A DNA stretch of 64,000 nucleotides, taken from positions 8,962 to 72,961 of the forward strand of contig ONCJ01000005.1 of the NCBI GenBank assembly GCA_900316295.1. Direction: 5' to 3'. Within the stretch, counting starts at the first letter, position 1. Every line of letters starts with the position of its first letter. This document shows positions 1 through 64,000 of the stretch, piece by piece. The position numbers and the translations under genes are program-made. Under the pieces are notes generated by a model. That model was not told the DNA's origin and ran no database searches. It was given only the letters and a program-made list of their open reading frames with translations. The stretch comes from an uncultured Prevotella sp. GTDB lineage: Bacteria > Bacteroidota > Bacteroidia > Bacteroidales > Bacteroidaceae.

Positions 1-1284
1 TGATGCAGATACAAGTGGAACATTCTTACCCTCGGTAGTAGTGATACTGTCGCACTGGATGTCGAGTGGCAGGAACGTTGCCTCTTGGAACTGACGGTAC
101 ATCTCGAAGACATGATAGGTGGGTGTGAGTACTATATGTCCCGTACCTTTCTGGTCGGTGAGTATCATCGACTGCAGGACGTTTACGACCTGTGCAATAT
201 TTGCCATCCTTACTCGGTCGGTGTATTTATGGAACACGTTGAGCATCAAGGCAGCTACCATAGCGTCGCGCATGGAGTTCTGCTGGTACAGATGGCCAGG
301 TATGGTGCCCGGCTCTTCATCCCACCATGTGCCCCACTCGTCGACCATCAGTGCTATCTTCTTCTCAGGGTCGGTCTCGTCCATAATGGCACAATGCTTA
401 GCTACGACATTGTCAACATCAAGACATTTGTCGAGTGTAAGGTAGTACTCTTCGTTGGTGAAGGCAGTAGCCTTACCCTTACGATTCCATTCCTTCACGG
501 TATAATAATGTACTGAGATGCCCTGCATGCGGTCACCAATGTTCTTCATCAGCACACGTGTCCAGTTATAGTCGTAGTCGCTGGCACCGCTGGCTATGCG
601 GAAGAGCTTGTTGTCACCCTGATCACGCAGGTAGGTGTTAAACTTGCGGAACTCGTTGCTATAGTATTCAGGTGTCATATTGCCTCCGCATCCCCATGCT
701 TCGTTGCCGATACCGAAATATTTTACTTTCCACGCCTTGTCTCTACCATTTTGTCGGCGCAGACGAGCCATTGGGGTGTCGCCCTCACTGGTCATATATT
801 CCACCCATTGTGCCATTTCCTTTACTGTGCCGCTGCCTACATTGCCGCTGATATATGGTTCGCATCCCAGCATCTCGCATAGGTTCAGAAATTCGTGTGT
901 GCCAAAAGAGTTGTCCTCAATGGTGCCACCCCAGTTGTTGTTGCGCAATGATGGGCGTTGGCTCTGTGGGCCTATTCCGTCCATCCAGTGATAGTCGTCA
1001 GCAAAGCATCCGCCAGGCCAACGCAGTACGGGGACCTGCAGTGCCTTCAGTGCATCGAAGACATCCTTACGATAGCCATTGATGTTGGGGATTGGGGAGT
1101 CCTTGCCAACCCATAGACCACCATAGATACAGGAACCGAGATGCTCGGCAAATTGTCCGTATATCTCCTTGTTGATTTTCCACTTGCCTTGATCGGCATG
1201 TATCGTTACTGTGGCATCCTGTGCAATAATGGTAGTCGTTGAGGACAGCAGACATGCCATGATGATGAAGATAATCTTTTTCAT
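1..1284 (-). CDS. Alpha-L-arabinofuranosidase, GH51 family (3' end runs off the window)
   Basis: Not in the ORF track because it has no stop in the window. ATG at 1284 gives a signal peptide ([14 protein letters not shown]). Manual translation shows [34 protein letters not shown] and [13 protein letters not shown], which are GH51 hallmarks including the NE acid/base motif. Confidence 0.9.
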
Positions 1285-1376
1285 GGTGTTAAAGGTAATT
1301 TTGTTGAAGTTTTTGTGGTACGTGTTATTTGTAAATAGAATAATCTGAATTTCCCGTTAAGAAAACCCAGATTATC

Positions 1377-2423
1377 TTATTCTTTCAGTTCGAAGTGTTG
1401 AAAGTCTTTGCATGACGTCCATGAGCCTCCCCATTCGAAACCATTGCTGGTGAAGAGTTGATAGCAAAGGTCGGTTGTGTCAATCTTGTAGGGAAAGGTC
1501 TTGTCGCGGTTACAATACTCTGCAGCTATTGCAGGCTGTATGAAGCGTGTACCATCGGTTCGATCTTTGTAGTAGGGGTTATACAAAGTGTTAATGTCTA
1601 CAGCAAGTCCGCGGGCATGTTTTGACAGTTTGGCTGTGCCAGCGATGGCACGGTAGCAGAAGCATGATGTGTTGTTGTCGCGCATCTGTTTCTCGTCGTC
1701 GGCATCATAGACATCAGGCAGTACCATGCGCTGTATAGGGTACTTTGCGTCATAGAGCTGACGAAATATCTTCACCAATGTGTCTGCAATCTTTTCGCTA
1801 CATATCATCTCTCCGATATGTATCTTGTTGTCATAGTCCCAATGGAGCACTCTGATGTGGCGCAGGTCATCACGCTTGATGTAAGGGTTCTCCTTATACG
1901 TCTTGTCCTGCATGCGCTGCCAGACGTTGTCGGGAATTTCCTCTGCCTCAAAGCACTTGTCGAGTCCACCAAAAGCATTGATAGCCTCGATGGTGGTTGT
2001 GGCTCCTGCCGTCCATTGGTTGAGCGGAGTGATGTCGCTTCCACCATCGGTAGTCGATGATGTGTCGTCCTTACCCTCTACGGTGATGATGACAGGTGCA
2101 ACTCCATGACCAATCATTCCCAGATCCTTTGCAGCCTGCCAGGTCAGGTCGATGATTTTACCCTTTGCGTATGGTCCTCGGTCTACTACCTTGACAACCA
2201 CTTCTTTGTTGTTGTTGAGATTGCGTACACGCAACATGGTGCCAAAAGGGTGTTTCTTATGAGCGCACTCATAGCCGTAGTTGTTCAGTCGTGAACCACT
2301 GGCGGTCTTATGGTTGTGCATGTACTTGGCATAATGGGTAGCCTTGCCTGTCTGTTGAGACATGCCACTCATGCTCACTAAGAGCATGAGTGGCATGATT
2401 AAAAGTTTCTTAATATTGTGCAT
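1377..2423 (-). CDS. RlpA-like DPBB lytic transglycosylase fused to an M15-family metallopeptidase
   Basis: Signal peptide, then RlpA motifs (KTASG, CAHKKHPFGT, VVDRGPY, IIDLT). C-terminal half has SKHARGLAVDIN (SxHxxGxAxD) and DFQHFE, the M15 zinc motifs. Confidence 0.85.
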   Translation of the reverse strand: MHNIKKLLIMPLMLLVSMSGMSQQTGKATHYAKYMHNHKTASGSRLNNYGYECAHKKHPFGTMLRVRNLNNNKEVVVKVVDRGPYAKGKIIDLTWQAAKDLGMIGHGVAPVIITVEGKDDTSSTTDGGSDITPLNQWTAGATTTIEAINAFGGLDKCFEAEEIPDNVWQRMQDKTYKENPYIKRDDLRHIRVLHWDYDNKIHIGEMICSEKIADTLVKIFRQLYDAKYPIQRMVLPDVYDADDEKQMRDNNTSCFCYRAIAGTAKLSKHARGLAVDINTLYNPYYKDRTDGTRFIQPAIAAEYCNRDKTFPYKIDTTDLCYQLFTSNGFEWGGSWTSCKDFQHFELKE

Positions 2424-2428
2424 GTGTA

Positions 2429-3595
2429 TTAGCAAACTTTGTGAGAGCCTTGACCGATGACAACATCGATGACTTTCGGCTGTTTGTTGTATTTTTCTGC
2501 ATATTTCTTCTTGGCTGTCTCAATGAAGTTGTCGTAGAGATCGTCCTTGACGAGGTTGATAGTGCAGCCACCGAAGCCACCGCCCATGATACGTGAGCCA
2601 GTAACGCCACACTCCTTAGCGATGTCGTTTAGGAAGTCGAGTTCTTCACAGCTTACTTCATATTCCTTAGACAGTCCCTCGTGGGTCTCATACATCTTCT
2701 TGCCTACGGTCTCGTAGTCGCCTGCAACAAGTGCGTCACACACTGCCAGCACACGGTCCTTCTCACCGAGTACAAAGTGAGCACGCTTGTAGTCTTCCTC
2801 ACCAACTTCCTGACGTACCTCTTCGAGTTGCTCCCATGTGCAGTCACGCAGAGTCTCGAATGTTGCCTCTGGATGCTTGGCTGCAATGTGTTTCACAACA
2901 TTCTCGCATGAGTTGCGGCGGTCGTTGTATGGAGATCCTGCCAACTCGTGCTTAACGCATGAATTGAGCAATACCAGTTTGTAGCCCTCTGGATTGAATG
3001 GGAAGTACTCGAACTCACGGCTGCGGCAGTCGAGGCGCATCAGCTTACCTTCCTCACCAAAGACGCTGGCAAACTGATCCATGATGCCGCAGTTGACTCC
3101 GCAGTAGTTGTGCTCTGTAGCCTGTCCTGCAAGCACCATATCCCACTTGCTTACCTTGTTCTCACCGAAAAGGTCGTTCAGTCCACATGCGAAACAGCTC
3201 TCCATAGCTGCCGATGAAGACATACCTGCTCCGAGGGGCACGTCACCCATGAAGGCGATATTGAATCCCTTTACGGGTACACCGAGCTTCTGCATCTCCT
3301 TGGCTATACCAAAGATGTAGCGTGCCCAAGATGTGCGTGGACCATTCTCGTCATTCAGGTGGAAGTCTACGCGGTCTTTCAGGTCGATGGCATAGCACAT
3401 CACCATATCCTCGGTACCATTGACACGCATCTCAGCAAGGATGCCTTTGTCTACAGCTCCCGGGAAAACGAATCCGCCGTTATAGTCGGTATGCTCGCCA
3501 ATGAGGTTGATACGACCTGGCGAGAAGTATATGTTACCTGTCTTTCCATCGAAATGCTTGATAAAGCGTCTTCTTACTTCTTCAATTGCTATCAT
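2429..3595 (-). CDS. galK: Galactokinase
   Basis: PGRINLIGEHTDYN, PLGAGMSSSAA, GIMDQF, GSRIMGGGFGGC. Confidence 0.97.
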   Translation of the reverse strand: MIAIEEVRRRFIKHFDGKTGNIYFSPGRINLIGEHTDYNGGFVFPGAVDKGILAEMRVNGTEDMVMCYAIDLKDRVDFHLNDENGPRTSWARYIFGIAKEMQKLGVPVKGFNIAFMGDVPLGAGMSSSAAMESCFACGLNDLFGENKVSKWDMVLAGQATEHNYCGVNCGIMDQFASVFGEEGKLMRLDCRSREFEYFPFNPEGYKLVLLNSCVKHELAGSPYNDRRNSCENVVKHIAAKHPEATFETLRDCTWEQLEEVRQEVGEEDYKRAHFVLGEKDRVLAVCDALVAGDYETVGKKMYETHEGLSKEYEVSCEELDFLNDIAKECGVTGSRIMGGGFGGCTINLVKDDLYDNFIETAKKKYAEKYNKQPKVIDVVIGQGSHKVC

Positions 3596-3642
3596 AGTGT
3601 TTTTTTTTAGTTTTTAGTGTTTTGTTTTTAGTTTGCAACTTC

Positions 3643-4941
3643 TTAGTCGATCTTGATATCCTTGTTCACATTCTTTGAACCGATGAGGGCATAATAGCAC
3701 ATATATGCCATAGCAAGCAACGGTACAATATATGATGTCATGTATGTGGTGTTGTCTGCCACGAAGTTCTGTACGAGTGGAAGTACGCCACCGCCTACTA
3801 CCATCATCATAAAGATACCCGATGCAGCTGCAGTATACTTACCCAGTCCCTCAGTGGCAAGGTTGAAAATGCTTGACCACATGATACTGGTACATAGTCC
3901 GCAAAGTACAAGGAACAGAGCTGCGATAGGTACGATGACAGTCTCGAAAGAAGAGCCTGTGAATACGGGCATTGACACCTGAGAACTCTTACCCAGAACC
4001 ATTGCGAGTGCGATGAAAATCATACCAGCAATGGTTGTGACGGTCATCATGGTCTTACTTGACACCTTGTCGGCGATAAAGCTGGAACTCATACGGCCAA
4101 CAAGCATGAGCAGCCAGTATGTGGCAGCTACGGAACCTGCAATGGCAGTTGCATTGCCAGTCAGTCCACCACCAGCTCCAGACGTGTCTGAGAGGTAGAA
4201 GATCAGGGTACCAGGAATACCCACTTCGACACCTACATATACGAAGATAGCGATGGTGCCAAGAACGAAATGGCGGAAGCTCCATGGTGAATGCTCGAAT
4301 ACGGTGTTGGCGTCAGTCTTGCCCATCTCTGGATCCTGAATAGGAATGAAGAGTAGGACGATGAATGCACATGCGAACACTGCCATTGCGATATAGAGCA
4401 CCAGATTGACATCAGCCATCTTTGTGCTGGCACTGACAGTACCGATGAGCGCACCTACGAACAATGGTGTCAGTGTACCAGACAGTGAGTTCAGTGTACC
4501 ACCGATAAGGTTCAACTGGTTACCGCGGTTGCCACCACCACCAAGTAGGTTAAGCATTGGGTTGACAACGGTGTTGAGCATACATACAGAGAATCCGGCA
4601 ATGAATGCGCCAAGCAGGTATACTACAAATCCTGCGGTGCCAGCTACTGAGCCAGATATGAATTGAACCAAGACACCAACAAAACCAGTACCAATTCCGG
4701 CAAGAGCCGTCTTCTTGTAACCAATCTTTGTAAGCAACTTACCTGCAGGAATTCCCATGAAGAGATAAGCAAGGAAGTTCATTGCGTTGCCAAGCATACC
4801 AACTGCGTTGGAACCTTCGAATGCGCCCTTCCAGATGACACCGATAGGAGCGGCAAGGTTGGTTACAAACGAAATCATCGCATAGAGGAACATCATCGTT
4901 ATTATCGCAACGATGCTGCCATTTGTTTTCTTTTCAGTCAT
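3643..4941 (-). CDS. MFS glucose/galactose transporter (FucP/GluP family)
   Basis: About 12 hydrophobic segments, FVYVGVEV motif, located between galM and galK. Confidence 0.88.
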   Translation of the reverse strand: MTEKKTNGSIVAIITMMFLYAMISFVTNLAAPIGVIWKGAFEGSNAVGMLGNAMNFLAYLFMGIPAGKLLTKIGYKKTALAGIGTGFVGVLVQFISGSVAGTAGFVVYLLGAFIAGFSVCMLNTVVNPMLNLLGGGGNRGNQLNLIGGTLNSLSGTLTPLFVGALIGTVSASTKMADVNLVLYIAMAVFACAFIVLLFIPIQDPEMGKTDANTVFEHSPWSFRHFVLGTIAIFVYVGVEVGIPGTLIFYLSDTSGAGGGLTGNATAIAGSVAATYWLLMLVGRMSSSFIADKVSSKTMMTVTTIAGMIFIALAMVLGKSSQVSMPVFTGSSFETVIVPIAALFLVLCGLCTSIMWSSIFNLATEGLGKYTAAASGIFMMMVVGGGVLPLVQNFVADNTTYMTSYIVPLLAMAYMCYYALIGSKNVNKDIKID

Positions 4942-4969
4942 TTTTTATAATGGTTATTTAGTTATAAGG

Positions 4970-6055
4970 TCATTTCACACCAAACTTATACACAGTACGT
5001 TGTGTGTATTTTCCCTCTGGAGTCAGTATGACTGATGGGAAATATGGGCGGTTAGGTGAGTCAGGGAAGTGCTGGCACTCAAAACATACTGCCGAGCGGC
5101 GTGGGAATGTTGCTCCCTGCTGTCCTTTGTATCCGTCAGCCCAGTTGTCTGTATATAGTTGTACGCCAGGCTCGGTGGTATATACCTCGAGAGTTCTGCC
5201 GCTTACAGGCTCCTCAAGACGTGCTGCGAAGCTCAGTTCGCCCTCTTCCTTCTTGTTCAGTACATAGCAATGGTCGTAGCCTGCACCGTTCTTTATCTGC
5301 TCATTGTCGGCATCAATGTCTTGTCCGATAGCCTTTGGCTGACGGAAGTCGAATGGTGTGCCTTCCACCTTGAGGATCTCTCCTGTAGGTATGGAGTTTT
5401 CATCTATAGGCAGATAGAAGTCGGCATTCATCTCGCATATCTGATTGTCTACGGTTGGAGTGGGGTTGGCGATGCCTTGCAGACTGAAGAAAGCGTGGTG
5501 TGTCAGGTTGATGATGGTTTTCTTGTTGGTCGTAGCCTGATATTTTATCACGAGCTCATCATTGTCGGTAAAGGTGTAAGCCACCCATACGAGAACTTCG
5601 CCTGTAAAACCTTCTTCTCCATATGAGCTGACGTACTTCAGTACGACAGCGTGGTCGCTGACCTGATTGGCATCCCATACGCGTGCATGGAAACCCGTAG
5701 GTCCGCCATGAAGTGCGTTCGGACCATTGTTGATAGCCAACTGATATTCCTTGCCGTTAAGTTGGAATTTTCCTTCCTTGATACGGTTGCCGTATCGTCC
5801 GATAAGTGTTGAAAGGAAAGGTTCTGGTGAATTGATGACGTCTTGGATGTTGTCGTGTCCCTGGATAACGTTGGCTAACTTGCCATCCTTATCTGGTACC
5901 ATGATTGCTACTATTGCACCACCGTAATTGGTTACTGCTACTTCGTGTCCAAGACTGTTTTTCAGGATGTATAGGTCTGTTTGTTTTCCGTTGATAGTGG
6001 TCTGAAAATCGGCTCTTTTCAGGCCACAGATGTTTTCAGTTTCAATTGTGCTCAT
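4970..6055 (-). CDS. galM: Aldose 1-epimerase (galactose mutarotase)
   Basis: IGRYGNRI, NGPNALHGG, NLTHHAFF, GYDHCY, FECQHFPDSPN. Start chosen at MSTIE; 6061 is also possible. Confidence 0.95.
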   Translation of the reverse strand: MSTIETENICGLKRADFQTTINGKQTDLYILKNSLGHEVAVTNYGGAIVAIMVPDKDGKLANVIQGHDNIQDVINSPEPFLSTLIGRYGNRIKEGKFQLNGKEYQLAINNGPNALHGGPTGFHARVWDANQVSDHAVVLKYVSSYGEEGFTGEVLVWVAYTFTDNDELVIKYQATTNKKTIINLTHHAFFSLQGIANPTPTVDNQICEMNADFYLPIDENSIPTGEILKVEGTPFDFRQPKAIGQDIDADNEQIKNGAGYDHCYVLNKKEEGELSFAARLEEPVSGRTLEVYTTEPGVQLYTDNWADGYKGQQGATFPRRSAVCFECQHFPDSPNRPYFPSVILTPEGKYTQRTVYKFGVK

Positions 6056-6190
6056 AAGCATATAGGTTTTTAGTGAAAAAATAGATTGTTGCAAAGTAAC
6101 GAAAAAATAATGAGAGTGGCAAAAGAATGTACAAAAAAAGCGTTTTTAATCGAGTTAAAAACACTTAATTGCAAATGAGTAGAGTCGTGA

Positions 6191-7432
6191 TCATGTGGAG
6201 AGGGAAGCGAGCAGGTCAGCCACAACATAGCTGCTTCCGCCTATGAATATGAAGTCGTGTCGGTCGGCTTCTTTTCTGGCAGCGGCATATGCTTCAGCCA
6301 CCTTATTATATATTGTGCCACGGAGTTGATGGCGTCTACCTTTCTCTGCCACCATCTCGGCAGGTATGGCGCGGTGATTGTCTGCTTGTGTCCAATAGTA
6401 TTCAGCCTTTTTGGGCAGCATATCCATTACGGTGTCAATGTCTTTGTCGTCTACCATACCGAATACTATGCGTAGTGTCTTACATTTTTGTTTGGATATC
6501 TGTTGGCTCAGGTATTGCCATCCACCTACGTTGTGTCCGGTGTCGCAGACTACTTTCGGTTTTTCACCTATAGTCTGCCATCTACCCAGGAGCCCTGTGT
6601 TCTCTGTCACATGAGCAAGACCGTTGGCTATATCCGTAGTAGCGAGAGGGCGTGGTAGCGAGTGGGCGAGAACAGACACAGCAGCCAGTATTGTCTGCTT
6701 GTTGCGTCGTTGATAGTCGCCTTTCATTTCGAACTCAATGTCCTTACCCAATGGCTCTAAGTCCTGCGCAAAGGTGATGGGAGCCTGTAGCTCTTTTGCT
6801 TTCTGTTCGAATACGGGTCGGGTCTCTGGAGTGTATTCGCCTATCACCACAGGTACACTTTTCTTGATGATTCCCGCTTTCTCACCTGCTATCTGTGCCA
6901 GCGTGTTACCGAGAAATCCTGTGTGGTCGAACGATATGTTTGTTATGACTGACAATATCGGAGTAATGATATTGGTGCAGTCGAGTCTGCCTCCCAGTCC
7001 CACCTCAACTACGGCAATGTCGACTTGTTGTTCGGCGAAATATTTCAGTGCGAGGGCAGTGGTCAATTCGAAGAACGATGGGTGTAATGGTTCAAAGAAA
7101 TGGCGCTCTTGCTCTACAAAGTCAACAACTCGTTGCTTGCTGATAACCTGACCGTTAACCCTTATTCGCTCACGAAAGTCTACGAGGTGTGGCGAGGTGT
7201 ATAGTCCTACCTTATATCCCGCCTCTTGCAAAATGCTGGCGATGGTATGTGAGCATGATCCCTTGCCGTTGGTGCCCGCTACATGGATGGTCATATATTT
7301 GCGATGTGGATGACAGAAGTGGTCGTCAAGAGCCAGAGTGTTTTCCAGTCCCTCCTTATATGCGGATGCACCGACATGTTCAAACACAGGTGTGCTGTTA
7401 TATAAGTATGTGATAGTTTGCTCGTAAGTCAT
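6191..7432 (-). CDS. folC: Folylpolyglutamate/dihydrofolate synthase
   Basis: IHVAGTNGKGS, YTSPHL, EVGLGGRLDCTN, DTGHN. Confidence 0.96.
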   Translation of the reverse strand: MTYEQTITYLYNSTPVFEHVGASAYKEGLENTLALDDHFCHPHRKYMTIHVAGTNGKGSCSHTIASILQEAGYKVGLYTSPHLVDFRERIRVNGQVISKQRVVDFVEQERHFFEPLHPSFFELTTALALKYFAEQQVDIAVVEVGLGGRLDCTNIITPILSVITNISFDHTGFLGNTLAQIAGEKAGIIKKSVPVVIGEYTPETRPVFEQKAKELQAPITFAQDLEPLGKDIEFEMKGDYQRRNKQTILAAVSVLAHSLPRPLATTDIANGLAHVTENTGLLGRWQTIGEKPKVVCDTGHNVGGWQYLSQQISKQKCKTLRIVFGMVDDKDIDTVMDMLPKKAEYYWTQADNHRAIPAEMVAEKGRRHQLRGTIYNKVAEAYAAARKEADRHDFIFIGGSSYVVADLLASLST

Positions 7433-7506
7433 TCTTTTTTATCCTTTCTTTCAGTTTTGAGCTACAAAGATAGTGTTTTTTTCTTATTTTATGTATATTT
7501 TTTTTG

Positions 7507-7586
7507 TAACTTTAGATAAGTTACTCCATCTCGGCATAAAAATAAACACGTTTATTTTGTTCTGCTCTCGATTTTCTATAACTTTG
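7507..7586 (-). repeat. CGAG-hairpin-CGAG interspersed element, copy A
   Basis: Minus strand reads AAGTTAT..CGAG-AGCAGAACAAAATAAAC-GT-GTTTATTTTTATGC-CGAG-ATGGAGTAACTT. TAACTTT occurs at both 7507 and 7579. Same architecture as 28469-28639 and 29574-29666. Confidence 0.75.
7579..7586 (+). promoter_or_regulatory. Bacteroidota -7 promoter box (TAACTTTG) for the 7595-13755 operon
   Basis: Matches the TAnnTTTG consensus and ends 8 nt before the ATG at 7595. Confidence 0.65.
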
Positions 7587-7594
7587 CAAACAAA

Positions 7595-8656
7595 ATGAAA
7601 ATACAACGATACTTTTATATAGTATGTGCCTTTCTGTGTTTAGTAGGTTGCACTGGGGTAGCGAATGACTCACATGAAGATGGCGAGTCGCGTCGTGGTG
7701 ATACGCTACGCACCAAATCGTCACAAGCAGCCGTAGATAAAGGAAATCAACCGGCTGTTGATGACATGTCCGAAAAGGACGTTATGGTGTTTACTCCCCA
7801 GTGGATGGCGCAAGCACAGTTTGCAGGCTACTATGTAGCCGAGGCAAAGGGATTCTATCGAGAAGCGGGCGTGAATGTTCGTATCGAGCATCCGTCGCCT
7901 ACGTCTCCAGCTATCAGTCGTTTGCGCAACGGTCAATGCCAAGCAACGACGATGCAACTATGCCAAGCTCTAGAGGTTGTAGATGGAGGAATTCCTTTGG
8001 TGAACATCTTGCAGACGTCTATGAACAATGCTATGGTCATTGTCTCGGCACGAGACAAGAACCCGTTGACACAGAAGGGTGGACGTGTGGGAATATGGAG
8101 CGTCGATTTCGGTCAGTTAGCTATCTGCATGAGTATAAAAGACCACCTCGACTATCAATGGGTGCGCTTTGCTCAGAATATAAACCTCTTTGTCGCAGGA
8201 GCCCTTGACGCCACACTCGCTATGAGCTATAACGAATATTACCAGTTGGTACAGGCAGGCATCGAGATGAACGACAAGAACGTTTATCGTTTTTGTGATC
8301 ATGGCTATAATGTACAGGAGGATGGAGTATATATGACCCGCGACTATTATGAGAAGCATAGTGAGTATGCCAAGAGATTTGCACAGGCAAGTAGAAAAGG
8401 GTGGGAGTGGACTGCCAGTCATCCCGACGAAGCACTCGATATTGTGATGGAATATGTCAATAGGGATTATGTGGCATCTAATGAAGTCCTGCAGCGCCTG
8501 ATGCTCCAGGAGGTGTTGCGTCTTCAGGTAGATCGTGAGTCTAAGAAGCGCGAATTCAGGTTGCGCCCCGACATGGTGCGACTTGCAAGTCAGCTTATGG
8601 TTGAATACCAGATGCTGAGTCGTGAGATTAAGTATGAGGAACTGATAGATAATTGA
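7595..8656 (+). CDS. NMT1/THI5-like solute-binding lipoprotein (no ABC permease or ATPase nearby)
   Basis: Lipobox-like LVGC; PQWMAQAQFAGYYVAEAKGFYREAG and FAQASRKGWEW are typical of NMT1/SsuA-type binding proteins. Confidence 0.82.
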   Translation: MKIQRYFYIVCAFLCLVGCTGVANDSHEDGESRRGDTLRTKSSQAAVDKGNQPAVDDMSEKDVMVFTPQWMAQAQFAGYYVAEAKGFYREAGVNVRIEHPSPTSPAISRLRNGQCQATTMQLCQALEVVDGGIPLVNILQTSMNNAMVIVSARDKNPLTQKGGRVGIWSVDFGQLAICMSIKDHLDYQWVRFAQNINLFVAGALDATLAMSYNEYYQLVQAGIEMNDKNVYRFCDHGYNVQEDGVYMTRDYYEKHSEYAKRFAQASRKGWEWTASHPDEALDIVMEYVNRDYVASNEVLQRLMLQEVLRLQVDRESKKREFRLRPDMVRLASQLMVEYQMLSREIKYEELIDN

Positions 8657-8675
8657 CAATTGATAATTGACAGCT

Positions 8676-11057
8676 ATGAAAGATATCATACAATTTATCC
8701 GTCGTAAACTCTCTGTGAGAGTCAGCCTGTGGGTGGTGTTCTTCGCTGCTATTATCTTCAACATAGCTCTCGGCTTTTTGTTCTATCAGGCTCGTGATGC
8801 CGTGCGTCAAGAGTCAATCAGCAGGGCTACTCAGATATTGGATAAGACCTCTCTGCATGTAGAGAGTATTCTCAATCGTGTAGAGGTGGCTACCAATATG
8901 ACTGCATGGCTCGTACAGCGTCATCCCGAGAATGCCGACTCCATGTTTGTCTACAGCCGTGGCGTGTTGCTCAATAATCCCGACTTCTACAACTGTTCCA
9001 TAGCCTTCGAGCCATATTATTTCAAGGATAAGGGACGCTATTTCTCTGCCTATACCAGACATGATGGCGACAGCATCCGTACTATACAGGGTGGTAACGA
9101 CAACTATCAGTATTTTTTTATGGACTGGTATCTGATGCCATCGCTGCTCAATAAGCCGTGTTGGACCGAGCCATACATGGATTACGATGTAACCACTAAT
9201 TCGAGCGAGATGGTCAGCAGCTACTGCCAGACTCTCAAGAACAAGGAGGGTAGAGTGATAGGAGTTGTCAATACCAGTCTCTCACTGAACTGGTTCTCAC
9301 AAACGATTTCAAAAATAAAGCCATATCCCAACTCTTACAGTATCATGATAGGTCGTGGTGGTACTTATTTTGTCCATCCAGACTCATCTAAAGTCACCCG
9401 TCAGACCATCTTCACTCAGACAATAGAGCAGCCCGATACGGCACTCGTGGCATTGGGACATGCCATGCAGCGTGGTGAAGAGGGCATGAAGCAAATGACT
9501 ATTGATGGCAAGAACTGCTATGTATTCTATAAACCCCTTGGCAAGACAGGATGCTCAATGGCGATAGTTTGTCCTGAAAAGGATATCTTCGGTGGCTTCG
9601 ACAGACTTCGCAATAGCGTCAGGGCCATCGTCTTGGTGGGTCTGTTGATGATGCTCTATTTCTTTATTCGTATCATCACACGCGAACTTCAGCCTCTTCG
9701 TAGATTGGCACAGGAAGCTGAAACGATAGCTTCGGGCCAGTTTGATGCCCAGTTACCTGAATCAAAGCGTATTGATGAGATAGGTCAGCTGAGCCAGTCG
9801 TTTGGCAATATGCAGCAGTCGCTTGTGAAATACATCGAAGAACTCAAAGACACCACAGCCCAGAAGACGCTGATAGAGAGAGATATCCGTATCGCCAGTG
9901 GCATACAGATGGGTATGTTGCCTAAGACATTCCCCACAAAGGAAGATAGTGACGACGTACAACTCTACGCCTCACTGACCCCAGCCAAGGAGGTAGGTGG
10001 CGACCTGTTCGACTTCTATTTCCGTGATGAGAAGCTCTTCTTCTGTATCGGAGATGTGTCGGGCAAGGGTGTGCCAGCCTCACTATTCATGGCAGTCACA
10101 CGTTCTACCTTCCGTACTGTATCTGCCCATGAGTCGTTGCCCGATCGTATTGTGACTACGATGAACAAGACCATCGCCGACATGAACAAGACCCACATGT
10201 TTGTCACGCTCTTTGTTGGTGTGCTTGATTTGCCCACGGGTCGTCTGCGCTACTGCAATGCGGGCCACGATGCTCCGTTGTTGGTAGGTGCTGGTGTCGG
10301 CGAGATGCCGTGCGATGCTAATATTCCCGTGGGTTTCATGCCATCCTGGAAATATTCGTTGCAAGAGATTCATATCTTTACTGGTACTACTATTTTCCTG
10401 TTTACCGATGGTCTTACCGAGGCCCAAGACTCACAGACCAACCAGTTCCAGATGGAGCGCGTCATCGATGTGGCACACCACGCCCTCTCTTTGCAACAGC
10501 AGGAACCTCGCCAGTTTATTGACATGATGACAGAAAACGTCCGTCAGTTTGTGGGTGATGCCGAACAGAGCGACGACCTCACGATGATGGCAATACAATA
10601 CATCCGCCAGCAGAGCGACATCCGAATGCGTAAGAGCATAGTGCTGACTAATGACATCAAGGAGGTGACTAAGCTGATAGCTTTTGTTGAAGATGTCTGT
10701 GAGACAGTCCAAATGGATGAGGCTACAACTATGCAGATGAAGATTGCTATCGAGGAGGCTGTGGTCAATGTTATCAACTATGCCTATCCCGTCGGTATGC
10801 GTGGTGATGTGACCATTGAGGCTGCCTCCAATGACGTACGTCTGAAGTTTACCATCATTGATAGCGGCAAGCCCTTCGACCCAACAGTCCATGCAACCGT
10901 CGATACAAAGCTGTCAGCCAAGGACCGCCGTATCGGAGGCTTGGGCATTCACATCGTACGCCAGATGATGGACTCGATGAACTACGAGCGTGTTGGCAAA
11001 CTCAACGTGCTCACTCTTAGGAAGAAAATAAATAACAAAAATACAAACAATCAGTAA
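8676..11057 (+). CDS. Membrane sensor: TM-Cache-TM-HAMP-SpoIIE/PP2C phosphatase-HATPase (RsbW-like kinase) fusion
   Basis: Cache-like DWY...WTEPY. HAMP-like PLRRLAQEAETIASG...DEIGQL. PP2C motifs VGGDLFD, GDVSGKG, NAGH, FTDGLTEA, DDLT. RsbW-like EEAVVNVINYAY, DSGKPFDP, GGLGIHIV. Confidence 0.92.
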   Translation: MKDIIQFIRRKLSVRVSLWVVFFAAIIFNIALGFLFYQARDAVRQESISRATQILDKTSLHVESILNRVEVATNMTAWLVQRHPENADSMFVYSRGVLLNNPDFYNCSIAFEPYYFKDKGRYFSAYTRHDGDSIRTIQGGNDNYQYFFMDWYLMPSLLNKPCWTEPYMDYDVTTNSSEMVSSYCQTLKNKEGRVIGVVNTSLSLNWFSQTISKIKPYPNSYSIMIGRGGTYFVHPDSSKVTRQTIFTQTIEQPDTALVALGHAMQRGEEGMKQMTIDGKNCYVFYKPLGKTGCSMAIVCPEKDIFGGFDRLRNSVRAIVLVGLLMMLYFFIRIITRELQPLRRLAQEAETIASGQFDAQLPESKRIDEIGQLSQSFGNMQQSLVKYIEELKDTTAQKTLIERDIRIASGIQMGMLPKTFPTKEDSDDVQLYASLTPAKEVGGDLFDFYFRDEKLFFCIGDVSGKGVPASLFMAVTRSTFRTVSAHESLPDRIVTTMNKTIADMNKTHMFVTLFVGVLDLPTGRLRYCNAGHDAPLLVGAGVGEMPCDANIPVGFMPSWKYSLQEIHIFTGTTIFLFTDGLTEAQDSQTNQFQMERVIDVAHHALSLQQQEPRQFIDMMTENVRQFVGDAEQSDDLTMMAIQYIRQQSDIRMRKSIVLTNDIKEVTKLIAFVEDVCETVQMDEATTMQMKIAIEEAVVNVINYAYPVGMRGDVTIEAASNDVRLKFTIIDSGKPFDPTVHATVDTKLSAKDRRIGGLGIHIVRQMMDSMNYERVGKLNVLTLRKKINNKNTNNQ

Positions 11058-11069
11058 TCTATAATCAAA

Positions 11070-11372
11070 ATGAAAACAACAATCCAAGAACAAAACGGCA
11101 ATATGGTTGCCATTCTTGAGGGACGTCTCGACACCGTCGCCGCACCAGAGACTGAAAAGGCTATGAATGTACTCAATGACGTTGAAGACAAGGATATCAT
11201 CATCGACTGCACCGATCTTGAGTATATATCTTCGGCTGGGTTGCGTATCTTCCTTGGCATCCTGCAGAATGCCCAGGAGCGTGGAGGACATGTATATATC
11301 AGAAATATCAACGACCAGGTTCGCACCATCTTCACCATTACGGGTTTCAGTAATATCTTCGAGTTTAAGTAA
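11070..11372 (+). CDS. STAS-domain anti-sigma-factor antagonist (RsbV/SpoIIAA-like)
   Basis: GRLDT, IIDCTDLEYISSAGLR containing the phosphorylatable Ser, and IFTITGF. Confidence 0.93.
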   Translation: MKTTIQEQNGNMVAILEGRLDTVAAPETEKAMNVLNDVEDKDIIIDCTDLEYISSAGLRIFLGILQNAQERGGHVYIRNINDQVRTIFTITGFSNIFEFK

Positions 11373-11390
11373 AAGGCAAACATCAGTCTG

Positions 11391-12476
11391 ATGAGCAACA
11401 TAATACTTGACCCACATGGCGAGGCTCTGATGAAGCAATTCCGTGAGCTGCGCCCTACGCTCGAGGCCATCTCTGATAAGGCCTACGACATACTGGCTCG
11501 AGCCCTGAAAGATCAGGAAATCTACGTCACAGCCATCGAACACCGCATAAAGACAGAGAAGTCTCTGGCAGGCAAACTCGAACTGAAGGGTGTCAAATAC
11601 AAGACCATCGATGACATTACCGACCTTGTCGGTCTGCGAGTCATCACATTCTATACCGACGAGGTAGATAAGGTGGCAGCCATTGTCAAGCGTATCTTCG
11701 ACATCGACTGGCATGAGAGTGTTGACAAGCGCAAGCTACATGAGCTCGATGCCTTCGGCTATAACTCCCTGCATTTCGTCTGTAGGCTGAAGCCGCAAGA
11801 TGCTATTGACCCAGATAGGAATCCGAGGTTCGAGCTACAGATGCGCACCGCCCTGCAGCATGTGTGGTCTACCATCGAGCACGACACAGGCTATAAGGGC
11901 GACGTGAAGATACCACGAGAGTATAAGAGGCAGTTCAGCCGTCTGGCAGGAATGATGGAGCTTATCGACGACGAGTTCAGCCGTCTGCGTACAGTCCTCA
12001 CCGATTATCGTCGAAACACGTTGTCACTTGTCAAGAGTGGCAAACTCAATGAAGTGCCACTCTCTCGTGAGAACTTCCGTAACTACCTCGACCTTCATCC
12101 CTTCGATCGCCTCAACCTTCGTATTGCCGCCGTCAATCAGGCAGAGATCTATCCCGTATCGGTGATGTCCTATCTGCCCGTACTCGAATCCTTCGGACTG
12201 GAGACCCTTGGCGACGTCGAGCACTTCATCGACGACAACGGCGAGGATGCCTATCAGCTTGCCGTCTCTCAGCTTGCCATCACCGATCTCGACCTCCTCT
12301 CGTCCAATACTGCCATACAGTATCTATGCCTGGTCTATGTGTTGAAACACGGCGGAGGATGTGACGGTATCAAGTCGTTCTTCGACGTCATCAATGGCGA
12401 GTCTTCCACTAACGACATGTTGGCAGAGATGATGATGGAGCAAGCCTATACCTTGCCATTCATGCATAAGAAATAA
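11391..12476 (+). CDS. Small alarmone synthetase (RelA/SpoT SYNTH domain) with an extra C-terminal domain
   Basis: RIKTEKSLAGK, DLVGLRV, GYNSLH and ELQMRTALQHVWSTIEH match Syn1-4. No HD, TGS or ACT motifs seen. Confidence 0.9.
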   Translation: MSNIILDPHGEALMKQFRELRPTLEAISDKAYDILARALKDQEIYVTAIEHRIKTEKSLAGKLELKGVKYKTIDDITDLVGLRVITFYTDEVDKVAAIVKRIFDIDWHESVDKRKLHELDAFGYNSLHFVCRLKPQDAIDPDRNPRFELQMRTALQHVWSTIEHDTGYKGDVKIPREYKRQFSRLAGMMELIDDEFSRLRTVLTDYRRNTLSLVKSGKLNEVPLSRENFRNYLDLHPFDRLNLRIAAVNQAEIYPVSVMSYLPVLESFGLETLGDVEHFIDDNGEDAYQLAVSQLAITDLDLLSSNTAIQYLCLVYVLKHGGGCDGIKSFFDVINGESSTNDMLAEMMMEQAYTLPFMHKK

Positions 12477-12509
12477 TATTAGTGAAACACAAATCAACAT
12501 TATAGGAAA

Positions 12510-13145
12510 ATGAACAAAAACGAGAAATTCGTCATCACCATCAACCGCGAAGTCGGTTCTGGTGGACGTACCGTGGGACGCAAATTGTCAGAGAGGTTAA
12601 ATGTAAAATATTTTGATAAGGCTATCGTCGACGGACTTACTGAGAAGTTCGGACTCTCCATAGAGCGTATAGAGAAGATAAAGTCACAGAAAAAGTCGTG
12701 GTGGAATGACTTCAATAACTACTACCAGACGCTCATCAATAGCGCCTCCTTGCCTATGGAGGCAGAGGTGAAGCTCGACAATGCCACTATGTTTGAGACC
12801 GAGAAGCGTATCCTCAGCGAACTGGCAGAACAGTCATCATGCGTCATCGCTGGTCGTACGGGCTTCATGATCTTCCGTGAGTGGCCCAACCACCTGAACA
12901 TCTTCATTCAGGCATCAATGGAGCATCGCATCCAGCGTGTCATGCGCCGCCAGAACGTCGGGGAGACTGAGGCACGTGATATCATAGCAAAGATGGACTC
13001 CAGCCGTGAGACCTACATCCAGAAGTACGAGGATACATCACGCTACGACACACGCAACTACCAGCTTGTCATCTCTATGGACGATCTGAGCGAAGACGAT
13101 GCTGTGGAGGTTATCATGGAATACATCAATCGTACCAGCAAGTAA
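12510..13145 (+). CDS. Cytidylate kinase-like family protein
   Basis: FVITINREVGSGGRTVGRKLSERL, CVIAGR, IFIQASMEHRIQR, YQLVI. Confidence 0.88.
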   Translation: MNKNEKFVITINREVGSGGRTVGRKLSERLNVKYFDKAIVDGLTEKFGLSIERIEKIKSQKKSWWNDFNNYYQTLINSASLPMEAEVKLDNATMFETEKRILSELAEQSSCVIAGRTGFMIFREWPNHLNIFIQASMEHRIQRVMRRQNVGETEARDIIAKMDSSRETYIQKYEDTSRYDTRNYQLVISMDDLSEDDAVEVIMEYINRTSK

Positions 13146-13170
13146 AGGGAATTTGCTTCATATAACAAAG

Positions 13171-13755
13171 ATGAAAAACAAGTCGTTAGACACCAAGCTG
13201 CTCGATCGTGCCATAGAGTTTGCCGTCCATGCCCACGCAGGCATCGAGCGTCGTGGCAAAGGATTTCCCTATATCGTTCATCCCATGGAAGCCGTAGAGA
13301 TAGTAGCCACCATGACCTCCGATCAGGAGCTGCTGGCGGCTGCCGTACTCCACGACGTCGTCGAGGATACCGACATCACCATTGATCAGATACGCAGAGA
13401 GTTTGGCGAACGCATAGCCTCTATCGTAGCTGTGGAGAGCGACAACTGCGACACCACCGTCAGTCCCTCCACCACATGGCACGACAAGAAGCAGGCAGCC
13501 ATCACTCGCCTGTCACGTGCTCCCTACGACGCAAAGATGGTAGCCCTGGGCGACAAGCTCTCCAATATGCGAGCCATAGCCCGCGACTATGCCGTACAGG
13601 GCGATGCCCTCTGGAGCCTCTTCCGTACCAATGACCCCCATGAGCATGCGTGGCACTATCAGGGACTAGCCCGTGCCCTGAGCGACCTTCATGACACACC
13701 TGCCTATCAGGAGTTTAGCCATCTCGTCGATCAGGTCTTTCATTCTAAGGAATAG
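13171..13755 (+). CDS. HD-domain small alarmone hydrolase (Mesh1-like)
   Basis: AHAGIERRG..PYIVHP, AAVLHDVVEDT (HDxxED), DKLSNMR. Confidence 0.88.
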   Translation: MKNKSLDTKLLDRAIEFAVHAHAGIERRGKGFPYIVHPMEAVEIVATMTSDQELLAAAVLHDVVEDTDITIDQIRREFGERIASIVAVESDNCDTTVSPSTTWHDKKQAAITRLSRAPYDAKMVALGDKLSNMRAIARDYAVQGDALWSLFRTNDPHEHAWHYQGLARALSDLHDTPAYQEFSHLVDQVFHSKE

Positions 13756-13784
13756 ATCGACAAAGTCATGATATTGATGTCTTA

Positions 13785-13907
13785 CAATTCGGCACATATT
13801 AGCTCGCAATATGTGCCGAATTGATAGGCAAAACGATAGGTATTGAGTCGCAATATGTGCCGTTTTTATAAGGAAAATGTGTCTTATTCAGTGCAGGATA
13901 TGTGCCG
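13785..13907. repeat. 16-bp perfect inverted repeat plus ATATGTGCCG direct repeats
   Basis: CAATTCGGCACATATT (13785-13800) pairs with AATATGTGCCGAATTG (13808-13823). TCGCAATATGTGCCG at 13804 and 13848; ATATGTGCCG at 13898. Confidence 0.8.
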
Positions 13908-13981
13908 CCTACCAGTGTAGGGGAAAGGTAGTGATACCATAAGGTGTCTACATTCGGACAAATATACAATATCTATATACG

Positions 13982-14023
13982 AAAAATAGCAGCTACATTC
14001 GAGATTGTAGCTGCTATTTTTTT
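13982..14023. terminator. Bidirectional intrinsic terminator
   Basis: AAAAATAGCAGCTACA-loop-TGTAGCTGCTATTTTT between convergent genes. Confidence 0.85.
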
Positions 14024-14040
14024 CTTCCTCCGATGACCGC

Positions 14041-14559
14041 TTAGAAGGCGAGGACTGCTCTCACCCTGCTACTTCCAAAGCCATATTGCTTGAACTGAGG
14101 ACCAATCTCTATGACTATCTGGTCTTTGTCGAAGTACATGGCATAGGCCTGTTCGTTGCTCGACTCGGATGATGTCCAGTAGTAACGATAGTCGCCTGTG
14201 GGGATGTCGAGTGGTGAATAGTTGCCACTACCGCTAAGACTAAGATACTCATTGATACGGCTGATACAGTTGTTGATGTCGTCAGATTTGTTCCAATAGC
14301 CTTCGGTAGCGCTGATGGAAAGGGTACGGAGCTTAGTCCAGTTCTGACGGTCGGCAGAATAGTATACTTCCACAAAAGAGATGGTGCCAAAGATGCGAGC
14401 GGCATCAAAACCAAGAGTCTCCCCTCTGCTACTTCGAGCAGTGGAGAGATGAGTTTTGTTGCATCGGTGTTGTTGTTTATTGCGTAATATTTGTTGTCTC
14501 CAAGGACAAGATTGTTAGACTGTTACCATCCATTCTCAGCAATCATGTTGACAGGCATG
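14041..14559 (-). pseudogene. Degraded surface-protein remnant ending in a DUF1566/CLec-like C-terminus
   Basis: Manual translation: MPVNMIAENGW*QSNN...KLISPLLEVAEG, then a frameshift to ETLGFDAA...VEVYYSADRQNW...YWTSSES..AY.MYF...RVRAVLAF*. Confidence 0.6.
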
Positions 14560-14623
14560 GTGTTGTCCGAATAAGTTAGCTCGTGGGAATAAGTCAGTTA
14601 TATATAGCCAAAGCGGTTCCGCA

Positions 14624-15796
14624 CTAACTGAAGTAGTTGCGGAACCGCTGGAAGATGCGTTGTTTGACGGATGCGTCGCCCTTGAAGTTGTCGCTATGCT
14701 TGAAGGCTTCGATGGCTCGCTGCTCGTCGTGCGACAGATGTTGGGGTACATATACGCTGATGTTCACTATGAGGTCGCCCTTCTCGTTGCCATAGCCCTG
14801 TACGGGTCGCAGACCCTTGTCTCTAAGTCGTAGCGTCTTGCCAGGTTGTGTGCCTGGCTCTATTTTTATCCTTACGTTGCTGCCCTCGATGGTTGGAATC
14901 TCTACCGTGCCGCCCAGTGCTGCCGTGGGGAAGTCGAGCAGGAGGTTGTAGAGGAGGTTGTTGCCGTCGCGCACGAAGGTGTCGTTGGGCTCCTCCTCAA
15001 TATATACTTGTATGTTGCCATTGATGCCGTTATGTTTGCCTGCGTTGCCCTTGCCAGGAACGTTGACTACCATTCCCTCAGCTACTCCTGCGGGGATATT
15101 GACCTCGATGACCTCCTCGCCCTTGACAACACCTTCACCGTGACAGTTGTGGCACTTGTTCTTGATGATCTTACCCTCGCCACCACATACATGACAGGTG
15201 GTCTGGGTCTGCATCATTCCGAAGATGCTCTGCTGGGTGCGTATCTCCATGCCAGATCCATGACAGTTGGGGCAGGTCTCGCTGTTGCTGCCGTTCTCAG
15301 CACCACTTCCGTGGCAATGAGGACAGGCGACGTCTTTCTTTACCTTGAACTTCTTGGTTACTCCAGTGGCAATCTCTTGTAGGGTGAGGCGTACCTTCAG
15401 ACGCATATCGGCACCACGATGTTTGGCAGCCTGACGCTGAGCGCCTCCTCCGAAGCCTCCAAAGCCTCCAAAGCCTCCTCCCCGGCTGTCACCGAAGATG
15501 TCGCCAAACATGGAGAAGATGTCATCCATGGAGAATCCGCCTCCACTGAAGCCTCCACCAAAGCCTCCCATGTTGGGACCGTCAAATCCGAACTGGTCAT
15601 ACTGCTGGCGCTTCTGTGGGTCATGAAGCACGTCGTATGCTTCAGCTGCCTCTTTGAACTTCTCCTCAGCCTCTTTGTTGCCAGGGTTGCGGTCTGGGTG
15701 GTATTTGATGGCTATCTTGCGATAGGCTTTCTTTATTTCGTCTTCGGTGGCGTTCTTGTTGACGCCCAAAACCTCATAATAGTCTCTTTTTGCCAT
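14624..15796 (-). CDS. dnaJ: Chaperone DnaJ
   Basis: J-domain HPD, G/F-rich region, four CxxCxGxG repeats. Confidence 0.98.
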
Positions 15797-15835
15797 AGTT
15801 GTTGAATTTTAAGGACTTTAAGAACCTTAAGGATT

Positions 15836-16486
15836 TTACTGTCCCACTGCCACCTTGGCGTGGCGAATCACTTTGTCGTTCAGGGTATATCCTGTCTGTA
15901 CGCAGTCTATGACCTTGCCTTTCTTCTCGTCGCCCATGCCAGGCACCATTGCTATTGCCTCGTGGAAATCGACGTCGAAGTCGGCATCTTTGGTGTCAAT
16001 CTTCTTAACGCCCAGCCCCTCGAGAGTCTTGACAAACTTATGGAATATCAACTCCATGCCCTCCTTTATGGCTGCGGCATTCTCGCCCTGACAGGTATCT
16101 CCTGTTGTCGCCGAGCGGTCGTTGGTGTCAGCGATGGCACGCTCAAAGTCGTCGAGTATTGGCAGAATGGCAGTGATAGTCTTCTCGCCGCCATTGAGTA
16201 TGAGCTCGGTTTTCTCTTTGAGTGTACGCTTTTTGTAGTTGTCAAACTCGGCAATGGTGCGCAGCAACTGGTCGCGTAGCTTAGCATTCTCCTCCTGAAC
16301 GGCCTCTAAAGGATCTTTCTCTTCGGTGGGTTCTGAGTTGTCGGAATTCTCGGAGCTTTCTGAATCGTCTGAATTGCCTGAATTCTCGGTCTCTGCCGTG
16401 TTCTCTGTCTTTCCTGTGTCAGGGGCTTCCGTATTTACTTGCTGATCTTGTGTCTCTTCTATTTCAATTTCTTTTTCTTTGCTCAT
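15836..16486 (-). CDS. grpE: Nucleotide exchange factor GrpE
   Basis: AEFDNYKKR, LPILDDFERA, FHEA, GYTLNDKVIRHAKVAV; adjacent to dnaJ. Confidence 0.97.
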   Translation of the reverse strand: MSKEKEIEIEETQDQQVNTEAPDTGKTENTAETENSGNSDDSESSENSDNSEPTEEKDPLEAVQEENAKLRDQLLRTIAEFDNYKKRTLKEKTELILNGGEKTITAILPILDDFERAIADTNDRSATTGDTCQGENAAAIKEGMELIFHKFVKTLEGLGVKKIDTKDADFDVDFHEAIAMVPGMGDEKKGKVIDCVQTGYTLNDKVIRHAKVAVGQ

Positions 16487-16570
16487 GGTTATCTTCCTTT
16501 TTTTATAAACCTCCATGCAAATATCATGCCAAAGTTTTCAAACTAAAAAACCAAAACTATGCCCTATACA

Positions 16571-18190
<1,620 letters not shown>

Positions 18191-18424
18191 CTAATACCTT
18201 ATTATATTTATAATTGGGGTGCAAAGGTACAAAAATAAATGCGTAATGCGTAATGCATAATGCGTAATTTTTTTCTCTTAGGCAAAAATCTGTGAAATCA
18301 GTGTAATCTGTGAGAGAAAAAATCATGTGTGTTTTCTTTTCAAAAACAAAAAAGAATAGCATCCTTGACAGAGCAAAGATGCTATTCCCCTTAAATATAA
18401 GTTTGCGTATGAAAAAACGTAATA

Positions 18425-19438
18425 TTAGAACCTCATGCCGAGGACTATCTGAGCATTCCAATGGCTGTAGGTGATTGATCCGTTCTTGTCACCAGTCAGC
18501 GTGTTGGTCATCACAAAGCTTGCTCCTCCGTAGAACTTGCTCCAGTTGCGTACGAGAGCCACTCTCTCGGTGGTCATGGCGTCGGGGAAGTGGGCATGCG
18601 ATTTCTCCTGATAATTTTCGCCTTCGTAGCTTACTCGTGTGGCGTGGCGGGCATATACTATCAGCGATGGCAGCGCGGATACGTGAAGCAGCCAGTTGCG
18701 ATGGAACACCCAGTTGTAGGCATATCCTCCGCCAAGTGCGACGAAGGTGGAGTGCAGGCGTGCGTTGTATGTATCATTGGGGTCAGGATTGTTTTTCAGC
18801 GTGGTGTTCTGGAATGTCGCACCTGCGAGCCACGAACCTGCCGAACGCTTCTGCAGATAAGTATAGTTGAAGGCGGCAGGATAGGAGAATTTCTTACCGT
18901 TGAAGACGTAGTAGCCGTTGATTCTCAGGTTGTTCATCTTCATGTCGCCCTTTTCTACAGGCCAGCGGTAGCTCAAGTAGTTCTGGTATCCGTGGAAGCT
19001 CTTGATGTGCTGGTATTCTACGTCAAATCCGAAGTGGTTGTCGTAGTAGTTCATGGTGTACTCCTCGTCCTTGTATTTTTTCGAGTTGCTCGTAGGATTG
19101 ATGCTGAAACCCAGCGAGAGTCCGCTGTAACCCACCTCGACACCGATGGTTCTCATGTCGTCTGATTTGAGCTTGCCTCGCATGCTTTCTCCAGCATACT
19201 TGCCGTAGTTATTAAACAGGGAGCCACCGATATTGCCTTTCAGCTTCACGGTCCACAGAAGGTCGGGTCTGCCTATGTACTCTGTGTCATAGTTGACCTT
19301 TGCGTAGTTCTCCTTCAACTTTTGATCGATGCGCTGCCAGCGGGTCTGCTTTGTAGAGTCGTTTTGCGCACTTGCCGTCATGCAAAATCCTACCGCTGCG
19401 ATAAGACTAATGCTAAAAAATACTTTTTTCTTCATCAT
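18425..19438 (-). CDS. Outer-membrane beta-barrel protein (DUF4421-like)
   Basis: Signal peptide, YYVFNGKKFSYPAAF..YLQKRSAGSW, C-terminal LGMRF. Confidence 0.75.
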   Translation of the reverse strand: MMKKKVFFSISLIAAVGFCMTASAQNDSTKQTRWQRIDQKLKENYAKVNYDTEYIGRPDLLWTVKLKGNIGGSLFNNYGKYAGESMRGKLKSDDMRTIGVEVGYSGLSLGFSINPTSNSKKYKDEEYTMNYYDNHFGFDVEYQHIKSFHGYQNYLSYRWPVEKGDMKMNNLRINGYYVFNGKKFSYPAAFNYTYLQKRSAGSWLAGATFQNTTLKNNPDPNDTYNARLHSTFVALGGGYAYNWVFHRNWLLHVSALPSLIVYARHATRVSYEGENYQEKSHAHFPDAMTTERVALVRNWSKFYGGASFVMTNTLTGDKNGSITYSHWNAQIVLGMRF

Positions 19439-19518
19439 TTTGCAAATATACAAACTTTTTCTTTATTTTTTATTACTTTTGCAAAAATTTTTATTTAGAA
19501 ATAAAAAAACCGCTATTT

Positions 19519-20412
19519 ATGCGTAGATTTAACGGAAATGAAGACCGCTACGACCACTATGTGGTGCAAGACGAAAGACCGCTGCTGGAGTGGCTGCTCG
19601 CCAATCTGGGACAGAGCCGCTCTAAGGTGAAGGCCATCCTGCAGGGTAGGGGCATAAAAGTCAATGGCAAGGTGGTGACCCAGTTTGACTATCCGCTCAC
19701 CAACGGGATGAAGATAGCCGTTAGTCAGACTAAGCGCAACGACCAGTTCAAGAGCCGCTATGTGAAGATAGTATACGAGGACCAATACCTTGTAGTCATC
19801 GAGAAGAACATAGGCATACTGTCGATGGCGGCAGGTCATAAGTCGCTGAATGTGAAGTCGGTACTCGACGACTACTTCCAGAAGACCCGACAGGGATGCA
19901 GGGCTCATGTGGTACATCGGCTCGACCGCGACACCAGCGGACTGATGGTATACGCCAAGGACATGCAGACCGAACAGATACTCGAGCATGAGTGGCACCA
20001 GATAGTATACGACCGACGCTATGTGGCTGTGGTCAGCGGAGAGATGGAACAAGACCAAGGCACCATCGCCAGCTGGCTCAAGGACAACAGTGCATATGTC
20101 ACCTATTCGTCGCCAGTGGACAATGGTGGTAAATATGCTGTCACCCACTATTTTACTCTTGACCGCACTACCGACCACTCGCTGGTGGAATACAAGCTGG
20201 AGACGGGACGCAAGAACCAGATTCGTGTCCACTCGGCTGACATCGGTCACCCCGTTTGTGGCGACATCAAATACGGTAATGGCGACGACCCCATCCACCG
20301 TCTCTGCCTGCATGCCTTCCTCCTCTGCTTCTATCATCCCATTACTCACGAACGCATGGAGTTTGAGACTCCCGTACCCACTCTGTTTAAGTCAATTATG
20401 AAGAAATATTGA
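19519..20412 (+). CDS. RluA-family pseudouridine synthase
   Basis: VHRLDRDTSG, ETGRKNQIRVH, GHPVCGD, LCLHA. Confidence 0.95.
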   Translation: MRRFNGNEDRYDHYVVQDERPLLEWLLANLGQSRSKVKAILQGRGIKVNGKVVTQFDYPLTNGMKIAVSQTKRNDQFKSRYVKIVYEDQYLVVIEKNIGILSMAAGHKSLNVKSVLDDYFQKTRQGCRAHVVHRLDRDTSGLMVYAKDMQTEQILEHEWHQIVYDRRYVAVVSGEMEQDQGTIASWLKDNSAYVTYSSPVDNGGKYAVTHYFTLDRTTDHSLVEYKLETGRKNQIRVHSADIGHPVCGDIKYGNGDDPIHRLCLHAFLLCFYHPITHERMEFETPVPTLFKSIMKKY

Positions 20413-20416
20413 AATT

Positions 20417-20569
20417 ATGAACACAGAATATTACATAGCCGTACTCATTGCCATCATCGTTGGCGTGATACTGATAAAGAAGGTGGCAAGTTGCCTGTTT
20501 CGCATCGTCGTGGGCATCATCCTCCTTGTCGTACTCGCCTACTGCCTGCGCATGCTGGGATATGTGTGA
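20417..20569 (+). CDS. Small two-TM membrane protein (50 aa)
   Basis: Below the ORF-track cutoff. MNTEYYIAVLIAIIVGVILIKKVASCLFRIVVGIILLVVLAYCLRMLGYV, starting 4 nt after the RluA stop. Confidence 0.7.
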   Translation: MNTEYYIAVLIAIIVGVILIKKVASCLFRIVVGIILLVVLAYCLRMLGYV

Positions 20570-20815
20570 GAGGAAGGGGACGGAAAGTTGAAAGTTAAAT
20601 CAAAGTGAAAAGTGAAAAGTGAAAAATGCACTTTGATTTTCAAGCGTGATTGCTTTGTTCTTAAAAAGGGGCACTTTTTACGGTAAAAAGTGCCCGTTTT
20701 TACGGTCTAAAGCGCCCCTTTTGCTTTCATGTCTCACGCAGAAATCGCAGATTCTCCCTTTTATCTCGACTGCACTTTTGCACTTCAATTCATGTTGCAA
20801 AAGTGCAGTTCTTTG

Positions 20816-21445
20816 TCAACTATCGGGAAAGAGACGTTCGAATACTTGGCGCAGTTGGTCGGGCTGGGCTATGATGCGGCGTATCTCCTGCAGGCTCTCG
20901 GCATTGGGCGAATTGGGCAGCCACAACTTGATGTATCCGTTGGCAGAGTATTTCTCCTGCATGTGTTGGCAGAACCGTTGCCAATGTTCTTCTCTGCTCT
21001 TCTCTGGATAGTGGTCCAGTCCGTATTGTATGGTGCGCAGGAAGACGCTTTCGGGCTCGAGGTCGCGGTCAGCCTCAGCCACTATCTTGCCGTATATGCT
21101 ACGTGGAGCATGACTGGCAGAGGCTCGATGGTCCTCTACTGCTTCCTTCATTATCTTGATTTGTTCTGGTGAAAACCATCGACGCAGACGTGCGTCAGCC
21201 ATGAGTATCTTACCGCTGGTGAGATGATGGATTGCTCGCGGGCCAGAGAGTCCGAGGTCATGATAGGCGGCTATGGCGTATGCCATATCCACGTTAGCTC
21301 CTAAGCGCTGGGCGAGAGCTATCGAACGGCGTATCACACTATTGGCATGTGACAGGTTGTGTGCCTTGTCAAAGCTAGCATAGCGTGGCAGTATCTGCTT
21401 CTCGATAAATTCCATAAGGTCGAGGCTCACTCTTGTGTCAATCAT
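20816..21445 (-). CDS. HD-domain phosphohydrolase
   Basis: AHNLSH, AAYHDLG, EDHRAS, AEADR. Confidence 0.88.
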   Translation of the reverse strand: MIDTRVSLDLMEFIEKQILPRYASFDKAHNLSHANSVIRRSIALAQRLGANVDMAYAIAAYHDLGLSGPRAIHHLTSGKILMADARLRRWFSPEQIKIMKEAVEDHRASASHAPRSIYGKIVAEADRDLEPESVFLRTIQYGLDHYPEKSREEHWQRFCQHMQEKYSANGYIKLWLPNSPNAESLQEIRRIIAQPDQLRQVFERLFPDS

Positions 21446-21622
21446 ATCTCGGTGTGCTTAGGTTGTTTCTGTCTACAAAAGTACGAAAATAATGCGTAAT
21501 TCGTAACGCTTAATGTGTAATTTTTAATTAGTAATGAGTAATTCGTAATGCCTAATTCGTAATTTTTAGTGCGTAATGAGTTTTTTTTGTTATTTTTGCA
21601 CCCTAAAAAAGGTGACTTGACA

Positions 21623-22516
21623 ATGGAGATACGACAAAACAACTGTAGGGCTTGGATGCTGGCAGCACGTCCGAAGACGCTGACGGGTGCCGCCGTACCA
21701 GTGATGATGGGTCTGGCGTTGTCGGTACCCAACTGGAACTGGGTGCCTGCGGTGTTGTGTATTGTGTTTGCTATGCTCATGCAGATAGATGCCAACTTCG
21801 TGAATGACTACTTCGACTGGAAAGACGGCATGGACGACGAGCATCGTTTGGGACCACGTCGAGCATGTCAGCAGGGGTGGGTCACTCCGAAGGCTATGCG
21901 ATGGGCTATCGCGTTGACCACGCTGGCGGCATGTCTTACGGGTCTACCTCTGATATATTATGGTGGATGGTGGATGGTGGGTGTCGGAGCGGCGTGTGTG
22001 GTGTTCTGCTTCCTGTATACCACGTTGTTGTCGCGCATCGGACTTGGCGATCTGCTAGTGCTGGTGTTCTTTGGTGTGGTGCCAGTTTGTGCTACGTACT
22101 TTCTTCAGCGTCATACGGTGACAAGGGAGGTGCTGCTCTCGTCTATAGCGTGTGGAATGGTGATAGACACGCTGCTGGTGGTGAACAACTATCGTGACCG
22201 TGACAACGATCGCAGGGTTGGCAAGCGTACACTGGTGGTAATGATAGGCGAGAGAGCTTCCGAGATATTCTATTTCTTGCTCGGACTGATGGCTTTCCAC
22301 ATGGGTCTCACCTTCTTCTTTCAGGGGCAATACTTCACCTTCTTCCTGCCCTCGATATACTTGATGCTACATGCACGTACATATAGAAAGATGAAAGCCA
22401 TCAAGCACGGAAAGGCGCTTAATGCCATCCTTGCGGAAAATGCCCGCAACATGTTTCTTTATGGTCTTCTGTTCTGTGCGGGAGTGTTACTGGACGCTTT
22501 TTTAGCGCATAATTAA
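21623..22516 (+). CDS. menA: 1,4-dihydroxy-2-naphthoate octaprenyltransferase
   Basis: AARPKTL, NFVNDYFD, NNYRD..ND...GKRTL, multiple TM segments. Confidence 0.93.
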   Translation: MEIRQNNCRAWMLAARPKTLTGAAVPVMMGLALSVPNWNWVPAVLCIVFAMLMQIDANFVNDYFDWKDGMDDEHRLGPRRACQQGWVTPKAMRWAIALTTLAACLTGLPLIYYGGWWMVGVGAACVVFCFLYTTLLSRIGLGDLLVLVFFGVVPVCATYFLQRHTVTREVLLSSIACGMVIDTLLVVNNYRDRDNDRRVGKRTLVVMIGERASEIFYFLLGLMAFHMGLTFFFQGQYFTFFLPSIYLMLHARTYRKMKAIKHGKALNAILAENARNMFLYGLLFCAGVLLDAFLAHN

Positions 22517-22556
22517 GGTCCTTAAAGTCCTTAGGGTCCTTAAGGTTTTAAAGTGC

Positions 22557-24905
22557 TTAATTGAAGAACGTCCAGCTGACGCCAAATCTAAGAAGCCGCT
22601 GATTGATGGGGTAGTGGGGTGTGAGGAAGCATTCGCCACCACTTCTATAGTTGACGTGACTCGCCATAACAAAGAATCGGGCATTCTTCAACTTGAAGTT
22701 GGCATAAAGATTGAATATCGGATAGCCACCAGTCTTTGTCCTCACCTCAGTATTCTGTTGAACTCCGAACTGTCCCATTGATGGTATGTATTCAGGTGCG
22801 TAGTATTTAGCAAAATAGCGCATGTCGGCACCTAAGTCGCAGTCGAGCACTCGTGCTATCTTGAAGTGTAGGTAGAGGTTGGTGTAGATGTTATACTTAG
22901 GTAGCGCCAACACCTCTTCCTTGCTCGAGTTCTGTAGTGTGAACACGTTCTCCCATCGGAAAATCTTCCACGCAAAGTCTTGTTGTAGTTGTAGGGTGAG
23001 CACATTGATGGGGTCCTTGCTTTGCAGAGCGGTGATATTGTTGCCTGTATGTAGTCGGTCGTTGTCGTGGGGAGTAATGTCGTATGTCACTCCTAAGTAT
23101 GGATAGTTCTTGAGTTCGTCGATAGCCACGCGGAGTCGTGTTTTGGTACGTTGTAGCGAGAACATACCCTCGATTCGAGTGTGGATGAATTTGTCCATCT
23201 CGTTTTCTATCATAGTGTGCTTAGAGCGGTAGGTGTCCATATAGAACGACGGAGCCAGGCTACGGAAGAATCCCTTGGCAGCAAGCTGTATGGTGTCGCC
23301 GAGGAGTCGGAAGTTGACGTCAGCGTCGCCCTCTACCCATATGTCGCCAGCGGCATCGCCAGCCACAGCCACCTCGCCCAAGACGTTATAGTGGAGCACA
23401 CGTCCCTGCTGTTTGCTCAGTTGTCCGCCTACGTAGAAGTTGTTGTCGTTGAACGACTCATAGAGTCTATCCAGAGCAGGTATTTTGTAGTGTATCAATT
23501 CGTGAGTGACGTATGCCTTCAGTCCAGCCTTAGCCCATTTGTTGAAGCCTTCGAGAAGTGCTACGGCGAATGTGTTCTGTAGTCGCCAGTAGTTGGTACG
23601 GTCGTAGATGGAGTCACCCTCATACTTGCCTATGGTCTCGTATGTGTTGAGGAAGTAGTTGTCGGGCACGGAGTAAGACTGAAATATATGTCTGCCATAA
23701 TCAAAATTAGCTGTATGGATGAAGCTTGTCACTGGTACATACTCGTCCTTCATCCACGTGGTGTCCTCCTTAGCTTTCTGTTCTGCAGCTATCAAGCTGT
23801 CACGCACCTCCTTGCTGTCTACAACGATACGTGTAGTGTCTGAATTGGCTGCAACCTCACGCTTAGGAGAGTTGCTGGCGATACGGGCGTTGTCAGGTCG
23901 TCCCTTCGAGCGCACCTCGTTCTGGTATTCCTCCTCGTCCCATTCCTCACCATTCTCTTTGGCTCGTTTCTGGGCTTCCTGTCGGCGTTTCTGAGCCTCT
24001 TGCTCTTGTTGCGACTTTATGGCAAACTTACGAGCCTCAATTTCCTCTGGGGTCATCGGCACCTTACGGCTGAATCCGAGGCTGTATCGCTGGTTGAAAT
24101 ATAGGTGATGATGGTCGTTACGGTTCCATGTCTTCTCCAGAGCTACGGGAATCTCCTCTTCTGTGTATTTCTCATTGAATCGCTCAGGATGGCTGATATA
24201 GTCATCATTGGTCACACCGCCATTCTCCGCAACCTTTTGATGATAGGTAGAAGCCACAAAATGAGCTTGGTAGCGGTCGCCGAGATATGAGCCGTAGAGG
24301 GTGTAGTTGAAGTGGGATGTGTTCTGATTGGAGTAGTAACCACGGCCATACAGATAGTCGAACTTCATGCCCAGTCCGAGTTTTTTGCCTGCATTGACGG
24401 CAAAGAGAGCCTTGAAGTGGTCCTCACCATTAGTACGATTGCCACAGGTGTTGAACGAGACATTGGTGATAGGCGAGAGCGTGTTGGTGAAGTGGAGCTC
24501 ATCTACGGGTGTGATAAAGAAGTCGTAGGGTGTCAGGAATGGATAATCGTCGTCAGCATTTCTGCGGTCTATGAAGATACGATTGATGCGAGGCGAACCA
24601 GCATTGCCCAAAGAATTGTACTCACCACGAAGTCCTGTGGTGAAGATGGAGTTCATGAACATGTGTTGGAGGGTGTCGGGTTCCACCTCAGTACGGTCGC
24701 CAAAGAGTGGGTCTATGGTCCACGTCTTCAGTCCCTTGGGCACTTCTTTATGTTGACTCTGTATGCTATCCGACCGTCCGAAGTTCTTGTCTCGGTCGGT
24801 GGCTGCAGTGAATGTTCCGTCGTCAGTAATCTCGTTATACTGCTGTGCGTAGGCAGAGCAGCATACTAATATAAATAATGTGATGATGGAGAAAAACTTC
24901 TTCAT
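22557..24905 (-). CDS. Putative outer-membrane porin (Bacteroidota putative-porin family)
   Basis: Signal peptide, ENGG motif, C-terminal RFGVSWTFFN. Confidence 0.8.
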   Translation of the reverse strand: MKKFFSIITLFILVCCSAYAQQYNEITDDGTFTAATDRDKNFGRSDSIQSQHKEVPKGLKTWTIDPLFGDRTEVEPDTLQHMFMNSIFTTGLRGEYNSLGNAGSPRINRIFIDRRNADDDYPFLTPYDFFITPVDELHFTNTLSPITNVSFNTCGNRTNGEDHFKALFAVNAGKKLGLGMKFDYLYGRGYYSNQNTSHFNYTLYGSYLGDRYQAHFVASTYHQKVAENGGVTNDDYISHPERFNEKYTEEEIPVALEKTWNRNDHHHLYFNQRYSLGFSRKVPMTPEEIEARKFAIKSQQEQEAQKRRQEAQKRAKENGEEWDEEEYQNEVRSKGRPDNARIASNSPKREVAANSDTTRIVVDSKEVRDSLIAAEQKAKEDTTWMKDEYVPVTSFIHTANFDYGRHIFQSYSVPDNYFLNTYETIGKYEGDSIYDRTNYWRLQNTFAVALLEGFNKWAKAGLKAYVTHELIHYKIPALDRLYESFNDNNFYVGGQLSKQQGRVLHYNVLGEVAVAGDAAGDIWVEGDADVNFRLLGDTIQLAAKGFFRSLAPSFYMDTYRSKHTMIENEMDKFIHTRIEGMFSLQRTKTRLRVAIDELKNYPYLGVTYDITPHDNDRLHTGNNITALQSKDPINVLTLQLQQDFAWKIFRWENVFTLQNSSKEEVLALPKYNIYTNLYLHFKIARVLDCDLGADMRYFAKYYAPEYIPSMGQFGVQQNTEVRTKTGGYPIFNLYANFKLKNARFFVMASHVNYRSGGECFLTPHYPINQRLLRFGVSWTFFN

Positions 24906-24908
24906 GTC

Positions 24909-25145
24909 TTATTTTAGAAAGCGAAGAACACACTCTACTATCTTGAAGATCATTGAGGCGAGTATGATGTATGTTCCGGTAGTGTTATTGACAAGAAAAT
25001 AGACCGCCATACCGACTACGGCTCCTACCATAAAGATGATGTTGAGCCACTGGCGTAGTTTCATATATGGGTCTTTCTCACGCTCAGGTCTCAGATGCTC
25101 GCGAGTTGGTTTCTTTGCCAGTTGTTCTGTATTTTCTTCGGTCAT
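24909..25145 (-). CDS. Small two-TM membrane protein
   Basis: LRQWLNIIFMVGA...KIVECVLR; 3 nt from the porin start. Confidence 0.75.
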   Translation of the reverse strand: MTEENTEQLAKKPTREHLRPEREKDPYMKLRQWLNIIFMVGAVVGMAVYFLVNNTTGTYIILASMIFKIVECVLRFLK

Positions 25146-25207
25146 TTTTTTACTTTTTATTCTTTTACTTTTTCATCCATTTACCTTTCCTAATGCACTT
25201 TGCATTT

Positions 25208-26272
25208 TTATTTCAGTTGCGACTGGAAGATCTCAAACAACTCGTTCTTTCGGTCGATAGTCTTACGACGGAACTTTCCGCTGCTGGGGTATAGACGAGT
25301 GCGCTTCTTGTTGACAGCGTTCTTGTCGTTGATCCATTCCTCAGCCTTGTAGAACTCCTTCTTACCCTGCACCTCATAATTATATGTTATGCGGTCAAGG
25401 ATGAGCTTCAGGTGACCATCACTACACAGGGCTTGCAGAACATAGTTCATCTTGGTACGGTCGAGCACCAGTGCGTTAGATGTGAATGTGAGCCACTCCT
25501 GCATTGTTGCGACAATGTTGTGCTCCTTCTCGTTGGTAATGGCTATTTTGCTTCGCTCCAGTTGGATAGGCTCCTTGATGATGTTGTCGAGGATGGCAAG
25601 CGTGCGCTCGTATATCTGCTGGGCTGTTTTCCCAGCTACGTCGATGTCGCAAGTCCACTGTATCTCACCATTAACCTCTGGAACGGCGTTTGGTGCAAGG
25701 TATATGTTCTGCATCTCCTCCTTAGTCATCTCTGGCTTCTTCTCAGAGTTGATGGTCGACGACCAGAGAGGGGCAGGAGACTCCTTTACTACTTCCTTTG
25801 TCGCTGGAGCCGGAGCAGGGGTGGTCGCCGGAGCCGAAGCAGGAGTTGGTTTTGGAGTTGTCGTTGCTGGAGTTGGAGTTGTCGTTGCGGCACTCTGTTG
25901 TTTCAGTTGTGCTGCACGAGCCTTCATCTCCTCGGCACGAGCCTTTGCCGCAGCTGCTTGTGCTTCAGCCTCCTTAGCTATGCGTTCAGCCTCAGCGATG
26001 GCAGCCTGAGCCTCGGCTTCTTCTTTGGCTTTGCGCTCAGCCTCTGCCTTTGCTTTTGCTTCGGCCTCAGCCGCTTCCTTTTCGGCTTGTTCCAGTGCCA
26101 GTCTTGCTGCTTCTTCAGCTTCCTGAGCCGCCTTCAGCGCTTCTTGTGCTGCTTTTGCTTTAGCTTCTGCCTCAGCCTTCAGAGCGGCGATGCGCTCATT
26201 GGCGGTCACGTTTGACTGTGCCGATGCTATCAACGGCATTGCCAATAAGAGTATGATAAGAAATTTTTTCAT
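25208..26272 (-). CDS. Secreted protein with Ala/Glu/Lys coiled coil, Pro/Thr linker and DUF4468-like C-terminal domain
   Basis: YLAPNAVPEVNG, EWLTF...LVLDRT, AEEWINDK, KFRRKTIDRK. Confidence 0.75.
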   Translation of the reverse strand: MKKFLIILLLAMPLIASAQSNVTANERIAALKAEAEAKAKAAQEALKAAQEAEEAARLALEQAEKEAAEAEAKAKAEAERKAKEEAEAQAAIAEAERIAKEAEAQAAAAKARAEEMKARAAQLKQQSAATTTPTPATTTPKPTPASAPATTPAPAPATKEVVKESPAPLWSSTINSEKKPEMTKEEMQNIYLAPNAVPEVNGEIQWTCDIDVAGKTAQQIYERTLAILDNIIKEPIQLERSKIAITNEKEHNIVATMQEWLTFTSNALVLDRTKMNYVLQALCSDGHLKLILDRITYNYEVQGKKEFYKAEEWINDKNAVNKKRTRLYPSSGKFRRKTIDRKNELFEIFQSQLK

Positions 26273-26383
26273 GCTTTTGTTTTGTTGTAATTAGCTATTG
26301 TCGTTATGTGTCTTTCGACCTTCAATGCGCAAAAGTAGTAAATTGTAAATGATTATCGTTGATTTAAGGATAATTTAACCATT

Positions 26384-28459
26384 TTATTTGCTTTCCAACA
26401 AGTCTTGCAGTCTTATTATCTCGTCGCGATATTGTGCAGCTTGTATGAAGTCGAGGTCTTTGGCAGCCTGCTTCATCAGAGCCGTAGTGTTGGCAATACT
26501 CTTCTCCAGTTGTTCCCGAGTCATCTGACGAATGATAGGATCGGCGGCGAAGGCACCCTCGGTATTGGACGAAAGAGTACCTTTCCCGTCCACTCCATAG
26601 GAGGAAGCCTTTTGGTTGAGGGCTGTTGGGTGCTGGATGATGGTGGCGGCTTCTTTTCTTTCGCCCTTCGATGCGAGCGAAGTACCCACCGCCTTTTTGA
26701 TTTGTTGGGGAGTGATATGATGCTCCTCGTTATATCTCAACTGTTTGATTCTCCGTCGGTTGGTCTCGTCAATGGTCTTCTGCATACTCTCAGTGATAGT
26801 GTCGGCATACATGATTACTTTTCCGTTGACATTTCGAGCTGCACGTCCTGCGGTCTGGGTCAGACTACGATGACTTCTCAGGAATCCCTCTTTGTCGGCA
26901 TCGAGAATGGCAACGAGCGACACTTCAGGCAGATCGAGACCTTCGCGCAATAGGTTGACTCCCACCAATACGTCGTAGAGTCCTGCTCTTAGGTCGGTCA
27001 TTATCTGTACTCGGTCGAGTGTTGCCACATCGCTATGGATGTAATTAGCGCGAATGTCGTGTTGCAAGAGGTATTCGGTCAGCTCCTCTGCCATACGTTT
27101 AGTCAGCGTTGTCACCAATACACGCTCTTCTCGTTCGCATCTTGTCTGGATTTCTTCCAGCAGGTCGTCTATTTGGTTTTCGCTTGGACGTACCACAATT
27201 TCTGGGTCGAGTAGTCCAGTTGGGCGTATTATTTGTTCTACTACAACACCTTCGGCTTCAGCCAGTTCGAAGTCGGCAGGGGTAGCCGAGACGTAAATCA
27301 CCTGATTGGTCATCTCTTGGAACTCCTCAAAGCGTAGCGGACGATTGTCGAAGGCTGCTGGTAGGCGGAATCCATATTCTACGAGATTAGTCTTACGGGC
27401 TCGGTCGCCACCATACATCGCATTAATCTGAGGTACGGTGACATGACTCTCGTCAATAACCATCAGATAGTCTTTCGGGAAGAAGTCCAGTAGGCAATAA
27501 GGTCGTTCGCCAGGCTTTCGCCCATCAAAATATCTGGAATAGTTCTCTATTCCCGAGCAATGGCCCAGCTCCTTAATCATCTCCATATCGTATTCTACAC
27601 GTTCCTTGATGCGTTGAGCCTTGATGTTGTCGCCCATATCTTTGAAAAACTCAATCTGCATCATAAGGTCGTCCTGAATGTCGTGGATGGCGTGCTCGGT
27701 CTGTTCCTTAGAGGTGACGAAGAGGTTGGCTGGATATATCTCATATTGTTCAAATGAACCCATCCGATGATAACTTATAGAGTCTAACTCCTCGATGCTG
27801 TCTATCTCATTGTCCCACCAAGTGATACGCAATATATAGTCGCTATATGCCATTGCTACGTCTACAGTGTCGCCCTTTACTCTAAATCCACCACGTTGCA
27901 AGTCAACGTCGTTACGTACATATAGTGCGTCTACAAGTTTGCGTAGGAACATATTGCGGTCGAGTATCTGACCCTTAGCCAGATGAATGACGCTCGACGA
28001 CATGCTGGCTGGTCCGCCCATACCATAGATACATGATACTGACGACACCACCACTACATCCTTTCTGCCCGACAATAACGATGAGACTGCCGATAGTCTC
28101 AGGCGGTCGATCTCCTCGTTTATCGCCAAGTCCTTCTCTATATACGTATCGCTTGATGGCAGATAAGCTTCTGGTTGGTAGTAGTCATAGTAACTCACGT
28201 AGTATTCCACCGCATTTTCGGGGAAGAATCCACGCATCTCTTCATACAGCTGAGCTGCCAGCGTCTTGTTGTGGCTAAGGATGAGTGTTGGCTTTTGGAT
28301 GTTTTGTATCACGTTGGCTACGGTAAATGTCTTGCCCGAGCCTGTCACTCCCAACAATACCTGCGCAGGATCGCCGCGCCTCAGTCCGTCTGTCAGTGCA
28401 CGTATCGCTTCTGGCTGATCGCCAGTGGGTTGGTAGTCTGATGTCAGTTTGAAGTCCAT
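26384..28459 (-). CDS. uvrB: Excinuclease ABC subunit B
   Basis: PTGDQP, GVTGSGKT, YYDYYQPEAY, DESH, NLLREGLDLPEV, C-terminal UVR motif. Confidence 0.98.
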   Translation of the reverse strand: MDFKLTSDYQPTGDQPEAIRALTDGLRRGDPAQVLLGVTGSGKTFTVANVIQNIQKPTLILSHNKTLAAQLYEEMRGFFPENAVEYYVSYYDYYQPEAYLPSSDTYIEKDLAINEEIDRLRLSAVSSLLSGRKDVVVVSSVSCIYGMGGPASMSSSVIHLAKGQILDRNMFLRKLVDALYVRNDVDLQRGGFRVKGDTVDVAMAYSDYILRITWWDNEIDSIEELDSISYHRMGSFEQYEIYPANLFVTSKEQTEHAIHDIQDDLMMQIEFFKDMGDNIKAQRIKERVEYDMEMIKELGHCSGIENYSRYFDGRKPGERPYCLLDFFPKDYLMVIDESHVTVPQINAMYGGDRARKTNLVEYGFRLPAAFDNRPLRFEEFQEMTNQVIYVSATPADFELAEAEGVVVEQIIRPTGLLDPEIVVRPSENQIDDLLEEIQTRCEREERVLVTTLTKRMAEELTEYLLQHDIRANYIHSDVATLDRVQIMTDLRAGLYDVLVGVNLLREGLDLPEVSLVAILDADKEGFLRSHRSLTQTAGRAARNVNGKVIMYADTITESMQKTIDETNRRRIKQLRYNEEHHITPQQIKKAVGTSLASKGERKEAATIIQHPTALNQKASSYGVDGKGTLSSNTEGAFAADPIIRQMTREQLEKSIANTTALMKQAAKDLDFIQAAQYRDEIIRLQDLLESK

Positions 28460-28468
28460 ATCAATTTG

Positions 28469-28639
28469 CAAAGATACGGAAAGTCGAGAGAAATACAAAA
28501 GGAAAGCTTGCTTTTCTTTTTATTTCCGAGACGGAGTATCTTCGGTGAAGCCAAAGTAGCGGAAAGTCGAGAGATATACAAAAGGAAAGCTTGCTTTTCT
28601 TTTTATTTCCGAGACGGAGTATCTTCGGCGAAGCCAAAG
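28469..28639 (+). repeat. Two tandem 83-bp copies of the CGAG-hairpin-CGAG element (copies B1, B2)
   Basis: Units start at CAAAG 28469 and 28552, with a third CAAAG at 28635. Core: CGAG-AGAAATACAAAAGGAAAG-CTTG-CTTTTCTTTTTATTTC-CGAG-ACGGAGTATCTTCGG(T/C)GAAG. Confidence 0.9.
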
Positions 28640-28760
28640 GAACAAAATAATGCGTAAAGCGTAATGTTTAATGCGTATTTTTGTTGTTTTTTGCTAAAAA
28701 TAGTAGTCATATCTTTGGCGTTAATATTATTATGTGTACCTTTGCACGATAATTTGCGAT

Positions 28761-29582
28761 ATGAAGAAGAATATTCTTATTTTGTTTCTCGTAGTACTCA
28801 TGACCAGTTGTGCTCATGAGTTCAATAGCGTATACAAGTCGAGCGACTATTCTTATAAGTATGAATACGCTAAGGAATGTTTTGCTTCGGGACGCTATTC
28901 CAATGCCGTCACGCTGTTGCAGGACTTGGTGATGATGAAGAAAGGAAGCGAAGAGGCACAAGAGTGTCTGTATATGCTGGGCATGGCTGAGTATGGACTG
29001 AAGGACTATGATAGCGCCGCGGAGACCTTCCGCAAGTATTATCAGACCTATCCGCGAGGTATCTATGCGGAGATGGCGTCGTTCTATACTGGTCAAAGCC
29101 TCTATATGAGTACGCCTGAACCTCGTCTTGACCAGAGCGCTACGCTCGCAGCGATAGCTGCTTTCCAGCAGTATCGTGACCTCTTTCCTGACGCTAAACT
29201 CAAGGGAACGGCTGAGCAACGACTCTTCGAACTACAAGACAAACTGGTACGTAAGGAATATCTGTCAGCTAAGCTGTATTATAACCTCGGAACATATTTC
29301 GGCAACTGTACCAGCGGCGGTAATAACTACGAGGCATGTATCATCACGGCTCAGAATGCCCTGAACGACTATCCCTATAGCGACCTGCGTGAGGACTTCG
29401 CTATATTGCTCATGAAGAGCAAGTATGAACTTGCTCAGATGAGTGTTGAGGAGAAAAAACAACAACGACTACAGGATGCTGAAGACGAATGTTATGGATT
29501 TATCAACGAATATCCTGATTCTAAAGAACGTTCTACGGCAGAGAAGTTTATCGAGAAATGTAAAGAGCAGCTGAAGAATTGA
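28761..29582 (+). CDS. bamD: Outer membrane protein assembly factor BamD
   Basis: Lipobox MTSC, TPR-like helices, PRLDQS, YYNLG, upstream of rpoZ. TACCTTTG promoter box at 28737. Confidence 0.9.
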   Translation: MKKNILILFLVVLMTSCAHEFNSVYKSSDYSYKYEYAKECFASGRYSNAVTLLQDLVMMKKGSEEAQECLYMLGMAEYGLKDYDSAAETFRKYYQTYPRGIYAEMASFYTGQSLYMSTPEPRLDQSATLAAIAAFQQYRDLFPDAKLKGTAEQRLFELQDKLVRKEYLSAKLYYNLGTYFGNCTSGGNNYEACIITAQNALNDYPYSDLREDFAILLMKSKYELAQMSVEEKKQQRLQDAEDECYGFINEYPDSKERSTAEKFIEKCKEQLKN

Positions 29583-29666
29583 ACCGATGGAGCAGCGAGA
29601 GCAGACTAAAACTTGTTTTAAGTATGCCGAGTCGCGACAGAAGAAGACCTAAGGTCAAGAATTGAA
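29574..29666 (+). repeat. CGAG-hairpin-CGAG element, copy C, flanked by a 10-bp direct repeat
   Basis: AAGAATTGAA at 29574 and 29657 (83 bp apart). Core: CGAG-AGCAGACTAAAAC-TT-GTTTTAAGTATGC-CGAG...GACCTAAGGTC. Confidence 0.8.
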
Positions 29667-29700
29667 ATTACGCATTAAGAATTATACATTATATAAAGGT

Positions 29701-30036
29701 ATGGATTATAAGAAATCAAAAGCACCAGTAAACACTGTAACACGTGACATTATGGATCTCTGCGATGAGACCAACAATATCTATGAGAGTGTGGCAATCA
29801 TCGCAAAGCGTGCCAATCAGATCAGTGTGGAAATCAAGCAAGACCTCAGCAAGAAACTGGCTGAGTTTGCCTCATACAACGACTCTCTTGAGGAGGTCTT
29901 CGAGAATCGTGAACAGATAGAAATCTCACGCTATTACGAGAAACTGCCGAAGCCAACGTTGATGGCGACAGAGGAGTTCGTAGAGGGTGATGTTCATTGG
30001 CGTGACCCATCTCAGGATAACCAAGACAACTTCTAA
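29701..30036 (+). CDS. rpoZ: RNA polymerase omega subunit (Bacteroidota type)
   Basis: NIYESVAIIAKRANQI, ENREQIEISRYYEKLPKP; bamD-rpoZ-DUF4293 gene order. Confidence 0.88.
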   Translation: MDYKKSKAPVNTVTRDIMDLCDETNNIYESVAIIAKRANQISVEIKQDLSKKLAEFASYNDSLEEVFENREQIEISRYYEKLPKPTLMATEEFVEGDVHWRDPSQDNQDNF

Positions 30037-30042
30037 GGCGAG

Positions 30043-30486
30043 ATGATACAACGTAAGCAGTCTGTCTATCTTCTGTTGGCGTTCATTGCCTCCGTTCTGT
30101 GTTTATATCTGCCTTTAGGTAGTTTTGAACTTGCGGGTATGGGCAAGGAACCGGTACTGTACAATTTGGCAATCATCTCAGGCGATGGAGCGATGCAGTT
30201 CCGTTATTGTGTATTGTTCGTTCTGTTGTCAGCATCAGCACTCTTGTCGTTAGTCACGATATTCCTATACAAGAGTCGTAAGTTACAGATGCGACTATGC
30301 AAGGTCAATCTCCTGTTGCTTGTCCTTTGGTACGCAATGCTGATGTTTGTCGTACTGACTAATGCCAACTTCCGTCAGGAACATCAAGTCATCCTGCCAT
30401 TTGCTTCTGCCGTAATGGTATGGCTTGCCCATAGAGGTGTAGCTGCCGACGAGCGACTAGTGAAAGCAGCCGACAGGATAAGGTAG
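30043..30486 (+). CDS. DUF4293-family membrane protein
   Basis: MIQRKQSVYL, IFLYKSRKLQ, DERLVKAADRIR. Confidence 0.85.
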   Translation: MIQRKQSVYLLLAFIASVLCLYLPLGSFELAGMGKEPVLYNLAIISGDGAMQFRYCVLFVLLSASALLSLVTIFLYKSRKLQMRLCKVNLLLLVLWYAMLMFVVLTNANFRQEHQVILPFASAVMVWLAHRGVAADERLVKAADRIR

Positions 30487-30556
30487 GAGAGGTGTCGTCT
30501 CGAGTATGGTACTTTCTAAATACCGAGATTACGATATCCCGAAAACAATAACAAAC

Positions 30557-30587
30557 AAAATAAGGAGCCAGTCGGCTCCTTATTTTT
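30557..30587. terminator. Bidirectional intrinsic terminator
   Basis: AAAATAAGGAGCC-agtc-GGCTCCTTATTTT. Confidence 0.85.
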
Positions 30588-30607
30588 ATCTTGTCAAATT
30601 AATGTGA

Positions 30608-31267
30608 TTAAAGACCCAGTGCCTTCTTAGCGTCAGAAGCAGCCTTGTCTATCTGCTTGTTAGCCTTATCCTTGGCGTCGTTGACAGCCTCCTGAGCCTT
30701 TTCGTTAGCCTTTGCCTTAGCGCCTTCTACAGCTTTGTTAGCGGCATCCTTAGCAGCCTCGGGAGCGTTCTTTACAGCCTCAGCAGCCTTGTTTGCGGCA
30801 TCTGCGGCATTAGCAGCAGCATCAACACCAGCAGCCTTAACGTCGCCCAGAGCAGCTGAGAGACCACTTATCACGTCGTCGGCAGAAGTCTCTGTCAGAG
30901 CACTAACTGCAGCACCTACGGCAGCGTTGTCACCTACGAGCGCTTTCACCTTGTCAGCATTCTCCTTAAGGAAGTTTTGAACCTTAGTGAGATACTCCTT
31001 AGCGAGGTCAGGGTTCTGAGCCAGGAACTCGCCAGCTTTAGCCTTGATGCTCTCAATAGCATCCTTCAGAGCGTTGGCGTCCTTACCCTTCAGGATCTCA
31101 GTAAGATTGCTGATAGCACCATCAGCAGCCTCTTGAGCCTGCTGAGCCACAGCCTCAGTAGAGTCTACAGCTGTAGAGTCCTCACCACCAGCGTTAGCTG
31201 CTTTGTTTCCACAACTTGCAAATGTCATCGCTACGGCTGCAATAGCCAAAATAAACAATTTCTTCAT
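30608..31267 (-). CDS. Ala/Lys-rich helical lipoprotein
   Basis: Lipobox FASC; repeated AAxKA helices. Confidence 0.85.
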   Translation of the reverse strand: MKKLFILAIAAVAMTFASCGNKAANAGGEDSTAVDSTEAVAQQAQEAADGAISNLTEILKGKDANALKDAIESIKAKAGEFLAQNPDLAKEYLTKVQNFLKENADKVKALVGDNAAVGAAVSALTETSADDVISGLSAALGDVKAAGVDAAANAADAANKAAEAVKNAPEAAKDAANKAVEGAKAKANEKAQEAVNDAKDKANKQIDKAASDAKKALGL

Positions 31268-31395
31268 TTCTTTTCCTTTCTATTAAGATTAAACATGTTT
31301 ATCGGTGACAAAAATACAAAATAATGCGTAATGCGAAATTATTTTCACACTTTTTACCATTTATTCTTTGCACATAGTACTTTTGCACTTTAATT

Positions 31396-31989
31396 TCACC
31401 TTTGACCTTCGGTCGACCTCATGCTAAACTCGCATCCACAATATTGCTGGTTATAAAATCCGAACTCTTTGAGTAGTTGGTTGCGTCGGTCGGAGAGTCC
31501 GCCCTTACGCCAGTTCTGTGACCAGAAACTTACACCTTCCACCTCAGCTTCAGCCGCCCTTCCTGCATGTTCTATCTGTTCGATGCTCTTCCATCGTGAT
31601 GATGCGAGAGTTGTTGTGAAATACTTGAACCCCAGTTTTTTAGCCATCCTTGCTACAACCTTTAGTCGCATAGTGAAGCACAACTCACATCTTGGGCTCC
31701 TCTCTGGTTCGCCTTCGTGACCTCTGACACATAGTTGCCAGTCTTCGTGGTCGTAGTCACCGTCAATCCATCTGAGTCCTAAGCCCTCAGCGTGTCGTTT
31801 ACTTTCGTTCTTCCTAATCTCGTATTCCTCGCGTGGGAAGATGTTTGGGTTATAATAGAATATGGTTGGACGGATGTCGTTCTGCATCATCCACTCCACT
31901 ATGGCTGACGAACAAGGAGCACAGCATGCGTGCAGCAGCACCTCTGTGCAACCATCAGGCACATTTATCGGATTTCTTTTCTTCTTCAT
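31396..31989 (-). CDS. queH: Epoxyqueuosine reductase
   Basis: LLHACCAPCS, YNPNI.P, RCELCF.MRL, YNQQYCGCEFS. Confidence 0.93.
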   Translation of the reverse strand: MKKKRNPINVPDGCTEVLLHACCAPCSSAIVEWMMQNDIRPTIFYYNPNIFPREEYEIRKNESKRHAEGLGLRWIDGDYDHEDWQLCVRGHEGEPERSPRCELCFTMRLKVVARMAKKLGFKYFTTTLASSRWKSIEQIEHAGRAAEAEVEGVSFWSQNWRKGGLSDRRNQLLKEFGFYNQQYCGCEFSMRSTEGQR

Positions 31990-32108
31990 GTCGCAAAAGT
32001 ACGATTAAGAGAGGACAATGCAAAATGAAAACAAGTAAAAAAAAACACTACTTTTGTAATTATTTTGAATTTTTTGCGACATATATAATGTACAACAACG
32101 ATATTGAC

Positions 32109-32281
32109 ATGGCAACTAACGATTTGGAGAAGGAATTCCTTGACATGATAGAAGCTCAGAAACGAGTCATTTACAAGGTGTGCTACATCTATGCGCAAGA
32201 TGGTGACGACCTGAAGGCATACCTCTCATGCTGATTATCGTCGGTGCCGACCTTATCAGGCAGTCGATGAAATATAAATAA
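32109..32281 (+). pseudogene. Truncated ECF sigma factor (region-2 fragment), probably fused by deletion to the tail of a downstream gene
   Basis: MATNDLEKEFLDMIEAQKRVIYKVCYIYAQDGDDLK resembles an ECF sigma N-terminus and stops at 32234. Confidence 0.7.
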
Positions 32282-32383
32282 GGGTAATTCTGCCCAGCAA
32301 TACAAAGAAAAATCTTGCAGACAAAGTGAAAAAAATATGCATTATGCATTACGCATTACGCATTATTTATTACCTTTGTCCGC

Positions 32384-33211
32384 ATGAAACAAGCAATGAT
32401 TTTTGCAGCAGGGCTCGGCACCCGACTGAAACCGCTTACCGACACTATGCCGAAGGCGCTGGTCAGGGTAGGGGGCGAGCCTCTCTTGAAGCATGTCATA
32501 TTGCGACTGAAGGCGGTGGGATATACACGCATCATTGTGAATGTCCACCATTTTGCCAGTCAGATAGTCGACTATCTGCGCCAGCAAGACAACTTCGATC
32601 TGGACATTCGCATCAGTGATGAGACAGAAGCCTTGCTTGAGACCGGTGGCGGTATCAAGAAGGCCATACCGTTGTTTTCCGATGATTCACCAGTGCTAAT
32701 CCATAATGTCGATGTGCTCGACAATGTCGACTATGACTGGTTCGCACGTCAGCATCTCGACGACGAGGATGCCGTACTGCTCGTCAGCCGCCGAAAGACC
32801 AAGCGCTACCTGCTCTTCGACAATGCCATGCGTCTTATGGGATGGACCAATGTCGAGACGGGCGAGGTGAAAAGTCCGTACGACTGGATACGTACTGCGG
32901 AGATAACGGCTGTTGATTGGGAGAAGTACCAGTTGTCTTTGAGCAACAACTCCGTCCTTGCACCTCAATCCCCTCACCCCTCACCCCTAATATATAATAT
33001 GTTTGCCTTCTCCGGCATCCATTCCTTCTCGCCCCGCTTGTTCCCGTTGATGGAGCGATTCCCCGACCGTTTCCCCATCATCGATTTCTACCTCTCCACC
33101 TGCCACCGTGCCCGCATCGTTGGACTCGTCAAGGACGACCTCCGCATGCTCGATGTAGGCAAACTCGACTCGCTGGAACTGGCAGAACGGTTCTTGGAAG
33201 GTACAATTTAG
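32384..33211 (+). CDS. Sugar-phosphate nucleotidyltransferase (MurU-like NTP transferase)
   Basis: AMIFAAGLGTRLKPLT..PKAL, LETGGGI, HNVD, DVGK. Confidence 0.9.
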   Translation: MKQAMIFAAGLGTRLKPLTDTMPKALVRVGGEPLLKHVILRLKAVGYTRIIVNVHHFASQIVDYLRQQDNFDLDIRISDETEALLETGGGIKKAIPLFSDDSPVLIHNVDVLDNVDYDWFARQHLDDEDAVLLVSRRKTKRYLLFDNAMRLMGWTNVETGEVKSPYDWIRTAEITAVDWEKYQLSLSNNSVLAPQSPHPSPLIYNMFAFSGIHSFSPRLFPLMERFPDRFPIIDFYLSTCHRARIVGLVKDDLRMLDVGKLDSLELAERFLEGTI

Positions 33212-33259
33212 CAATGTACAATTTACAATTGATTTTGAAATTTTCTGATCTAAATATTT

Positions 33260-34870
33260 ATGAATAAGCAAAAGATTATCATTCTTGATTTCGGTTCGCA
33301 GACCACTCAGCTGATAGGTCGCAGGGTTCGCGAGCTCGATACGTTTTGTGAGATTTTGCCCTACAACAAGTTTCCCGTAGGCGACGAGTCGGTTATCGGA
33401 GTGATCCTCAGCGGTTCGCCCTATAGCGTCCACGACCCCGAAGCCTTCAAGGTAGACCTCAGCCAGTTTGTCGGCAAGGTGCCAGTGCTGGGAATATGCT
33501 ATGGAGCACAGTTTATCTCCTATGCCAACGGTGGCAAGGTAGAGAAGGCTGACTCACGCGAGTACGGACGTGCCAACCTGCAGACGGTGGACACGCAGAA
33601 CCCACTGTTCAAGGGCTTCGAGCAGCATTCACAGGTGTGGATGAGCCATGGCGACACCATCACCGCCATTCCCGACGGCTACGAGTGCATCGCCTCTACT
33701 GCCGACGTGAAGTTTGCAGCATATTCTAACGGTAAGGATATTTGGGCCGTACAGTTCCATCCCGAGGTGTTCCACTCGCTTCAGGGCACCCAGCTGCTCC
33801 GCAACTTCGTCGTAGACATCTGCGGCTCGCGTCAGGACTGGAGCGCCGCCTCCTTCGTCGACACCACCGTGGCAGAGCTGAAGGAGCAGATTGGCAACGA
33901 CCGCGTCATCCTTGGACTATCGGGCGGAGTTGATTCCAGCGTTGCTGCTGTACTGCTGAACAAGGCCATAGGCAACCGCCTCACCTGTATCTTCGTTGAC
34001 CACGGCATGCTGCGCAAGAACGAGTTCCAGCAGGTCATGGAGGACTACAAGGTCCTCGGTCTGAACGTTATCGGTGTCGATGCCAGCGAGAAGTTTTTCA
34101 GCGACCTTGCAGGAGTAACCGACCCCGAGCAGAAACGTAAGATTATTGGTCGCGACTTCATCGAAGTGTTCAATGCCGAGGCTCGTAAGATTACCGATGC
34201 CAAATGGCTTGCACAGGGCACCATCTATCCCGACCGCATCGAGTCGCTCAACATCACAGGAAAGGTCATTAAGAGCCACCACAACGTCGGAGGACTGCCC
34301 GAGGAGATGCACCTGCAGCTCTGCGAGCCCCTGAAGTGGCTGTTCAAGGACGAGGTGCGCCGCGTGGGCCGTCAGATGGGCATGCCCGAGCACCTCATCA
34401 CCCGTCACCCCTTCCCCGGTCCAGGACTTGCCGTGCGCATCCTTGGCGACATCACCCCCGAGAAGGTACGCGTTCTTCAGGATGCCGACGACATATACAT
34501 CCGTGGTTTGCGCGAATATAAGGTCAGACTCTCAGGCGAGGAGGCCCGCCGCGTCCTTGCCGCTGGCGTGCCAGCCCAGATGCAGGATGGCGAGATAGAG
34601 GTATCCCTCTACGACCAGATATGGCAGGCAGGCGCCGTGCTACTCTCCACCGTCCGCAGTGTCGGTGTTATGGGCGACGAGCGCACATACGAGAACCCCG
34701 TAGCCCTGCGTGCCGTCACCAGTACCGATGCCATGACCGCCGACTGGGCACACCTGCCATACGACTTCATGGCGAAGGTCTCCAACGAGATCATCAACAA
34801 GGTGCGTGGAGTCAACCGCGTATGCTATGACATCTCTTCAAAGCCACCCTCGACAATAGAGTGGGAATGA
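33260..34870 (+). CDS. guaA: GMP synthase (glutamine-hydrolysing)
   Basis: [42 protein letters not shown]. Confidence 0.98.
34836..34870 (+). repeat. attL-like direct repeat (guaA 3' end)
   Basis: CTTCAAAGCCACCCTCGACAATAGAGTGGGAATGA. Confidence 0.95.
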
Positions 34871-34920
34871 TTTTCAAGGAGATGAGGAGTAAGTAGTTGA
34901 GTAGTTGAGGAGATGAGAAC

Positions 34921-35469
34921 ATGAAGTTTTCTCCTTTTATAATAGAATTATTGCGAGAGAAGTCGGGTCATGAGATCCGACTCTCTCACGATTGTGATTT
35001 GCTGACACTCGACATAGAGTCTATGACGGGTGAGCATATTGGTGTCAACACCATGAAGCGACTGTTAGGGTTCATTGCTGACGAACGTACTCCTCGCATC
35101 TCAACACTGAATATCATCGCCCGCTATCTTGGATATGCCGACTGGGAGTCATTACGATTGGAAGATGCAGCATACAGTAATTTTGTTTTCGACAATCGTG
35201 ACGAACTGTTGGCTTGTTCTATGTTGAGAGGCCAGAAACTCTTGATAACCTATTCTCCCAATCGCAAACTGGTGATAGAGTATGTAGGTGACAACCACTT
35301 TCGGGTGATAGAGAGCGAGAATAGCAAATTATGCCAAGACGACCTGCTGACGCTCACGCATATCGTCCGCCACTATCCGTTGCTCGTCTCTGAAGTGATT
35401 AGAGAGGGCAAGAGTCTTGGCGCTTTCACGGCAGGCAAAGCGCAGGGTATCGACTTCAAACCATTATAG
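34921..35469 (+). CDS. Hypothetical protein with a probable N-terminal HTH-like domain
   Basis: IGVNTMKRLLG...PRISTLNIIARYLGY; ends 7 nt before the kinase. Confidence 0.7.
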   Translation: MKFSPFIIELLREKSGHEIRLSHDCDLLTLDIESMTGEHIGVNTMKRLLGFIADERTPRISTLNIIARYLGYADWESLRLEDAAYSNFVFDNRDELLACSMLRGQKLLITYSPNRKLVIEYVGDNHFRVIESENSKLCQDDLLTLTHIVRHYPLLVSEVIREGKSLGAFTAGKAQGIDFKPL

Positions 35470-35476
35470 CATACCC

Positions 35477-36820
35477 ATGGACAGCACTTCGTCGTTTTCC
35501 GAGAGTCAACAGATGTTTTCGCATGCCGAACGGCTGCAAGTAGGCGGCACCACCTGCGAGTGCTTTCGTGTGAAGATGTATGGCAAGTTGCACTTCTTGA
35601 AACGGCTGAAGCCTGAACTGCGTACCAATCCCCACTATGTTGCTGCCCTGCAAAAGGAGTTTGAGACAGGCTATCGCCTCGACCATCCCCACCTGGTACA
35701 CTATGCAGCCAAGACCGACGATGGCGTCTTGATGGACTATGTCGATGGTGAGACGCTCAGCCAGTTTGTAAAACATCATCCCGACTACTTCCGCAATCGC
35801 AAGAATGCCGACCGCTTCCTCCGTCAGCTGCTCAGCGTGGTGGGCTATCTGCACGAACACCAGGTAGTACACTTAGACCTGAAACCAGACAATATCCTGA
35901 TAACCCGCATAGACTATGATGTCGTGCTCGTCGACTTAGGCTATTGCTATACCGACAGCTATATCGACACGAAAGGTCGAACGGACAAATATGCCGCACC
36001 CGAACAGATAGGCGGTTCGGCAAAACCCGATGCCCGGACGGACATCTATGCCATTGGCCGCATACTGCAGACGCTACCCTGTGCCGATATATATAATAAG
36101 GTGATACGTAGGTGTACGGCAACCAATCCCTCTATGCGCTATCAGCGTGTCGCCGATATTGATGTGGCAATCAGCAGAAGGCATCCTTACTGGTTGGTCG
36201 TTGCCATCATTATGGTGTGCATAGTGTTGTCAATAGTTCTCTTTTGGCGAAATCCTTTCCAAAAGGCACTGGCTCCATCACATCAGCATAATGCCGATAA
36301 AGACTCCGTGAATACAGTCATTCCTGTTCAGTCGTCAGACATTGAGGATTCTTCGTCCCAGACGACCAAACTACCCATACCCCAAATGACCAGTAGCCAA
36401 CGGTCAGTGAGTCCTCAGCCTCAACCAGAAGCCCATTCCTCAAAGCCAGAGCCTTCTGTTCCTAACCCCCATTCAACAAAGGCGGATCTTCCAGCTGCTG
36501 ATACACCTTCCTCTTCCATTAGCTATACAGCAGTCGATGTTGCTCAGGTGCATCGTTTATTGGACGACGCCATTCGTCCCATTTACGAACAATACATGGG
36601 CTCATATCGTAATGCCGATTATTACGCTATGAATCAGTCTGAGATGAAAGCATACGATCTCCAGCATGTCGCATTCGGAGAAGCCTGTATGCGAAAATAT
36701 CAAGAATTGTGGCAGAAGAACCAGCAAAGGTTCGACAAAGAACTCTTCTCCAATGAGTTCGAGAAGGTTCGCGAGTACTACGACAGTCAGACATTCCTGC
36801 CGTCTCGTAAGAAGCAGTAA
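35477..36820 (+). CDS. Membrane-anchored Ser/Thr protein kinase
   Basis: FLKRLK, VHLDLKPDNIL, DLG, YAAPE, DIYAIG, then a TM helix and a Pro/Ser-rich linker. Confidence 0.9.
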   Translation: MDSTSSFSESQQMFSHAERLQVGGTTCECFRVKMYGKLHFLKRLKPELRTNPHYVAALQKEFETGYRLDHPHLVHYAAKTDDGVLMDYVDGETLSQFVKHHPDYFRNRKNADRFLRQLLSVVGYLHEHQVVHLDLKPDNILITRIDYDVVLVDLGYCYTDSYIDTKGRTDKYAAPEQIGGSAKPDARTDIYAIGRILQTLPCADIYNKVIRRCTATNPSMRYQRVADIDVAISRRHPYWLVVAIIMVCIVLSIVLFWRNPFQKALAPSHQHNADKDSVNTVIPVQSSDIEDSSSQTTKLPIPQMTSSQRSVSPQPQPEAHSSKPEPSVPNPHSTKADLPAADTPSSSISYTAVDVAQVHRLLDDAIRPIYEQYMGSYRNADYYAMNQSEMKAYDLQHVAFGEACMRKYQELWQKNQQRFDKELFSNEFEKVREYYDSQTFLPSRKKQ

Positions 36821-36971
36821 AGGCTCTGCCAACCTTGTTCAAGTGGATGAAATGGATGATTGCCCTTTCCAATAGTTTGTTTATCTTTGTGGCAAGTTAA
36901 ATCCTTAAAGTTCAAAAACAATGATAATGAAAAAAGTCGCTCACAAATTTGCGTTTCTGAAAAATACTTCT

Positions 36972-36979
36972 TATATTTG
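36972..36979 (+). promoter_or_regulatory. -7 promoter box TATATTTG
   Basis: TAnnTTTG consensus directly before the structured leader. Confidence 0.65.
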
Positions 36980-36982
36980 CAG

Positions 36983-37265
36983 TGCCGCATAAATAATTGC
37001 GGCAGACATAATTAGGAAGCGTTTAGCTATTCCATAATGGTGAATCTCGACAACTCACTGTAAGGAAGGAATACAGAAACGCCAACCTGAGGTTAGTATC
37101 TATGTATTAATCTACATATACTGCCTGAGGTGTGAGCGACTTTTCTTATTCTCCTTACAGGCAGTCGAGAGCCTACCATTAGAATATGTTAAGTAGGCTC
37201 ACACTTCTTTTTGTGCCTTTAACAAAGAAATCTACTAACCGCATCCGATGAGCCGAGGGATGCAG
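36983..37265 (+). ncRNA. Candidate structured RNA or cis-regulatory leader
   Basis: Nested complementary blocks forming a ~150-nt interrupted stem, plus 5' and 3' hairpins and mutually exclusive pairings (see findings). Confidence 0.55.
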
Positions 37266-37279
37266 AAATTGTTGTTGTT

Positions 37280-37507
37280 ATGGATAAGAATAGAGTTTAT
37301 TGTCTTATTAGTACAGTAAAAGATTGGTCAAACGAAAGAAAAAAAGATGCAATCTGTATTCTTGAAAGTCTTCGTGATTGTTTTTTATCAGATGAGTGCC
37401 TTTTTCAAAATGTAGAAGAAGATGGAAAAAACACTATGTCTGAAGAGATTTTAGTTGCCACTGAATTGACGGAGATAATTAACCAAATAAAAGAATCAAT
37501 TCAATAA
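37280..37507 (+). CDS. Small hypothetical protein
   Basis: 75-aa AT-rich ORF directly after the structured leader. Confidence 0.6.
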   Translation: MDKNRVYCLISTVKDWSNERKKDAICILESLRDCFLSDECLFQNVEEDGKNTMSEEILVATELTEIINQIKESIQ

Positions 37508-37528
37508 TATAATAATAATGGTACATGT

Positions 37529-37990
37529 ATGTTAGATTGGATTCAAATGGGACTGCTCGTCACCGCATTAATAACTATTGTTGTGTCTTCTTATTGGAGT
37601 GCAAAAACAATAAATGCGACTCAAAAACAGGCAAAGAGGCAATACGAATTTCAGTTTTTTGCAGAATATACGAAACGCTATCAAGATCTTATGTTGAAAA
37701 TGCCAGCTGATTTGGATACGTCTTCTGTTTTCAATATAGATGTTGACATTTATATGCGTCTATATTTTGACTTGTGTAGTGAAGAATACTACTTACACAC
37801 AAAAGGTGTTATTGATGATGTCGTTTGGGGACTATGGACTGAAGGTATTCAGATGGCTTTGAAAAAGAATAATTATAGAATAGCGTGGGAGTTGTTGGGA
37901 GAAAACTATAATGACACTTCTTTTAGAAGCTATATGAGTAATTTGATAAGAAAGAATGAACGTTACTCGAAGAATACACATAACGTCTAA
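37529..37990 (+). CDS. Single-TM hypothetical protein (DUF4760-like)
   Basis: N-terminal TM helix, EYTKRYQDL, YFDLCSEEYYL...GVID..VW..W. Confidence 0.7.
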   Translation: MLDWIQMGLLVTALITIVVSSYWSAKTINATQKQAKRQYEFQFFAEYTKRYQDLMLKMPADLDTSSVFNIDVDIYMRLYFDLCSEEYYLHTKGVIDDVVWGLWTEGIQMALKKNNYRIAWELLGENYNDTSFRSYMSNLIRKNERYSKNTHNV

Positions 37991-38003
37991 AACATTTAAA
38001 GAA

Positions 38004-38525
38004 ATGATTAAAAGAAAGCATATAGTTACAATGTTCACCATCCTCCTGAGCCTGGTGAGCGCCACAGGCTTCGCCTCGAGCCCAGACGGCGGTGACAACC
38101 TCTTCGTCTGGTCGAAAGGCAGTACAAAAGCTGTAGTCTATTCGTTAGACGACCTTGACAAACTGACGTTTGAAGACAACGTGCTAGGCATCTGGAAGAA
38201 CAACGTCAAGACCAGCTATGAATATGGCACCATCTCTCTTCTGACCTTCAGTGAGCGGATGTATCCCACAGCGATAGAAGAAGTGACCGTTGCTACCGAC
38301 GGCGATGTTCAGATTCGCTATGACAGGTCAGTCCAACAAGTCAGTGCAGAGAGTCCAAGGCCACTGTCGGCCATACTGGTCTTCGACCTTCAAGGCAGGA
38401 TGGTGACCTCCGTCAAGGAAAACGGCAGCCGCCTGCAACTCTCCTTGACCACCTTGCCGAAGGGAATCTATGTTGTTAAGGCACAAGGTGCCGGTATTGG
38501 CAAGAGCATAAAAATCATCAAGTAA
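38004..38525 (+). CDS. Small secreted protein with a T9SS type-A C-terminal sorting domain
   Basis: Signal peptide; tail VFDLQGRMV...LPKGIYVVK...KIIK. Confidence 0.85.
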   Translation: MIKRKHIVTMFTILLSLVSATGFASSPDGGDNLFVWSKGSTKAVVYSLDDLDKLTFEDNVLGIWKNNVKTSYEYGTISLLTFSERMYPTAIEEVTVATDGDVQIRYDRSVQQVSAESPRPLSAILVFDLQGRMVTSVKENGSRLQLSLTTLPKGIYVVKAQGAGIGKSIKIIK

Positions 38526-38543
38526 AAGCAGGAGGACGTCACA

Positions 38544-41021
38544 ATGAAGAAATATCTATTCGCACTTGCATGCCTAATGATGATGGGCCTGCATGTTCAG
38601 GCTCAGAAATTCCTTGATTTCTACTATCAAGGAAGCGTTGTCAGTTCCGTGAATGCCTCCGATATTGACAGCATGGTCATCGGTACGAATCCCACCAACA
38701 GGACCGTGGATTTATATAAAAATGGTGATATCTTCCACAGCACGACAGCCGCCAGAGTTGACAGTGTTAAGGTGTTCAAGCCTGAAAATGCACCCTTGGT
38801 CTATCTCGGCATCATAGGTTTCAATCAGGAACTCTACAAGAAGGAATTCGGCATCTTGTCCACGAGCACCGCCAGCGGCTTTAATACCTTCGTGGGCAAC
38901 CTGACGTGCAAGGACGGCACCTTGTTATATTATGGTGTTGACAAAGCACTGGACATGCTGAAGAGCACCTCCTTCCCCACACAGGTAAGCAGCGTGAACC
39001 TCGTCACCTTCACCGATGGTCTGGACCAAGGCTCCATGATGATGAACGGCAGCTATACCACCGATGAACAATACCTCAATGCCGTCCACCAACTCATCGT
39101 CAACACCCGTGTGAAAGGTCTTCCATTGACCGCCTACTCCTTAGGTCTGAAGGGAAGCGACGTAACGAATTATACATTGTTCCAGAACAACCTGACCAAG
39201 TTGGCGAGCTCTTCCGACAAAGCCATAGAAGTCAGCAGCATGAGTGCCGTACGGACCCGCTTGCAGGAAATCTCCGACCAGATTATCAGCATCAGCAACA
39301 AGCAGACCGTCAGCATGAAGATCCCCGGTCCCAGTAATGGCACCATCATCCGTTTTACGTTCGACAATGCTACGGCAGCCAACAGCAGCATGTATATCGA
39401 AGGCACGTTCAACCTCTCCGACCGTTCATTGCGTAATGTCAAGTATTACGGCATCAATGGCGGAAGCGGAACCATCGTTCAGGGCAAACAGGAGGGTATC
39501 TTCGTCACCTATACGTTCAGCGGACTGCAACGAACAGACGGAAACGGTCTGATACCTGTAAATAGCATCAGAGAATTCTACCGTTCGTCCACCACCAATA
39601 CATGGCAGGAGAACTCAGAGTTTACTCCCGCCAACAATACCCAGACCAACATCACCCATTCCGGTGCCATCATCCTGCTAGTGCTCGACTGCTCCAGCTC
39701 ATTGGGTTCACAATTCAGCAACATGAAGAGCTATGCCCAGGATTTCATCACCCGCGTGGCGAACAATGCCGAACCCTATGAACGGCTGTTGTCACCTACG
39801 AATGTCAAGGCATCGATAGACGAAAATGATTTGGTCGTGAACGTTTCTTGGAATGGGGTGAAGTATGCTGAGAGTTACAATGTCTATCGCAGCAGCAGTT
39901 CAAATGGCACTTATGAACTGGTTGCCGAAGGAGTCACCTCAACAACCTGGACAGACAGTAGTCCATTATCGGGAAGTAACTATTACAAAGTATGTGCCGT
40001 CGGTTATGGCATCACCAGTTCTCAAAGCTCATACTCATATGTGAATGTCAGTCTTGCAGCTCCTACGCATGTCAAGGCTGTGATGGCCGAAAATGATTTG
40101 GTCGTGAACGTCTCTTGGGAAACGGTAAAGTATGCACAAAGTTACAATGTCTATCGAAGCGACAGTAAAACAGGGATGTTTGTTTTAGTTGCTGAAAATG
40201 TTACATCGACTTATTGGAAGGACAGAACTCCGTTGTCAAAACGAAATTATTATAAAGTTTCAGCATTTGGAAATGGCATGGAAAGTATAAAAGGATGGGC
40301 AGTTCCTGCAGTTCCTGCGTCTGAAGTACAGAGCTTTGCCGTAGATGGTGTAACGTTTACTATGATTAAGGTTACAGGTGGCACATTCAAAATGGGCAGT
40401 GACCGAAGCAGTGAGAATGCTACACCGATACACGATGTCACTTTATCTGACTATTATATAGGTGAGAATGAGGTAACACAGGAGCTATGGCAAGTAGTCA
40501 TGGGTTATAATCCTAGCTACCATAAAGGCTCAAAACGTCCTGTAGATAATGTGAGTTGGCAAGATTGTCAAACATTCATAAAAAAGCTGAATGAGTTGAC
40601 TGGTCATGTCTTTCGTCTTCCTACAGAGGCTGAATGGGAGTTTGCAGCGAAAGGTGGAATATGGAGTGAAGACTTCATCTATAGCGGTAGCAATGACATC
40701 GACAATGTAGCATGGTATGGTGGCAATTCATATTACTCGGGTGACTATGAAACAAAGAACGTAGGAACGAAGGCACCCAACGAACTTGGAATCTATGATA
40801 TGACAGGCAATGTAGAAGAGTATTGTCAGGATTGGTATGGTGAGTATAGTGGTTCACATCAGATAAACCCTACTGGTCCGGTGACGGGATCTAAGCATAT
40901 TCAGCGTGGCGGATCATTTGCAAGCAGAGAATTTGCTTGCACGACAACATTCCGCCATGATGATTATATAGGGCCTTTTTATTATGATGGGCTGCGTATA
41001 GTATCTATTTGTTCCAAGTGA
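38544..41021 (+). CDS. Secreted multidomain protein: permuted vWA + 2x FN3-like + FGE-sulfatase (SUMF1/CLec-fold) domain
   Basis: TFTDG and LVLDCSSS; two PTxVKA..ENDLVVNVSW..VKYA.SYNVYRS repeats; GGTFKMG, RLPTEAEWEFAAKGG, PNELGIYDMTGNVEE, RGGS. Confidence 0.88.
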   Translation: MKKYLFALACLMMMGLHVQAQKFLDFYYQGSVVSSVNASDIDSMVIGTNPTNRTVDLYKNGDIFHSTTAARVDSVKVFKPENAPLVYLGIIGFNQELYKKEFGILSTSTASGFNTFVGNLTCKDGTLLYYGVDKALDMLKSTSFPTQVSSVNLVTFTDGLDQGSMMMNGSYTTDEQYLNAVHQLIVNTRVKGLPLTAYSLGLKGSDVTNYTLFQNNLTKLASSSDKAIEVSSMSAVRTRLQEISDQIISISNKQTVSMKIPGPSNGTIIRFTFDNATAANSSMYIEGTFNLSDRSLRNVKYYGINGGSGTIVQGKQEGIFVTYTFSGLQRTDGNGLIPVNSIREFYRSSTTNTWQENSEFTPANNTQTNITHSGAIILLVLDCSSSLGSQFSNMKSYAQDFITRVANNAEPYERLLSPTNVKASIDENDLVVNVSWNGVKYAESYNVYRSSSSNGTYELVAEGVTSTTWTDSSPLSGSNYYKVCAVGYGITSSQSSYSYVNVSLAAPTHVKAVMAENDLVVNVSWETVKYAQSYNVYRSDSKTGMFVLVAENVTSTYWKDRTPLSKRNYYKVSAFGNGMESIKGWAVPAVPASEVQSFAVDGVTFTMIKVTGGTFKMGSDRSSENATPIHDVTLSDYYIGENEVTQELWQVVMGYNPSYHKGSKRPVDNVSWQDCQTFIKKLNELTGHVFRLPTEAEWEFAAKGGIWSEDFIYSGSNDIDNVAWYGGNSYYSGDYETKNVGTKAPNELGIYDMTGNVEEYCQDWYGEYSGSHQINPTGPVTGSKHIQRGGSFASREFACTTTFRHDDYIGPFYYDGLRIVSICSK

Positions 41022-41025
41022 GAAG

Positions 41026-41148
41026 ATGAGCAATGTTATTATCAACAGACTAAAGAAATCTAAAAAATGTGCTATTAAGGTAGAAGCCCAAGATGGTGGT
41101 ACCGCAACTTACACTTTTAACACAGAAGGATTAGAATGGGATTATTAA
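41026..41148 (+). pseudogene. Orphan C-terminal gene fragment
   Basis: Manual translation MSNVIINRLKKSKKCAIKVEAQDGGTATYTFNTEGLEWDY*; reads like the tail of a larger protein. Confidence 0.45.
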
Positions 41149-41192
41149 TAACGTCTCAAACGTCATAGTAATAACTAAAAGCGATAAGACTT

Positions 41193-42125
41193 ATGGCAAT
41201 AATCAAATGTAGCGAATGTGGGCATGAGGTATCTGATAGAGCTTCGGCATGTCCTAATTGTGGATGCCCGATAGCGAGCGAACAACCTGAGGCTCAGAAT
41301 GATGTGATAGAGGCTGAACCTGTATATTACGAGGAAGAAGAGGCGACAAATAAGTGGTTGTATGTGATTATCGGTGTACTTGTCGCAATCATAATAATGG
41401 GTGGCTTCTATGGTTATTCCAAGGGCTACTTCTTTGGTGGCGGAGGCAGTACAGACTCTCTCCTTGTAGATAGTGCGCAGGTAGATACTGTGTCGGTGGA
41501 TAGTGTTGTCGTGGAGATTCCTGAAGATGTGGTCGAAGATTCTGTCTCGTGGATTGTGGACGAACAGGAGGCGAAGGAGGAAAGTCCTGCATGGCTGCAA
41601 GGCACTTGGACTACACGGGTTAGGATTATGGGTGAGACGAAAACGGCTAAATTGGTTGTTGACGGCACTCATGCTACATTCTATTCGGATGGTTCGATTC
41701 TTGATAGCGGAAACTTTGAAATCCGTGACGGGGAAATACATTTTGGCAGCACATATTTCAAGATAGATGAGGCAAGACAACGTATAATGTTTGACGACAA
41801 CACCTATTTTGAACATTCCTCACGCCCGAGTGGTGAGGCGGTGAGCATCACGTCACCGTCGCAGGACCGCGAGATGAGGATCATGGCTCGTCTGCATGAA
41901 CTGGGCACAAAAGGGCAGTCGCTCGTCTCTGAGCTGGCGATGATGAGGCGTAGCGGTCAGATGGATCCAGCGAGATACATGTATATCAAACAGGCTCTGC
42001 TGCAATACAAGGATGAGCAGATACAACTCGCTCGGCAGTTGGGCGACGATGACTTGGAAAGGGAGTATCGTCAACAGAAAGATGGCGTGATGGAGTCATT
42101 CCGTATGATAGAGAACGGCTATTGA
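41193..42125 (+). CDS. Zinc-ribbon, single-TM membrane protein
   Basis: CSECG..VSD.A..CPNCG, TM helix, acidic linker. Confidence 0.85.
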   Translation: MAIIKCSECGHEVSDRASACPNCGCPIASEQPEAQNDVIEAEPVYYEEEEATNKWLYVIIGVLVAIIIMGGFYGYSKGYFFGGGGSTDSLLVDSAQVDTVSVDSVVVEIPEDVVEDSVSWIVDEQEAKEESPAWLQGTWTTRVRIMGETKTAKLVVDGTHATFYSDGSILDSGNFEIRDGEIHFGSTYFKIDEARQRIMFDDNTYFEHSSRPSGEAVSITSPSQDREMRIMARLHELGTKGQSLVSELAMMRRSGQMDPARYMYIKQALLQYKDEQIQLARQLGDDDLEREYRQQKDGVMESFRMIENGY

Positions 42126-42154
42126 GAGCTCTCTCAAAACAAACTCACAGAGAA

Positions 42155-42189
42155 CTTCAAAGCCACCCTCGACAATAGAGTGGGAATGA
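42155..42189 (+). repeat. attR-like direct repeat (copy of the guaA 3' end)
   Basis: 35/35 identical to 34836-34870. Confidence 0.95.
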
Positions 42190-42350
42190 AAAGTGGAGAG
42201 GAAAAAGAGCTGGAATAATTTGCATTTCCAGCTTTTTTCTTTATTTTTGCATGCGGAATCTTGTTGGAAGCTTCGCTTACTTCGAGGCATGAGGAGGGAG
42301 GAGGGAAGAATGTGGATGTGGAGCATCCGAAACTTAAACAACAAAACGGT

Positions 42351-43973
42351 ATGACCATGAAGACAATGACGATACGTGTGGATAGACTCCACAAAAACAG
42401 TTTGCTGATCTTTGGCGTAGTCGTGATGGCTTGCCTGCTCTCCTGTGGGTTTCTCACGGGATGTGCTACCTCCAACCGACTTTCGTCGGCAAGGCAGAAG
42501 AAGAATATCGTGATACTATATGAGAACGACGTACATTGTGCCGTCAAAGGCTATAGTAGGCTGGCGGGACTGCGCGACGCTATTGTTGCCAGTGACACTG
42601 CGTATGTGGGCGTGGTATCCTCGGGCGACTTTCTCAATGGTGGAGTGGCAGGATCTATCTCGCGCGGACAGTATATCGTAGATGTCATGCGCAATGTAGG
42701 CTATGATGCGGTTACGCTGGGTAATCATGAGTTTGATTTTGGCGAACCACGCATGGCGGAGATGGTGGCTCAGATTAAGTCGCCCATCATCTGTACCAAT
42801 CTGTTTCAGGCAGGAGCTTCGCGTCCGGTGTATCGTACGTTCATCATCAAGAACTATGGCAGCAAGCGTGTGGGATTTGTCGGTGTATGCACACCTGAGA
42901 CCATGACGGCTGAGGCATACGCGTTCTACGACAAGGATGGTAATATGATCTACGACTTGCGACCAGACGATGTGGCAAGACTCGTACAGCAGTCGGTAGA
43001 CTCAGCCCGTAATGCAGGAGCTGACTATGTGGTGCTGTTGTCTCATCTGGGCGAACTGGCAAACGGCCAATGGATGGACTCACATCAGCTTGTAAGAATG
43101 ACCAAGGGTATCGATGTGGTGCTCGACGGTCATACCCATTCGGTGATACCCCACGACGAGGTTGCCAATCTTGAGGGGAAGAAGATAGGCATAACGCAGA
43201 CGGGAACCCAATTTGCCAACATAGGCAAGCTGGTCATAACACCCAAAGGTAAATTCACCACCTCGCTCATCCCCCTTGCCGACATATCATATTCCAGCGC
43301 GAGAGTGACACATACCGTCGATAGTATCACACGGCTGATGAGCTCAGAGACCGACAGGGTGGTGGGGCGATGCGACTTTGAACTGACCATTAACGACAAT
43401 GACGGCAAACGACTCGTGCGCAAAGGCGAGACCAATCTGGGCGACCTCTGTGCCGACGCACTAAGGGAGGCAGTGGGAGCTGACATCGGAATGGTCAATG
43501 GTGGCGGCATCAGAAACAACATACCTGCTGGCGCCGTCAACTTCGGTATGGTCATAGGTGTGATGCCATTCTATAATCTCACATGCAAGATTGAGGCTAC
43601 AGGCGAGATGATTGCCGAGACGTTGAGGAAATGTACTGAGACCTATCCCAACGAGAACGGCGACTTCCCTCAGGTGGCTGGACTACAATTCACCGTACAT
43701 GTCGCCAGCCATACCGTCAGCGACATTATGGTGCTCGACCGCCAGACAGGACAATACAAGCCCTTACAACCCCAAGAGAAATACACTATTGGTATCTCTG
43801 ACTACTACTCTTCTGGAGGATTCAAGGGAGTGCTCAAACCTGCCTCTGTCATACAGATGACTGACGAGCAGGCATGCAACACACTCGCACGATACATCAG
43901 AGACTCTCTCGGCGGACAGATACCTGACAAATACCGCCAGTCGCAGGGACGAATCACGATACTCGAGGAGTGA
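42351..43973 (+). CDS. 5'-nucleotidase / UDP-sugar hydrolase family metallophosphoesterase (lipoprotein)
   Basis: NDVH, SGD, LGNHEFD, LSHLG, DGHTH, NGGGIR, FPQVAG. Confidence 0.92.
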   Translation: MTMKTMTIRVDRLHKNSLLIFGVVVMACLLSCGFLTGCATSNRLSSARQKKNIVILYENDVHCAVKGYSRLAGLRDAIVASDTAYVGVVSSGDFLNGGVAGSISRGQYIVDVMRNVGYDAVTLGNHEFDFGEPRMAEMVAQIKSPIICTNLFQAGASRPVYRTFIIKNYGSKRVGFVGVCTPETMTAEAYAFYDKDGNMIYDLRPDDVARLVQQSVDSARNAGADYVVLLSHLGELANGQWMDSHQLVRMTKGIDVVLDGHTHSVIPHDEVANLEGKKIGITQTGTQFANIGKLVITPKGKFTTSLIPLADISYSSARVTHTVDSITRLMSSETDRVVGRCDFELTINDNDGKRLVRKGETNLGDLCADALREAVGADIGMVNGGGIRNNIPAGAVNFGMVIGVMPFYNLTCKIEATGEMIAETLRKCTETYPNENGDFPQVAGLQFTVHVASHTVSDIMVLDRQTGQYKPLQPQEKYTIGISDYYSSGGFKGVLKPASVIQMTDEQACNTLARYIRDSLGGQIPDKYRQSQGRITILEE

Positions 43974-44042
43974 TTTTCGAGGAGATGAGGAGATGAGTAA
44001 TGAGGAGATGAGTAATAAGGAGATGAGTTGAGTAATAAGGAG

Positions 44043-44978
44043 ATGAATAATGTCATGAGGATCATACTGGTATGCGTGGTGATGGCGACTGTCGTCTGTG
44101 CTTGCACCAAGAGAGAGAGGGGCGAGCGAGGCTTGAGGTCGGTGTACTACTGGAGTACGGTGTATGAGCTGGACTCGGCAGAGAGGGCATTCCTTGAACG
44201 GGAACATGTAGGAAGGATATATCTGAGATACTTTGACGTGGTGGTAGACGACGAGGGTAGGGTGATGCCTAACGCTACGGTGCGCTTCCGCTCGGAGCAG
44301 CCTGGTGGTGTGGAGGTGGTGCCTACCATATATATAATGAACGAGTGTATGAGCCGTGACGTCAGCCAGCTCGACTCGCTGCTGCTCCGCAGGGTGATGC
44401 AGATGAGTGAGACCAATGACATCACGGGTGTGAGGGAGATACAGATTGACTGCGATTGGACGATGACTACGCGTAAGACGTATTATGACTTCCTCATGAG
44501 ACTCGTAGAGAGGGCTCGAAATGAGAATATACAGATTTCGACGACCATACGACTTCACCAACTCTCGCAACCCGTACCACCCGTGGAAAGGGGTGTGCTG
44601 ATGATGTATAACACGGGCGACGTGAGGCAATGGGACGGTACCAACCCCATACTCGACATGAGGGATGCAGGACCCTACCTGCGCTATCTCAGCGACTACG
44701 ACCTGCCGCTGTCTACAGCCTATCCCGTCTTTGAGTGGAGAGTGTTGTTCCGAGACAAAAGGTTCATAGGCATCATGCATAGCGACGACGACTATCCCGT
44801 ACTCAGTGGCGACACTATCGTCAGGCGTGAGGCTTCGGCCGAGGTGGTGATGGAGGCGCGACGTGCCATTGACAACCAGCGTACCGACGCCAACGACGAA
44901 GTGATACTCTTCGATCTAAGTAAAACGAATGTTCAACGAATAAACAAATACCATTATGAAAAGGCTTTTAGTGATTAG
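44043..44978 (+). CDS. Hypothetical lipoprotein (DUF3142-like TIM-barrel candidate)
   Basis: Lipobox VCAC, YLRYFDV, EIQIDCDW, TIRLHQ, LMMYNTG. Confidence 0.7.
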   Translation: MNNVMRIILVCVVMATVVCACTKRERGERGLRSVYYWSTVYELDSAERAFLEREHVGRIYLRYFDVVVDDEGRVMPNATVRFRSEQPGGVEVVPTIYIMNECMSRDVSQLDSLLLRRVMQMSETNDITGVREIQIDCDWTMTTRKTYYDFLMRLVERARNENIQISTTIRLHQLSQPVPPVERGVLMMYNTGDVRQWDGTNPILDMRDAGPYLRYLSDYDLPLSTAYPVFEWRVLFRDKRFIGIMHSDDDYPVLSGDTIVRREASAEVVMEARRAIDNQRTDANDEVILFDLSKTNVQRINKYHYEKAFSD

Positions 44979-47094
44979 TATTATGGCTCTGATGCTATCT
45001 GTCGAGGGCTTCGCCTGTGCAGGTATGGGCACCCACAACTATTATCTCTTCAGCGTGTTCAACAGGGAGAAAATGGGTCAATCGCTGTTCACCGAGCGAC
45101 TTGATGCCTTCTGGAAAAACTATACCAACGGACTCGTGGACGAGTGGCGATGGCACGACAAGGAGATATATGCCTACGCCCAACAGAAAGGCGACAAGGA
45201 CATGGTAGCTTATCTTGACGAGCTAAAGAAATATCTCGACATCAGCGACCAGATGCAGGAGACGTGGGACTATCCCACGAAGGAACAACTCGCCGAGCGC
45301 AAGCAGACCCTGCAAAATATGATAGTCAAGGCGGATGCCCACCGCAACGGTAAGATGGGTGTCCAGTGGCGACTCCTGCGCATGAGAGCCAATATGGTGC
45401 TGGGCAAACATCAAGACAATCTGACATATTGGCACAATGTGGCTTCACAACTGAGCCCCAGCGTATATAAGGACATGATGCAGAATATCTATGCTGGAGC
45501 CTTGATGAATACAGGCAACCGCATCGAGGCATGCAACGAGTTTGCCCGACAGGGAGACATGCTCAGCATGAAGTGGGGTATGCGCAACTATCGCAACATT
45601 GCCGGAATAAAGACAATATACGCTGAGAATCCGAATATGGCTGTACTCAGCTACCTGGTACAGGACTTTGTCAACAACGCGCAGGAAACACTCGACTCTT
45701 ATACCAAGGACGAGAAAGGCGAGATGATACCTGTCGATGACGAATGGATGAGAATGGTCGACGCACGTGTGGCAAGCAAACAGGATGTAGACGAGTTCAT
45801 TGGTTTTGCCCAAAAAGTCTTGAAGGAGAAGAAGACCGACTCGCCAGCCCTCTGGAAGGCTGCCATCGGCGAACTGCAATATCTCTATGGTCATCACGAC
45901 GAGGCGATGAAGACACTCGACGAGGCAGTGAAGATGGCTGGTACCAAGCGTATGAAGGACAACGCTCGCGCCATCAGACTCGTAGCGTCGGTAGGTAGCA
46001 AACGATTCCAGAAGTCCAGTTATCAGAAATGGGTAGTCGAGGAGATGCGCTGGCTCGTGACAAAGAGCAAGGAGGATGGCGGATACTATAACCACTATCG
46101 TGAGGTGATGGACCGACTCATATATACCGAACTCTCGCCACGATATGAGAAGATGGGCGACAAGAATCTTGCCAACGCGCTATTGGCTCTCTACGAGAAC
46201 GACTCCGTGATGTGGGGCGAACAGAGCGAGTCAATGCCTGACAACAGTTGGAACCCTAACTATTCGGGATATTACTACTACGAACTAAGCGAACTGAGTG
46301 CCGACCAGCTTGTAGACTACTACCAATGGCTTAAGACGAAGAGCAAGGGAGAGCTGGAGGCGTGGGCTAAGCAGGCTGTGAGAATGGAGGACAACTACTA
46401 CCTCGACCTCATTGGTACACGATACATGTCGGAAGGCAAATTCGACAAGGCTATAGACTACCTGAAGAACATACCTTGGAGCTTCCTCGAGGGGCAGAAT
46501 ATTTCCTACTATATGGCTCATAGAGACTATAGCAAACCACGATGGGAGGGCAGACAAAGGTTCGGAAAGGACGTAGTGACGGAAGGTGCCCATCTCGCAA
46601 CACTCTCAAAGAATCCGAAACTGGACTTCTGCAAGGACATCGTCAACATGGAGGCTCAGCTGCCAGTAGCACGTCAGGGAGTGAGGGAAGACCTCGCCTA
46701 CAAACTTGCCACACGCTACTTCCAGGCTTCGGTATATGGCGACTGCTGGTATCTCACCGACTATGGTTGGAGCTCGTATATCGACACCCTCTCCACGAAA
46801 GAGCGACTCTTCGTAGACAAGACTATCGAATACCTGAACATCAGCAAACAGAGCACCGACATGCAGATGAGGCTCAAAAGCCTCTATGCACTCGCATATA
46901 TACCAGTGGAGCCGTGGTGTGACGAAGACTACGACTGGCAGACGGGAGCAACTACCTACCTGCCTCTGCGCGATAACCACCAGTATAAAGCTCTGAACGA
47001 ACTTGACCACTTCCTGAGCATACATAAAAACATCAGCACACCGAACTATGTGTCTAAGTGCGATGTGCTGAAACAGTTCAGAAAGACGTTGTAA
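44956..47094 (+). CDS. Large secreted helical-repeat (TPR-like) hypothetical protein
   Basis: Signal peptide ending FAC; overlaps the upstream gene; helical repeat composition. Confidence 0.8.
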   Translation: MKRLLVISIMALMLSVEGFACAGMGTHNYYLFSVFNREKMGQSLFTERLDAFWKNYTNGLVDEWRWHDKEIYAYAQQKGDKDMVAYLDELKKYLDISDQMQETWDYPTKEQLAERKQTLQNMIVKADAHRNGKMGVQWRLLRMRANMVLGKHQDNLTYWHNVASQLSPSVYKDMMQNIYAGALMNTGNRIEACNEFARQGDMLSMKWGMRNYRNIAGIKTIYAENPNMAVLSYLVQDFVNNAQETLDSYTKDEKGEMIPVDDEWMRMVDARVASKQDVDEFIGFAQKVLKEKKTDSPALWKAAIGELQYLYGHHDEAMKTLDEAVKMAGTKRMKDNARAIRLVASVGSKRFQKSSYQKWVVEEMRWLVTKSKEDGGYYNHYREVMDRLIYTELSPRYEKMGDKNLANALLALYENDSVMWGEQSESMPDNSWNPNYSGYYYYELSELSADQLVDYYQWLKTKSKGELEAWAKQAVRMEDNYYLDLIGTRYMSEGKFDKAIDYLKNIPWSFLEGQNISYYMAHRDYSKPRWEGRQRFGKDVVTEGAHLATLSKNPKLDFCKDIVNMEAQLPVARQGVREDLAYKLATRYFQASVYGDCWYLTDYGWSSYIDTLSTKERLFVDKTIEYLNISKQSTDMQMRLKSLYALAYIPVEPWCDEDYDWQTGATTYLPLRDNHQYKALNELDHFLSIHKNISTPNYVSKCDVLKQFRKTL

Positions 47095-47099
47095 TATTA

Positions 47100-47204
47100 G
47101 GGGACAAGGGGCAAGGAGCAAGGGGCAGGAGTTTTGTTTTCTCTGTTGAGTTCACAACCAAAGAAACTTTTCTCCTGCCCCTTGCCCCATTCTTCTTGCC
47201 CCTC
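47100..47204. repeat. Inverted arrays of AGGGGCA-type heptamers between convergent genes
   Basis: GCAAGGGGCAGGAG pairs with CTCCTGCCCCTTGC. Confidence 0.75.
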
Positions 47205-47205
47205 C

Positions 47206-48153
47206 TTACAACGGATACTCTTCGAAGGCATATAGAACGGTGGACAGATAGCGCTCACCAGTATCGGGCAGGAGGACAACAATCTTCTTGCCCTTGTTTT
47301 CTGGACGACGGGCAATCTCAGATGCGGCATATAGGGCCGCTCCTGCAGAGATGCCTACAAGCAGACCTTCCTGCTGGGCTATCTCGCGACCCGTACGAAT
47401 GGCGTTGTCATTCTCTACGTCGAACACCTCATCGATAAGTGTGGCGTCATAGGTCTTCGGAACGAAACCTGCACCAATACCCTGAATCTTATGGGGACCA
47501 CTCTTGCCACCATTGAGCACAGGACTCGATAGTGGTTCCACGGCAATGATCTTCACATCGGGCTTCTGCTCCTTGAGATATTTAGCCACACCCGAGATGG
47601 TACCGCCAGTGCCCACACCACCTACAAAGATGTCAACCTCGCCATCGGTCTGCTTCCATATCTCAGGACCTGTGGTGGCATAATGCTTGGCAGGGTTGGC
47701 TTGGTTTTCAAACTGCTGTAGTATGATACTGCCAGGGATAGAGTCGCGCAGGGCTTCAGCAGCACGGATAGCTCCCGGCATGCCGTCCTTGCCTGGCGTG
47801 AGACGTACCTCAGCACCGTATGCCTTGACAAGGTTCCTACGCTCCACACTCATGGTGTCGGGCATGGTCAGGATGAGCTTGTAGCCCTTAACGGCGCTCA
47901 CCAGAGCCAGTCCCACACCGGTGTTGCCGCTGGTGGGCTCGATTATGGTGGCACCAGGCTTCAGAAGTCCCTTAGTCTCAGCATCCTCGATCATTGCGAG
48001 TGCGATACGGTCCTTCACGCTGCCACCTGGATTAAAATACTCAATCTTTGCGATGATGGGTGTTTCTATGTTTTTTGCCTTAGAGAACTTGTTGAGTTCC
48101 AGCAAAGGAGTGTTACCGATAAGCTCGGTGAGCTGTTTTGCAATCTGTGCCAT
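47206..48153 (-). CDS. cysK: Cysteine synthase A
   Basis: IGNTPL, NPGGSVKDR, EPTSGNTG, GVGTGGT, HKIQGIG, DTGERYLST. Confidence 0.97.
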   Translation of the reverse strand: MAQIAKQLTELIGNTPLLELNKFSKAKNIETPIIAKIEYFNPGGSVKDRIALAMIEDAETKGLLKPGATIIEPTSGNTGVGLALVSAVKGYKLILTMPDTMSVERRNLVKAYGAEVRLTPGKDGMPGAIRAAEALRDSIPGSIILQQFENQANPAKHYATTGPEIWKQTDGEVDIFVGGVGTGGTISGVAKYLKEQKPDVKIIAVEPLSSPVLNGGKSGPHKIQGIGAGFVPKTYDATLIDEVFDVENDNAIRTGREIAQQEGLLVGISAGAALYAASEIARRPENKGKKIVVLLPDTGERYLSTVLYAFEEYPL

Positions 48154-48261
48154 AGTCTTTATTCTTTTTGTTTCTTATTGTTCTATTTTTTTTCGGGATA
48201 CCGTTCTCTCGTTCTCTCGTTCTCTCGGGATTTCGGGATTTCGCTCCCTCGCTCTCTCGTT

Positions 48262-49554
48262 TTAAATCTTATCAAATGCCTGCTGCAGGTCTTCGAGGAT
48301 GTCGTCGATATGCTCGGTTCCGATGCTCAGACGGATGGTCGATGGGGTGATGTGTTGCTCAGCGAGCTCTTCGGGCGAGAGTTGTGAGTGGGTGGTGGTG
48401 TATGGATGGATGACGAGGCTCTTCACGTCGGCAACATTGGCAAGCAGAGAGAATATCTCCAACGAGTCGATAAATCGCCAAGCCTCTTCCTGTCCGCCCT
48501 TGATCTCAAAGGTGAAGATTGATCCCGCACCGTATGGGAAGTATTTCTTGTAGATGTCGTGGGTGGGGTGGCTGGCAAGTGAGGGATGATTGACTTTTGC
48601 CACCTTAGGATGGTTGGCAAGAAATCCCACTACTTTCAGAGTGTTTTCTATGTGGCGCTCCACACGTAGCGACAATGTCTCAAGACCCTGTAATAGTATA
48701 AACGCATTGAAGGGCGAAATTGTTGCACCAGTGTCCCTCAAAATCACCGCACGGATGCGAGTGACGAAAGCTGCTGCGCCTGCTACATCGGCAAAGATGG
48801 CTCCGTGATAGCTGGGGTCGGGCTTTGCGAGCGTGGGAAACTTGTCGGCATTGGACTTCCAGTCGAACGTTCCACCGTCGACGATGACGCCACCCAGCGA
48901 ACTTCCGTGACCACCGATGAACTTAGTAGCCGAGTGAACCACGATGTCGGCACCATGTTCGATGGGTCTTATTAAATAAGGTGTACCAAAGGTGTTATCG
49001 ATAATCAGTGGAATGTTGTGTCGGTGGGCTATAGCGGCTACGGCATCGATGTTGAGCACGTCGCTGTTAGGATTGCCAAAAGTCTCAGCGTAAAGAGCCT
49101 TCGTGTTGGACTGAATGGCAGCCTCTATCGCCTCGAGGTCGTTGAAATCGACGATACTATTGGTGATACCTTGTGTGCTGAGTGTGTGGGTGATGAGATT
49201 GAACGAACCGCCATAGAGATTGTTGGCTGCAACGATGTGGTCACCGTTCTGGGCGATGTTCTGCAGGGCATAGGTGATAGCGGCGGCACCACTCGCCACG
49301 GCGAGTCCAGCCACACCGCCCTCAAGTGCAGCCACACGCTCTTCGAACACACCCTGAGTGCTGTTGGTCAGTCGTCCGTAGATATTACCTGCATCACGCA
49401 GACCGAAACGGTCGGCAGCGTGCTGAGAATTGCGGAATACATAACTGGTGGTTTGATATATAGGTACCGCACGTGAGTCGGTAGCTGGGTCAGGTTGCTC
49501 TTGTCCTACATGCAACTGGAGTGTCTCAAAACGATAATTTTTCTTTGTACTCAT
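48262..49554 (-). CDS. metY: O-acetylhomoserine sulfhydrylase / aminocarboxypropyltransferase
   Basis: FETLQLHVGQ, PIYQTTSY, HSATKFIGGHG, LANVADVKSLVIHP. Confidence 0.92.
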   Translation of the reverse strand: MSTKKNYRFETLQLHVGQEQPDPATDSRAVPIYQTTSYVFRNSQHAADRFGLRDAGNIYGRLTNSTQGVFEERVAALEGGVAGLAVASGAAAITYALQNIAQNGDHIVAANNLYGGSFNLITHTLSTQGITNSIVDFNDLEAIEAAIQSNTKALYAETFGNPNSDVLNIDAVAAIAHRHNIPLIIDNTFGTPYLIRPIEHGADIVVHSATKFIGGHGSSLGGVIVDGGTFDWKSNADKFPTLAKPDPSYHGAIFADVAGAAAFVTRIRAVILRDTGATISPFNAFILLQGLETLSLRVERHIENTLKVVGFLANHPKVAKVNHPSLASHPTHDIYKKYFPYGAGSIFTFEIKGGQEEAWRFIDSLEIFSLLANVADVKSLVIHPYTTTHSQLSPEELAEQHITPSTIRLSIGTEHIDDILEDLQQAFDKI

Positions 49555-49739
49555 AACTTTGTCCCTTTCTTTTATTTTATGTTTGTTTTTTAGTTGTTTT
49601 CTGGGTGCAAAGTTATGGGGTTTAGAATTTTCTGCCAAAAAGTTTGTTTATTTCAGAAAAAGTACCTAATTTTGCAGCTGTAACGAAGTGATTTTTCTTT
49701 TAAAAAGATTTTGGCATAACTCAAATAGAAAATTATTCT

Positions 49740-50210
49740 ATGGCAACTATCGAAACCCTTGACGAGATTGATTTGCAAATACTACGTACATTGCAAAGGA
49801 ACGCTAAGCTAACTACAAAAGAACTGGCTGAGGCTGTGCACCTTACGCCTACTCCGGTCTTTGAGCGACAGAAGCGGTTGGAGCGTCGTGACTATATAAA
49901 GAAATATGTGGCAATACTCAATCCTGAGAAATTAGGACAAAACCTTTTGGTCTTTGTCAAGGTGAAGTTGAAGCAGATCAACCATGAGATAGCCAATGCC
50001 TTTGAGCGTCGCATCAAGCGCTTACCCGAGGTGATAGAGTGTTATAACACATCAGGTCAGTATGACTATCTTCTGAAGGTGCGTGCGAGAGATATGCAGC
50101 AATATCAGGAGTTTGTGCTCAATAAACTTGGAGAAGTAGAAAACCTCGCTTCATTAGAAAGCATGTTCGTAATGAGCGAGGTTAAACAGAGCTTTGGGAT
50201 AAACATCTAA
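49740..50210 (+). CDS. Lrp/AsnC family transcriptional regulator
   Basis: LDEIDLQIL..LQ.NAK, ECYNTSGQYDYLLK; divergent from metY-cysK. Confidence 0.95.
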   Translation: MATIETLDEIDLQILRTLQRNAKLTTKELAEAVHLTPTPVFERQKRLERRDYIKKYVAILNPEKLGQNLLVFVKVKLKQINHEIANAFERRIKRLPEVIECYNTSGQYDYLLKVRARDMQQYQEFVLNKLGEVENLASLESMFVMSEVKQSFGINI

Positions 50211-51910
50211 CCCACTATCTCTCGGGCTCTTGCCAGAGCGAGGTCGATGTGGTTGCAAATGTTGGCTTCGCCTAATAGCTGGTTGAAATTGTTGCGTTTC
50301 AGTACAGCCTCTACCTTCGGATTGACTCCCGAGAGTACCACCGTGACGCCTTCCTTCTGACTCATCAGACACATGTTCTCAAGATTGTGCAGACCCGTTG
50401 AGTCGATAAATGGCACCTTTCGCATACGAATGATGCGCACCTTGGGATGGCTTCCGTAGCGTGCCATGATGTCCTCAAAGCGGTTGCCTGCTCCAAAGAA
50501 GTAGGGACCGTTGATTTCGTATACCTCCACACCCTCGGGTATGGTGAGGTGTTCCAGATTGCCCCGCTCCATATCAGCGTCATCGTTGAGGTCTATCTCG
50601 TCGAGAACGGCATGCACGTCGGTGGTCTCTGCCATACGACGCATGAAGAGCAGGCAGGCACAGATGAGTCCGAACTCGATGGCTATGGTGAGGTCGAAGA
50701 TAATTGTTAGGATGAAGGTGAGCAGCAGGACGGTGACGTCGCTCTTCGGATTGCGCATCATGGCGAGGAACGAGCGCCAGCCACTCATGCCGTATGCCAC
50801 CACTACTAGCACACCTGCGAGACATGCCATAGGTATATATTGTGCCAATGGCATGAGGAAGAGGAAGATAAGCAGTAATACTATCGCATGGATGATACCC
50901 GCAATGGGAGTCCTACCTCCGTTGTTGATGTTGGTCATGGTGCGTGCTATTGCTCCAGTAGCAGGTATTCCACCGAACAATGGCGACACGATATTAGCGA
51001 TACCCTGACCGATAAGTTCTGTGTTGGAGTTGTGATGGTCGCCGATGACACCATCAGCCACGGTAGCCGAGAGAAGCGACTCGATGGCACCGAGCACGGC
51101 GATAGTCACCGCTGGACCCACCAGCCCCTTTACTGTCTCCCAAGTGAGCTGAGGCACCACAGCATCGGGTAACGACGAGTTGATGCTGAAACGGTCGCCA
51201 ATAGTCTCAATGGTAGTCACACCAGCATACTCCTTCAATATCAGTGCGGCTACGGTCATCACAATTATTGCAACCAACGAACCTGGTAGAGCCTTCAACG
51301 GAGAGAGATGGAACAGTCGGGCGAGCATAGGCCATGAGGCTATGAGTGCGACACTGACGATACCAACAGCCGCACTCCACGGGTCGATGTTACCAATATT
51401 ATATATGTATGCGCCCCATTTCTCAATGAAGTCGGCAGGTACTTTGTCTATATGCATTCCAAGAAGGTCCTTCACCTGTGTGGTGAAGATAGTTATGGCG
51501 ATACCGCTGGTAAATCCCACGACGATAGGGTAGGGAATATATTTGATGATAGTACCCAGACGGAGCACACCCAGTAACACCAAAAAGACGCCTGCCATGA
51601 GCGTGGCTATGGTGAGTCCCTGAATGCCGTATTGCTGTATGATACCATAGACGATGATGATGAAGGCTCCCGTAGGTCCGCCAATCTGTACCTTAGAACC
51701 GCCAAAGAGCGATATGAACATTCCGGCAACAATAGCCGTGATGATACCTTTCTCGGGTGTCACTCCGCTGGCTATACCGAAAGCGATGGCAAGTGGCAGC
51801 GCCACGATGCCCACTATCACTCCCGCCATAAGGTCGGCAGAGAATGTCTTGCGGTCGTAATTCTTTAATACCGAAATGAATTTCGGTTTGAAGTCTATTG
51901 TCTTAACCAT
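50207..51910 (-). CDS. SulP/SLC26 anion transporter with C-terminal STAS domain
   Basis: DLMAGVIVGIVALPLAIAFG, GPTGA, ESLLSA, GPYFFG, FIDSTG. Confidence 0.95.
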   Translation of the reverse strand: MVKTIDFKPKFISVLKNYDRKTFSADLMAGVIVGIVALPLAIAFGIASGVTPEKGIITAIVAGMFISLFGGSKVQIGGPTGAFIIIVYGIIQQYGIQGLTIATLMAGVFLVLLGVLRLGTIIKYIPYPIVVGFTSGIAITIFTTQVKDLLGMHIDKVPADFIEKWGAYIYNIGNIDPWSAAVGIVSVALIASWPMLARLFHLSPLKALPGSLVAIIVMTVAALILKEYAGVTTIETIGDRFSINSSLPDAVVPQLTWETVKGLVGPAVTIAVLGAIESLLSATVADGVIGDHHNSNTELIGQGIANIVSPLFGGIPATGAIARTMTNINNGGRTPIAGIIHAIVLLLIFLFLMPLAQYIPMACLAGVLVVVAYGMSGWRSFLAMMRNPKSDVTVLLLTFILTIIFDLTIAIEFGLICACLLFMRRMAETTDVHAVLDEIDLNDDADMERGNLEHLTIPEGVEVYEINGPYFFGAGNRFEDIMARYGSHPKVRIIRMRKVPFIDSTGLHNLENMCLMSQKEGVTVVLSGVNPKVEAVLKRNNFNQLLGEANICNHIDLALARAREIVG

Positions 51911-51950
51911 GAGGATGGTTTGTATTGTATATGAAATTTGGGAATAAAAA

Positions 51951-51985
51951 AGATAAGGTGGCAGTCTTTACGTGTCACCTTATCT
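51951..51985 (-). terminator. Probable terminator after mscL
   Basis: AGATAAGGTGGCA...TGTCACCTTATCT, with a T tract on the minus strand. Confidence 0.7.
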
Positions 51986-52013
51986 GACTTAATCAGTAGG
52001 CGGAGAGCCTCAC

Positions 52014-52391
52014 TTACTTCTTCTTCAGGATCTCTTTGATGTCAGCAAGCAGCTCCTCGGTGGTAGGTCCTGCGGGTGCCTCTGGTGCTGGCTCTTCCTT
52101 CTTCTTGAACTTGTTGATGGCCTTGATGACGCAGAAGATGGAGAAGGCGATAATGAGGAAGTCGATGATGTTCTGGCAGAACATACCATACTTGATTTCT
52201 GCATCGCCCACCTTGGCAGAGAGCGTAGTGAAGTCGATACCACCAGTAACAACACCTACTACAGGCATGATGATGTCGTCGACAAGTGAACTGACGATTT
52301 TGCCAAATGCACCGCCGATGATAACGCCGACAGCCATGTCCATTACGTTGCCTTTAGAGGCAAACTCCTTGAATTCTTTAATAAATCCCAT
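52014..52391 (-). CDS. mscL: Large-conductance mechanosensitive channel
   Basis: [29 protein letters not shown]. Confidence 0.97.
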
Positions 52392-52698
52392 AATCGTAAA
52401 AAGTTAAATGGTTTATGTATTAATAATGTGTGATATACTACTTTCTGCGTATTTGTTAATTTTGCAATCTTTGTTTTACAATATTTTGTTCCATTGCTTG
52501 AGCAATATCAATTCTATGGCACTTAGTGTAATATTTTGAATTATTTAATGTTCAAATCTGATGCAAAAATAGAAAAAACTTTGTAACTTTGCGAGCGAAA
52601 TAAGAAAAAAGTGCTCTTTAGAGTGTGATTTTCTTTAAACACTATCAATAGGATAATAGAATTAATAATCATTTTTATACAAAAAGTAATAAGCAATT

Positions 52699-53724
52699 AT
52701 GACAAAAGTAGCAATTAACGGCTTTGGCCGTATCGGTCGTCTCGCATTCCGTCAGATGTTCGAGGCTGAGGGTTATGAAGTAGTAGCTATCAACGACTTG
52801 ACAAGTCCAAAGATGCTGGCACACCTCTTGAAGTATGACACCGCTCAGGGTGGTTTCTGTGGCAAGATCGGTGAGAATAAGCACACTGTAGAGGCTGGTG
52901 AGGACTACATCGTTGTTGATGGTCAGAAGATTACTATCTACGCTAAGCCAAACGCAGCTGAGCTGCCTTGGGGTGAGCTGGATGTAGACGTTGTTCTCGA
53001 GTGCACAGGTTTCTACACATCTAAGGAGAAGGCTTCTGCACACCTGACAGCTGGTGCTAAGAAGGTTGTCATCTCTGCTCCTGCAGGCAATGACCTCCCA
53101 ACTATCGTTTACAATGTAAACCACAAGACTCTGACTCCAGCAGATACCGTTATCTCTGCAGCTTCTTGTACAACAAACTGCTTGGCTCCTATGACCAAGG
53201 CTCTGAACGATTTCGCTCCAATCCAGAGCGGTATCATGACAACTGTTCACGCTTACACTGGTGACCAGATGATCCTCGACGGTCCTCAGCGCAAGGGTGA
53301 TGTACAGCGTGCTCGCGCAGGTGCTCAGAACATCGTTCCTAACTCTACTGGTGCTGCTAAGGCTATCGGTCTCGTTATCCCAGAGCTCAACGGCAAGCTG
53401 ATTGGTGCTGCACAGCGCGTTCCAACTCCAACAGGTTCTACCACTATCCTGCACGCAGTTGTTAAGGGTGAGGTTACTGTTGAGGACATCAACGCTGCTA
53501 TGAAGGCTGCTCAGAACGAGTCATTCGGTTACACTGAGGAGAAGCTCGTTTCTTCTGACATCATCGGTATGAAGTTCGGTTCTCTCTTCGACGCTAACCA
53601 GACTATGGTAAGCAAGATTGGCGACGGCAACTCTCTCGTACAGGTTGTTGCTTGGTACGACAATGAGAACTCTTACACTTCTCAGATGGTACGTACTATC
53701 AAGTACCTCGCAGAGCTGAAGTAA
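52699..53724 (+). CDS. gap: Glyceraldehyde-3-phosphate dehydrogenase (type I)
   Basis: [40 protein letters not shown] box at 52584. Confidence 0.98.
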
Positions 53725-53750
53725 TAAAAGAGTCAATAACTCAAATATTC

Positions 53751-53783
53751 AGACCACTCGAAATGTCGGGTGGTCTTTTTTTT
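53751..53783 (+). terminator. Intrinsic terminator of gap
   Basis: AGACCACTCGA-loop-TCGGGTGGTCT followed by a T run. Confidence 0.88.
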
Positions 53784-53861
53784 GTTCATTTTTTCAGCAA
53801 AAATGTTTTTATTTAGCAAATAATGATTACCTTTGCGGTGTAACCATTTACTATTAACCCT

Positions 53862-54524
53862 ATGAAACGACTATTATTCCTATTCATCATGCCAGCATTA
53901 GTGCTAACAATGCAAGCACAGGACAGAACTTTTGAGAGTTGTCCGCTCGAACTGATTGCGGAGAATTGGAAGAATAAAACCATCGAACATGTAGTGAACG
54001 GCAGCTTGGGAGTTATGCTTGAGGCATTCGACAAGACATGGCCCACGTACGTTGTCGCTGAGGCTCGTGACGTTATGGAAAAAGGACTCGAGAAGTATGT
54101 AGACCCAAATGACGAAACCGAGCGTACTGTTATCAACGATGCAAAGAACGGCTTCGTAAGGGTCTATGATGCTGGTACCGACAGCGAGTATATGTCGGCA
54201 TGCGTGTGGAATCGCTCTGACGGTCATCGCCTGCTTGCTGTATGCCTCGGCAAGCCCACCGATCCGGAGATAGAGTTCGTATGCTTCTACGACTATGAGG
54301 AATATACATGGACTCTGCGTCCGGAACCAAACATCCTGGTTGGACTGCCGCCAAAGCCAAGAGATGGTCAGCGCTACTTCAGTCTGCCACAAAAAGGCAA
54401 GGACCTCATCGTCACTGACTTCGTTGACGGCAATCGACATGAGCACTTGATGAAATGGAACGGCATGCGTCCCATCTATACCTCCACTACAATAAAAAAG
54501 GGATATAACGACGACGAGAAGTAG
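53862..54524 (+). CDS. Secreted hypothetical protein (paralogous to 54593-55219)
   Basis: Signal peptide; NGFV, CVWNRSDGH, LPQKGKD, KWNG. Confidence 0.8.
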   Translation: MKRLLFLFIMPALVLTMQAQDRTFESCPLELIAENWKNKTIEHVVNGSLGVMLEAFDKTWPTYVVAEARDVMEKGLEKYVDPNDETERTVINDAKNGFVRVYDAGTDSEYMSACVWNRSDGHRLLAVCLGKPTDPEIEFVCFYDYEEYTWTLRPEPNILVGLPPKPRDGQRYFSLPQKGKDLIVTDFVDGNRHEHLMKWNGMRPIYTSTTIKKGYNDDEK

Positions 54525-54592
54525 ATGTCGTTGACGATAACTCAACGCTAACTTAACGACAATAGAATATTAAACTAAAAAACGCTCTCACC

Positions 54593-55219
54593 ATGATGAA
54601 ACGAATACTGTTACTATTGATGCTGCCCGCCTTTTTCCTTACGGCACAGGCACAAGACGATGGCGACATGGCATATCGTGTAAGCTTCACTGGTGCAGCC
54701 CCAACCATCTGCGATTTTGTCGATGCACTACTTAGTCATGCCGAGGATGAGGCTCTTGGGGTATTCGAAGGCTACTGGCAACTCTATAAGAAAGGCAATG
54801 GACTGCCGCCAGCCGTAAAGATTAAGGTAGACAAGCCTAATGGCTTTGTATCCTATAGCCATCTTTATGCCGAAGACAACTCAAAGCAGACCATCGAGAC
54901 ATGCTACTGGAACTGCAAGGATGGTCGCCACAAGATAGTTGGGCAGGTCATCGCCACCTATCAGAATGGTCGTCCCGTCATGGGTCAATATGACGGTATC
55001 ACCTTTTATACCTACGACTCCAAGACCCGAATGATGGAGTGGACTCCAACAGGCGATGTCTGCGGCGACGAGTTCAATGAAATAGGACTCACCGACGGCA
55101 CCGTCATCAATCTTCCAGACAAGGGTAAGGACATCAGCCTGTGGCTCAATACATCCAATGGAATGAAACACTACACACTGAAGTGGAACGGTGGAGGTTT
55201 TGATTTTATAAAGAAATAA
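54593..55219 (+). CDS. Secreted hypothetical protein (paralogous to 53862-54524)
   Basis: Signal peptide; NGFV, CYWNCKDGRH, LPDKGKD, KWNG. Confidence 0.8.
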   Translation: MMKRILLLLMLPAFFLTAQAQDDGDMAYRVSFTGAAPTICDFVDALLSHAEDEALGVFEGYWQLYKKGNGLPPAVKIKVDKPNGFVSYSHLYAEDNSKQTIETCYWNCKDGRHKIVGQVIATYQNGRPVMGQYDGITFYTYDSKTRMMEWTPTGDVCGDEFNEIGLTDGTVINLPDKGKDISLWLNTSNGMKHYTLKWNGGGFDFIKK

Positions 55220-55244
55220 TTACTAATCAAAAACTATAAAGATT

Positions 55245-56456
55245 ATGAAGACAAACAAAAGTATTCTGAAAACTTTCATGGCTGCAGCCATGATGTTTGT
55301 GTTTGCTTCTACGGCAAATGCACAGTTCCCAAAAATTGGCAAGGGAACAAACATCGGAAAGGTAATCAAGAACAAGGCAGAGGGTACGGTCGAAAACATA
55401 GCGAACAAGGCTGTGGATAAGGCTCAGGAGAAAGCCCGTAAGAAGATGTACGAGATTGTGAAGAAAAAGGTGCTCGACGGCAAACAGATGCCAGAGTGCC
55501 CGTGGCCTATGCAGGAGGGAGTGACCAAGTCGTACACATGGCCACCATCGGCAGATGAGAGCAACATGAACATCACATGGTATCTCTATAATCTGCCAAA
55601 CACCAGTGTAGATGAGGTGAAGGCTATGAAAGAAAAGCTTGATGCTCGCTTCCAAGCCAATCGTAAGATTCTGATGGCCGAGAATACCGGTTTGTTCTCG
55701 CAGTTGGGTGGCTATACCACCAGTCTGCTCCTTGAGGTTGAGGCAGAGCAAGAGCGTTGGGATGCTTTCTATGGTGAGATACAGCAGCGTATGAACCTAA
55801 GCATGCAGGGAAAAATTTTAGGAAATGATCCAAAAAATTGGCAGATAGAGTGGGGCTTCGGCGACATCATGGTAACTGGCGACAAGCAGATCCTCACCGT
55901 TAATAAGAATCAGTCAGGTAAGTTCCAGTTCTATGGTCTTGCAAGTAAGGAGGGCATGTTTGCTGGTCCTGAGGATGTACGGCTCATCAAGGAAGATATC
56001 AATCGTATGAATAAGATATCCCTTCTTCTTGAAGGTCTCACCACCGAATTCGATGGTCCTAATCCAGCTCCAAACAACACAAATGTTGCTTTCCGACTGT
56101 TCTTCAGAGCAAAGTCCTTCGTATATTATGTAGGACAGGCTCTCGAAAGTAATTCTCCAGAGAATATTGAGCGTCATCCGATGCCCAAGGCGGGCAAACT
56201 CAATGGTTCACTAAAGGCAAAGGCTTTGGCTGAAGCTAAAAGTGAGGATCCGAGCGTTATCGATGTTGTCATCACCAGCAACAACTGGAATGTTAAGCCT
56301 TTGGAGCGTCGTACCGTCAGTGGTTATGTCATCAAGAAGGATGAATATGGCAAGCGTGCTTTCAGTCGTACATGGTGTCAGGACTACATGGGAGGTGGCA
56401 AGTATGGCTCACTTCGCAATTATGGAGTAGGTATGGGTTCCTTCTATCTGAAGTAA
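55245..56456 (+). CDS. Secreted hypothetical protein
   Basis: Signal peptide ending ANA-Q; C-terminal QDYMGGGKYG. Confidence 0.8.
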   Translation: MKTNKSILKTFMAAAMMFVFASTANAQFPKIGKGTNIGKVIKNKAEGTVENIANKAVDKAQEKARKKMYEIVKKKVLDGKQMPECPWPMQEGVTKSYTWPPSADESNMNITWYLYNLPNTSVDEVKAMKEKLDARFQANRKILMAENTGLFSQLGGYTTSLLLEVEAEQERWDAFYGEIQQRMNLSMQGKILGNDPKNWQIEWGFGDIMVTGDKQILTVNKNQSGKFQFYGLASKEGMFAGPEDVRLIKEDINRMNKISLLLEGLTTEFDGPNPAPNNTNVAFRLFFRAKSFVYYVGQALESNSPENIERHPMPKAGKLNGSLKAKALAEAKSEDPSVIDVVITSNNWNVKPLERRTVSGYVIKKDEYGKRAFSRTWCQDYMGGGKYGSLRNYGVGMGSFYLK

Positions 56457-56474
56457 TAAACGCTAAAAAATAAG

Positions 56475-56512
56475 AAAAAAAGCCGTCTGTTCTTGTCAGA
56501 CGGTTTTTTTTT
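56475..56512 (+). terminator. Intrinsic terminator
   Basis: AAAAAAGCCGTCTG-loop-CAGACGGTTTTTTTT. Confidence 0.85.
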
Positions 56513-56557
56513 GTACATTTGCAAGGAAAACATGCGAAAATAACTAAATACAGAATA

Positions 56558-57025
56558 ATGAACGACATTTGGATAAAACCATATCGCGACGTAGTGGAAC
56601 AGCAGTTTCGGCTCACGGATGAGGCGCGGCGTGACTTCGACGACCTCTTTAGTCGTATGGGAAACCTTGCCGCTCAATGTCCCGATCAGGCAGTCTTCGC
56701 TACTAAGTTCATGCAGAGTCCGTTATACGGTGAGTATACTCAGTTGTTTCAGAAATATCAGAAACTCATAGTTACTCCAGAAGGAAAGAGCGTTGCTGAT
56801 ACAGAAAAAGACATCAAGAAGGAACAGGTGCAGAGTGGTGCCAAGGAATATGTCAAGTCAATGGCAGGTATTGAGGCGAATGCGGTTATCTCCCACATGC
56901 TTCCTGACGAGGTGAACCGACTGCGATGGGGCGGACTGAGAGTGGTTCCTGTGATAGGTCCAATCATCCAGTGGATAGACAACATCCAGTGGGTACGACG
57001 GATGTTTAGTAAAAATAAAGGTTGA
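56558..57025 (+). CDS. Hypothetical protein
   Basis: 155-aa ORF preceded by a TACATTTG box. Confidence 0.7.
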   Translation: MNDIWIKPYRDVVEQQFRLTDEARRDFDDLFSRMGNLAAQCPDQAVFATKFMQSPLYGEYTQLFQKYQKLIVTPEGKSVADTEKDIKKEQVQSGAKEYVKSMAGIEANAVISHMLPDEVNRLRWGGLRVVPVIGPIIQWIDNIQWVRRMFSKNKG

Positions 57026-57081
57026 GTGGATTCTAAAACCTGAAGAAAAACAGAAAGGTTTTGTATTCTGAAATTAAGCAG

Positions 57082-58059
57082 ATGATAGACAACAATCTAC
57101 TGATAACCATACTCGGACCAACGGCAAGTGGGAAGACCTCTCTTGCTGTGGCTCTTGCTGCATACTTGAGCGAACATGAAGGTAGAGCAGCTGAGATAAT
57201 CTCTGCCGACTCCCGTCAGGTATATCGTGGAATGGATATCGGCACTGGTAAGGACTTGGAGGAGTACGGGACCATCCCCTACCACCTCATCGACATCTGC
57301 GAACCAGGAACTAAATATAATCTGTTCCAGTATCAGCAGGACTTCCTTAATGCCTACGAAGATATCAAGGGCAGGGGAGTCCAACCGATATTGTGTGGCG
57401 GAACCGGGCTGTATATCGAAGCGGTCTTGAAGGGCTACCAGCTCTCTCCCGTACCACAGAACCCAGAGCTGCGTGAACGATTGGCAGACAAGAGCCTCGA
57501 AGAACTCACCGAGATGCTCAGGGAGTTGAAGCGGCAGACTGGCACATGCATGCATAACACCACTGATGTGGATACCGCCCAACGTGCCATTCGTGCTATC
57601 GAGATAGAAACGGCAAAATTGGAGGAGATGCGTGACGATCACAAGGGTAAGTCTCCTCTTACTCCCTCACCTTTCGGAGAGGGCAGGGGTGAGGCTCCTC
57701 CATATATAATAATAGGTGTAGACATTGACCGTGAGGAGCGCCGCAGGAAGATAACCGCTCGTCTGCGTCAGCGACTCGACAATGGAATGGTGGAGGAGAT
57801 ACGAGGGTTGCTTGATCGTGGCATACCTGCTGAGGACCTCATCTACTATGGTCTGGAATATAAGTATGTTACAGAATATGCCATCGGCAAGCTCTCCTAT
57901 GATGAGATGTTCCGTCAACTTGAGATAGCCATCCATCAGTTTGCCAAGCGACAGATGACATGGTTCCGAGGTATGGAGCGGCGAGGCTTTACCATCCACT
58001 GGATAGATGCTATGTTGCCTATGGAAGAGAAAGTTCAATGCGTAATGCGATATGCATAA
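57082..58059 (+). CDS. miaA: tRNA dimethylallyltransferase
   Basis: GPTASGKT, SADSRQVYRGMDIGTGK, GGTGLY, FAKRQMTWFR. Confidence 0.96.
   Translation: MIDNNLLITILGPTASGKTSLAVALAAYLSEHEGRAAEIISADSRQVYRGMDIGTGKDLEEYGTIPYHLIDICEPGTKYNLFQYQQDFLNAYEDIKGRGVQPILCGGTGLYIEAVLKGYQLSPVPQNPELRERLADKSLEELTEMLRELKRQTGTCMHNTTDVDTAQRAIRAIEIETAKLEEMRDDHKGKSPLTPSPFGEGRGEAPPYIIIGVDIDREERRRKITARLRQRLDNGMVEEIRGLLDRGIPAEDLIYYGLEYKYVTEYAIGKLSYDEMFRQLEIAIHQFAKRQMTWFRGMERRGFTIHWIDAMLPMEEKVQCVMRYA
57661..57696 (+). repeat. REP-like palindrome translated in frame within miaA
   Basis: ACTCCCTCACCTTTCGGAGAGGGCAGGGGTGAGGCT (TPSPFGEGRGEA); resembles 62571-62605. Confidence 0.7.
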
Positions 58060-58119
58060 TGCATAATTTTCTATGAAAGTGAAATAAACGAAATATCAAT
58101 ATTGTAATAATTACGCATT

Positions 58120-59064
58120 ATGAATTATGCATTAGAAGATAAGTGGGGCATACTCTATTGCCCTAAGGGTGGAATCATCAACAGACCACAGCGCCGCTGG
58201 GAACGGATAGAGAGGGCCTTGCAAGAGCAGGGCATCGAATATGACAAGATTCAGAGCGAGAGCGTGGGCAGTGTCGAACGACTCATCAAGATGATGATCA
58301 ATAATGGCTATAAGACCATTGTCATCGTCGGAGGTGACTCGGCGCTCAATGATGCGGTCAACTGTTTGATGCAGGTCGAGAAGAAGGTGCGCGACGAGAT
58401 TGCTATCGGCGTCATTCCTAACGGTATGATGAACGACTTTGCCCACTTCTGGGGCTTTGACGAGGGCGAGATAGAGCAGACTATAGCTTGGCTCAAACAG
58501 CGTCGCATTCGCAAGATCGATCTCGGTTGCATCCGCTATAAGAACCGAAAGAATGAGAACTGTCATCGCTACTTCCTCAACTGTGTCAATGTGGGACTCA
58601 TCGCAGCCATCATGAACCTGCGTCGTCAGACCCGTCACTTCTTTGGCTCGCGTACGTTGTCTTTCTTCTTCTCTTTCTTATTGCTCATCTTCCAGCGTAT
58701 GGAGTACATGATGAACATACGCATCGATACCGAGCGCATCAAGCGTCGTGTGATGACAGTCTGCGTGGGCAATGCCTCAGGCTATGGTCAGACACCTAAT
58801 GCGGTACCATATAATGGTCTGCTCGACGTCTCTGTGGTCTATCATCCCGAGATGACTCAGCTCTTTGAGGGTATATACTTGTTCCTTAAGGGTAAGTTTC
58901 TCAACCATCGCAGCGTCCATCCTTACCGCACACGTGAGCTCACCTTCGAGCAGGCTGAGCATGCCATGGTAGGAGTAGATGGTCGACTGATGAGCGGAGC
59001 TCCTGTTGGTGAGTTCCGTATTACGGTCGAACAGGAGGTCATCAACTTCCTTATTCCAAACTAA
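58120..59064 (+). CDS. Diacylglycerol/lipid kinase family protein (YegS-like)
   Basis: IVGGDSALND, GVIPNGMMNDFA, IDLG, YFLN, VDG. Confidence 0.85.
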   Translation: MNYALEDKWGILYCPKGGIINRPQRRWERIERALQEQGIEYDKIQSESVGSVERLIKMMINNGYKTIVIVGGDSALNDAVNCLMQVEKKVRDEIAIGVIPNGMMNDFAHFWGFDEGEIEQTIAWLKQRRIRKIDLGCIRYKNRKNENCHRYFLNCVNVGLIAAIMNLRRQTRHFFGSRTLSFFFSFLLLIFQRMEYMMNIRIDTERIKRRVMTVCVGNASGYGQTPNAVPYNGLLDVSVVYHPEMTQLFEGIYLFLKGKFLNHRSVHPYRTRELTFEQAEHAMVGVDGRLMSGAPVGEFRITVEQEVINFLIPN

Positions 59065-59216
59065 GACGTGAGAGGGTGAGAAGAGTGCATAAAAAGGTAA
59101 AAAGTCATCGTTTTTTCAAAAAAACGATGATTTTTTTGTACAAACAAGAATAATTTCATACTTTTGTGAGGACTAATACTAATTAGAACAAACATATATA
59201 AAAAACCTAAACAAAT

Positions 59217-61163
59217 ATGAGTTATCTACGATTCGAAAAGGCCACTATGACCAACCTGGAAGAATCGCTACCGAAAGAGTTGCTTCGCACCAACCGTTCG
59301 GGAGCGTATTCATGTTCCACGATTGTAGACTGTAACATCCGTAAGTATCACGGGCTCTTGGTTGTACCTGTGCCCGAGCTTGACGATGAGAACCATGTCC
59401 TCCTCTCGTCATTGGATTGTACGGTCATTCAGCATGGCGCTGAGTTCAATCTGGGACTACATAAGTACCAGGGTAACAATTTCAGTCCTAAGGGACACAA
59501 GTACATCCGTGAGTTCGACTGTGACAAGGTACCCACGACGCTCTATCGTGTCGGCGGTGTCGTTCTGAAGAAAGAGTTTCTCTTCCAGAACTATGAAGAT
59601 CGTCTGCTGATACGCTATACGCTCGTCGATGCCCATTCTGCTACTACTCTGCGCTTCCGTCCGTTCTTGGCGTTCCGCAGTGTGCGTCAGTTCACCCATG
59701 AGAACTCTACGGCTTCACGCGTCTATCATCAGGTAGATGGTGGTATCAAGACGTGTATGTATGCCGGCTACCCCGACCTGTATATGCAGTTCTCAAAGAA
59801 GAATGAGTTTATTTTCCAGCCCGACTGGTATCGTGGCGTGGAATATCCCAAGGAGCAGGAGCGTGGCTATGCCTCTAATGAGGACCTCTACGTACCTGGC
59901 TATTTTGAGATGACCATCAAGAAGGGCGAGAGCATCGTCTTCGCTGCTTCTACCAGTGAGATAAAGACCACACGTCTGAAGAAGCTCTTCGACGAGGAGG
60001 TTGCTCTGCGTGCTCCACGCGACAATTTCTTCCATTGTCTGGTCAATGCCGCTCACCAGTTCCATATCCGTACCAAGAACGACGAGCGATATCTGCTTGC
60101 TGGCTATCCTTGGTTCAAGTGTCGTGCCCGTGACACATTCATAGCTTTGCCGGGACTGACCCTTTCTATCGAGGAAGACGACTACTTCGAACTCGTTATG
60201 GCAAGTGCGGAGAAAGAGTACCGCAACTTCATGGCAGGCAAGCCACAGGGTCGTATCTATGAAATAGAAAAACCTGACGTGCCACTGTGGGCTATATGGT
60301 CTATCCAGCAGTATGCCAAAGAGGTGGGCAAGGATGCTTGCCTGAAGAAGTATGGTAAGTTTGTACAAGACCTTGTCGACTTCATCCTCGCCGACAAGCA
60401 CCCCAACCTCACTGTAGAGGAGAACGGACTGCTCCATACTGAGGGTAAGGACGTTGCCGTGACATGGATGAACTCCACAGCCAATGGCCATCCGGTTGTT
60501 CCACGTACTGGTTATATCGTTGAGTTCAACGCCCTGTGGTACAACGCCCTGAAGTTTGCTGCGTCGCTGGCTGAGGAGAAGAAGAACGAGAAACGTCAGC
60601 AACAGCTCGACACACTCGCCGAGCAGGTGAAGACCTCATTCGTCGAGACATTCCTTAACGAGTATGGCTACCTCTTCGACTATGTCGATGGCAATATGAT
60701 GGACTGGAGTGTTCGTCCCAATATGATCTTCGCTGTGGCACTCGACTATTCGCCACTCAACAAGGAGCAGAAGAAGTCAGTTCTTGACATCTGTACCCGT
60801 GAGTTGCTCACGCCAAAGGGACTCCGTTCACTCTCTCCAAAGAGTGGTGGCTACAATCCTATATATGTCGGTCCGCAGAACCAGCGCGACTACGCCTACC
60901 ATCAGGGTACAGCGTGGCCTTGGCTCGGTGGATTCTATATGGAGGCATGCCTCAAACTCTACAAGCGCACCCGTCTCAGCTTCATCGAGCGTCAGATGGT
61001 GGGCTATGAGGACGAGATGAGCTATCATGCCCTCGGCACTATCAGTGAGCTCTTCGACGGTAACCCACCGTTCCATGGTCGTGGTGCCACCTCGTTCGCC
61101 ATGAACGTCGGTGAGATACTACGTACCCTCGAGCTATTAGAGAAATATCAGTATCAATTTTAA
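59217..61163 (+). CDS. Glycogen debranching enzyme (amylo-alpha-1,6-glucosidase)
   Basis: RKYHGLL, AGYPWF, TWM, VRPN, GLRSLSP, AYHQGTAWPW. Confidence 0.92.
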   Translation: MSYLRFEKATMTNLEESLPKELLRTNRSGAYSCSTIVDCNIRKYHGLLVVPVPELDDENHVLLSSLDCTVIQHGAEFNLGLHKYQGNNFSPKGHKYIREFDCDKVPTTLYRVGGVVLKKEFLFQNYEDRLLIRYTLVDAHSATTLRFRPFLAFRSVRQFTHENSTASRVYHQVDGGIKTCMYAGYPDLYMQFSKKNEFIFQPDWYRGVEYPKEQERGYASNEDLYVPGYFEMTIKKGESIVFAASTSEIKTTRLKKLFDEEVALRAPRDNFFHCLVNAAHQFHIRTKNDERYLLAGYPWFKCRARDTFIALPGLTLSIEEDDYFELVMASAEKEYRNFMAGKPQGRIYEIEKPDVPLWAIWSIQQYAKEVGKDACLKKYGKFVQDLVDFILADKHPNLTVEENGLLHTEGKDVAVTWMNSTANGHPVVPRTGYIVEFNALWYNALKFAASLAEEKKNEKRQQQLDTLAEQVKTSFVETFLNEYGYLFDYVDGNMMDWSVRPNMIFAVALDYSPLNKEQKKSVLDICTRELLTPKGLRSLSPKSGGYNPIYVGPQNQRDYAYHQGTAWPWLGGFYMEACLKLYKRTRLSFIERQMVGYEDEMSYHALGTISELFDGNPPFHGRGATSFAMNVGEILRTLELLEKYQYQF

Positions 61164-61181
61164 TAAGAGGAGGAAGCTACT

Positions 61182-62450
61182 ATGAAAGTACTAATGTTCG
61201 GATGGGAGTATCCTCCCCACGTATTCGGAGGACTCGCAACAGCCAATTACGGTATCTCCGAGGGACTCAAGGCCCAGGGCGACATCGAGATAGCGCTCTG
61301 TCTGCCTCATCCTTTTGGCGACGAGGAGCAGCATGCTGCCCGCATCATCGCCATGAATGCAGTCCCTATAGCATGGAGAGATGTCAGCCGCGACTATGTT
61401 CAGGATCGGGTGGGCAACATCATGAATCCTGATTACTACTATCAGTTGCGCGACCATATCTATGCTGATTTCAATTATATGCATGTCAACGATCTCGGAT
61501 GTATGGAGTTTGCCGGAGGCTATCCCTCCAATCTTCATGAGGAGATCAACAACTATTCAGTCATTGCTGGCGTCGTAGCCCGCACCGAGCAGTTTGATAT
61601 CATCCATGCTCATGACTGGCTCACCTATCCTGCAGGTATCCATGCCAAGAATGTCAGTGGCAAACCGCTGTGCATTCACGTCCATGCTACCGACTTTGAC
61701 CGCTCTCGTGGCAAGGTGAACCCCACTGTCTATGGCATAGAGAAGGATGGTATGGACAATGCTGACTGCATCATGTGTGTGTCTGAACTCACACGTCAGA
61801 CTGTCATCAACCATTATCATCAGGACCCACGCAAGTGTTTCACCGTCCACAATGCAGTCTATCCGCTCAAGCAGGAGCTGCAAGACATTCCGCGTCCCGA
61901 CCATACGGGCAAGGAGAAGGTGGTCACCTTCCTCGGGCGTATCACCATGCAGAAAGGTCCCGAATACTTTGTCGAGGCAGCCAATATGGTGCTCCATCGC
62001 ACCCGTAACGTGCGTTTCTGTTTCGCAGGTAGTGGCGACATGATGGATCAGATGATCTATCTTGCTGCCGAGCGCGGCATAGCCGACCGCTTCCACTTCC
62101 CGGGCTTCATGCGCGGCAAACAGGTGTACGAATGTCTCAAAGACTCCGATGTCTATGTAATGCCGTCAGTGTCTGAGCCGTTCGGCATCTCACCTCTCGA
62201 GGCCATGCAGTGTGGTACCCCCACTATCATCTCCAAGCAGAGTGGATGTGCTGAGATTCTTACCAACTGCATCAAGGTAGACTATTGGGATATCCATGCT
62301 ATCGCCGATGCCATGTACTCCATCTGTCACAATGAGAGCCTCTTCAAGTATCTGCAAGAAGAAGGCAAGAAGGAGGTAGACCAGATCACATGGGTCAAGG
62401 TAGGAGCCTGGATCAGAGAACTCTACATGAGAACCATGGGATGGGTTTGA
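61182..62450 (+). CDS. GT4-family glycosyltransferase (glycogen synthesis locus)
   Basis: GWEYPP, HAHDW, GRITMQKG, PSVSEPFGISPLEA. Confidence 0.93.
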   Translation: MKVLMFGWEYPPHVFGGLATANYGISEGLKAQGDIEIALCLPHPFGDEEQHAARIIAMNAVPIAWRDVSRDYVQDRVGNIMNPDYYYQLRDHIYADFNYMHVNDLGCMEFAGGYPSNLHEEINNYSVIAGVVARTEQFDIIHAHDWLTYPAGIHAKNVSGKPLCIHVHATDFDRSRGKVNPTVYGIEKDGMDNADCIMCVSELTRQTVINHYHQDPRKCFTVHNAVYPLKQELQDIPRPDHTGKEKVVTFLGRITMQKGPEYFVEAANMVLHRTRNVRFCFAGSGDMMDQMIYLAAERGIADRFHFPGFMRGKQVYECLKDSDVYVMPSVSEPFGISPLEAMQCGTPTIISKQSGCAEILTNCIKVDYWDIHAIADAMYSICHNESLFKYLQEEGKKEVDQITWVKVGAWIRELYMRTMGWV

Positions 62451-62451
62451 A

Positions 62452-62605
62452 AGGCCTACCCCCTAACCCCTTCCAAAGGAAGGGGAGAGATAAAAGATAC
62501 GTAATATTATTTAGAAGTTTAACAATTAAAAAATGGAGACCCAGAACCCTTAGCAAGAGTAACCGGAAAAACTCCCCTCCTTTTGGGAGGGGCTGGGGGT
62601 GGGCT
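62452..62605. repeat. Inverted pair of REP-like palindromes (REPIN/BIME-like doublet)
   Basis: AGGCCTACCCCCTAACCCCTTCCAAAGGAAGGGGAG (62452-62487) and ACTCCCCTCCTTTTGGGAGGGGCTGGGGGTGGGCT (62571-62605), in opposite orientations. Confidence 0.75.
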
Positions 62606-62612
62606 TTAATTT

Positions 62613-63971
62613 ATGAAAACGATTTGCTTATATTTTGAGATACATCAGATTATTCATCTGAAGCGTTACCGTTTCTTCGACATCGGTACCGACCATTACT
62701 ATTATGATGACTACGAGAATGAGCGTAGCATCAGTGACATCGCCGAGCGTTCCTATATGCCTGCTCTTACCACCCTTGGTGAGATGATTCGTGAGAACGG
62801 CAAGTACTTCAAGGTTGCGTTCTCTCTCTCAGGTGTAGGTATGGAGCAGCTTGAGATGCACGCTCCACAGGTGCTCGAGAAACTGCAGGAGCTCAATGAG
62901 ACAGGTTGCGTAGAGTTCCTTGCTGAGCCTTATAGCCACGGTCTTTCATCACTCGTCAACGAGGAAGCCTTTGCCGCTGATGTGAAGAAGCAGTGTCAGA
63001 AGATTAAGGAATACTTCGGACAAGAGCCAAAAGTATTGCGCAACTCCTCTCTTATCTACTCTGATGACATCGGTCTGCAGGCAGCCCAGATGGGTTTCAA
63101 GGGTATGCTCACCGAGGGAGCCAAGCATGTGCTTGGTTGGAAGTCGCCACATTATATATATAACTGTGCCCTTGCGCCTAACCTCAAGCTCCTTCTCCGT
63201 GACGTCAAGCTCAGCGACGACATCTCTCTGCGATTCAACAACAGCGAGTGGGCGGGCTATCCACTCTTCGCCGATGCTTATGTCAATGAGATTGCATCCC
63301 ATCCAGAGGGGAGCCAGATCATCAATATCTTCATGGAGCTGTCGGCTCTTGGCATCGCCCAGCCACTCTCCAGCAACATCCTCGAGTTCCTGCGTGCCAT
63401 TCCGGCATGTGCAAAGGAGAAGGGCATCACCTTCTCAACACCTACTGAGATATGTATGAAGATGAAGAGCGTTGGTGCTCTTGACGTGCCCGACACCCTC
63501 TCTTGGGTCGACGAGGAGCGCGACGTCAGCTGCTGGCTCGGCAATCCTATGCAGCGTGAAGCCTTCAACAAGCTCTATAGCGTTGCTGACCGTGTGCGTA
63601 TTGCCAACGACAAGCGCATCAATCAGGACTGGGACTATCTGCAGGCTTCCAACAACTTCCGCTTCATGACCACCAAGCCCAGCAACGTGGGGCTCGATCG
63701 TGGCATCTACAGCAGTCCGTTCGATGCCTTCACCAACTACATGAATATCCTTGGCGACTTCATGAGCCGTGTCAACAGCCTCTATCCAGATGAGATTGAC
63801 AACGAAGAGCTCAATGCCTTGCTCACCACCATCAAGAATCAAGGTGACGAGATAGCGATGAAGGAAAAGGAGATTCTCCGTCTTCAGACTAAGTTGGAAA
63901 AGGTTGAGGCTTCTGTCGAGAAGAAAAAGGCTGCGGCGAAGAAACCTGCGACCAAAACAAAAAAATCATAA
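62613..63971 (+). CDS. GH57-family alpha-amylase/glucanotransferase-like protein
   Basis: YFEIHQ, SYMPA, VEFLAEPYSHGL, LSDDISLRF, SWVDEERD..WLGN.MQ. Confidence 0.9.
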   Translation: MKTICLYFEIHQIIHLKRYRFFDIGTDHYYYDDYENERSISDIAERSYMPALTTLGEMIRENGKYFKVAFSLSGVGMEQLEMHAPQVLEKLQELNETGCVEFLAEPYSHGLSSLVNEEAFAADVKKQCQKIKEYFGQEPKVLRNSSLIYSDDIGLQAAQMGFKGMLTEGAKHVLGWKSPHYIYNCALAPNLKLLLRDVKLSDDISLRFNNSEWAGYPLFADAYVNEIASHPEGSQIINIFMELSALGIAQPLSSNILEFLRAIPACAKEKGITFSTPTEICMKMKSVGALDVPDTLSWVDEERDVSCWLGNPMQREAFNKLYSVADRVRIANDKRINQDWDYLQASNNFRFMTTKPSNVGLDRGIYSSPFDAFTNYMNILGDFMSRVNSLYPDEIDNEELNALLTTIKNQGDEIAMKEKEILRLQTKLEKVEASVEKKKAAAKKPATKTKKS

Positions 63972-64000
63972 CTCAACTTTCGGAAGTTGAGAGGAGTTAT

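Follow-up and report, generated by a model that had tools for sequence, protein, structure and literature searches.

We analysed a window of 64,000 nucleotides from an uncultured Prevotella sp., a rumen bacterium (assembly GCA_900316295.1, contig ONCJ01000005.1). Near its start lie six open reading frames, all on the forward strand, with intergenic gaps of 19, 12, 18, 33 and 25 bp. Profile searches assigned them, in order, NMT1, dCache_1/PDC-HAMP-SpoIIE-HATPase_c_2, STAS, RelA_SpoT, Cytidylate_kin2 and HD_4 domains, and the catalytic motifs of the enzymes in the cluster are intact. The features are as follows, with the methods that define them:

7501-7590, + strand: dispersed repeat of ~90 bp with a Bacteroidota -33/-7 promoter pattern (blastn, promoter pattern scan)
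7595-8656, + strand: NMT1/THI5-like solute-binding protein, 353 aa, bearing a lipoprotein signal at this locus (profile and structure-database comparison)
8676-11057, + strand: membrane sensor TM-dCache_1-TM-HAMP-PP2C(SpoIIE)-HATPase_c_2, 793 aa (profiles, TM prediction)
11070-11372, + strand: STAS anti-anti-sigma-type switch protein, 100 aa (profiles, alignment)
11391-12002, + strand: catalytic part, RelP/RelQ-like, residues 1-204, of the small alarmone synthetase (SAS; whole gene 11391-12476) (motifs, fold)
12003-12476, + strand: C-terminal helical domain of the SAS, residues 205-361, ~157 aa (structure prediction, profile search)
12510-13145, + strand: P-loop protein of the Cytidylate_kin2 family, 211 aa, a variable member of the cluster (profiles)
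13171-13755, + strand: small alarmone hydrolase (SAH) of the RelH type, 194 aa (profiles, motifs, structure comparison)
13778-13830, no strand assigned: strong hairpin behind the last gene (-28 kcal/mol)
13982-14021, no strand assigned: second hairpin with a T-tail, terminator-like (-24 kcal/mol)

The promoter combines a -7 element, TAACTTTG, at 7579 with a -33 TTTG at 7556, separated by a 19-nt spacer. This pattern occurs 0.13 times per kb genome-wide, and the first 16 kb of the window contain one instance; the model behind a sigma-70 promoter scan is ill-fitted to Bacteroidota. By blastn, the repeat that bears the promoter matches other contigs of this genome more than 20 times, and the hairpin at 13982-14021 has look-alikes on three further contigs. 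No cassette- or integron-like repeats were found between the six genes. An earlier, sequence-only reading had described six co-oriented genes with these spacings, a promoter box in front, hairpins behind, and neither a sigma factor nor an ABC permease or ATPase within the cluster. The ORF check and the pattern scans agree with it on every count, and the promoter is better than first stated, owing to the TTTG and the 19-nt spacer.

The closest solved structure to the binding protein is ThiY (3IX1, E 1.7e-10) but, unlike a ThiY-type ABC transporter, it has no permease or ATPase genes beside it. In the loci that we read it precedes or adjoins a Cache sensor, of which it is probably the input partner. 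The proposal that the two work together fits this pairing with Cache sensors and not transporters, yet the binding protein is present at only 29 of 70 distinct SAS loci. A thiamine- or pyrimidine-type ligand, as first suggested, is conjectural. Its description as a lipoprotein applies to this locus, whose copy has a signal private to it; only 3 of 43 binding proteins match a lipobox.

The sensor has the Cache-HAMP-PP2C-HATPase architecture originally proposed, with two TM helices and with phosphatase and RsbW-type kinase domains in one chain. Its PP2C domain matches SpoIIE (E 3e-46) and has the metal-binding motifs GGDLFD, GDVSGKG, FTDG and DDLT; its kinase domain matches HATPase_c_2 (E 1e-23) and has EEAVVN, DSG and GGLG as N, G1 and G2 boxes. 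These motifs are retained in 41-42 of 45 full-length sensor homologues. The top NCBIfam match, SiaA, scores 93 bits, below its cut-off of 700. [quoted passage not shown] By motif reading the dCache_1 domain of the sensor matches neither the amino-acid nor the amine motif: the residue at the Arg position varies (it is M in this copy), and in the close group S replaces the final Asp.

The third gene encodes a STAS protein, as first read: it scores above the cut-off of TIGR00377, and its S55 (codon 11232-11234), invariant in 34 sequences, aligns with the phosphoserine of RsbV and SpoIIAA. The genome encodes a second STAS as well. The next product is a synthetase with intact Syn1-4 residues (R52, K54, S58, K62, D78, G81, R83, Y124, H128, E148 and Q150 are all present and conserved), a RelA_SpoT domain at residues 51-171 and a SYNTH fold without HD, TGS or ACT domains. 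Its fold is close to RelP and RelQ (Z ~19, rmsd 2.1-2.6 over ~180 aligned residues) and more distant from CapRel (Z 11.7), Tas1 (11.3) and FaRel (7.3). From this fold and these motifs, its product is most likely (p)ppGpp. The SAS scores only 66.6 bits against the RelQ (YjbM) equivalog cut-off of 320 and has an extra C-terminal domain. The original description was thus right about the synthetase but missed this ~157-aa domain. The domain is predicted with a pLDDT of 94. Foldseek matched nothing to it at E 0.001, the best VIA Z was 4.2, and there was no Pfam or PDB profile match; the Atlas gave only the domain's own family and a 206-aa Bacillota cluster without a name (TM 0.82). This lack of fold matches does not prove a new fold. 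The domain is also present in distant SAS without a STAS neighbour and therefore did not arise for STAS docking.

The Cytidylate_kin2 family is uncharacterised, and the member found here carries GSGGRT where the Walker A lysine would stand and reaches 25.7 bits against the cmk equivalog cut-off of 135.55. The earlier account had called it cytidylate-kinase-like; this gene is a variable member, found at 12 of 70 distinct SAS loci. The hydrolase has complete HD1-HD6 motifs (R27, H37, H61, D62, E65, D66, D128, K129 and N132, invariant in 17 sequences). It had been called Mesh1-like; it is an HD hydrolase, but Lmo0812 and the RelH enzymes of Leptospira and Corynebacterium match it better (E 1e-28 to 1e-29) than Mesh1 does (E 1e-19 to 1e-20). 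RelH small alarmone hydrolases are described from Corynebacterium glutamicum and Leptospira levettii (PMC9293644). RelH enzymes are its closest solved relatives; unlike them, the hydrolase occurs here only in genomes with this SAS subfamily. It is found at 44 of 70 distinct SAS loci, directly adjacent to the SAS in 23. All 13 genomes with the hydrolase also carry the SAS, and 3 of 16 SAS genomes lack the hydrolase. In some relatives it forms a fusion with the SAS or with an APH-like kinase. In one genome, HD and SAS share an open frame through what looks like loss of a stop, and this case was not counted as a fusion.

We wondered which of these genes stay together in relatives. All six occur at 8 of 93 distinct loci, in differing orders, and the hydrolase moves or is missing; the CMK-then-HD order behind the core is repeated only at one SAS locus that is 99% identical. 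A fixed six-gene operon was thus rejected. Synteny of the SAS with the sensor and STAS genes did recur: the sensor is present at 36 of 70 distinct SAS loci and a STAS lies within 5 kb at 39, adjacent in 36. At about 45% of SAS loci the neighbourhood lacks a STAS, and 14 of the 70 SAS stand alone. The stable core of the cluster is STAS plus SAS. The link is retained in other Bacteroidales families and persists at 31-40% SAS identity, where sensors and gene orders differ. Clostridial-type contigs read SAS-HD-STAS-(5TM-LYT/PP2C/HATPase) and a Treponema-type contig SAS-STAS-SpoIIE-HATPase. Direct STAS-SAS adjacency is found in three phyla. Because other genes of the pool (SLC13, APH-like kinase and tyrosine phosphatase) travel with the same cluster, adjacency alone is weak evidence. 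Among 151 genomes, the STAS was found in all 16 SAS carriers and in 24 of the 135 remaining ones; the genus-stratified P is 3e-5, a significance that relatedness and a common habitat exaggerate. The cultured relative Prevotella sp. tc2-28 also has the SAS. Three sequences that are 78% alike and come from two sources carry a 521-aa HATPase_c_2-SAS fusion; a weak search of 3 longer homologues gave no STAS-SAS fusion.

The 24 genomes (of 40 with STAS) that lack the SAS indicate that the alarmone is probably not the sole output of the switch. A STAS-linked SLC13 permease is present in 15 of these 24, and 23 of the 24 genomes bearing this SLC13 subfamily carry the STAS. The permease gene often lies between the sensor and STAS genes; in the genome studied here it is on another contig. 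The STAS probably also serves this SLC13/TrkA-C permease and is probably a hub with further clients. The earlier claim that an alarmone replaces a sigma factor as output is consequently kept for the SAS coupling but not as an exclusive one.

We then modelled STAS with SAS, a check that the sequence-only reading had suggested. The predicted complex scored 0.78, while the best of 3 controls, none of them a cousin STAS, scored 0.00. Of 80 solved complexes, 58 attained the mark for this score, as did 2 of 110 mismatched pairs; the mark is roughly valid for our own alignments. Runs agreed in at least 98% of contacts, with partner pLDDT of at least 87. In the modelled pose, the phosphoserine face of the STAS (residues 54-62 and 82-96) sits on the SAS C-terminal domain (residues 291-310), and S55 lies near the acidic D299/D301. 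The TDLD[IL]LS stretch of this domain (12282-12302) is the predicted docking site. SAS D301 and STAS S55, R59, G92 and F93 are invariant, but conservation across the whole interface does not exceed that of the remaining domain (p 0.54), and we rejected it as independent support. Among SAS below 45% identity with flanks of at least 3 kb, a small and related set, all 4 that have the docking motif have a STAS nearby, and none of the 4 that lack the motif do. The modelled STAS surface is the one used in solved SpoIIAA/RsbV-kinase complexes, so that the confidence of the model may partly reflect this likeness.

Taken together, modelling and comparative genomics suggest that the STAS switch binds the SAS directly and so links outside signals to the alarmone pool in a way not described before. 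The signal would be taken up by the binding protein together with the dCache domain, as their gene pairing implies. Going by the biochemistry of Rsb, SpoIIA and Sia proteins, and with motifs intact, the signal would tune the balance of phosphatase and kinase activities acting on STAS S55. Unphosphorylated STAS would dock through its phosphoserine face on the SAS C-terminal domain, and phosphorylation, or capture by the kinase, would free it; we infer this dependence because S55 adjoins D299/D301. Binding may alter synthetase activity, activation being slightly favoured by analogy with SiaC-SiaD and with the C-terminal brake of Tde-SAS. The RelH-type hydrolase would reset the level of the presumed (p)ppGpp. 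The STAS would have further clients, above all the permease, and the CMK-like protein would be optional.

In SiaABCD of Pseudomonas aeruginosa, a small STAS-like protein, whose state depends on a membrane HAMP-PP2C phosphatase and on a kinase, binds the second-messenger synthase of the same operon, and phosphorylation blocks binding (PMC7647112, PMC8457831). The Prevotella locus likewise groups a membrane HAMP-PP2C, a kinase, a STAS-type switch and a messenger synthase gene. It falls outside SiaABCD itself, with a sub-threshold SiaA score and a RelA/SpoT-type output instead of a diguanylate cyclase (GGDEF). Its phosphatase and kinase are fused, its switch is a true STAS with Ser and not DUF1987 with Thr, and it further encodes a binding protein and a cognate hydrolase. 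A STAS phosphorylation state also controls a nucleotide-messenger enzyme in HptB-HsbR-HsbA-HsbD of P. aeruginosa and BgrSTUWV-BgrR of Sinorhizobium meliloti (PMC8457831), which differ in their c-di-GMP output and input domains. Because such outputs (Sia, HsbD, BgrR) are known, the novelty lies in the alarmone output and not in the non-sigma logic. On the synthetase side, Tde-SAS (DsRel) of Treponema denticola has a C-terminal domain that brakes synthesis (PMC10434055). The SAS shares its catalytic fold and Syn1-4 residues with Tde-SAS and RelP/RelQ; its own C-terminal domain is not TPR as in Tde-SAS, and RelP/RelQ have neither such a domain nor a known phospho-switch partner. In literature with few subscription journals, no paper carried both "small alarmone synthetase" and "STAS domain"; the titles and abstract openings of a wider set pointed only to reviews or unrelated studies.

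The probable reading, in our view, is a SiaABCD-like partner switch that acts on a small alarmone synthetase. An unlikely alternative is that the switch mainly controls transporters such as the SLC13/TrkA-C permease, with SAS and SAH merely co-expressed and without direct contact. The STAS-SLC13 co-occurrence, the frequent position of the permease gene and the freely shuffled gene orders speak for this account. Strict nesting of the SAS within STAS genomes, adjacency in three phyla, the kinase-SAS fusion and the complex model weigh against it; moreover, the permease lies on another contig here and two outputs can coexist.

Partner switches such as RsbU-RsbV-RsbW-sigmaB and SpoIIE-SpoIIAA-SpoIIAB-sigmaF of Bacillus are built from parts that usually control a sigma factor. 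The three domain families and the phosphoserine position, as aligned here, are shared with them, and the genome has 7 sigma-70 region-2 genes elsewhere. The kinase domain could be an anti-sigma for a factor encoded elsewhere, with the alarmone genes only members of its regulon. We regard this as highly improbable: no cognate sigma factor lies at the locus, no sigma family turned up among recurring neighbours of 95 loci, the kinase is membrane-tethered, one lineage has it as a fusion with the SAS, and the complex model points to the SAS. It is also quite improbable that the SAS is a toxic or defence synthetase (making (p)ppApp or pyrophosphorylating tRNA), checked by the hydrolase, its own C-terminal domain or a STAS antitoxin, with a switch that senses envelope or phage damage. 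As in toxSAS modules (FaRel, FaRel2, PhRel, CapRel; PMC7229694, PMC11782079), a two-domain SAS, recalling fused CapRel, stands beside an SAH; SAS-HD bicistrons are common, the distribution is patchy, and PADLOC gives a weak match to PDC-S33 over the catalytic part only. However, the fold is much nearer RelP/RelQ, some SAS genomes lack the hydrolase, and the flanks hold housekeeping genes and not defence islands or prophages. No antitoxin gene is consistent across loci (HD adjacent in 23 of 70, STAS in 36 of 70, 14 SAS alone), but the C-terminal domain may be a fused antitoxin; the SAS is also tied to the sensor-STAS switch.

The coupling of a partner switch to SAS and SAH is thus supported for the SAS, through synteny, genome co-occurrence, fusion and the complex model, but not as a six-gene unit. 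Chances are about even that gut anaerobes hold a family of two-domain SAS switched directly by a STAS on the C-terminal domain, carrying a periplasmic signal to (p)ppGpp independently of the ribosome, with the STAS hub also setting a transporter and an APH-like kinase. The known inputs to alarmone synthetases are stalled ribosomes, transcription, allosteric nucleotides, cytoplasmic partner proteins and phage proteins. If the switch works as proposed, a membrane sensor and a serine phospho-switch would give the stringent response an outside input, messenger control by partner switches would extend from c-di-GMP to alarmones, and a widespread, unannotated SAS C-terminal domain would have a job. 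It would also bear on why bacteria with two long RSH enzymes, such as this one, retain an extra SAS/SAH pair.

We recovered the six reading frames that the sequence-only reading had placed at window 7595–13755, all on the plus strand and separated by gaps of 19, 12, 18, 33, and 25 bp. Their Pfam domains, in gene order, are NMT1 (the binding protein), dCache-HAMP-SpoIIE-HATPase_c_2 (the sensor), STAS, RelA_SpoT (the small alarmone synthetase, SAS), Cytidylate_kin2 (a CMK-like protein), and HD_4 (the alarmone hydrolase). The closest relatives come from rumen Prevotellaceae and Bacteroidaceae. The promoter box proposed before the cluster has the complete Bacteroidota pattern, with TTTG at 7556, a 19-nt spacer, and TAACTTTG at 7579. 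It sits within a repeat found in many copies genome-wide, which may be a small mobile element supplying promoters:

Window 7501–7590: ~90-bp repeat that contains a palindrome and closes with a TAnnTTTG(CA)-like box; >20 further matches in the genome, some in tandem.

Two strong hairpins lie 3' of the last gene. The first is formed by the short motif ATATGTGCCG, of which window 13778–13910 has three copies and one more in inverted orientation. Reading of the translations identified the flanks as folC (divergent) and dnaJ-grpE (convergent). A broken gene remnant occupies the minus strand of the hydrolase-dnaJ interval (14041–14590): a 110-aa frame ends in RVRAVLAF, and the upstream part lies in a different frame, with a stop.

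The enzymes of the cluster appear to be intact. Two membrane helices are present in the sensor, whose phosphatase and kinase motifs are complete and retained in 41–42 of 45 full-length homologues. The STAS serine S55 does not vary and, in alignment, falls on the phosphoserine position of RsbV and SpoIIAA. The SAS retains its catalytic residues, and the hydrolase, a RelH-type enzyme, has HD1–HD6 complete. The CMK-like protein, a member of an uncharacterised family, has no Walker A lysine. The same genome encodes two long RSH proteins and a second sensor-STAS pair. This pair (locus L032:8468–11523, on contig C16) consists of a Cache-PP2C-HATPase sensor and a STAS protein, followed by an AraC-type regulator; its STAS is 52% identical, with the same Ser and the same TGF motif, and cross-talk with the SAS is possible.

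We wondered which genes travel together. We compared 70 distinct SAS loci that each had 5 kb or more of sequence on both sides; they were chosen by similarity and are not independent of one another. In this set the conserved unit was smaller than the proposed six-gene operon. STAS lay within 5 kb of SAS in 39/70 loci and was adjacent in 36/70; within the same distance were the sensor (36 loci), the binding protein (29), the hydrolase (44), and the CMK-like gene (12), and 14 loci had SAS without cluster partners. Variable extra genes include an SLC13 permease with TrkA-C domains, an APH-like kinase, a tyrosine-phosphatase-family protein, a fused amino-acid ABC transporter, and a cupin. Elsewhere in the window's genome (contig C25, 25450–32340), the fused transporter and the SLC13/TrkA-C permease stand together with a 766-aa membrane protein whose N-terminus resembles that of a CPA2 antiporter. 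Across 151 genomes sampled evenly from the family, all 16 SAS genomes carried STAS, out of 40 STAS genomes in total, and all 13 hydrolase genomes carried SAS. The genus-stratified probability of this SAS-within-STAS nesting, 3e-5, is overstated owing to kinship and shared habitat. STAS was retained even in genomes where the two genes are not adjacent.

The STAS-SAS link is also present in other Bacteroidales families. At 31–40% SAS identity, clostridial-type contigs carry SAS-HD-STAS with a 5TM-LYT/PP2C/HATPase sensor and a Treponema-type contig carries SAS-STAS-SpoIIE-HATPase, both labels resting on how the members of the neighbouring genes' clusters are named. Across lineages, the STAS-SAS pair is constant and the input is variable. 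SAS-APH, APH-HD, APH-STAS, and SAS-HD fusions tie together the genes that recur around these loci; a 521-aa kinase-SAS fusion is represented in a single lineage by three sequences that are 78% alike and come from two sources. The APH-like kinase is fused variously to STAS, hydrolase, or SAS (loci L061:12585–13808, L233:7198–8397, L114:7637–9046, and L242:3029–4975) and frequently has a Y_phosphatase3 gene as its partner, the two forming a third pair of opposing enzymes. In one genome, hydrolase and SAS share a single 575-codon open frame (L087:9344–11068), which probably arose by stop loss.

On the input side, the binding protein behaves, by its gene context, like an accessory of the sensor. 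STAS was present in each of the 12 genomes that carry the binding protein, whose gene adjoins Cache sensors or, in some genomes, lies upstream of Cache-HAMP histidine kinases instead. In loci L227:5371–9765 and L229:8886–13565 the family precedes a tandem pair of Cache-HAMP histidine kinases, the first lacking an ATPase domain in L227; the input module has therefore been swapped between outputs. The nearest solved relative is ThiY, and a pyrimidine-like ligand is a lead and no more. On our reading of its residues, the Cache pocket does not match the motif for amino acids or that for amines. Most homologues of the binding protein have an ordinary signal peptide, and only the window copy has the lipid anchor.

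How might STAS reach the SAS? The sequence-only reading missed a SAS C-terminal domain (residues 205–361), confidently modelled, mostly helical, matching no Pfam family, and common to a broad family of 350–380-aa SAS. An ESM Atlas cluster of shorter proteins (206 aa, 71 members, mostly Bacillota) has the same fold and no Pfam family in common. Complex prediction scored SAS plus STAS at 0.78 (0.76–0.81), against 0.00 for the best of three controls; in a benchmark that is approximate, since our own alignments were used, the mark was attained by 58/80 solved complexes and 2/110 mismatched pairs. The runs shared at least 98% of contacts, with partner pLDDT of at least 87. The predicted contacts join SAS 291–310, centred on TDLD[IL]LS, to STAS 54–62 and 82–96, the S55-bearing face. 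SAS D301 and STAS S55, R59, G92, and F93 are invariant; conservation over the whole interface showed no excess over the rest of the domain. The motif is retained in gut clades and absent from remoter SAS. Below 45% SAS identity, STAS was nearby in 4/4 loci with the motif and 0/4 without, and two additional clostridial loci agree. As a prediction, the model supports binding of STAS to the SAS C-terminal domain. Part of its confidence may reflect likeness, because STAS proteins use the same face in solved STAS-kinase complexes.

Taken together, the parts, motifs, linkage, and fusions that we observed and the contact that is predicted make the following route fairly probable as a whole: an outside signal would reach the sensor, which would set the S55 state; STAS would bind the SAS C-terminal domain and alter (p)ppGpp synthesis, and the hydrolase would reset it. 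We infer the phosphorylation dependence, the sign, the product, and the ligand. Three other explanations were weighed. That the real target is a transporter and the SAS is co-expressed we consider unlikely, even with an SLC13 permease in 15 of the 24 STAS genomes without SAS, often between sensor and STAS. It is very unlikely that the SAS is a toxin or defence enzyme: its fold is nearest RelP/RelQ (Z about 19, rmsd 2.1–2.6, about 180 aligned) and more remote from CapRel (Z 11.7), Tas1 (11.3), and FaRel (7.3). Control of a sigma factor in trans, for which the genome offers seven sigma-70 region-2 genes, seems less likely still.

STAS-type proteins govern diguanylate cyclases in SiaABCD, HsbA-HsbD, and BgrV-BgrR (PMC8457831), and a C-terminal domain acts as a brake in Tde-SAS (PMC10434055). 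The window cluster would work like the former systems but belongs to none of them, nor is it a SigB/SigF-type locus; no paper in the literature collection that we searched describes an RSH enzyme under STAS control. Activation of the SAS by STAS is slightly favoured, because we take SiaC-SiaD (PMC8457831) and the Tde-SAS brake (PMC10434055) as analogies. Returning to the partner switch with an alarmone output, the STAS-SAS linkage, the fusions, and the docking model support that proposal; the alarmone is probably not the sole output, given the SLC13 permease with STAS in SAS-less genomes. SLC13-subfamily genomes carried STAS in 23 of 24 cases, and STAS probably serves more than one client. The alarmone branch would therefore be one output of a branched switch.

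Follow-up and report, generated by a model that had tools for sequence, protein, structure and literature searches.

A small alarmone synthetase of Prevotella encoded with a membrane sensor and partner-switching proteins as the probable output of a six-gene operon

Alarmone synthesis in bacteria is known to be controlled by several routes. The long RSH enzymes sense the ribosome or metabolites, the small alarmone synthetases (SASs) RelQ and RelP, which are the housekeeping enzymes SAS1 and SAS2, are under transcriptional or allosteric control, and other synthetases are released from toxin-antitoxin complexes. In the Bacillus partner switches RsbU-RsbV-RsbW-sigmaB and SpoIIE-SpoIIAA-SpoIIAB-sigmaF, a PP2C phosphatase and a HATPase_c_2 kinase act together with a STAS protein bearing a phosphorylatable serine, and the target is a sigma factor. 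SiaABCD of Pseudomonas aeruginosa consists of the PP2C phosphatase SiaA, the kinase SiaB, the STAS-like protein SiaC and the diguanylate cyclase SiaD; the phosphatase and the Ser/Thr kinase set the state of the small switch protein, and the output is a second-messenger synthase (PMC7647112). Two toxin systems are also close to the locus described here. In FaRel-ATfaRel, a SAS lies beside a small alarmone hydrolase (SAH) of the HD_4 type that depends on the SAS being present, and SAH antitoxins neutralise every toxSAS tested (PMC7229694). CapRel is a fused toxSAS-antitoxin and tRNA pyrophosphokinase (PDB 7ztb; PMC9712102). Our literature search found no description of partner switching with small alarmone synthetases, nor of STAS or PP2C proteins with ppGpp.

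The locus lies in a window of 64,000 nucleotides from an uncultured Prevotella sp. (contig ONCJ01000005.1), and all coordinates below are positions in this window. It is a six-gene operon (7595-13755) on the plus strand throughout, with gaps of 10-33 nt between the genes. The first gene (7595-8656) encodes an NMT1/THI5-like periplasmic substrate-binding protein (PF09084, 100.8 bits). The second (8667-11057) encodes a membrane sensor fusion with Cache/PDC (PF22673), HAMP (PF00672), PP2C (SpoIIE; PF07228, 158 bits) and RsbW-like HATPase_c_2 (PF13581, 84 bits) domains, and its best NCBIfam match is SiaA. The third (11070-11372) encodes a single-domain STAS protein of the anti-sigma-factor antagonist type (PF01740, 65 bits; TIGR00377, 68.8 bits, above the cut-off). 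Eighteen nucleotides downstream of the STAS gene begins the SAS gene (11391-12476, 361 aa), which is followed by the genes of a cytidylate-kinase-like P-loop protein, hereafter CKL (12510-13145, 211 aa), and of a SAH; these last three of the six genes make up the 3' half of the operon. A preliminary description of 11391-13755 had assigned this region to a SAS, a kinase-like protein and a SAH, and all three open reading frames were confirmed in place on the plus strand. The partner-switching genes directly upstream, which are the main context of the region, were absent from that description. A scan for sigma-70 promoters and terminators was set aside, since the sigma-70 model is not meaningful for Bacteroidota promoters.

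On the one hand, the operon resembles the two Bacillus switches in that it encodes a PP2C phosphatase and a HATPase_c_2 kinase together with a STAS protein that has a phosphorylatable serine (8667-11372), all with conserved motifs. The N-box EEAVVNV and the G-box IGGLGI of the kinase domain are conserved in 40 homologues of the sensor, and the serine motif YISSxGLR of the STAS protein is conserved in 49 sequences. On the other hand, no sigma factor gene is found among the six operon genes, and the SAS gene occupies the target position. In ending on a second-messenger synthase, the arrangement is similar to SiaABCD. Unlike in SiaABCD, the predicted output is a RelA/SpoT-type pyrophosphokinase with a tail of its own rather than a GGDEF cyclase, the phosphatase and the kinase are fused in a single membrane protein, and the cluster adds a dedicated hydrolase and accessory kinases. 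A HATPase_c_2 domain is fused to a SAS in one metagenome protein (P0128).

The catalytic region of the SAS comprises aa 1-217 (11391-12041), within which the RelA_SpoT domain PF04607 matches aa 51-171 (nt 11541-11903) with 64.2 bits against a Pfam cut-off of 27. By Pfam and NCBIfam, the protein is a SYNTH-only member of the RSH superfamily in which HD, TGS and ACT domains are absent. The motifs RxKxxxSxxxK, DxxGxR, GYxSxH, ExQxRT and HxxxxHxxxYK are invariant in 24 aligned homologues and align to structures of the RelQ family; the invariant residues are R52, K54, S58, K62, D75, D78, R83, G123, Y124, S126, H128, E148, Q150, R152, H157, W159, H164, Y168 and K169. The fold is nearest to RelQ and RelP (TM about 0.8 to 5ded and 6ex0), with which the SAS shares the SYNTH fold and the catalytic motifs. 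Nevertheless, identity to these enzymes is only about 23%, the genetic context is different, and the SAS carries an additional C-terminal domain of about 145 aa. The protein falls outside the RelQ/YjbM equivalog NF053588, with 66.6 bits where 320 would be required. Membership in the PADLOC family PDC-S33 was rejected, because the match was weak and limited to the SYNTH domain for the SAS and its prophage relatives alike.

The C-terminal domain (aa ~218-361, 12042-12476) is mostly helical. As had been noted from the letters, it lacks TGS and ACT motifs, and it is covered by neither Pfam nor NCBIfam. What had been described as an unexplained tail is a real conserved domain, present at full length in many species with 43-88% identity and with the conserved motifs PFxRLNxRIAAxNQAE, DAYQLA, TDLDI and a C-terminal LPFM. 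An AlphaFold2 model of the tail alone is confident (pLDDT 94.1, pTM 0.88). The Foldseek search that had been proposed as a check gave nothing below E 2.4 against the PDB; a wide VIA-align structure search matched no solved fold (best Z 4.8), and the best score of an ESM Atlas feature search (0.78) was within noise. A phmmer search with the tail against 1.8 billion representatives gave 115 matches, mainly at the C-terminus of proteins of about 350 aa or in short pieces of such proteins. Four repeat proteins (P0141, P0169, P0196 and P0229) were discarded as low-complexity matches, and two metagenome proteins (P0130 and P0135) as chimeric-looking. Distant tail-bearing proteins were also seen (P0181-P0234).

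The SAH gene was predicted as an open reading frame at 13099-13755 that overlaps the CKL gene by 47 nt. Since homologues align only from residue ~22-27 of this frame, translation most likely begins at the ATG in position 13171 and yields a protein of 194 aa (13171-13755). It is a RelH/Mesh1-like HD_4 protein (PF13328, 70.5 bits; cut-off 27.2), to which the solved hydrolases 4yf1, 7qoe and 7qoc match at E 2e-21 to 5e-18. The H...HD...ED...D..N motifs are kept in 38 homologues, and the catalytic residues H61, H85-D86, E89-D90, D152 and N156 (numbered on the open reading frame) are all conserved. When 200 genomes of the same family were compared, this SAH subfamily was present in 18 of the 23 SAS-positive genomes and in none of the 177 SAS-negative ones, which leaves five genomes with the SAS and without the subfamily. 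Fusions were also found: a SAH-SAS fusion is a single open reading frame of 561 aa, and a SAH is fused to an APH-fold kinase in two genomes that belong to different families. Considering that the SAH never occurs without the SAS in this sample and that the two are joined in one open reading frame, our results support the SAS and the SAH as a dedicated pair.

We examined the 8-kb neighbourhood of the SAS in 80 loci from other species, mostly rumen Prevotella and Xylanibacter. In 41 loci the SAS is immediately preceded by a STAS gene, which is missing from this position in 39. At least one partner-switch gene was found within 8 kb in 48 loci; PP2C was a neighbour in 33, HATPase in 38 and NMT1 in 21. 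The SAH was within 8 kb in 37 loci and adjacent in 19, and CKL was within 8 kb in 15. In 17 loci the SAS had none of the cluster genes within 8 kb. The compared genomes are related, and these counts and the Fisher tests on them overstate independence. An initial set of 27 loci agreed with this. In one genome (G276) the SAS stands alone, and the SAH adjoins NMT1 and Cache-PP2C-HATPase genes on a different contig. The cluster genes occur in varied order, an argument for selection acting on their linkage. The APH-fold kinase and the phosphatase Y_phosphatase3 are two further phosphotransfer proteins that recur in the cluster.

What we observed directly is the domain content, the integrity of the catalytic motifs, the linkage of the genes, their co-occurrence and the fusions. 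Based on these, we consider it somewhat probable that the SAS, CKL and SAH form the output side of a signalling operon of six genes in which a partner switch gates alarmone synthesis in a manner similar to SiaABCD. From the gene context we infer which proteins bind each other, what the SAS makes and what CKL does. In this mechanism, the periplasmic binding protein and the Cache-HAMP sensor would set the balance between the PP2C phosphatase and the RsbW-like serine kinase domain, and this balance would fix the phosphorylation state of the STAS protein. The target of the switch would be the two-domain SAS instead of a sigma factor. Either the unphosphorylated STAS protein may bind and activate the SAS, in the style of SiaC and SiaD, or the RsbW-like domain may keep the SAS inactive until it is displaced by the STAS protein; the C-terminal domain would probably be the docking or autoinhibitory surface. 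The SAS would then move pyrophosphate from ATP onto a 3'-OH, with GDP or GTP as the most likely acceptor and an adenine nucleotide or tRNA as other candidates, and the dedicated HD-domain SAH would strip the pyrophosphate and reset the signal. CKL, like the APH-fold kinase and Y_phosphatase3, would be an accessory phosphotransfer protein that joins the cluster in some species; its probable role is to bind or phosphorylate a pathway nucleotide, either for substrate supply or for product processing.

The STAS and RsbW-like neighbours, together with the one HATPase_c_2-SAS fusion, are the basis for proposing the tail as a docking site. SASs that have a STAS gene upstream and those that have none show equal conservation of the tail motifs, indicating that the function of the tail is independent of an adjacent STAS gene; the comparison does not discriminate. 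An hhalign comparison finds remote homology between this tail and that of a prophage SAS (probability 92%, E 6e-7), and by this comparison the domain is older than the Prevotella cluster. Since it is common to prophage SASs without partner-switch neighbours, its ancestral role would be something else, possibly autoinhibition or sensing by analogy with CapRel.

These prophage relatives bring in a different reading, which we regard as unlikely although it accounts for a number of observations: the locus may be a regulated toxin module. The SAS would be a growth-arresting toxSAS whose product is (pp)pApp or tRNA pyrophosphorylated at its 3'-CCA end, the tail would act, like that of CapRel, as a fused domain for autoinhibition or sensing, and the SAH would be a type IV antitoxin; the module would serve abortive infection or dormancy, and the partner switch in Prevotella would be an added trigger. 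By sequence, the closest family to the SAS is phrog_9640 ('GTP pyrophosphokinase', for example WP_001280130.1 of a P2-like prophage of E. coli S88), whose SYNTH domain shares 40-46% identity with SAS aa 12-217. This match (E 4.9e-56) is far above that to RelQ, at about 62 bits; it covers positions 6-218 of the 365 of the profile, so the SAS does not qualify as a full-length member. The members are likewise two-domain proteins of ~360 aa, encoded as opposite-strand morons either amid P2-like prophage tail genes, as in E. coli S88, or beside phage methyltransferases, and the remote homology between the tails also speaks for this reading. The distribution of the SAS is patchy as well, with 24 carriers among 201 genomes of the family and none among 10 of the genus, and more distant Bacteroidales relatives adjoin an integrase or a transposase. 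That the SAH was never found without the SAS is what would be expected of an antidote, and the neutralisation of the tested toxSASs by SAH antitoxins (PMC7229694) is also consistent with this reading. A literature search found nothing on an RSH gene in P2 hotspots.

Several of our results are at odds with a toxin. The SAH is missing from 5 of the 23 SAS-positive genomes and is adjacent to the SAS in only 19 of the 80 loci. As in FaRel-ATfaRel, a SAS lies beside an HD_4-type SAH whose presence depends on the SAS, but unlike in that system the two do not form a conserved bicistron and are embedded in a sensor operon. Phage and plasmid records yielded no full-length copy of the SAS, and in a quick tree the Prevotella clade is the sister of the prophage clade and is not nested inside it. 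The prophage copies of phrog_9640 have no STAS, PP2C or SAH neighbours, unlike the Prevotella cluster, and the NQAE and TDLDI motifs of the tail are specific to the Bacteroidales clade. The SAS is accompanied by a ligand sensor and a binding protein rather than by defence genes, for which PADLOC gave only the weak PDC-S33 match. Identities of 60-80% across genera fit a housekeeping signalling gene better. CapRel resembles the SAS in its length of about 360-370 aa, in an N-terminal SYNTH domain followed by a C-terminal domain of ~150 aa, and in its carriage by prophages, as seen for relatives of the SAS. However, phmmer matches the two only marginally (E 0.24) and within the SYNTH domain alone, Foldseek aligns the SYNTH part only, and no relation of the CapRel tail to the SAS tail was detectable; with the tail alone, Foldseek against the PDB and VIA-align found neither CapRel nor any other chain, a weak or absent match in structure being no proof of unrelatedness. 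The toxSAS-antitoxin connection raised in the preliminary description is favoured by the closest relatives outside Bacteroidales, which are prophage morons, and it is weakened by the wiring of the SAS to a sensor and partner switch and by the genomes that have the SAS without the SAH.

CKL matches PF13189 (Cytidylate_kin2) with 153.7 bits against a cut-off of 28, over profile positions 1-175 of 176. Its P-loop, read from the sequence as REVGSGGRT (aa 13-21, 12546-12572), is without the lysine of Walker A (GxxGxGK). The earlier remark that this is usual for the family holds, as the solved structures 3hdt (REYGSGGR) and 3fdi (REFGSGGH), which CKL matches at E about 1e-20, likewise have Lys-less loops. 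CKL is not a Cmk, with 25.7 bits against a cut-off of 135.55 for TIGR00017 and 48.1 against 102.1 for TIGR02173. Among 16 copies that are close or linked to the cluster, GSGGRT shows little or no variation, one of them having GTGGRT, and the stretch MNKNEKFVITINRExGSGGRT is near-invariant. Within 8 kb of the SAS, CKL was found in 15 of the 80 loci at varied positions, in 12 of them contiguous with cluster genes, and the orders SAS-CKL, CKL-SAS, SAS-SAH-CKL and CKL-SAH were all seen. Among the 200 genomes of the same family, close copies occurred in 12 of the 23 SAS-positive and in 6 of the 177 SAS-negative genomes. These results, namely the linkage, the several gene orders and the genome-level co-occurrence, support CKL as a recurrent cluster member and not a chance neighbour. 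A generic PF13189 paralogue fused to DUF6198 was uninformative.

It had been suggested that CKL may bind the alarmone as its effector or interconvert it, for example between pGpp and ppGpp, and that the pathway product is possibly a non-canonical nucleotide. We find this doubtful. The recurrence of CKL at several positions in the cluster, its co-occurrence with the SAS and the strong constraint on its N-terminal stretch including the P-loop are in its favour, and so are the recurrence of the APH-fold kinase and Y_phosphatase3 and the fusion of the APH domain to the SAH in two genomes. In PADLOC, CKL also weakly matches a nucleotide kinase that prokaryotic viperins carry as a fusion, which recalls kinases feeding nucleotide-modifying enzymes. 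However, CKL is missing from 65 of the 80 loci and from 11 of the 23 SAS-positive genomes, so it is dispensable for the core function, and six genomes have close copies without the SAS. Without the Walker lysine even kinase activity is only putative, and a literature search found no characterised PF13189 member and no known substrate. In a wider and equally doubtful form of this idea, an extracellular ligand would act on the Cache sensor, the partner switch would gate the SAS via its tail, and CKL, the APH-fold kinase and Y_phosphatase3 would convert the product to or from a non-canonical nucleotide. If true, PF13189 would gain its first function, and a new route of input would be defined for the family of stringent-response nucleotides.

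A chance assembly of three unrelated genes with a tail that is a mere structural appendage, for example for oligomerisation, would agree with the SAS standing alone in 17 of the 80 loci and with generic PF13189 genes in 176 of the 201 family genomes, but it is very improbable, because linkage, co-occurrence and fusions far exceed chance for genes that are about 0.5% of a genome, the linkage of SAS, SAH and STAS already contradicts it, and the identity range of 43-80% and the varied gene orders argue against one recent clonal lineage behind the counts.

In summary, the reading that we prefer is a partner switch that gates alarmone synthesis by a two-domain SAS. The shared tail domain ties the uncharacterised prophage SAS family phrog_9640 to the Prevotella system, and the cluster places PF13189, a family with no assigned function, in the concrete context of a pathway. 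Relatives are encoded in at least 590 stretches of species-representative genomes. The system is common in rumen and gut bacteria of the Prevotella group, and cultured carriers, namely Xylanibacter brevis ATCC 19188, X. ruminicola and Prevotella sp. P6B1, make the idea directly testable. If true, a membrane sensor and a serine-phosphorylation partner switch acting on a SAS would be a new input route for alarmones, and they would add a new kind of partner-switch output beside sigma factors and diguanylate cyclases.

We have found that the region 11391-13755, which the preliminary description had read as a small alarmone synthetase (SAS), a Lys-less kinase-like protein and a small alarmone hydrolase (SAH), indeed holds three plus-strand ORFs, and that these are the last three of six genes clustered on one strand, with 10-33 nt between neighbours. 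On the basis of domain matches, the cluster consists of an NMT1-like binding protein (7595-8656), a Cache-HAMP-PP2C-HATPase_c_2 fusion (8667-11057), a STAS protein (11070-11372), the 361-aa SAS P0001 (11391-12476), the 211-aa cytidylate-kinase-like protein (CKL) P0002 (12510-13145; full-length PF13189 Cytidylate_kin2, 153.7 bits) and SAH P0003, an HD_4 hydrolase (ORF 13099-13755), all on the plus strand. No sigma factor gene was found in the operon. At its core, the system comprises a sensor, a partner switch (PP2C phosphatase, RsbW-like HATPase_c_2 kinase and STAS protein), a two-domain SAS and SAH. In alignments of homologues, the STAS serine motif, the N and G boxes of the kinase and the catalytic residues of SAH are conserved.

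In SAS, Pfam and NCBIfam matched only RelA_SpoT (aa 51-171, 64.2 bits in Pfam) and no HD, TGS or ACT domain, in line with the earlier remark that neither TGS nor ACT follows the catalytic (SYNTH) domain. The catalytic motifs of SYNTH are all invariant across 24 SAS homologues, and the AF2 model (pLDDT 88.9) gave TM-scores of about 0.8 to RelQ and RelP. At 66.6 bits, SAS lies below the cut-off of 320 for the RelQ equivalog and does not belong to it; the same genome also carries two long RSH genes. The full protein, including its C-terminal tail (aa ~218-361), shows 43-88% identity across many Bacteroidales.

The linkage of these genes was first seen in 27 loci from genome searches. The main set covered 80 loci, each from a different species (mostly rumen Prevotella and Xylanibacter, with the cultured X. 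brevis ATCC 19188, X. ruminicola and Prevotella sp. P6B1 among them); there, genes found within 8 kb of SAS encoded STAS (45 loci), RsbW-like HATPase (38), SAH (37), PP2C (33), Cache (32), NMT1 (21), CKL (15), APH-fold kinase (11), CitMHS/TrkA_C transporter (8) and Y_phosphatase3 (5) proteins. STAS was directly upstream of SAS in 41/80 loci and SAH adjacent to it in 19/80, and SAS stood alone in 17/80. Gene order differs between lineages, and one genome (G276) has a lone SAS on one contig and SAH beside NMT1 and Cache-PP2C-HATPase on another. In several species, the RsbW-like kinase and STAS genes of the cluster are separated by inserted genes for TrkA_C (RCK_C) transporters of the Na/H exchanger or CitMHS type (L046, L047, L055, L056, L110, L115, L120); these transporters may be nucleotide effectors or hint at an ionic or osmotic signal. 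A Y_phosphatase3 (PF13350) gene recurs beside SAH or SAS (L050, L052, L054, L079, L086, L094, L104, L151), often with an APH-fold kinase gene as its partner, and looks like part of a second writer/eraser pair.

Homologues of SAH align only from residue ~22-27 onward, which makes the ATG at 13171 the most likely start of SAH. The longest ORF, with its extra part 13099-13170, overlaps the end of the CKL gene by 47 nt; since the conserved protein begins at that ATG, automatic longest-ORF annotation would over-extend the gene. When 200 genomes from the same family were sampled, SAH of this subfamily (E <= 1e-40) turned up in 18, namely 18/23 SAS-positive and 0/177 SAS-negative genomes. Fisher tests gave 2e-21 for SAH with SAS and 3e-9 for close CKL copies with SAS, values that are descriptive only because related genomes are not independent. 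Gene fusions were also found. A 521-aa metagenome protein joins HATPase_c_2, SAS and tail, and in G300 SAH and SAS with its tail form a single 561-aa HD_4 + RelA_SpoT ORF (L041:6368-8050, same as L018:874-2562), re-creating a bifunctional layout that resembles a long RSH. A further fusion, of SAH with an APH-fold phosphotransferase domain, is encoded in two genomes that belong to separate families (G090, L006:2586-3995, 469 aa; G378, L054:8167-9579, 470 aa), which suggests that the APH-fold kinase may belong to the same pathway as SAH.

The P-loop of CKL, REVGSGGRT, has no Walker lysine, as had been noted, and such a loop is usual for the family, as in the solved members 3hdt (REYGSGGR) and 3fdi (REFGSGGH). 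CKL fails the models for true Cmk. Generic PF13189 is nearly universal (176/201 genomes of the family), and close CKL copies (E <= 1e-45) were present in 12/23 SAS-positive versus 6/177 SAS-negative genomes. The sequence is under tight constraint in an alignment of copies; CKL directly adjoins a cluster gene in 12/80 loci and enters the cluster at several positions, alongside APH-fold kinase and Y_phosphatase3. CKL is a real yet optional member of the system. A literature search found no paper on PF13189 function and no member with a known substrate, so that any chemistry proposed for CKL is hypothetical. The earlier interpretation is supported in part, through the restriction of SAH to SAS-positive genomes and the recurrence of CKL.

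The tail modelled alone (aa 205-361; pLDDT 94.1, pTM 0.88) is built of nine helices plus two short strands. The Foldseek comparison proposed in the preliminary description gave no match to solved structures (best E 2.4), and the best VIA-align Z of 4.8 is under the usual noise level for helical models. Of 1.8 billion representatives searched with phmmer, only 115 matched; most are proteins of ~350 aa matched at their C-terminal end, or short pieces of such proteins. By its SYNTH half, SAS resembles the phage family phrog_9640 (E 4.9e-56), whose members are two-domain proteins of ~355-375 aa on prophage contigs, and profile-profile comparison of the tails only gave 92% probability (E 6e-7, 117 columns). 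From these profiles, the tail is not confined to the Bacteroidales clade and is a remote homologue of the phrog_9640 tails; the motifs PFxRLNxRIAAxNQAE, DAYQLA and TDLDI are limited to that clade. A quick tree, with the long RSHs of the genome as root, places the Bacteroidales and prophage groups as sisters, and the SYNTH-plus-tail layout is therefore old. The E. coli S88 member annotated 'GTP pyrophosphokinase' (~360 aa; L181, NC_011742.1 2184402-2185481) lies in a P2-like prophage as an opposite-strand moron, with the gene for baseplate protein V on one side and one for virion morphogenesis on the other, and the phrog_9640 gene occurs in 14/5426 complete E. coli genomes. Other members (within L156-L180) adjoin phage DNA methyltransferases, and this 'GTP pyrophosphokinase' looks like a putative CapRel-like defence candidate; the literature search found no paper on the family. 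More distant Bacteroidales two-domain SASs (~35% identity; L059 in G024, L062 in G026) adjoin a phage-type integrase or IS1595-type transposase, with no partner-switch genes nearby, and look mobile.

The kinship with the prophage family helps to keep alive the main rival, that SAS is a regulated toxin making ppApp or pyrophosphorylating tRNA, as toxSAS enzymes do (PMC7229694; 10.1101/2021.04.30.441581). The patchy distribution of SAS (24/201 genomes of the same family, 0/10 of the same genus and 9/201 across the order) points the same way, as does the strict dependence of SAH on SAS. The toxSAS-antitoxin pairing suggested earlier agrees with the nesting of SAH within SAS-positive genomes, but SAH is missing from 5/23 of these. 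Moreover, the neighbours of SAS are genes for sensing and not for defence, phage and plasmid records yielded no full-length copy, and the Bacteroidales clade is not nested in the prophage clade in the quick tree.

The nearest described logic to the present cluster is that of SiaABCD, in which a small switch protein, set by a PP2C/kinase pair, controls a second-messenger synthase (PMC7647112). Because of this likeness, and because SiaA is the best NCBIfam match of the sensor fusion, we think that the partner switch would gate SAS, and that SAH would reset the signal. The tail would be the likeliest surface for contact or autoinhibition, a step that we infer only, since its motifs are equally conserved with and without an adjacent STAS gene. 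Our literature search found no paper in which a small alarmone synthetase is tied to partner switching. Both components are of known kinds, and their proposed combination, in which a partner switch has an RSH synthetase/hydrolase pair for its output, would be new.

Follow-up and report, generated by a model that had tools for sequence, protein, structure and literature searches.

What is the highly structured segment that lies between a promoter-like box and a 75-residue open reading frame (ORF) in a 7.3-kb island of a Prevotella-like bacterium? The segment, positions 36972-37279, belongs to a 64,000-nucleotide stretch of DNA, referred to here as the window, from a rumen/gut Bacteroidales metagenome-assembled genome (MAG) of 2.39 Mb that is 86.5% complete. 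The original prediction described about 280 nt of leader or non-coding RNA with mutually exclusive folds, and offered three explanations: an attenuator, an antisense-controlled switch of the P4 CI or C4 type, or an independent non-coding RNA of mobile elements. It treated the segment as a single locus. Our analysis demonstrates that the segment is one copy of a large, widespread, and uncatalogued family of structured RNAs of gut and rumen Bacteroidales, probably 5' leaders, and the attenuator fits the evidence best.

The RNA is preceded in the window by guaA, a 182-aa ORF, and a Ser/Thr kinase of the PD-T4-6 type. It is followed by ORFs of 75, 153, 189, 825, and 310 residues, of which the 189-aa protein carries a T9SS sorting tail, the 825-aa protein an FGE-sulfatase domain, and the 310-aa protein a zinc ribbon. 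The kinase, the leader RNA, and the downstream operon form the 7.3-kb island, which is bracketed by a perfect 35-bp direct repeat of the 3' end of guaA (34836-34870 and 42155-42189) and contains no integrase. The G+C content decreases to 0.33-0.36 just 3' of the RNA. Two tandem 218-nt units with 72% identity and 267-nt spacing are located inside the 825-aa ORF (39795-40279), indicating an internal repeat domain of this protein.

All the boxes, hairpins, and stems that had been predicted within 36972-37279 were located by inspection of the sequence (Table 1). The figure of about 280 nt applies to the distance from the promoter to the start codon, whereas the unit itself is shorter. The high degree of structure is borne out by the folding energy of the + strand, which is -100.3 kcal/mol compared to -69.5 +/- 4.7 kcal/mol for 100 dinucleotide shuffles (z = -6.5), none of which folded as well. 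The minus strand has a z-score of -5.3, as expected of a long hairpin, and the strand was therefore settled from homologues. G-U is the commonest state at several pair positions of the family, and the abundance of these pairs identifies the + strand as the structured one.

Table 1 Positions of the leader RNA, its parts, and the adjoining promoter boxes and ORF in the window
Feature	Position	Strand	Remarks
Upstream second -7 box TATCTTTG, candidate promoter P(up)	36882-36889	+	TAnnTTTG match; putative promoter
U box	36920-36945	+	A-run and perfect complement of I box and I-box 3' flank
Main -33 TTTG	36948-36951	+	20-nt spacer to -7 box
Main -7 box TATATTTG	36972-36979	+	TAnnTTTG, Bacteroidetes-type; predicted promoter
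Unit proper	~36985 to ~37212	+	~225 nt; from likely (predicted) start to end of U-tract
P1 hairpin TGCCGCA/TGCGGCA	36983-36989 / 36998-37004	+	7 bp; all 7 pairs changed on both sides
Conserved single-stranded GGCAGACAUA	37001-37010	+	3' of P1; invariant
P2 weak hairpin	37015-37033	+	Covariation (helix 2)
Long imperfect rod	37035-37181	+	Folding and covariation
P-base TAATGGTG/TACCATTA	37035-42 / 37174-81	+	Rod base helix; sequence varies
GAA/GCC bulge	Between P-base and P-mid	+	Rod
P-mid UCUCGAC/GUCGAGA	37045-51 / 37164-70	+	7-bp rod helix
Conserved internal loop AACUCA/GGCA	Above P-mid	+	Rod
Rod pairing CTGTAAGGA/TCCTTACAG	Inside the 37035-37181 nested stem	+	Sequence inspection
I box GAGGUGUGAGC	37127-37137	+	Internal loop of rod 3' arm; pairs with T box or U box
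Local terminator hairpin GAGCCUAC/GUAGGCUC	37169-76 / 37193-200	+	Rod-base strand pairs with T region
T box GCUCACACUUC	37197-37207	+	T strand from ~37193; directly 5' of U-tract
U-tract UUCUUUUU	37205-37212	+	End of unit
Downstream hairpin H4 GCATCC/GGATGC	37241-37263	+	Precedes ATG at 37280
T' (H4 loop UGAGCC)	37249-37254	+	Complementary to GGCUCA of T box
First operon ORF, 75 aa	37280-37507	+	No family hit; followed by ORFs up to ~42125

The search of the whole window against Rfam 15 at the gathering score produced 0 matches. Lowering the threshold to E <= 10 for positions 36700-37600 provided only chance-level matches, the best with E = 2.5, and their scores were far below gathering. C4/P4 CI antisense RNA, 6S RNA, HEARO, and the known Bacteroidales motifs in Rfam 15 were all without a match, so no Rfam 15 family claims the RNA. 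The antisense switch of the P4 CI or C4 type is thus unsupported, since neither an Rfam hit at E <= 10 nor a conserved antisense promoter was seen.

Five relatives of the RNA were identified within the genus by blastn, and an exact-pattern scan of GTDB representatives returned 38 loci, about 28 of them with the whole anatomy, in genomes of Prevotella, Bacteroides, Alistipes, Marseilla, Limimorpha-like bacteria, and Rikenellaceae. A covariance model of 209 positions and 35 base pairs, which covers P1, P2, and the rod and leaves out the 3' tail, recovered all the real members and none of ten chance pattern hits. The model detected copies in 47 of 101 genomes of the genus (1-5 copies each), 25 of 120 genomes of other Bacteroidales genera, and 4 of ~78 genomes of other Bacteroidia orders. 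Copies within the genus are often 2-7 kb apart on one strand and form same-strand arrays. The highest copy number, twelve, was found in a 2.0-Mb genome of the same order. The source genome contains one copy according to both the model and blastn, and the element is therefore not a MITE or a within-genome repeat. The plasmid and phage collections contained no blastn match, which led us to reject an origin from either. The patchy and multicopy distribution, together with the position inside a 7.3-kb island here, is also incompatible with a housekeeping RNA such as a 6S-like rod. An interrupted gene or integration site considered in two genomes (G036 and G010) was rejected, because the sequences are degenerate 5'-half copies, each with a full copy ~2 kb downstream. 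Degenerate copies in two complete genomes (L084:9414-9613 and L086:7814-8013) are reduced to the promoter, P1, P2, and the 5' arm, without the I box and tail; each is positioned directly before a gene for a Ser/Thr kinase, and a full copy follows 2 kb downstream.

The homologues contain the compensatory changes expected of a conserved RNA fold, and 33 of the 35 pairs of the model are changed on both sides among 63 aligned copies. Rod helices 3, 4, and 6 are paired in 96%, 99%, and 90% of cases, respectively, with double changes in 21 of 22 pairs. Standard pairs occupy 91.0% of the pair cells, compared to 62.5% after shuffling and 36-42% when the partners are slid, and the covariation score is 0.69 compared to 0.19 and ~0.09; the alignment of the 63 copies was fitted to the covariance model, which favors the pairing figures, yet the margin is very large. 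The P-mid helix has the form UCUSGNN/NNSCAGA across the family, with G-C to C-G swaps. The 5' strand of P2 is the conserved GGAAGCG motif, called here the 5' box, and the 3' strand of P2 has an alternative partner in GAAUA at 37182-37186. The upper stem and tip of the rod vary freely in length, and the tip accounts for the range of total unit lengths from ~140 to 290 nt.

The 3' part of the unit contains the strand for which several partners compete. The two mutually exclusive pairings noticed at the window locus, that of GAGCCTAC (37169) with GTAGGCTC (37193), followed by TTCTTTTT, and that of GTGTGAGC (37130) with GCTCACAC (37197), both recur in the homologues, but the local terminator hairpin is not kept consistently from clade to clade. 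The second pairing belongs to the helix of the I and T boxes, which is 9-16 bp long, ends exactly at the U-tract, and abuts it in nearly all full copies. At least 9 of 11 positions of the I and T boxes are paired in 96% of 50 distinct copies, compared to 65% of cross-sequence pairs, and three positions exhibit double changes (U-A/C-G, A-U/G-C, and C-G/G-C). The I:T helix crosses the helices of the rod, and would either coexist with them as a sharply bent pseudoknot or replace the lower rod.

Some clades have a clear local terminator hairpin, whereas in several others it is weak or missing. In the window, it has a 16-nt loop and is 4 nt away from the U-tract, and a simple terminator scan did not call a canonical terminator at this copy. 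The third partner of the T box is the 5' box, located ~175-210 nt upstream. The two were paired in the short-isoform minimum free energy structures of 38 of 53 copies calculated using RNAfold, and this pairing closes the whole RNA into a single zipped rod. In a contiguous-helix test, the pairing of the 5' box with T was no better than that of composition-matched shuffles (7.2 versus 6.8). The 3' strand of P2 pairs with GRAUAA beside the rod base over 5.7 bp, compared to 4.8 bp in shuffles, and over 6-8 bp in several clades.

A fourth partner of the T box, T', is located beyond the U-tract, in the loop of a hairpin that is 20-47 nt past it across the copies. Watson-Crick pairing of T with T' over at least 7 bp was found in 19% of own and 2.8% of cross pairs, and over at least 8 bp in 13.5% and 0.2%, respectively; T and T' covary in a subset of clades. 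Because T' is situated past the U-tract and covaries with T, selection probably acts on read-through transcripts; among the comparative findings, this covariation speaks most strongly for read-through being under selection. In Limimorpha-like MAGs (L021, L023, L025, L029, L031, L035, L050, and L053), another stretch, GAAUUUAGGG, is conserved 3' of the U-tract and immediately before the ATG, even though the first genes are otherwise unrelated.

Most copies examined have a -7 box immediately 5' of the RNA. Its TAnnTTTG sequence is the consensus of Bacteroides sigma-ABfr promoters. The only + strand TAnnTTTG boxes ahead of the operon in the window begin at 36882 and 36972; there is none between 36979 and the next + strand box at 42242. 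The whole window contains 61 TAnnTTTG matches, compared to 30 expected. This enrichment is consistent with Bacteroidetes promoters and makes the motif useful for marking transcription units in the source MAG.

The sequence conservation of the family ends on the 5' side at the U box, which terminates just 5' of the -33 TTTG. In the window, the U box is complementary to the I box and its flank over 14 nt perfectly and 22 of 26 nt overall. Its position is constant, and covariation with the I box is seen in about 26 of 60 copies. Of the copies with the U box, 12 of 20 have a second TAnnTTTG located 32-117 nt (mostly 51-64 nt) 5' of the main box, compared to 9 of 37 without it. Transcripts from P(up) would carry the U box. 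The orientation of the upstream gene is not associated with the U box (11 same and 12 opposite with it, 16 and 13 without). The calculated duplex energies in the window are strongest for U:I (-25.4 kcal/mol), followed by I:T (-20.8), the local terminator (-15.2), and T:H4 (-10.7). With the 5' extension containing the U box added, the minimum free energy structure is no longer the zipped rod but a fold that contains the local terminator. The effect of the U box reads oppositely in the thermodynamic models, depending on whether the I:T helix or the local hairpin is chosen as the terminator.

About 55 of 62 copies have a co-directional ORF that begins 36-130 nt past the T box, and the remaining seven have no close downstream ORF. 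The 101 linked proteins belong to 73 families. They include zinc-ribbon, GYF, SPFH, MORN, Sel1, TonB_C, OmpA, BspA-LRR, WG-repeat, TM2, and CD225 proteins, as well as radical SAM proteins, a PvuRts1I/SRA methyl-directed restriction enzyme, trypsin-like proteases, T9SS surface proteins, and Ser/Thr kinases. Since the downstream genes have no common function, a ligand or signal cannot be guessed from them. The upstream genes are mutually unrelated (AAA_14/DUF4143, Abi_2, PIN, HipA, HigB, Bro-N, and one ORF with a tyrosine-recombinase domain), and no conserved upstream partner was found among the loci compared. The independent non-coding RNA of mobile elements offered by the original prediction retains some probability. 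However, the comparison of neighborhoods did not tie the family to any one mobile element or neighboring gene. A retron was rejected because there is no reverse transcriptase among the neighbors of the window copy and 60 loci, and the U/I repeats do not bracket the long hairpin. The neighboring genes required for an IscB/TnpB guide RNA or a type III antitoxin are absent.

Based on these observations, we propose that the RNA is a cis-acting terminator/antiterminator leader, in which the partner of the T box sets the choice between termination and read-through; we estimate the probability of this reading at roughly 60%. It is preferred because the promoter is directly 5' of the RNA, exclusive helices meet at the U-tract, a co-directional ORF follows, there is no other + strand -7 box before the operon, and T' covaries with T. 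Transcription from the TAnnTTTG promoter would produce two small hairpins, the long rod, and the T box directly before the U-tract. The pairings of the T box would be mutually exclusive. With the rod base, it may form the local terminator hairpin; and with the I box of the rod, a long-range helix against the U-tract. Pairing with the 5' box of P2 would instead lengthen the rod in a zipper-like manner, and no terminator would remain. The partner that wins while RNA polymerase crosses the U-tract would determine the outcome. A stop would release the ~225-nt RNA, and read-through would express the island operon (37280 to ~42125).

Part of the family may contain an additional layer of control, in which the U box would act as a perfect decoy for the I box. 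Only transcripts that begin at the second promoter farther upstream, or that read through from upstream genes, would contain the U box. We tentatively suggest that the leader could be a gate that senses promoter origin, so that transcripts would be stopped or passed according to their start point. Tandem promoters or read-through from a preceding cassette would generate the long isoform, whose U box may capture the I box and re-route the terminator strand. A signal related to the envelope or to phages could serve as the trigger, with the weak P2 hairpin or the conserved internal loops as its target. If the leader is such a gate, each unit would be a programmable insulator or activator for arrays of horizontally acquired Bacteroidales operons.

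The ~225-nt RNA could instead be the product of an independent small RNA gene that acts in trans or binds a protein, with the downstream genes being mere neighbors. We consider this doubtful, since it does not account for the next ORF being close and strictly co-oriented in about 55 of 62 copies, the operon of the window being preceded by no other promoter box, the T:T' covariation past the U-tract, or the truncated copies in which the promoter and 5' half lie directly before kinase genes. What speaks for a small RNA gene is its own conserved promoter, the constant placement of the U-tract 3' of a conserved helix, the seven copies without a close downstream ORF, and a multicopy occurrence as in known Bacteroides small RNA families such as FopS (PMC11697453). 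The invariant single-stranded GGCAGACAUA could be a seed, but this linker lacks specific complementarity to start regions, with own pairings of 5.0 bp and cross pairings of 5.1 bp. Control at the level of translation or mRNA stability, in which the leader would always be transcribed into the operon while T:T' and H4 control access to the start region of the first gene or define a processing site, is unlikely. It would leave the conserved U-tract right after the I:T helix unexplained, T' is present in only about one third of copies, and the spacing between the T box and the ATG ranges from 27 to 132 nt. Nevertheless, H4 and T' are located 17-40 nt before the ATG and covary with T in several clades. 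Translation in Bacteroidetes is not initiated by Shine-Dalgarno sequences and depends on unstructured start regions, which would suit such a mechanism.

The U/I repeats also allow a reading at the level of DNA, as inverted repeats that flank an inverton, or with the hairpin as an integron-like site of single-strand recombination, for example of rAID-1 elements. The repeats are perfect Watson-Crick complements of 9-14 bp, ~185 bp apart, with the promoter between them, and they covary among copies. The leader stands at the head of same-strand gene arrays, one copy in Bacteroides faecichinchillae lies directly 3' of a 195-aa ORF with a tyrosine-recombinase domain, and rAID-1 clusters were described as containing a recombinase and repetitive intergenic sequences (bioRxiv 10.1101/471110). 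An inverton is disfavored because the flipped arrangement was matched in 0 of 401 genus genomes. The frequent G-U pairs make the structure strand-specific, the U box is missing from more than half of the copies, there is generally no recombinase or other conserved gene adjacent, and the conserved promoter and U-tract fit an RNA. A DNA element is therefore very unlikely. The Bacteroides faecichinchillae ORF (L036:5617-6204) encodes the catalytic domain of the recombinase only, and the adjoining leader heads an array of zinc-ribbon and LRR genes with a rAID-1-like layout.

The proposed terminator/antiterminator leader resembles in its architecture cATT, an experimentally characterized zipper-type transcriptional attenuator of the Bacillus subtilis plasmid pLS20 (Gonzalez-Alvarez et al., NAR 2026, PMC13401043), without being homologous to it. 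The order of parts within the long 5' leader is the same: a weak conserved hairpin (SL-2 of cATT, P2 here), a long imperfect stem-loop (ext-SL-3 of cATT, the rod here), and a terminator. P2, the rod, and GAGCCUAC/GUAGGCUC with the U-tract are all present in the cATT-type layout, and the terminator hairpin is non-canonical. In cATT, the weak hairpin can pair through its 3' strand with the 5' side or loop of the terminator, which lets the long stem-loop zip further and abolishes the terminator; the pairings of P2 described above may do the same here. The two have no sequence relationship, and blastn provided no plasmid match. cATT is found in Gram-positive plasmids upstream of conAn1 and the conjugation operon, whereas the leader described here precedes unrelated accessory operons in Bacteroidales chromosomes and, unlike cATT, is multicopy within genomes. 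It also has additional parts: the I box that pairs with T across the rod, the U-box decoy with the second promoter, and the T' partner.

Classical attenuators of the trp and pyr types, and riboswitch and T-box platforms, likewise contain exclusive helices that compete beside a U-tract in a promoter-proximal leader, and the helices of classical terminator/antiterminator leaders are also conserved through covariation. In contrast to them, the Bacteroidales leader has no leader peptide, recognizable aptamer, or Rfam match, its downstream genes do not share a pathway, and the tip of its main helix is free in length. GibS/FopS and the six-member BTnc020 group are, similarly to the leader, multicopy, preceded by canonical sigma-ABfr-type promoters, and distributed across Bacteroidaceae (PMC11697453). 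FopS RNAs are ~65-70 nt long and act as trans-acting repressors of susC mRNAs (PMC11697453), whereas the leader is ~225 nt long, rod-shaped, and fixed before a co-directional ORF; the differences in size and architecture exclude its identity with FopS or GibS. The recombinase-associated gene arrays of Bacteroidales called rAID-1 (Ross et al. 2019, bioRxiv 10.1101/471110), compared here by their description only, are also same-strand arrays of variable accessory genes with lower G+C content and repeated non-coding sequences, and one Bacteroides copy of the leader directly follows a recombinase-domain ORF. Most copies have no recombinase nearby, and the genes behind the leader mostly encode large membrane, surface, or defence-type proteins rather than the small immunity proteins of rAID-1.

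No description of the motif was found in the papers searched, including those on non-coding RNAs of Bacteroidales defence islands and on candidate structured RNAs of human microbiomes. The motifs of the family are absent from the first 200 of the 408 supplementary files of PMC8040213. The same study reported palindromic Bacteroidetes candidates near TPR, TonB, and radical-SAM genes, which could overlap with the leader family.

Few cis-regulatory RNAs are known for Bacteroidales, which dominate in the human gut and rumen. One conserved leader is reused before dozens of unrelated accessory operons, including those for zinc-ribbon and SPFH membrane modules, BspA-type LRR and T9SS surface proteins, and a PvuRts1I-type restriction enzyme. 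This reuse implies a shared, unrecognized control signal for horizontally acquired genes. If the leader is an attenuator, it would be a convergent instance, in an unrelated phylum, of the zipper-type design recently described in Gram-positive plasmids. The large size and rich covariation of the family make the fold, including the crossing helix, directly testable, and its cultured carriers include Bacteroides faecichinchillae JCM 17102 and Marseilla massiliensis An824. A module composed of a zinc-ribbon protein, a ~98-aa protein, an SPFH/Band-7 and GYF_2 protein, and a ~112-aa protein recurs after the leader in different genomes (L084:17163-19983, L044:2198-5014, and L030:3687-4799).
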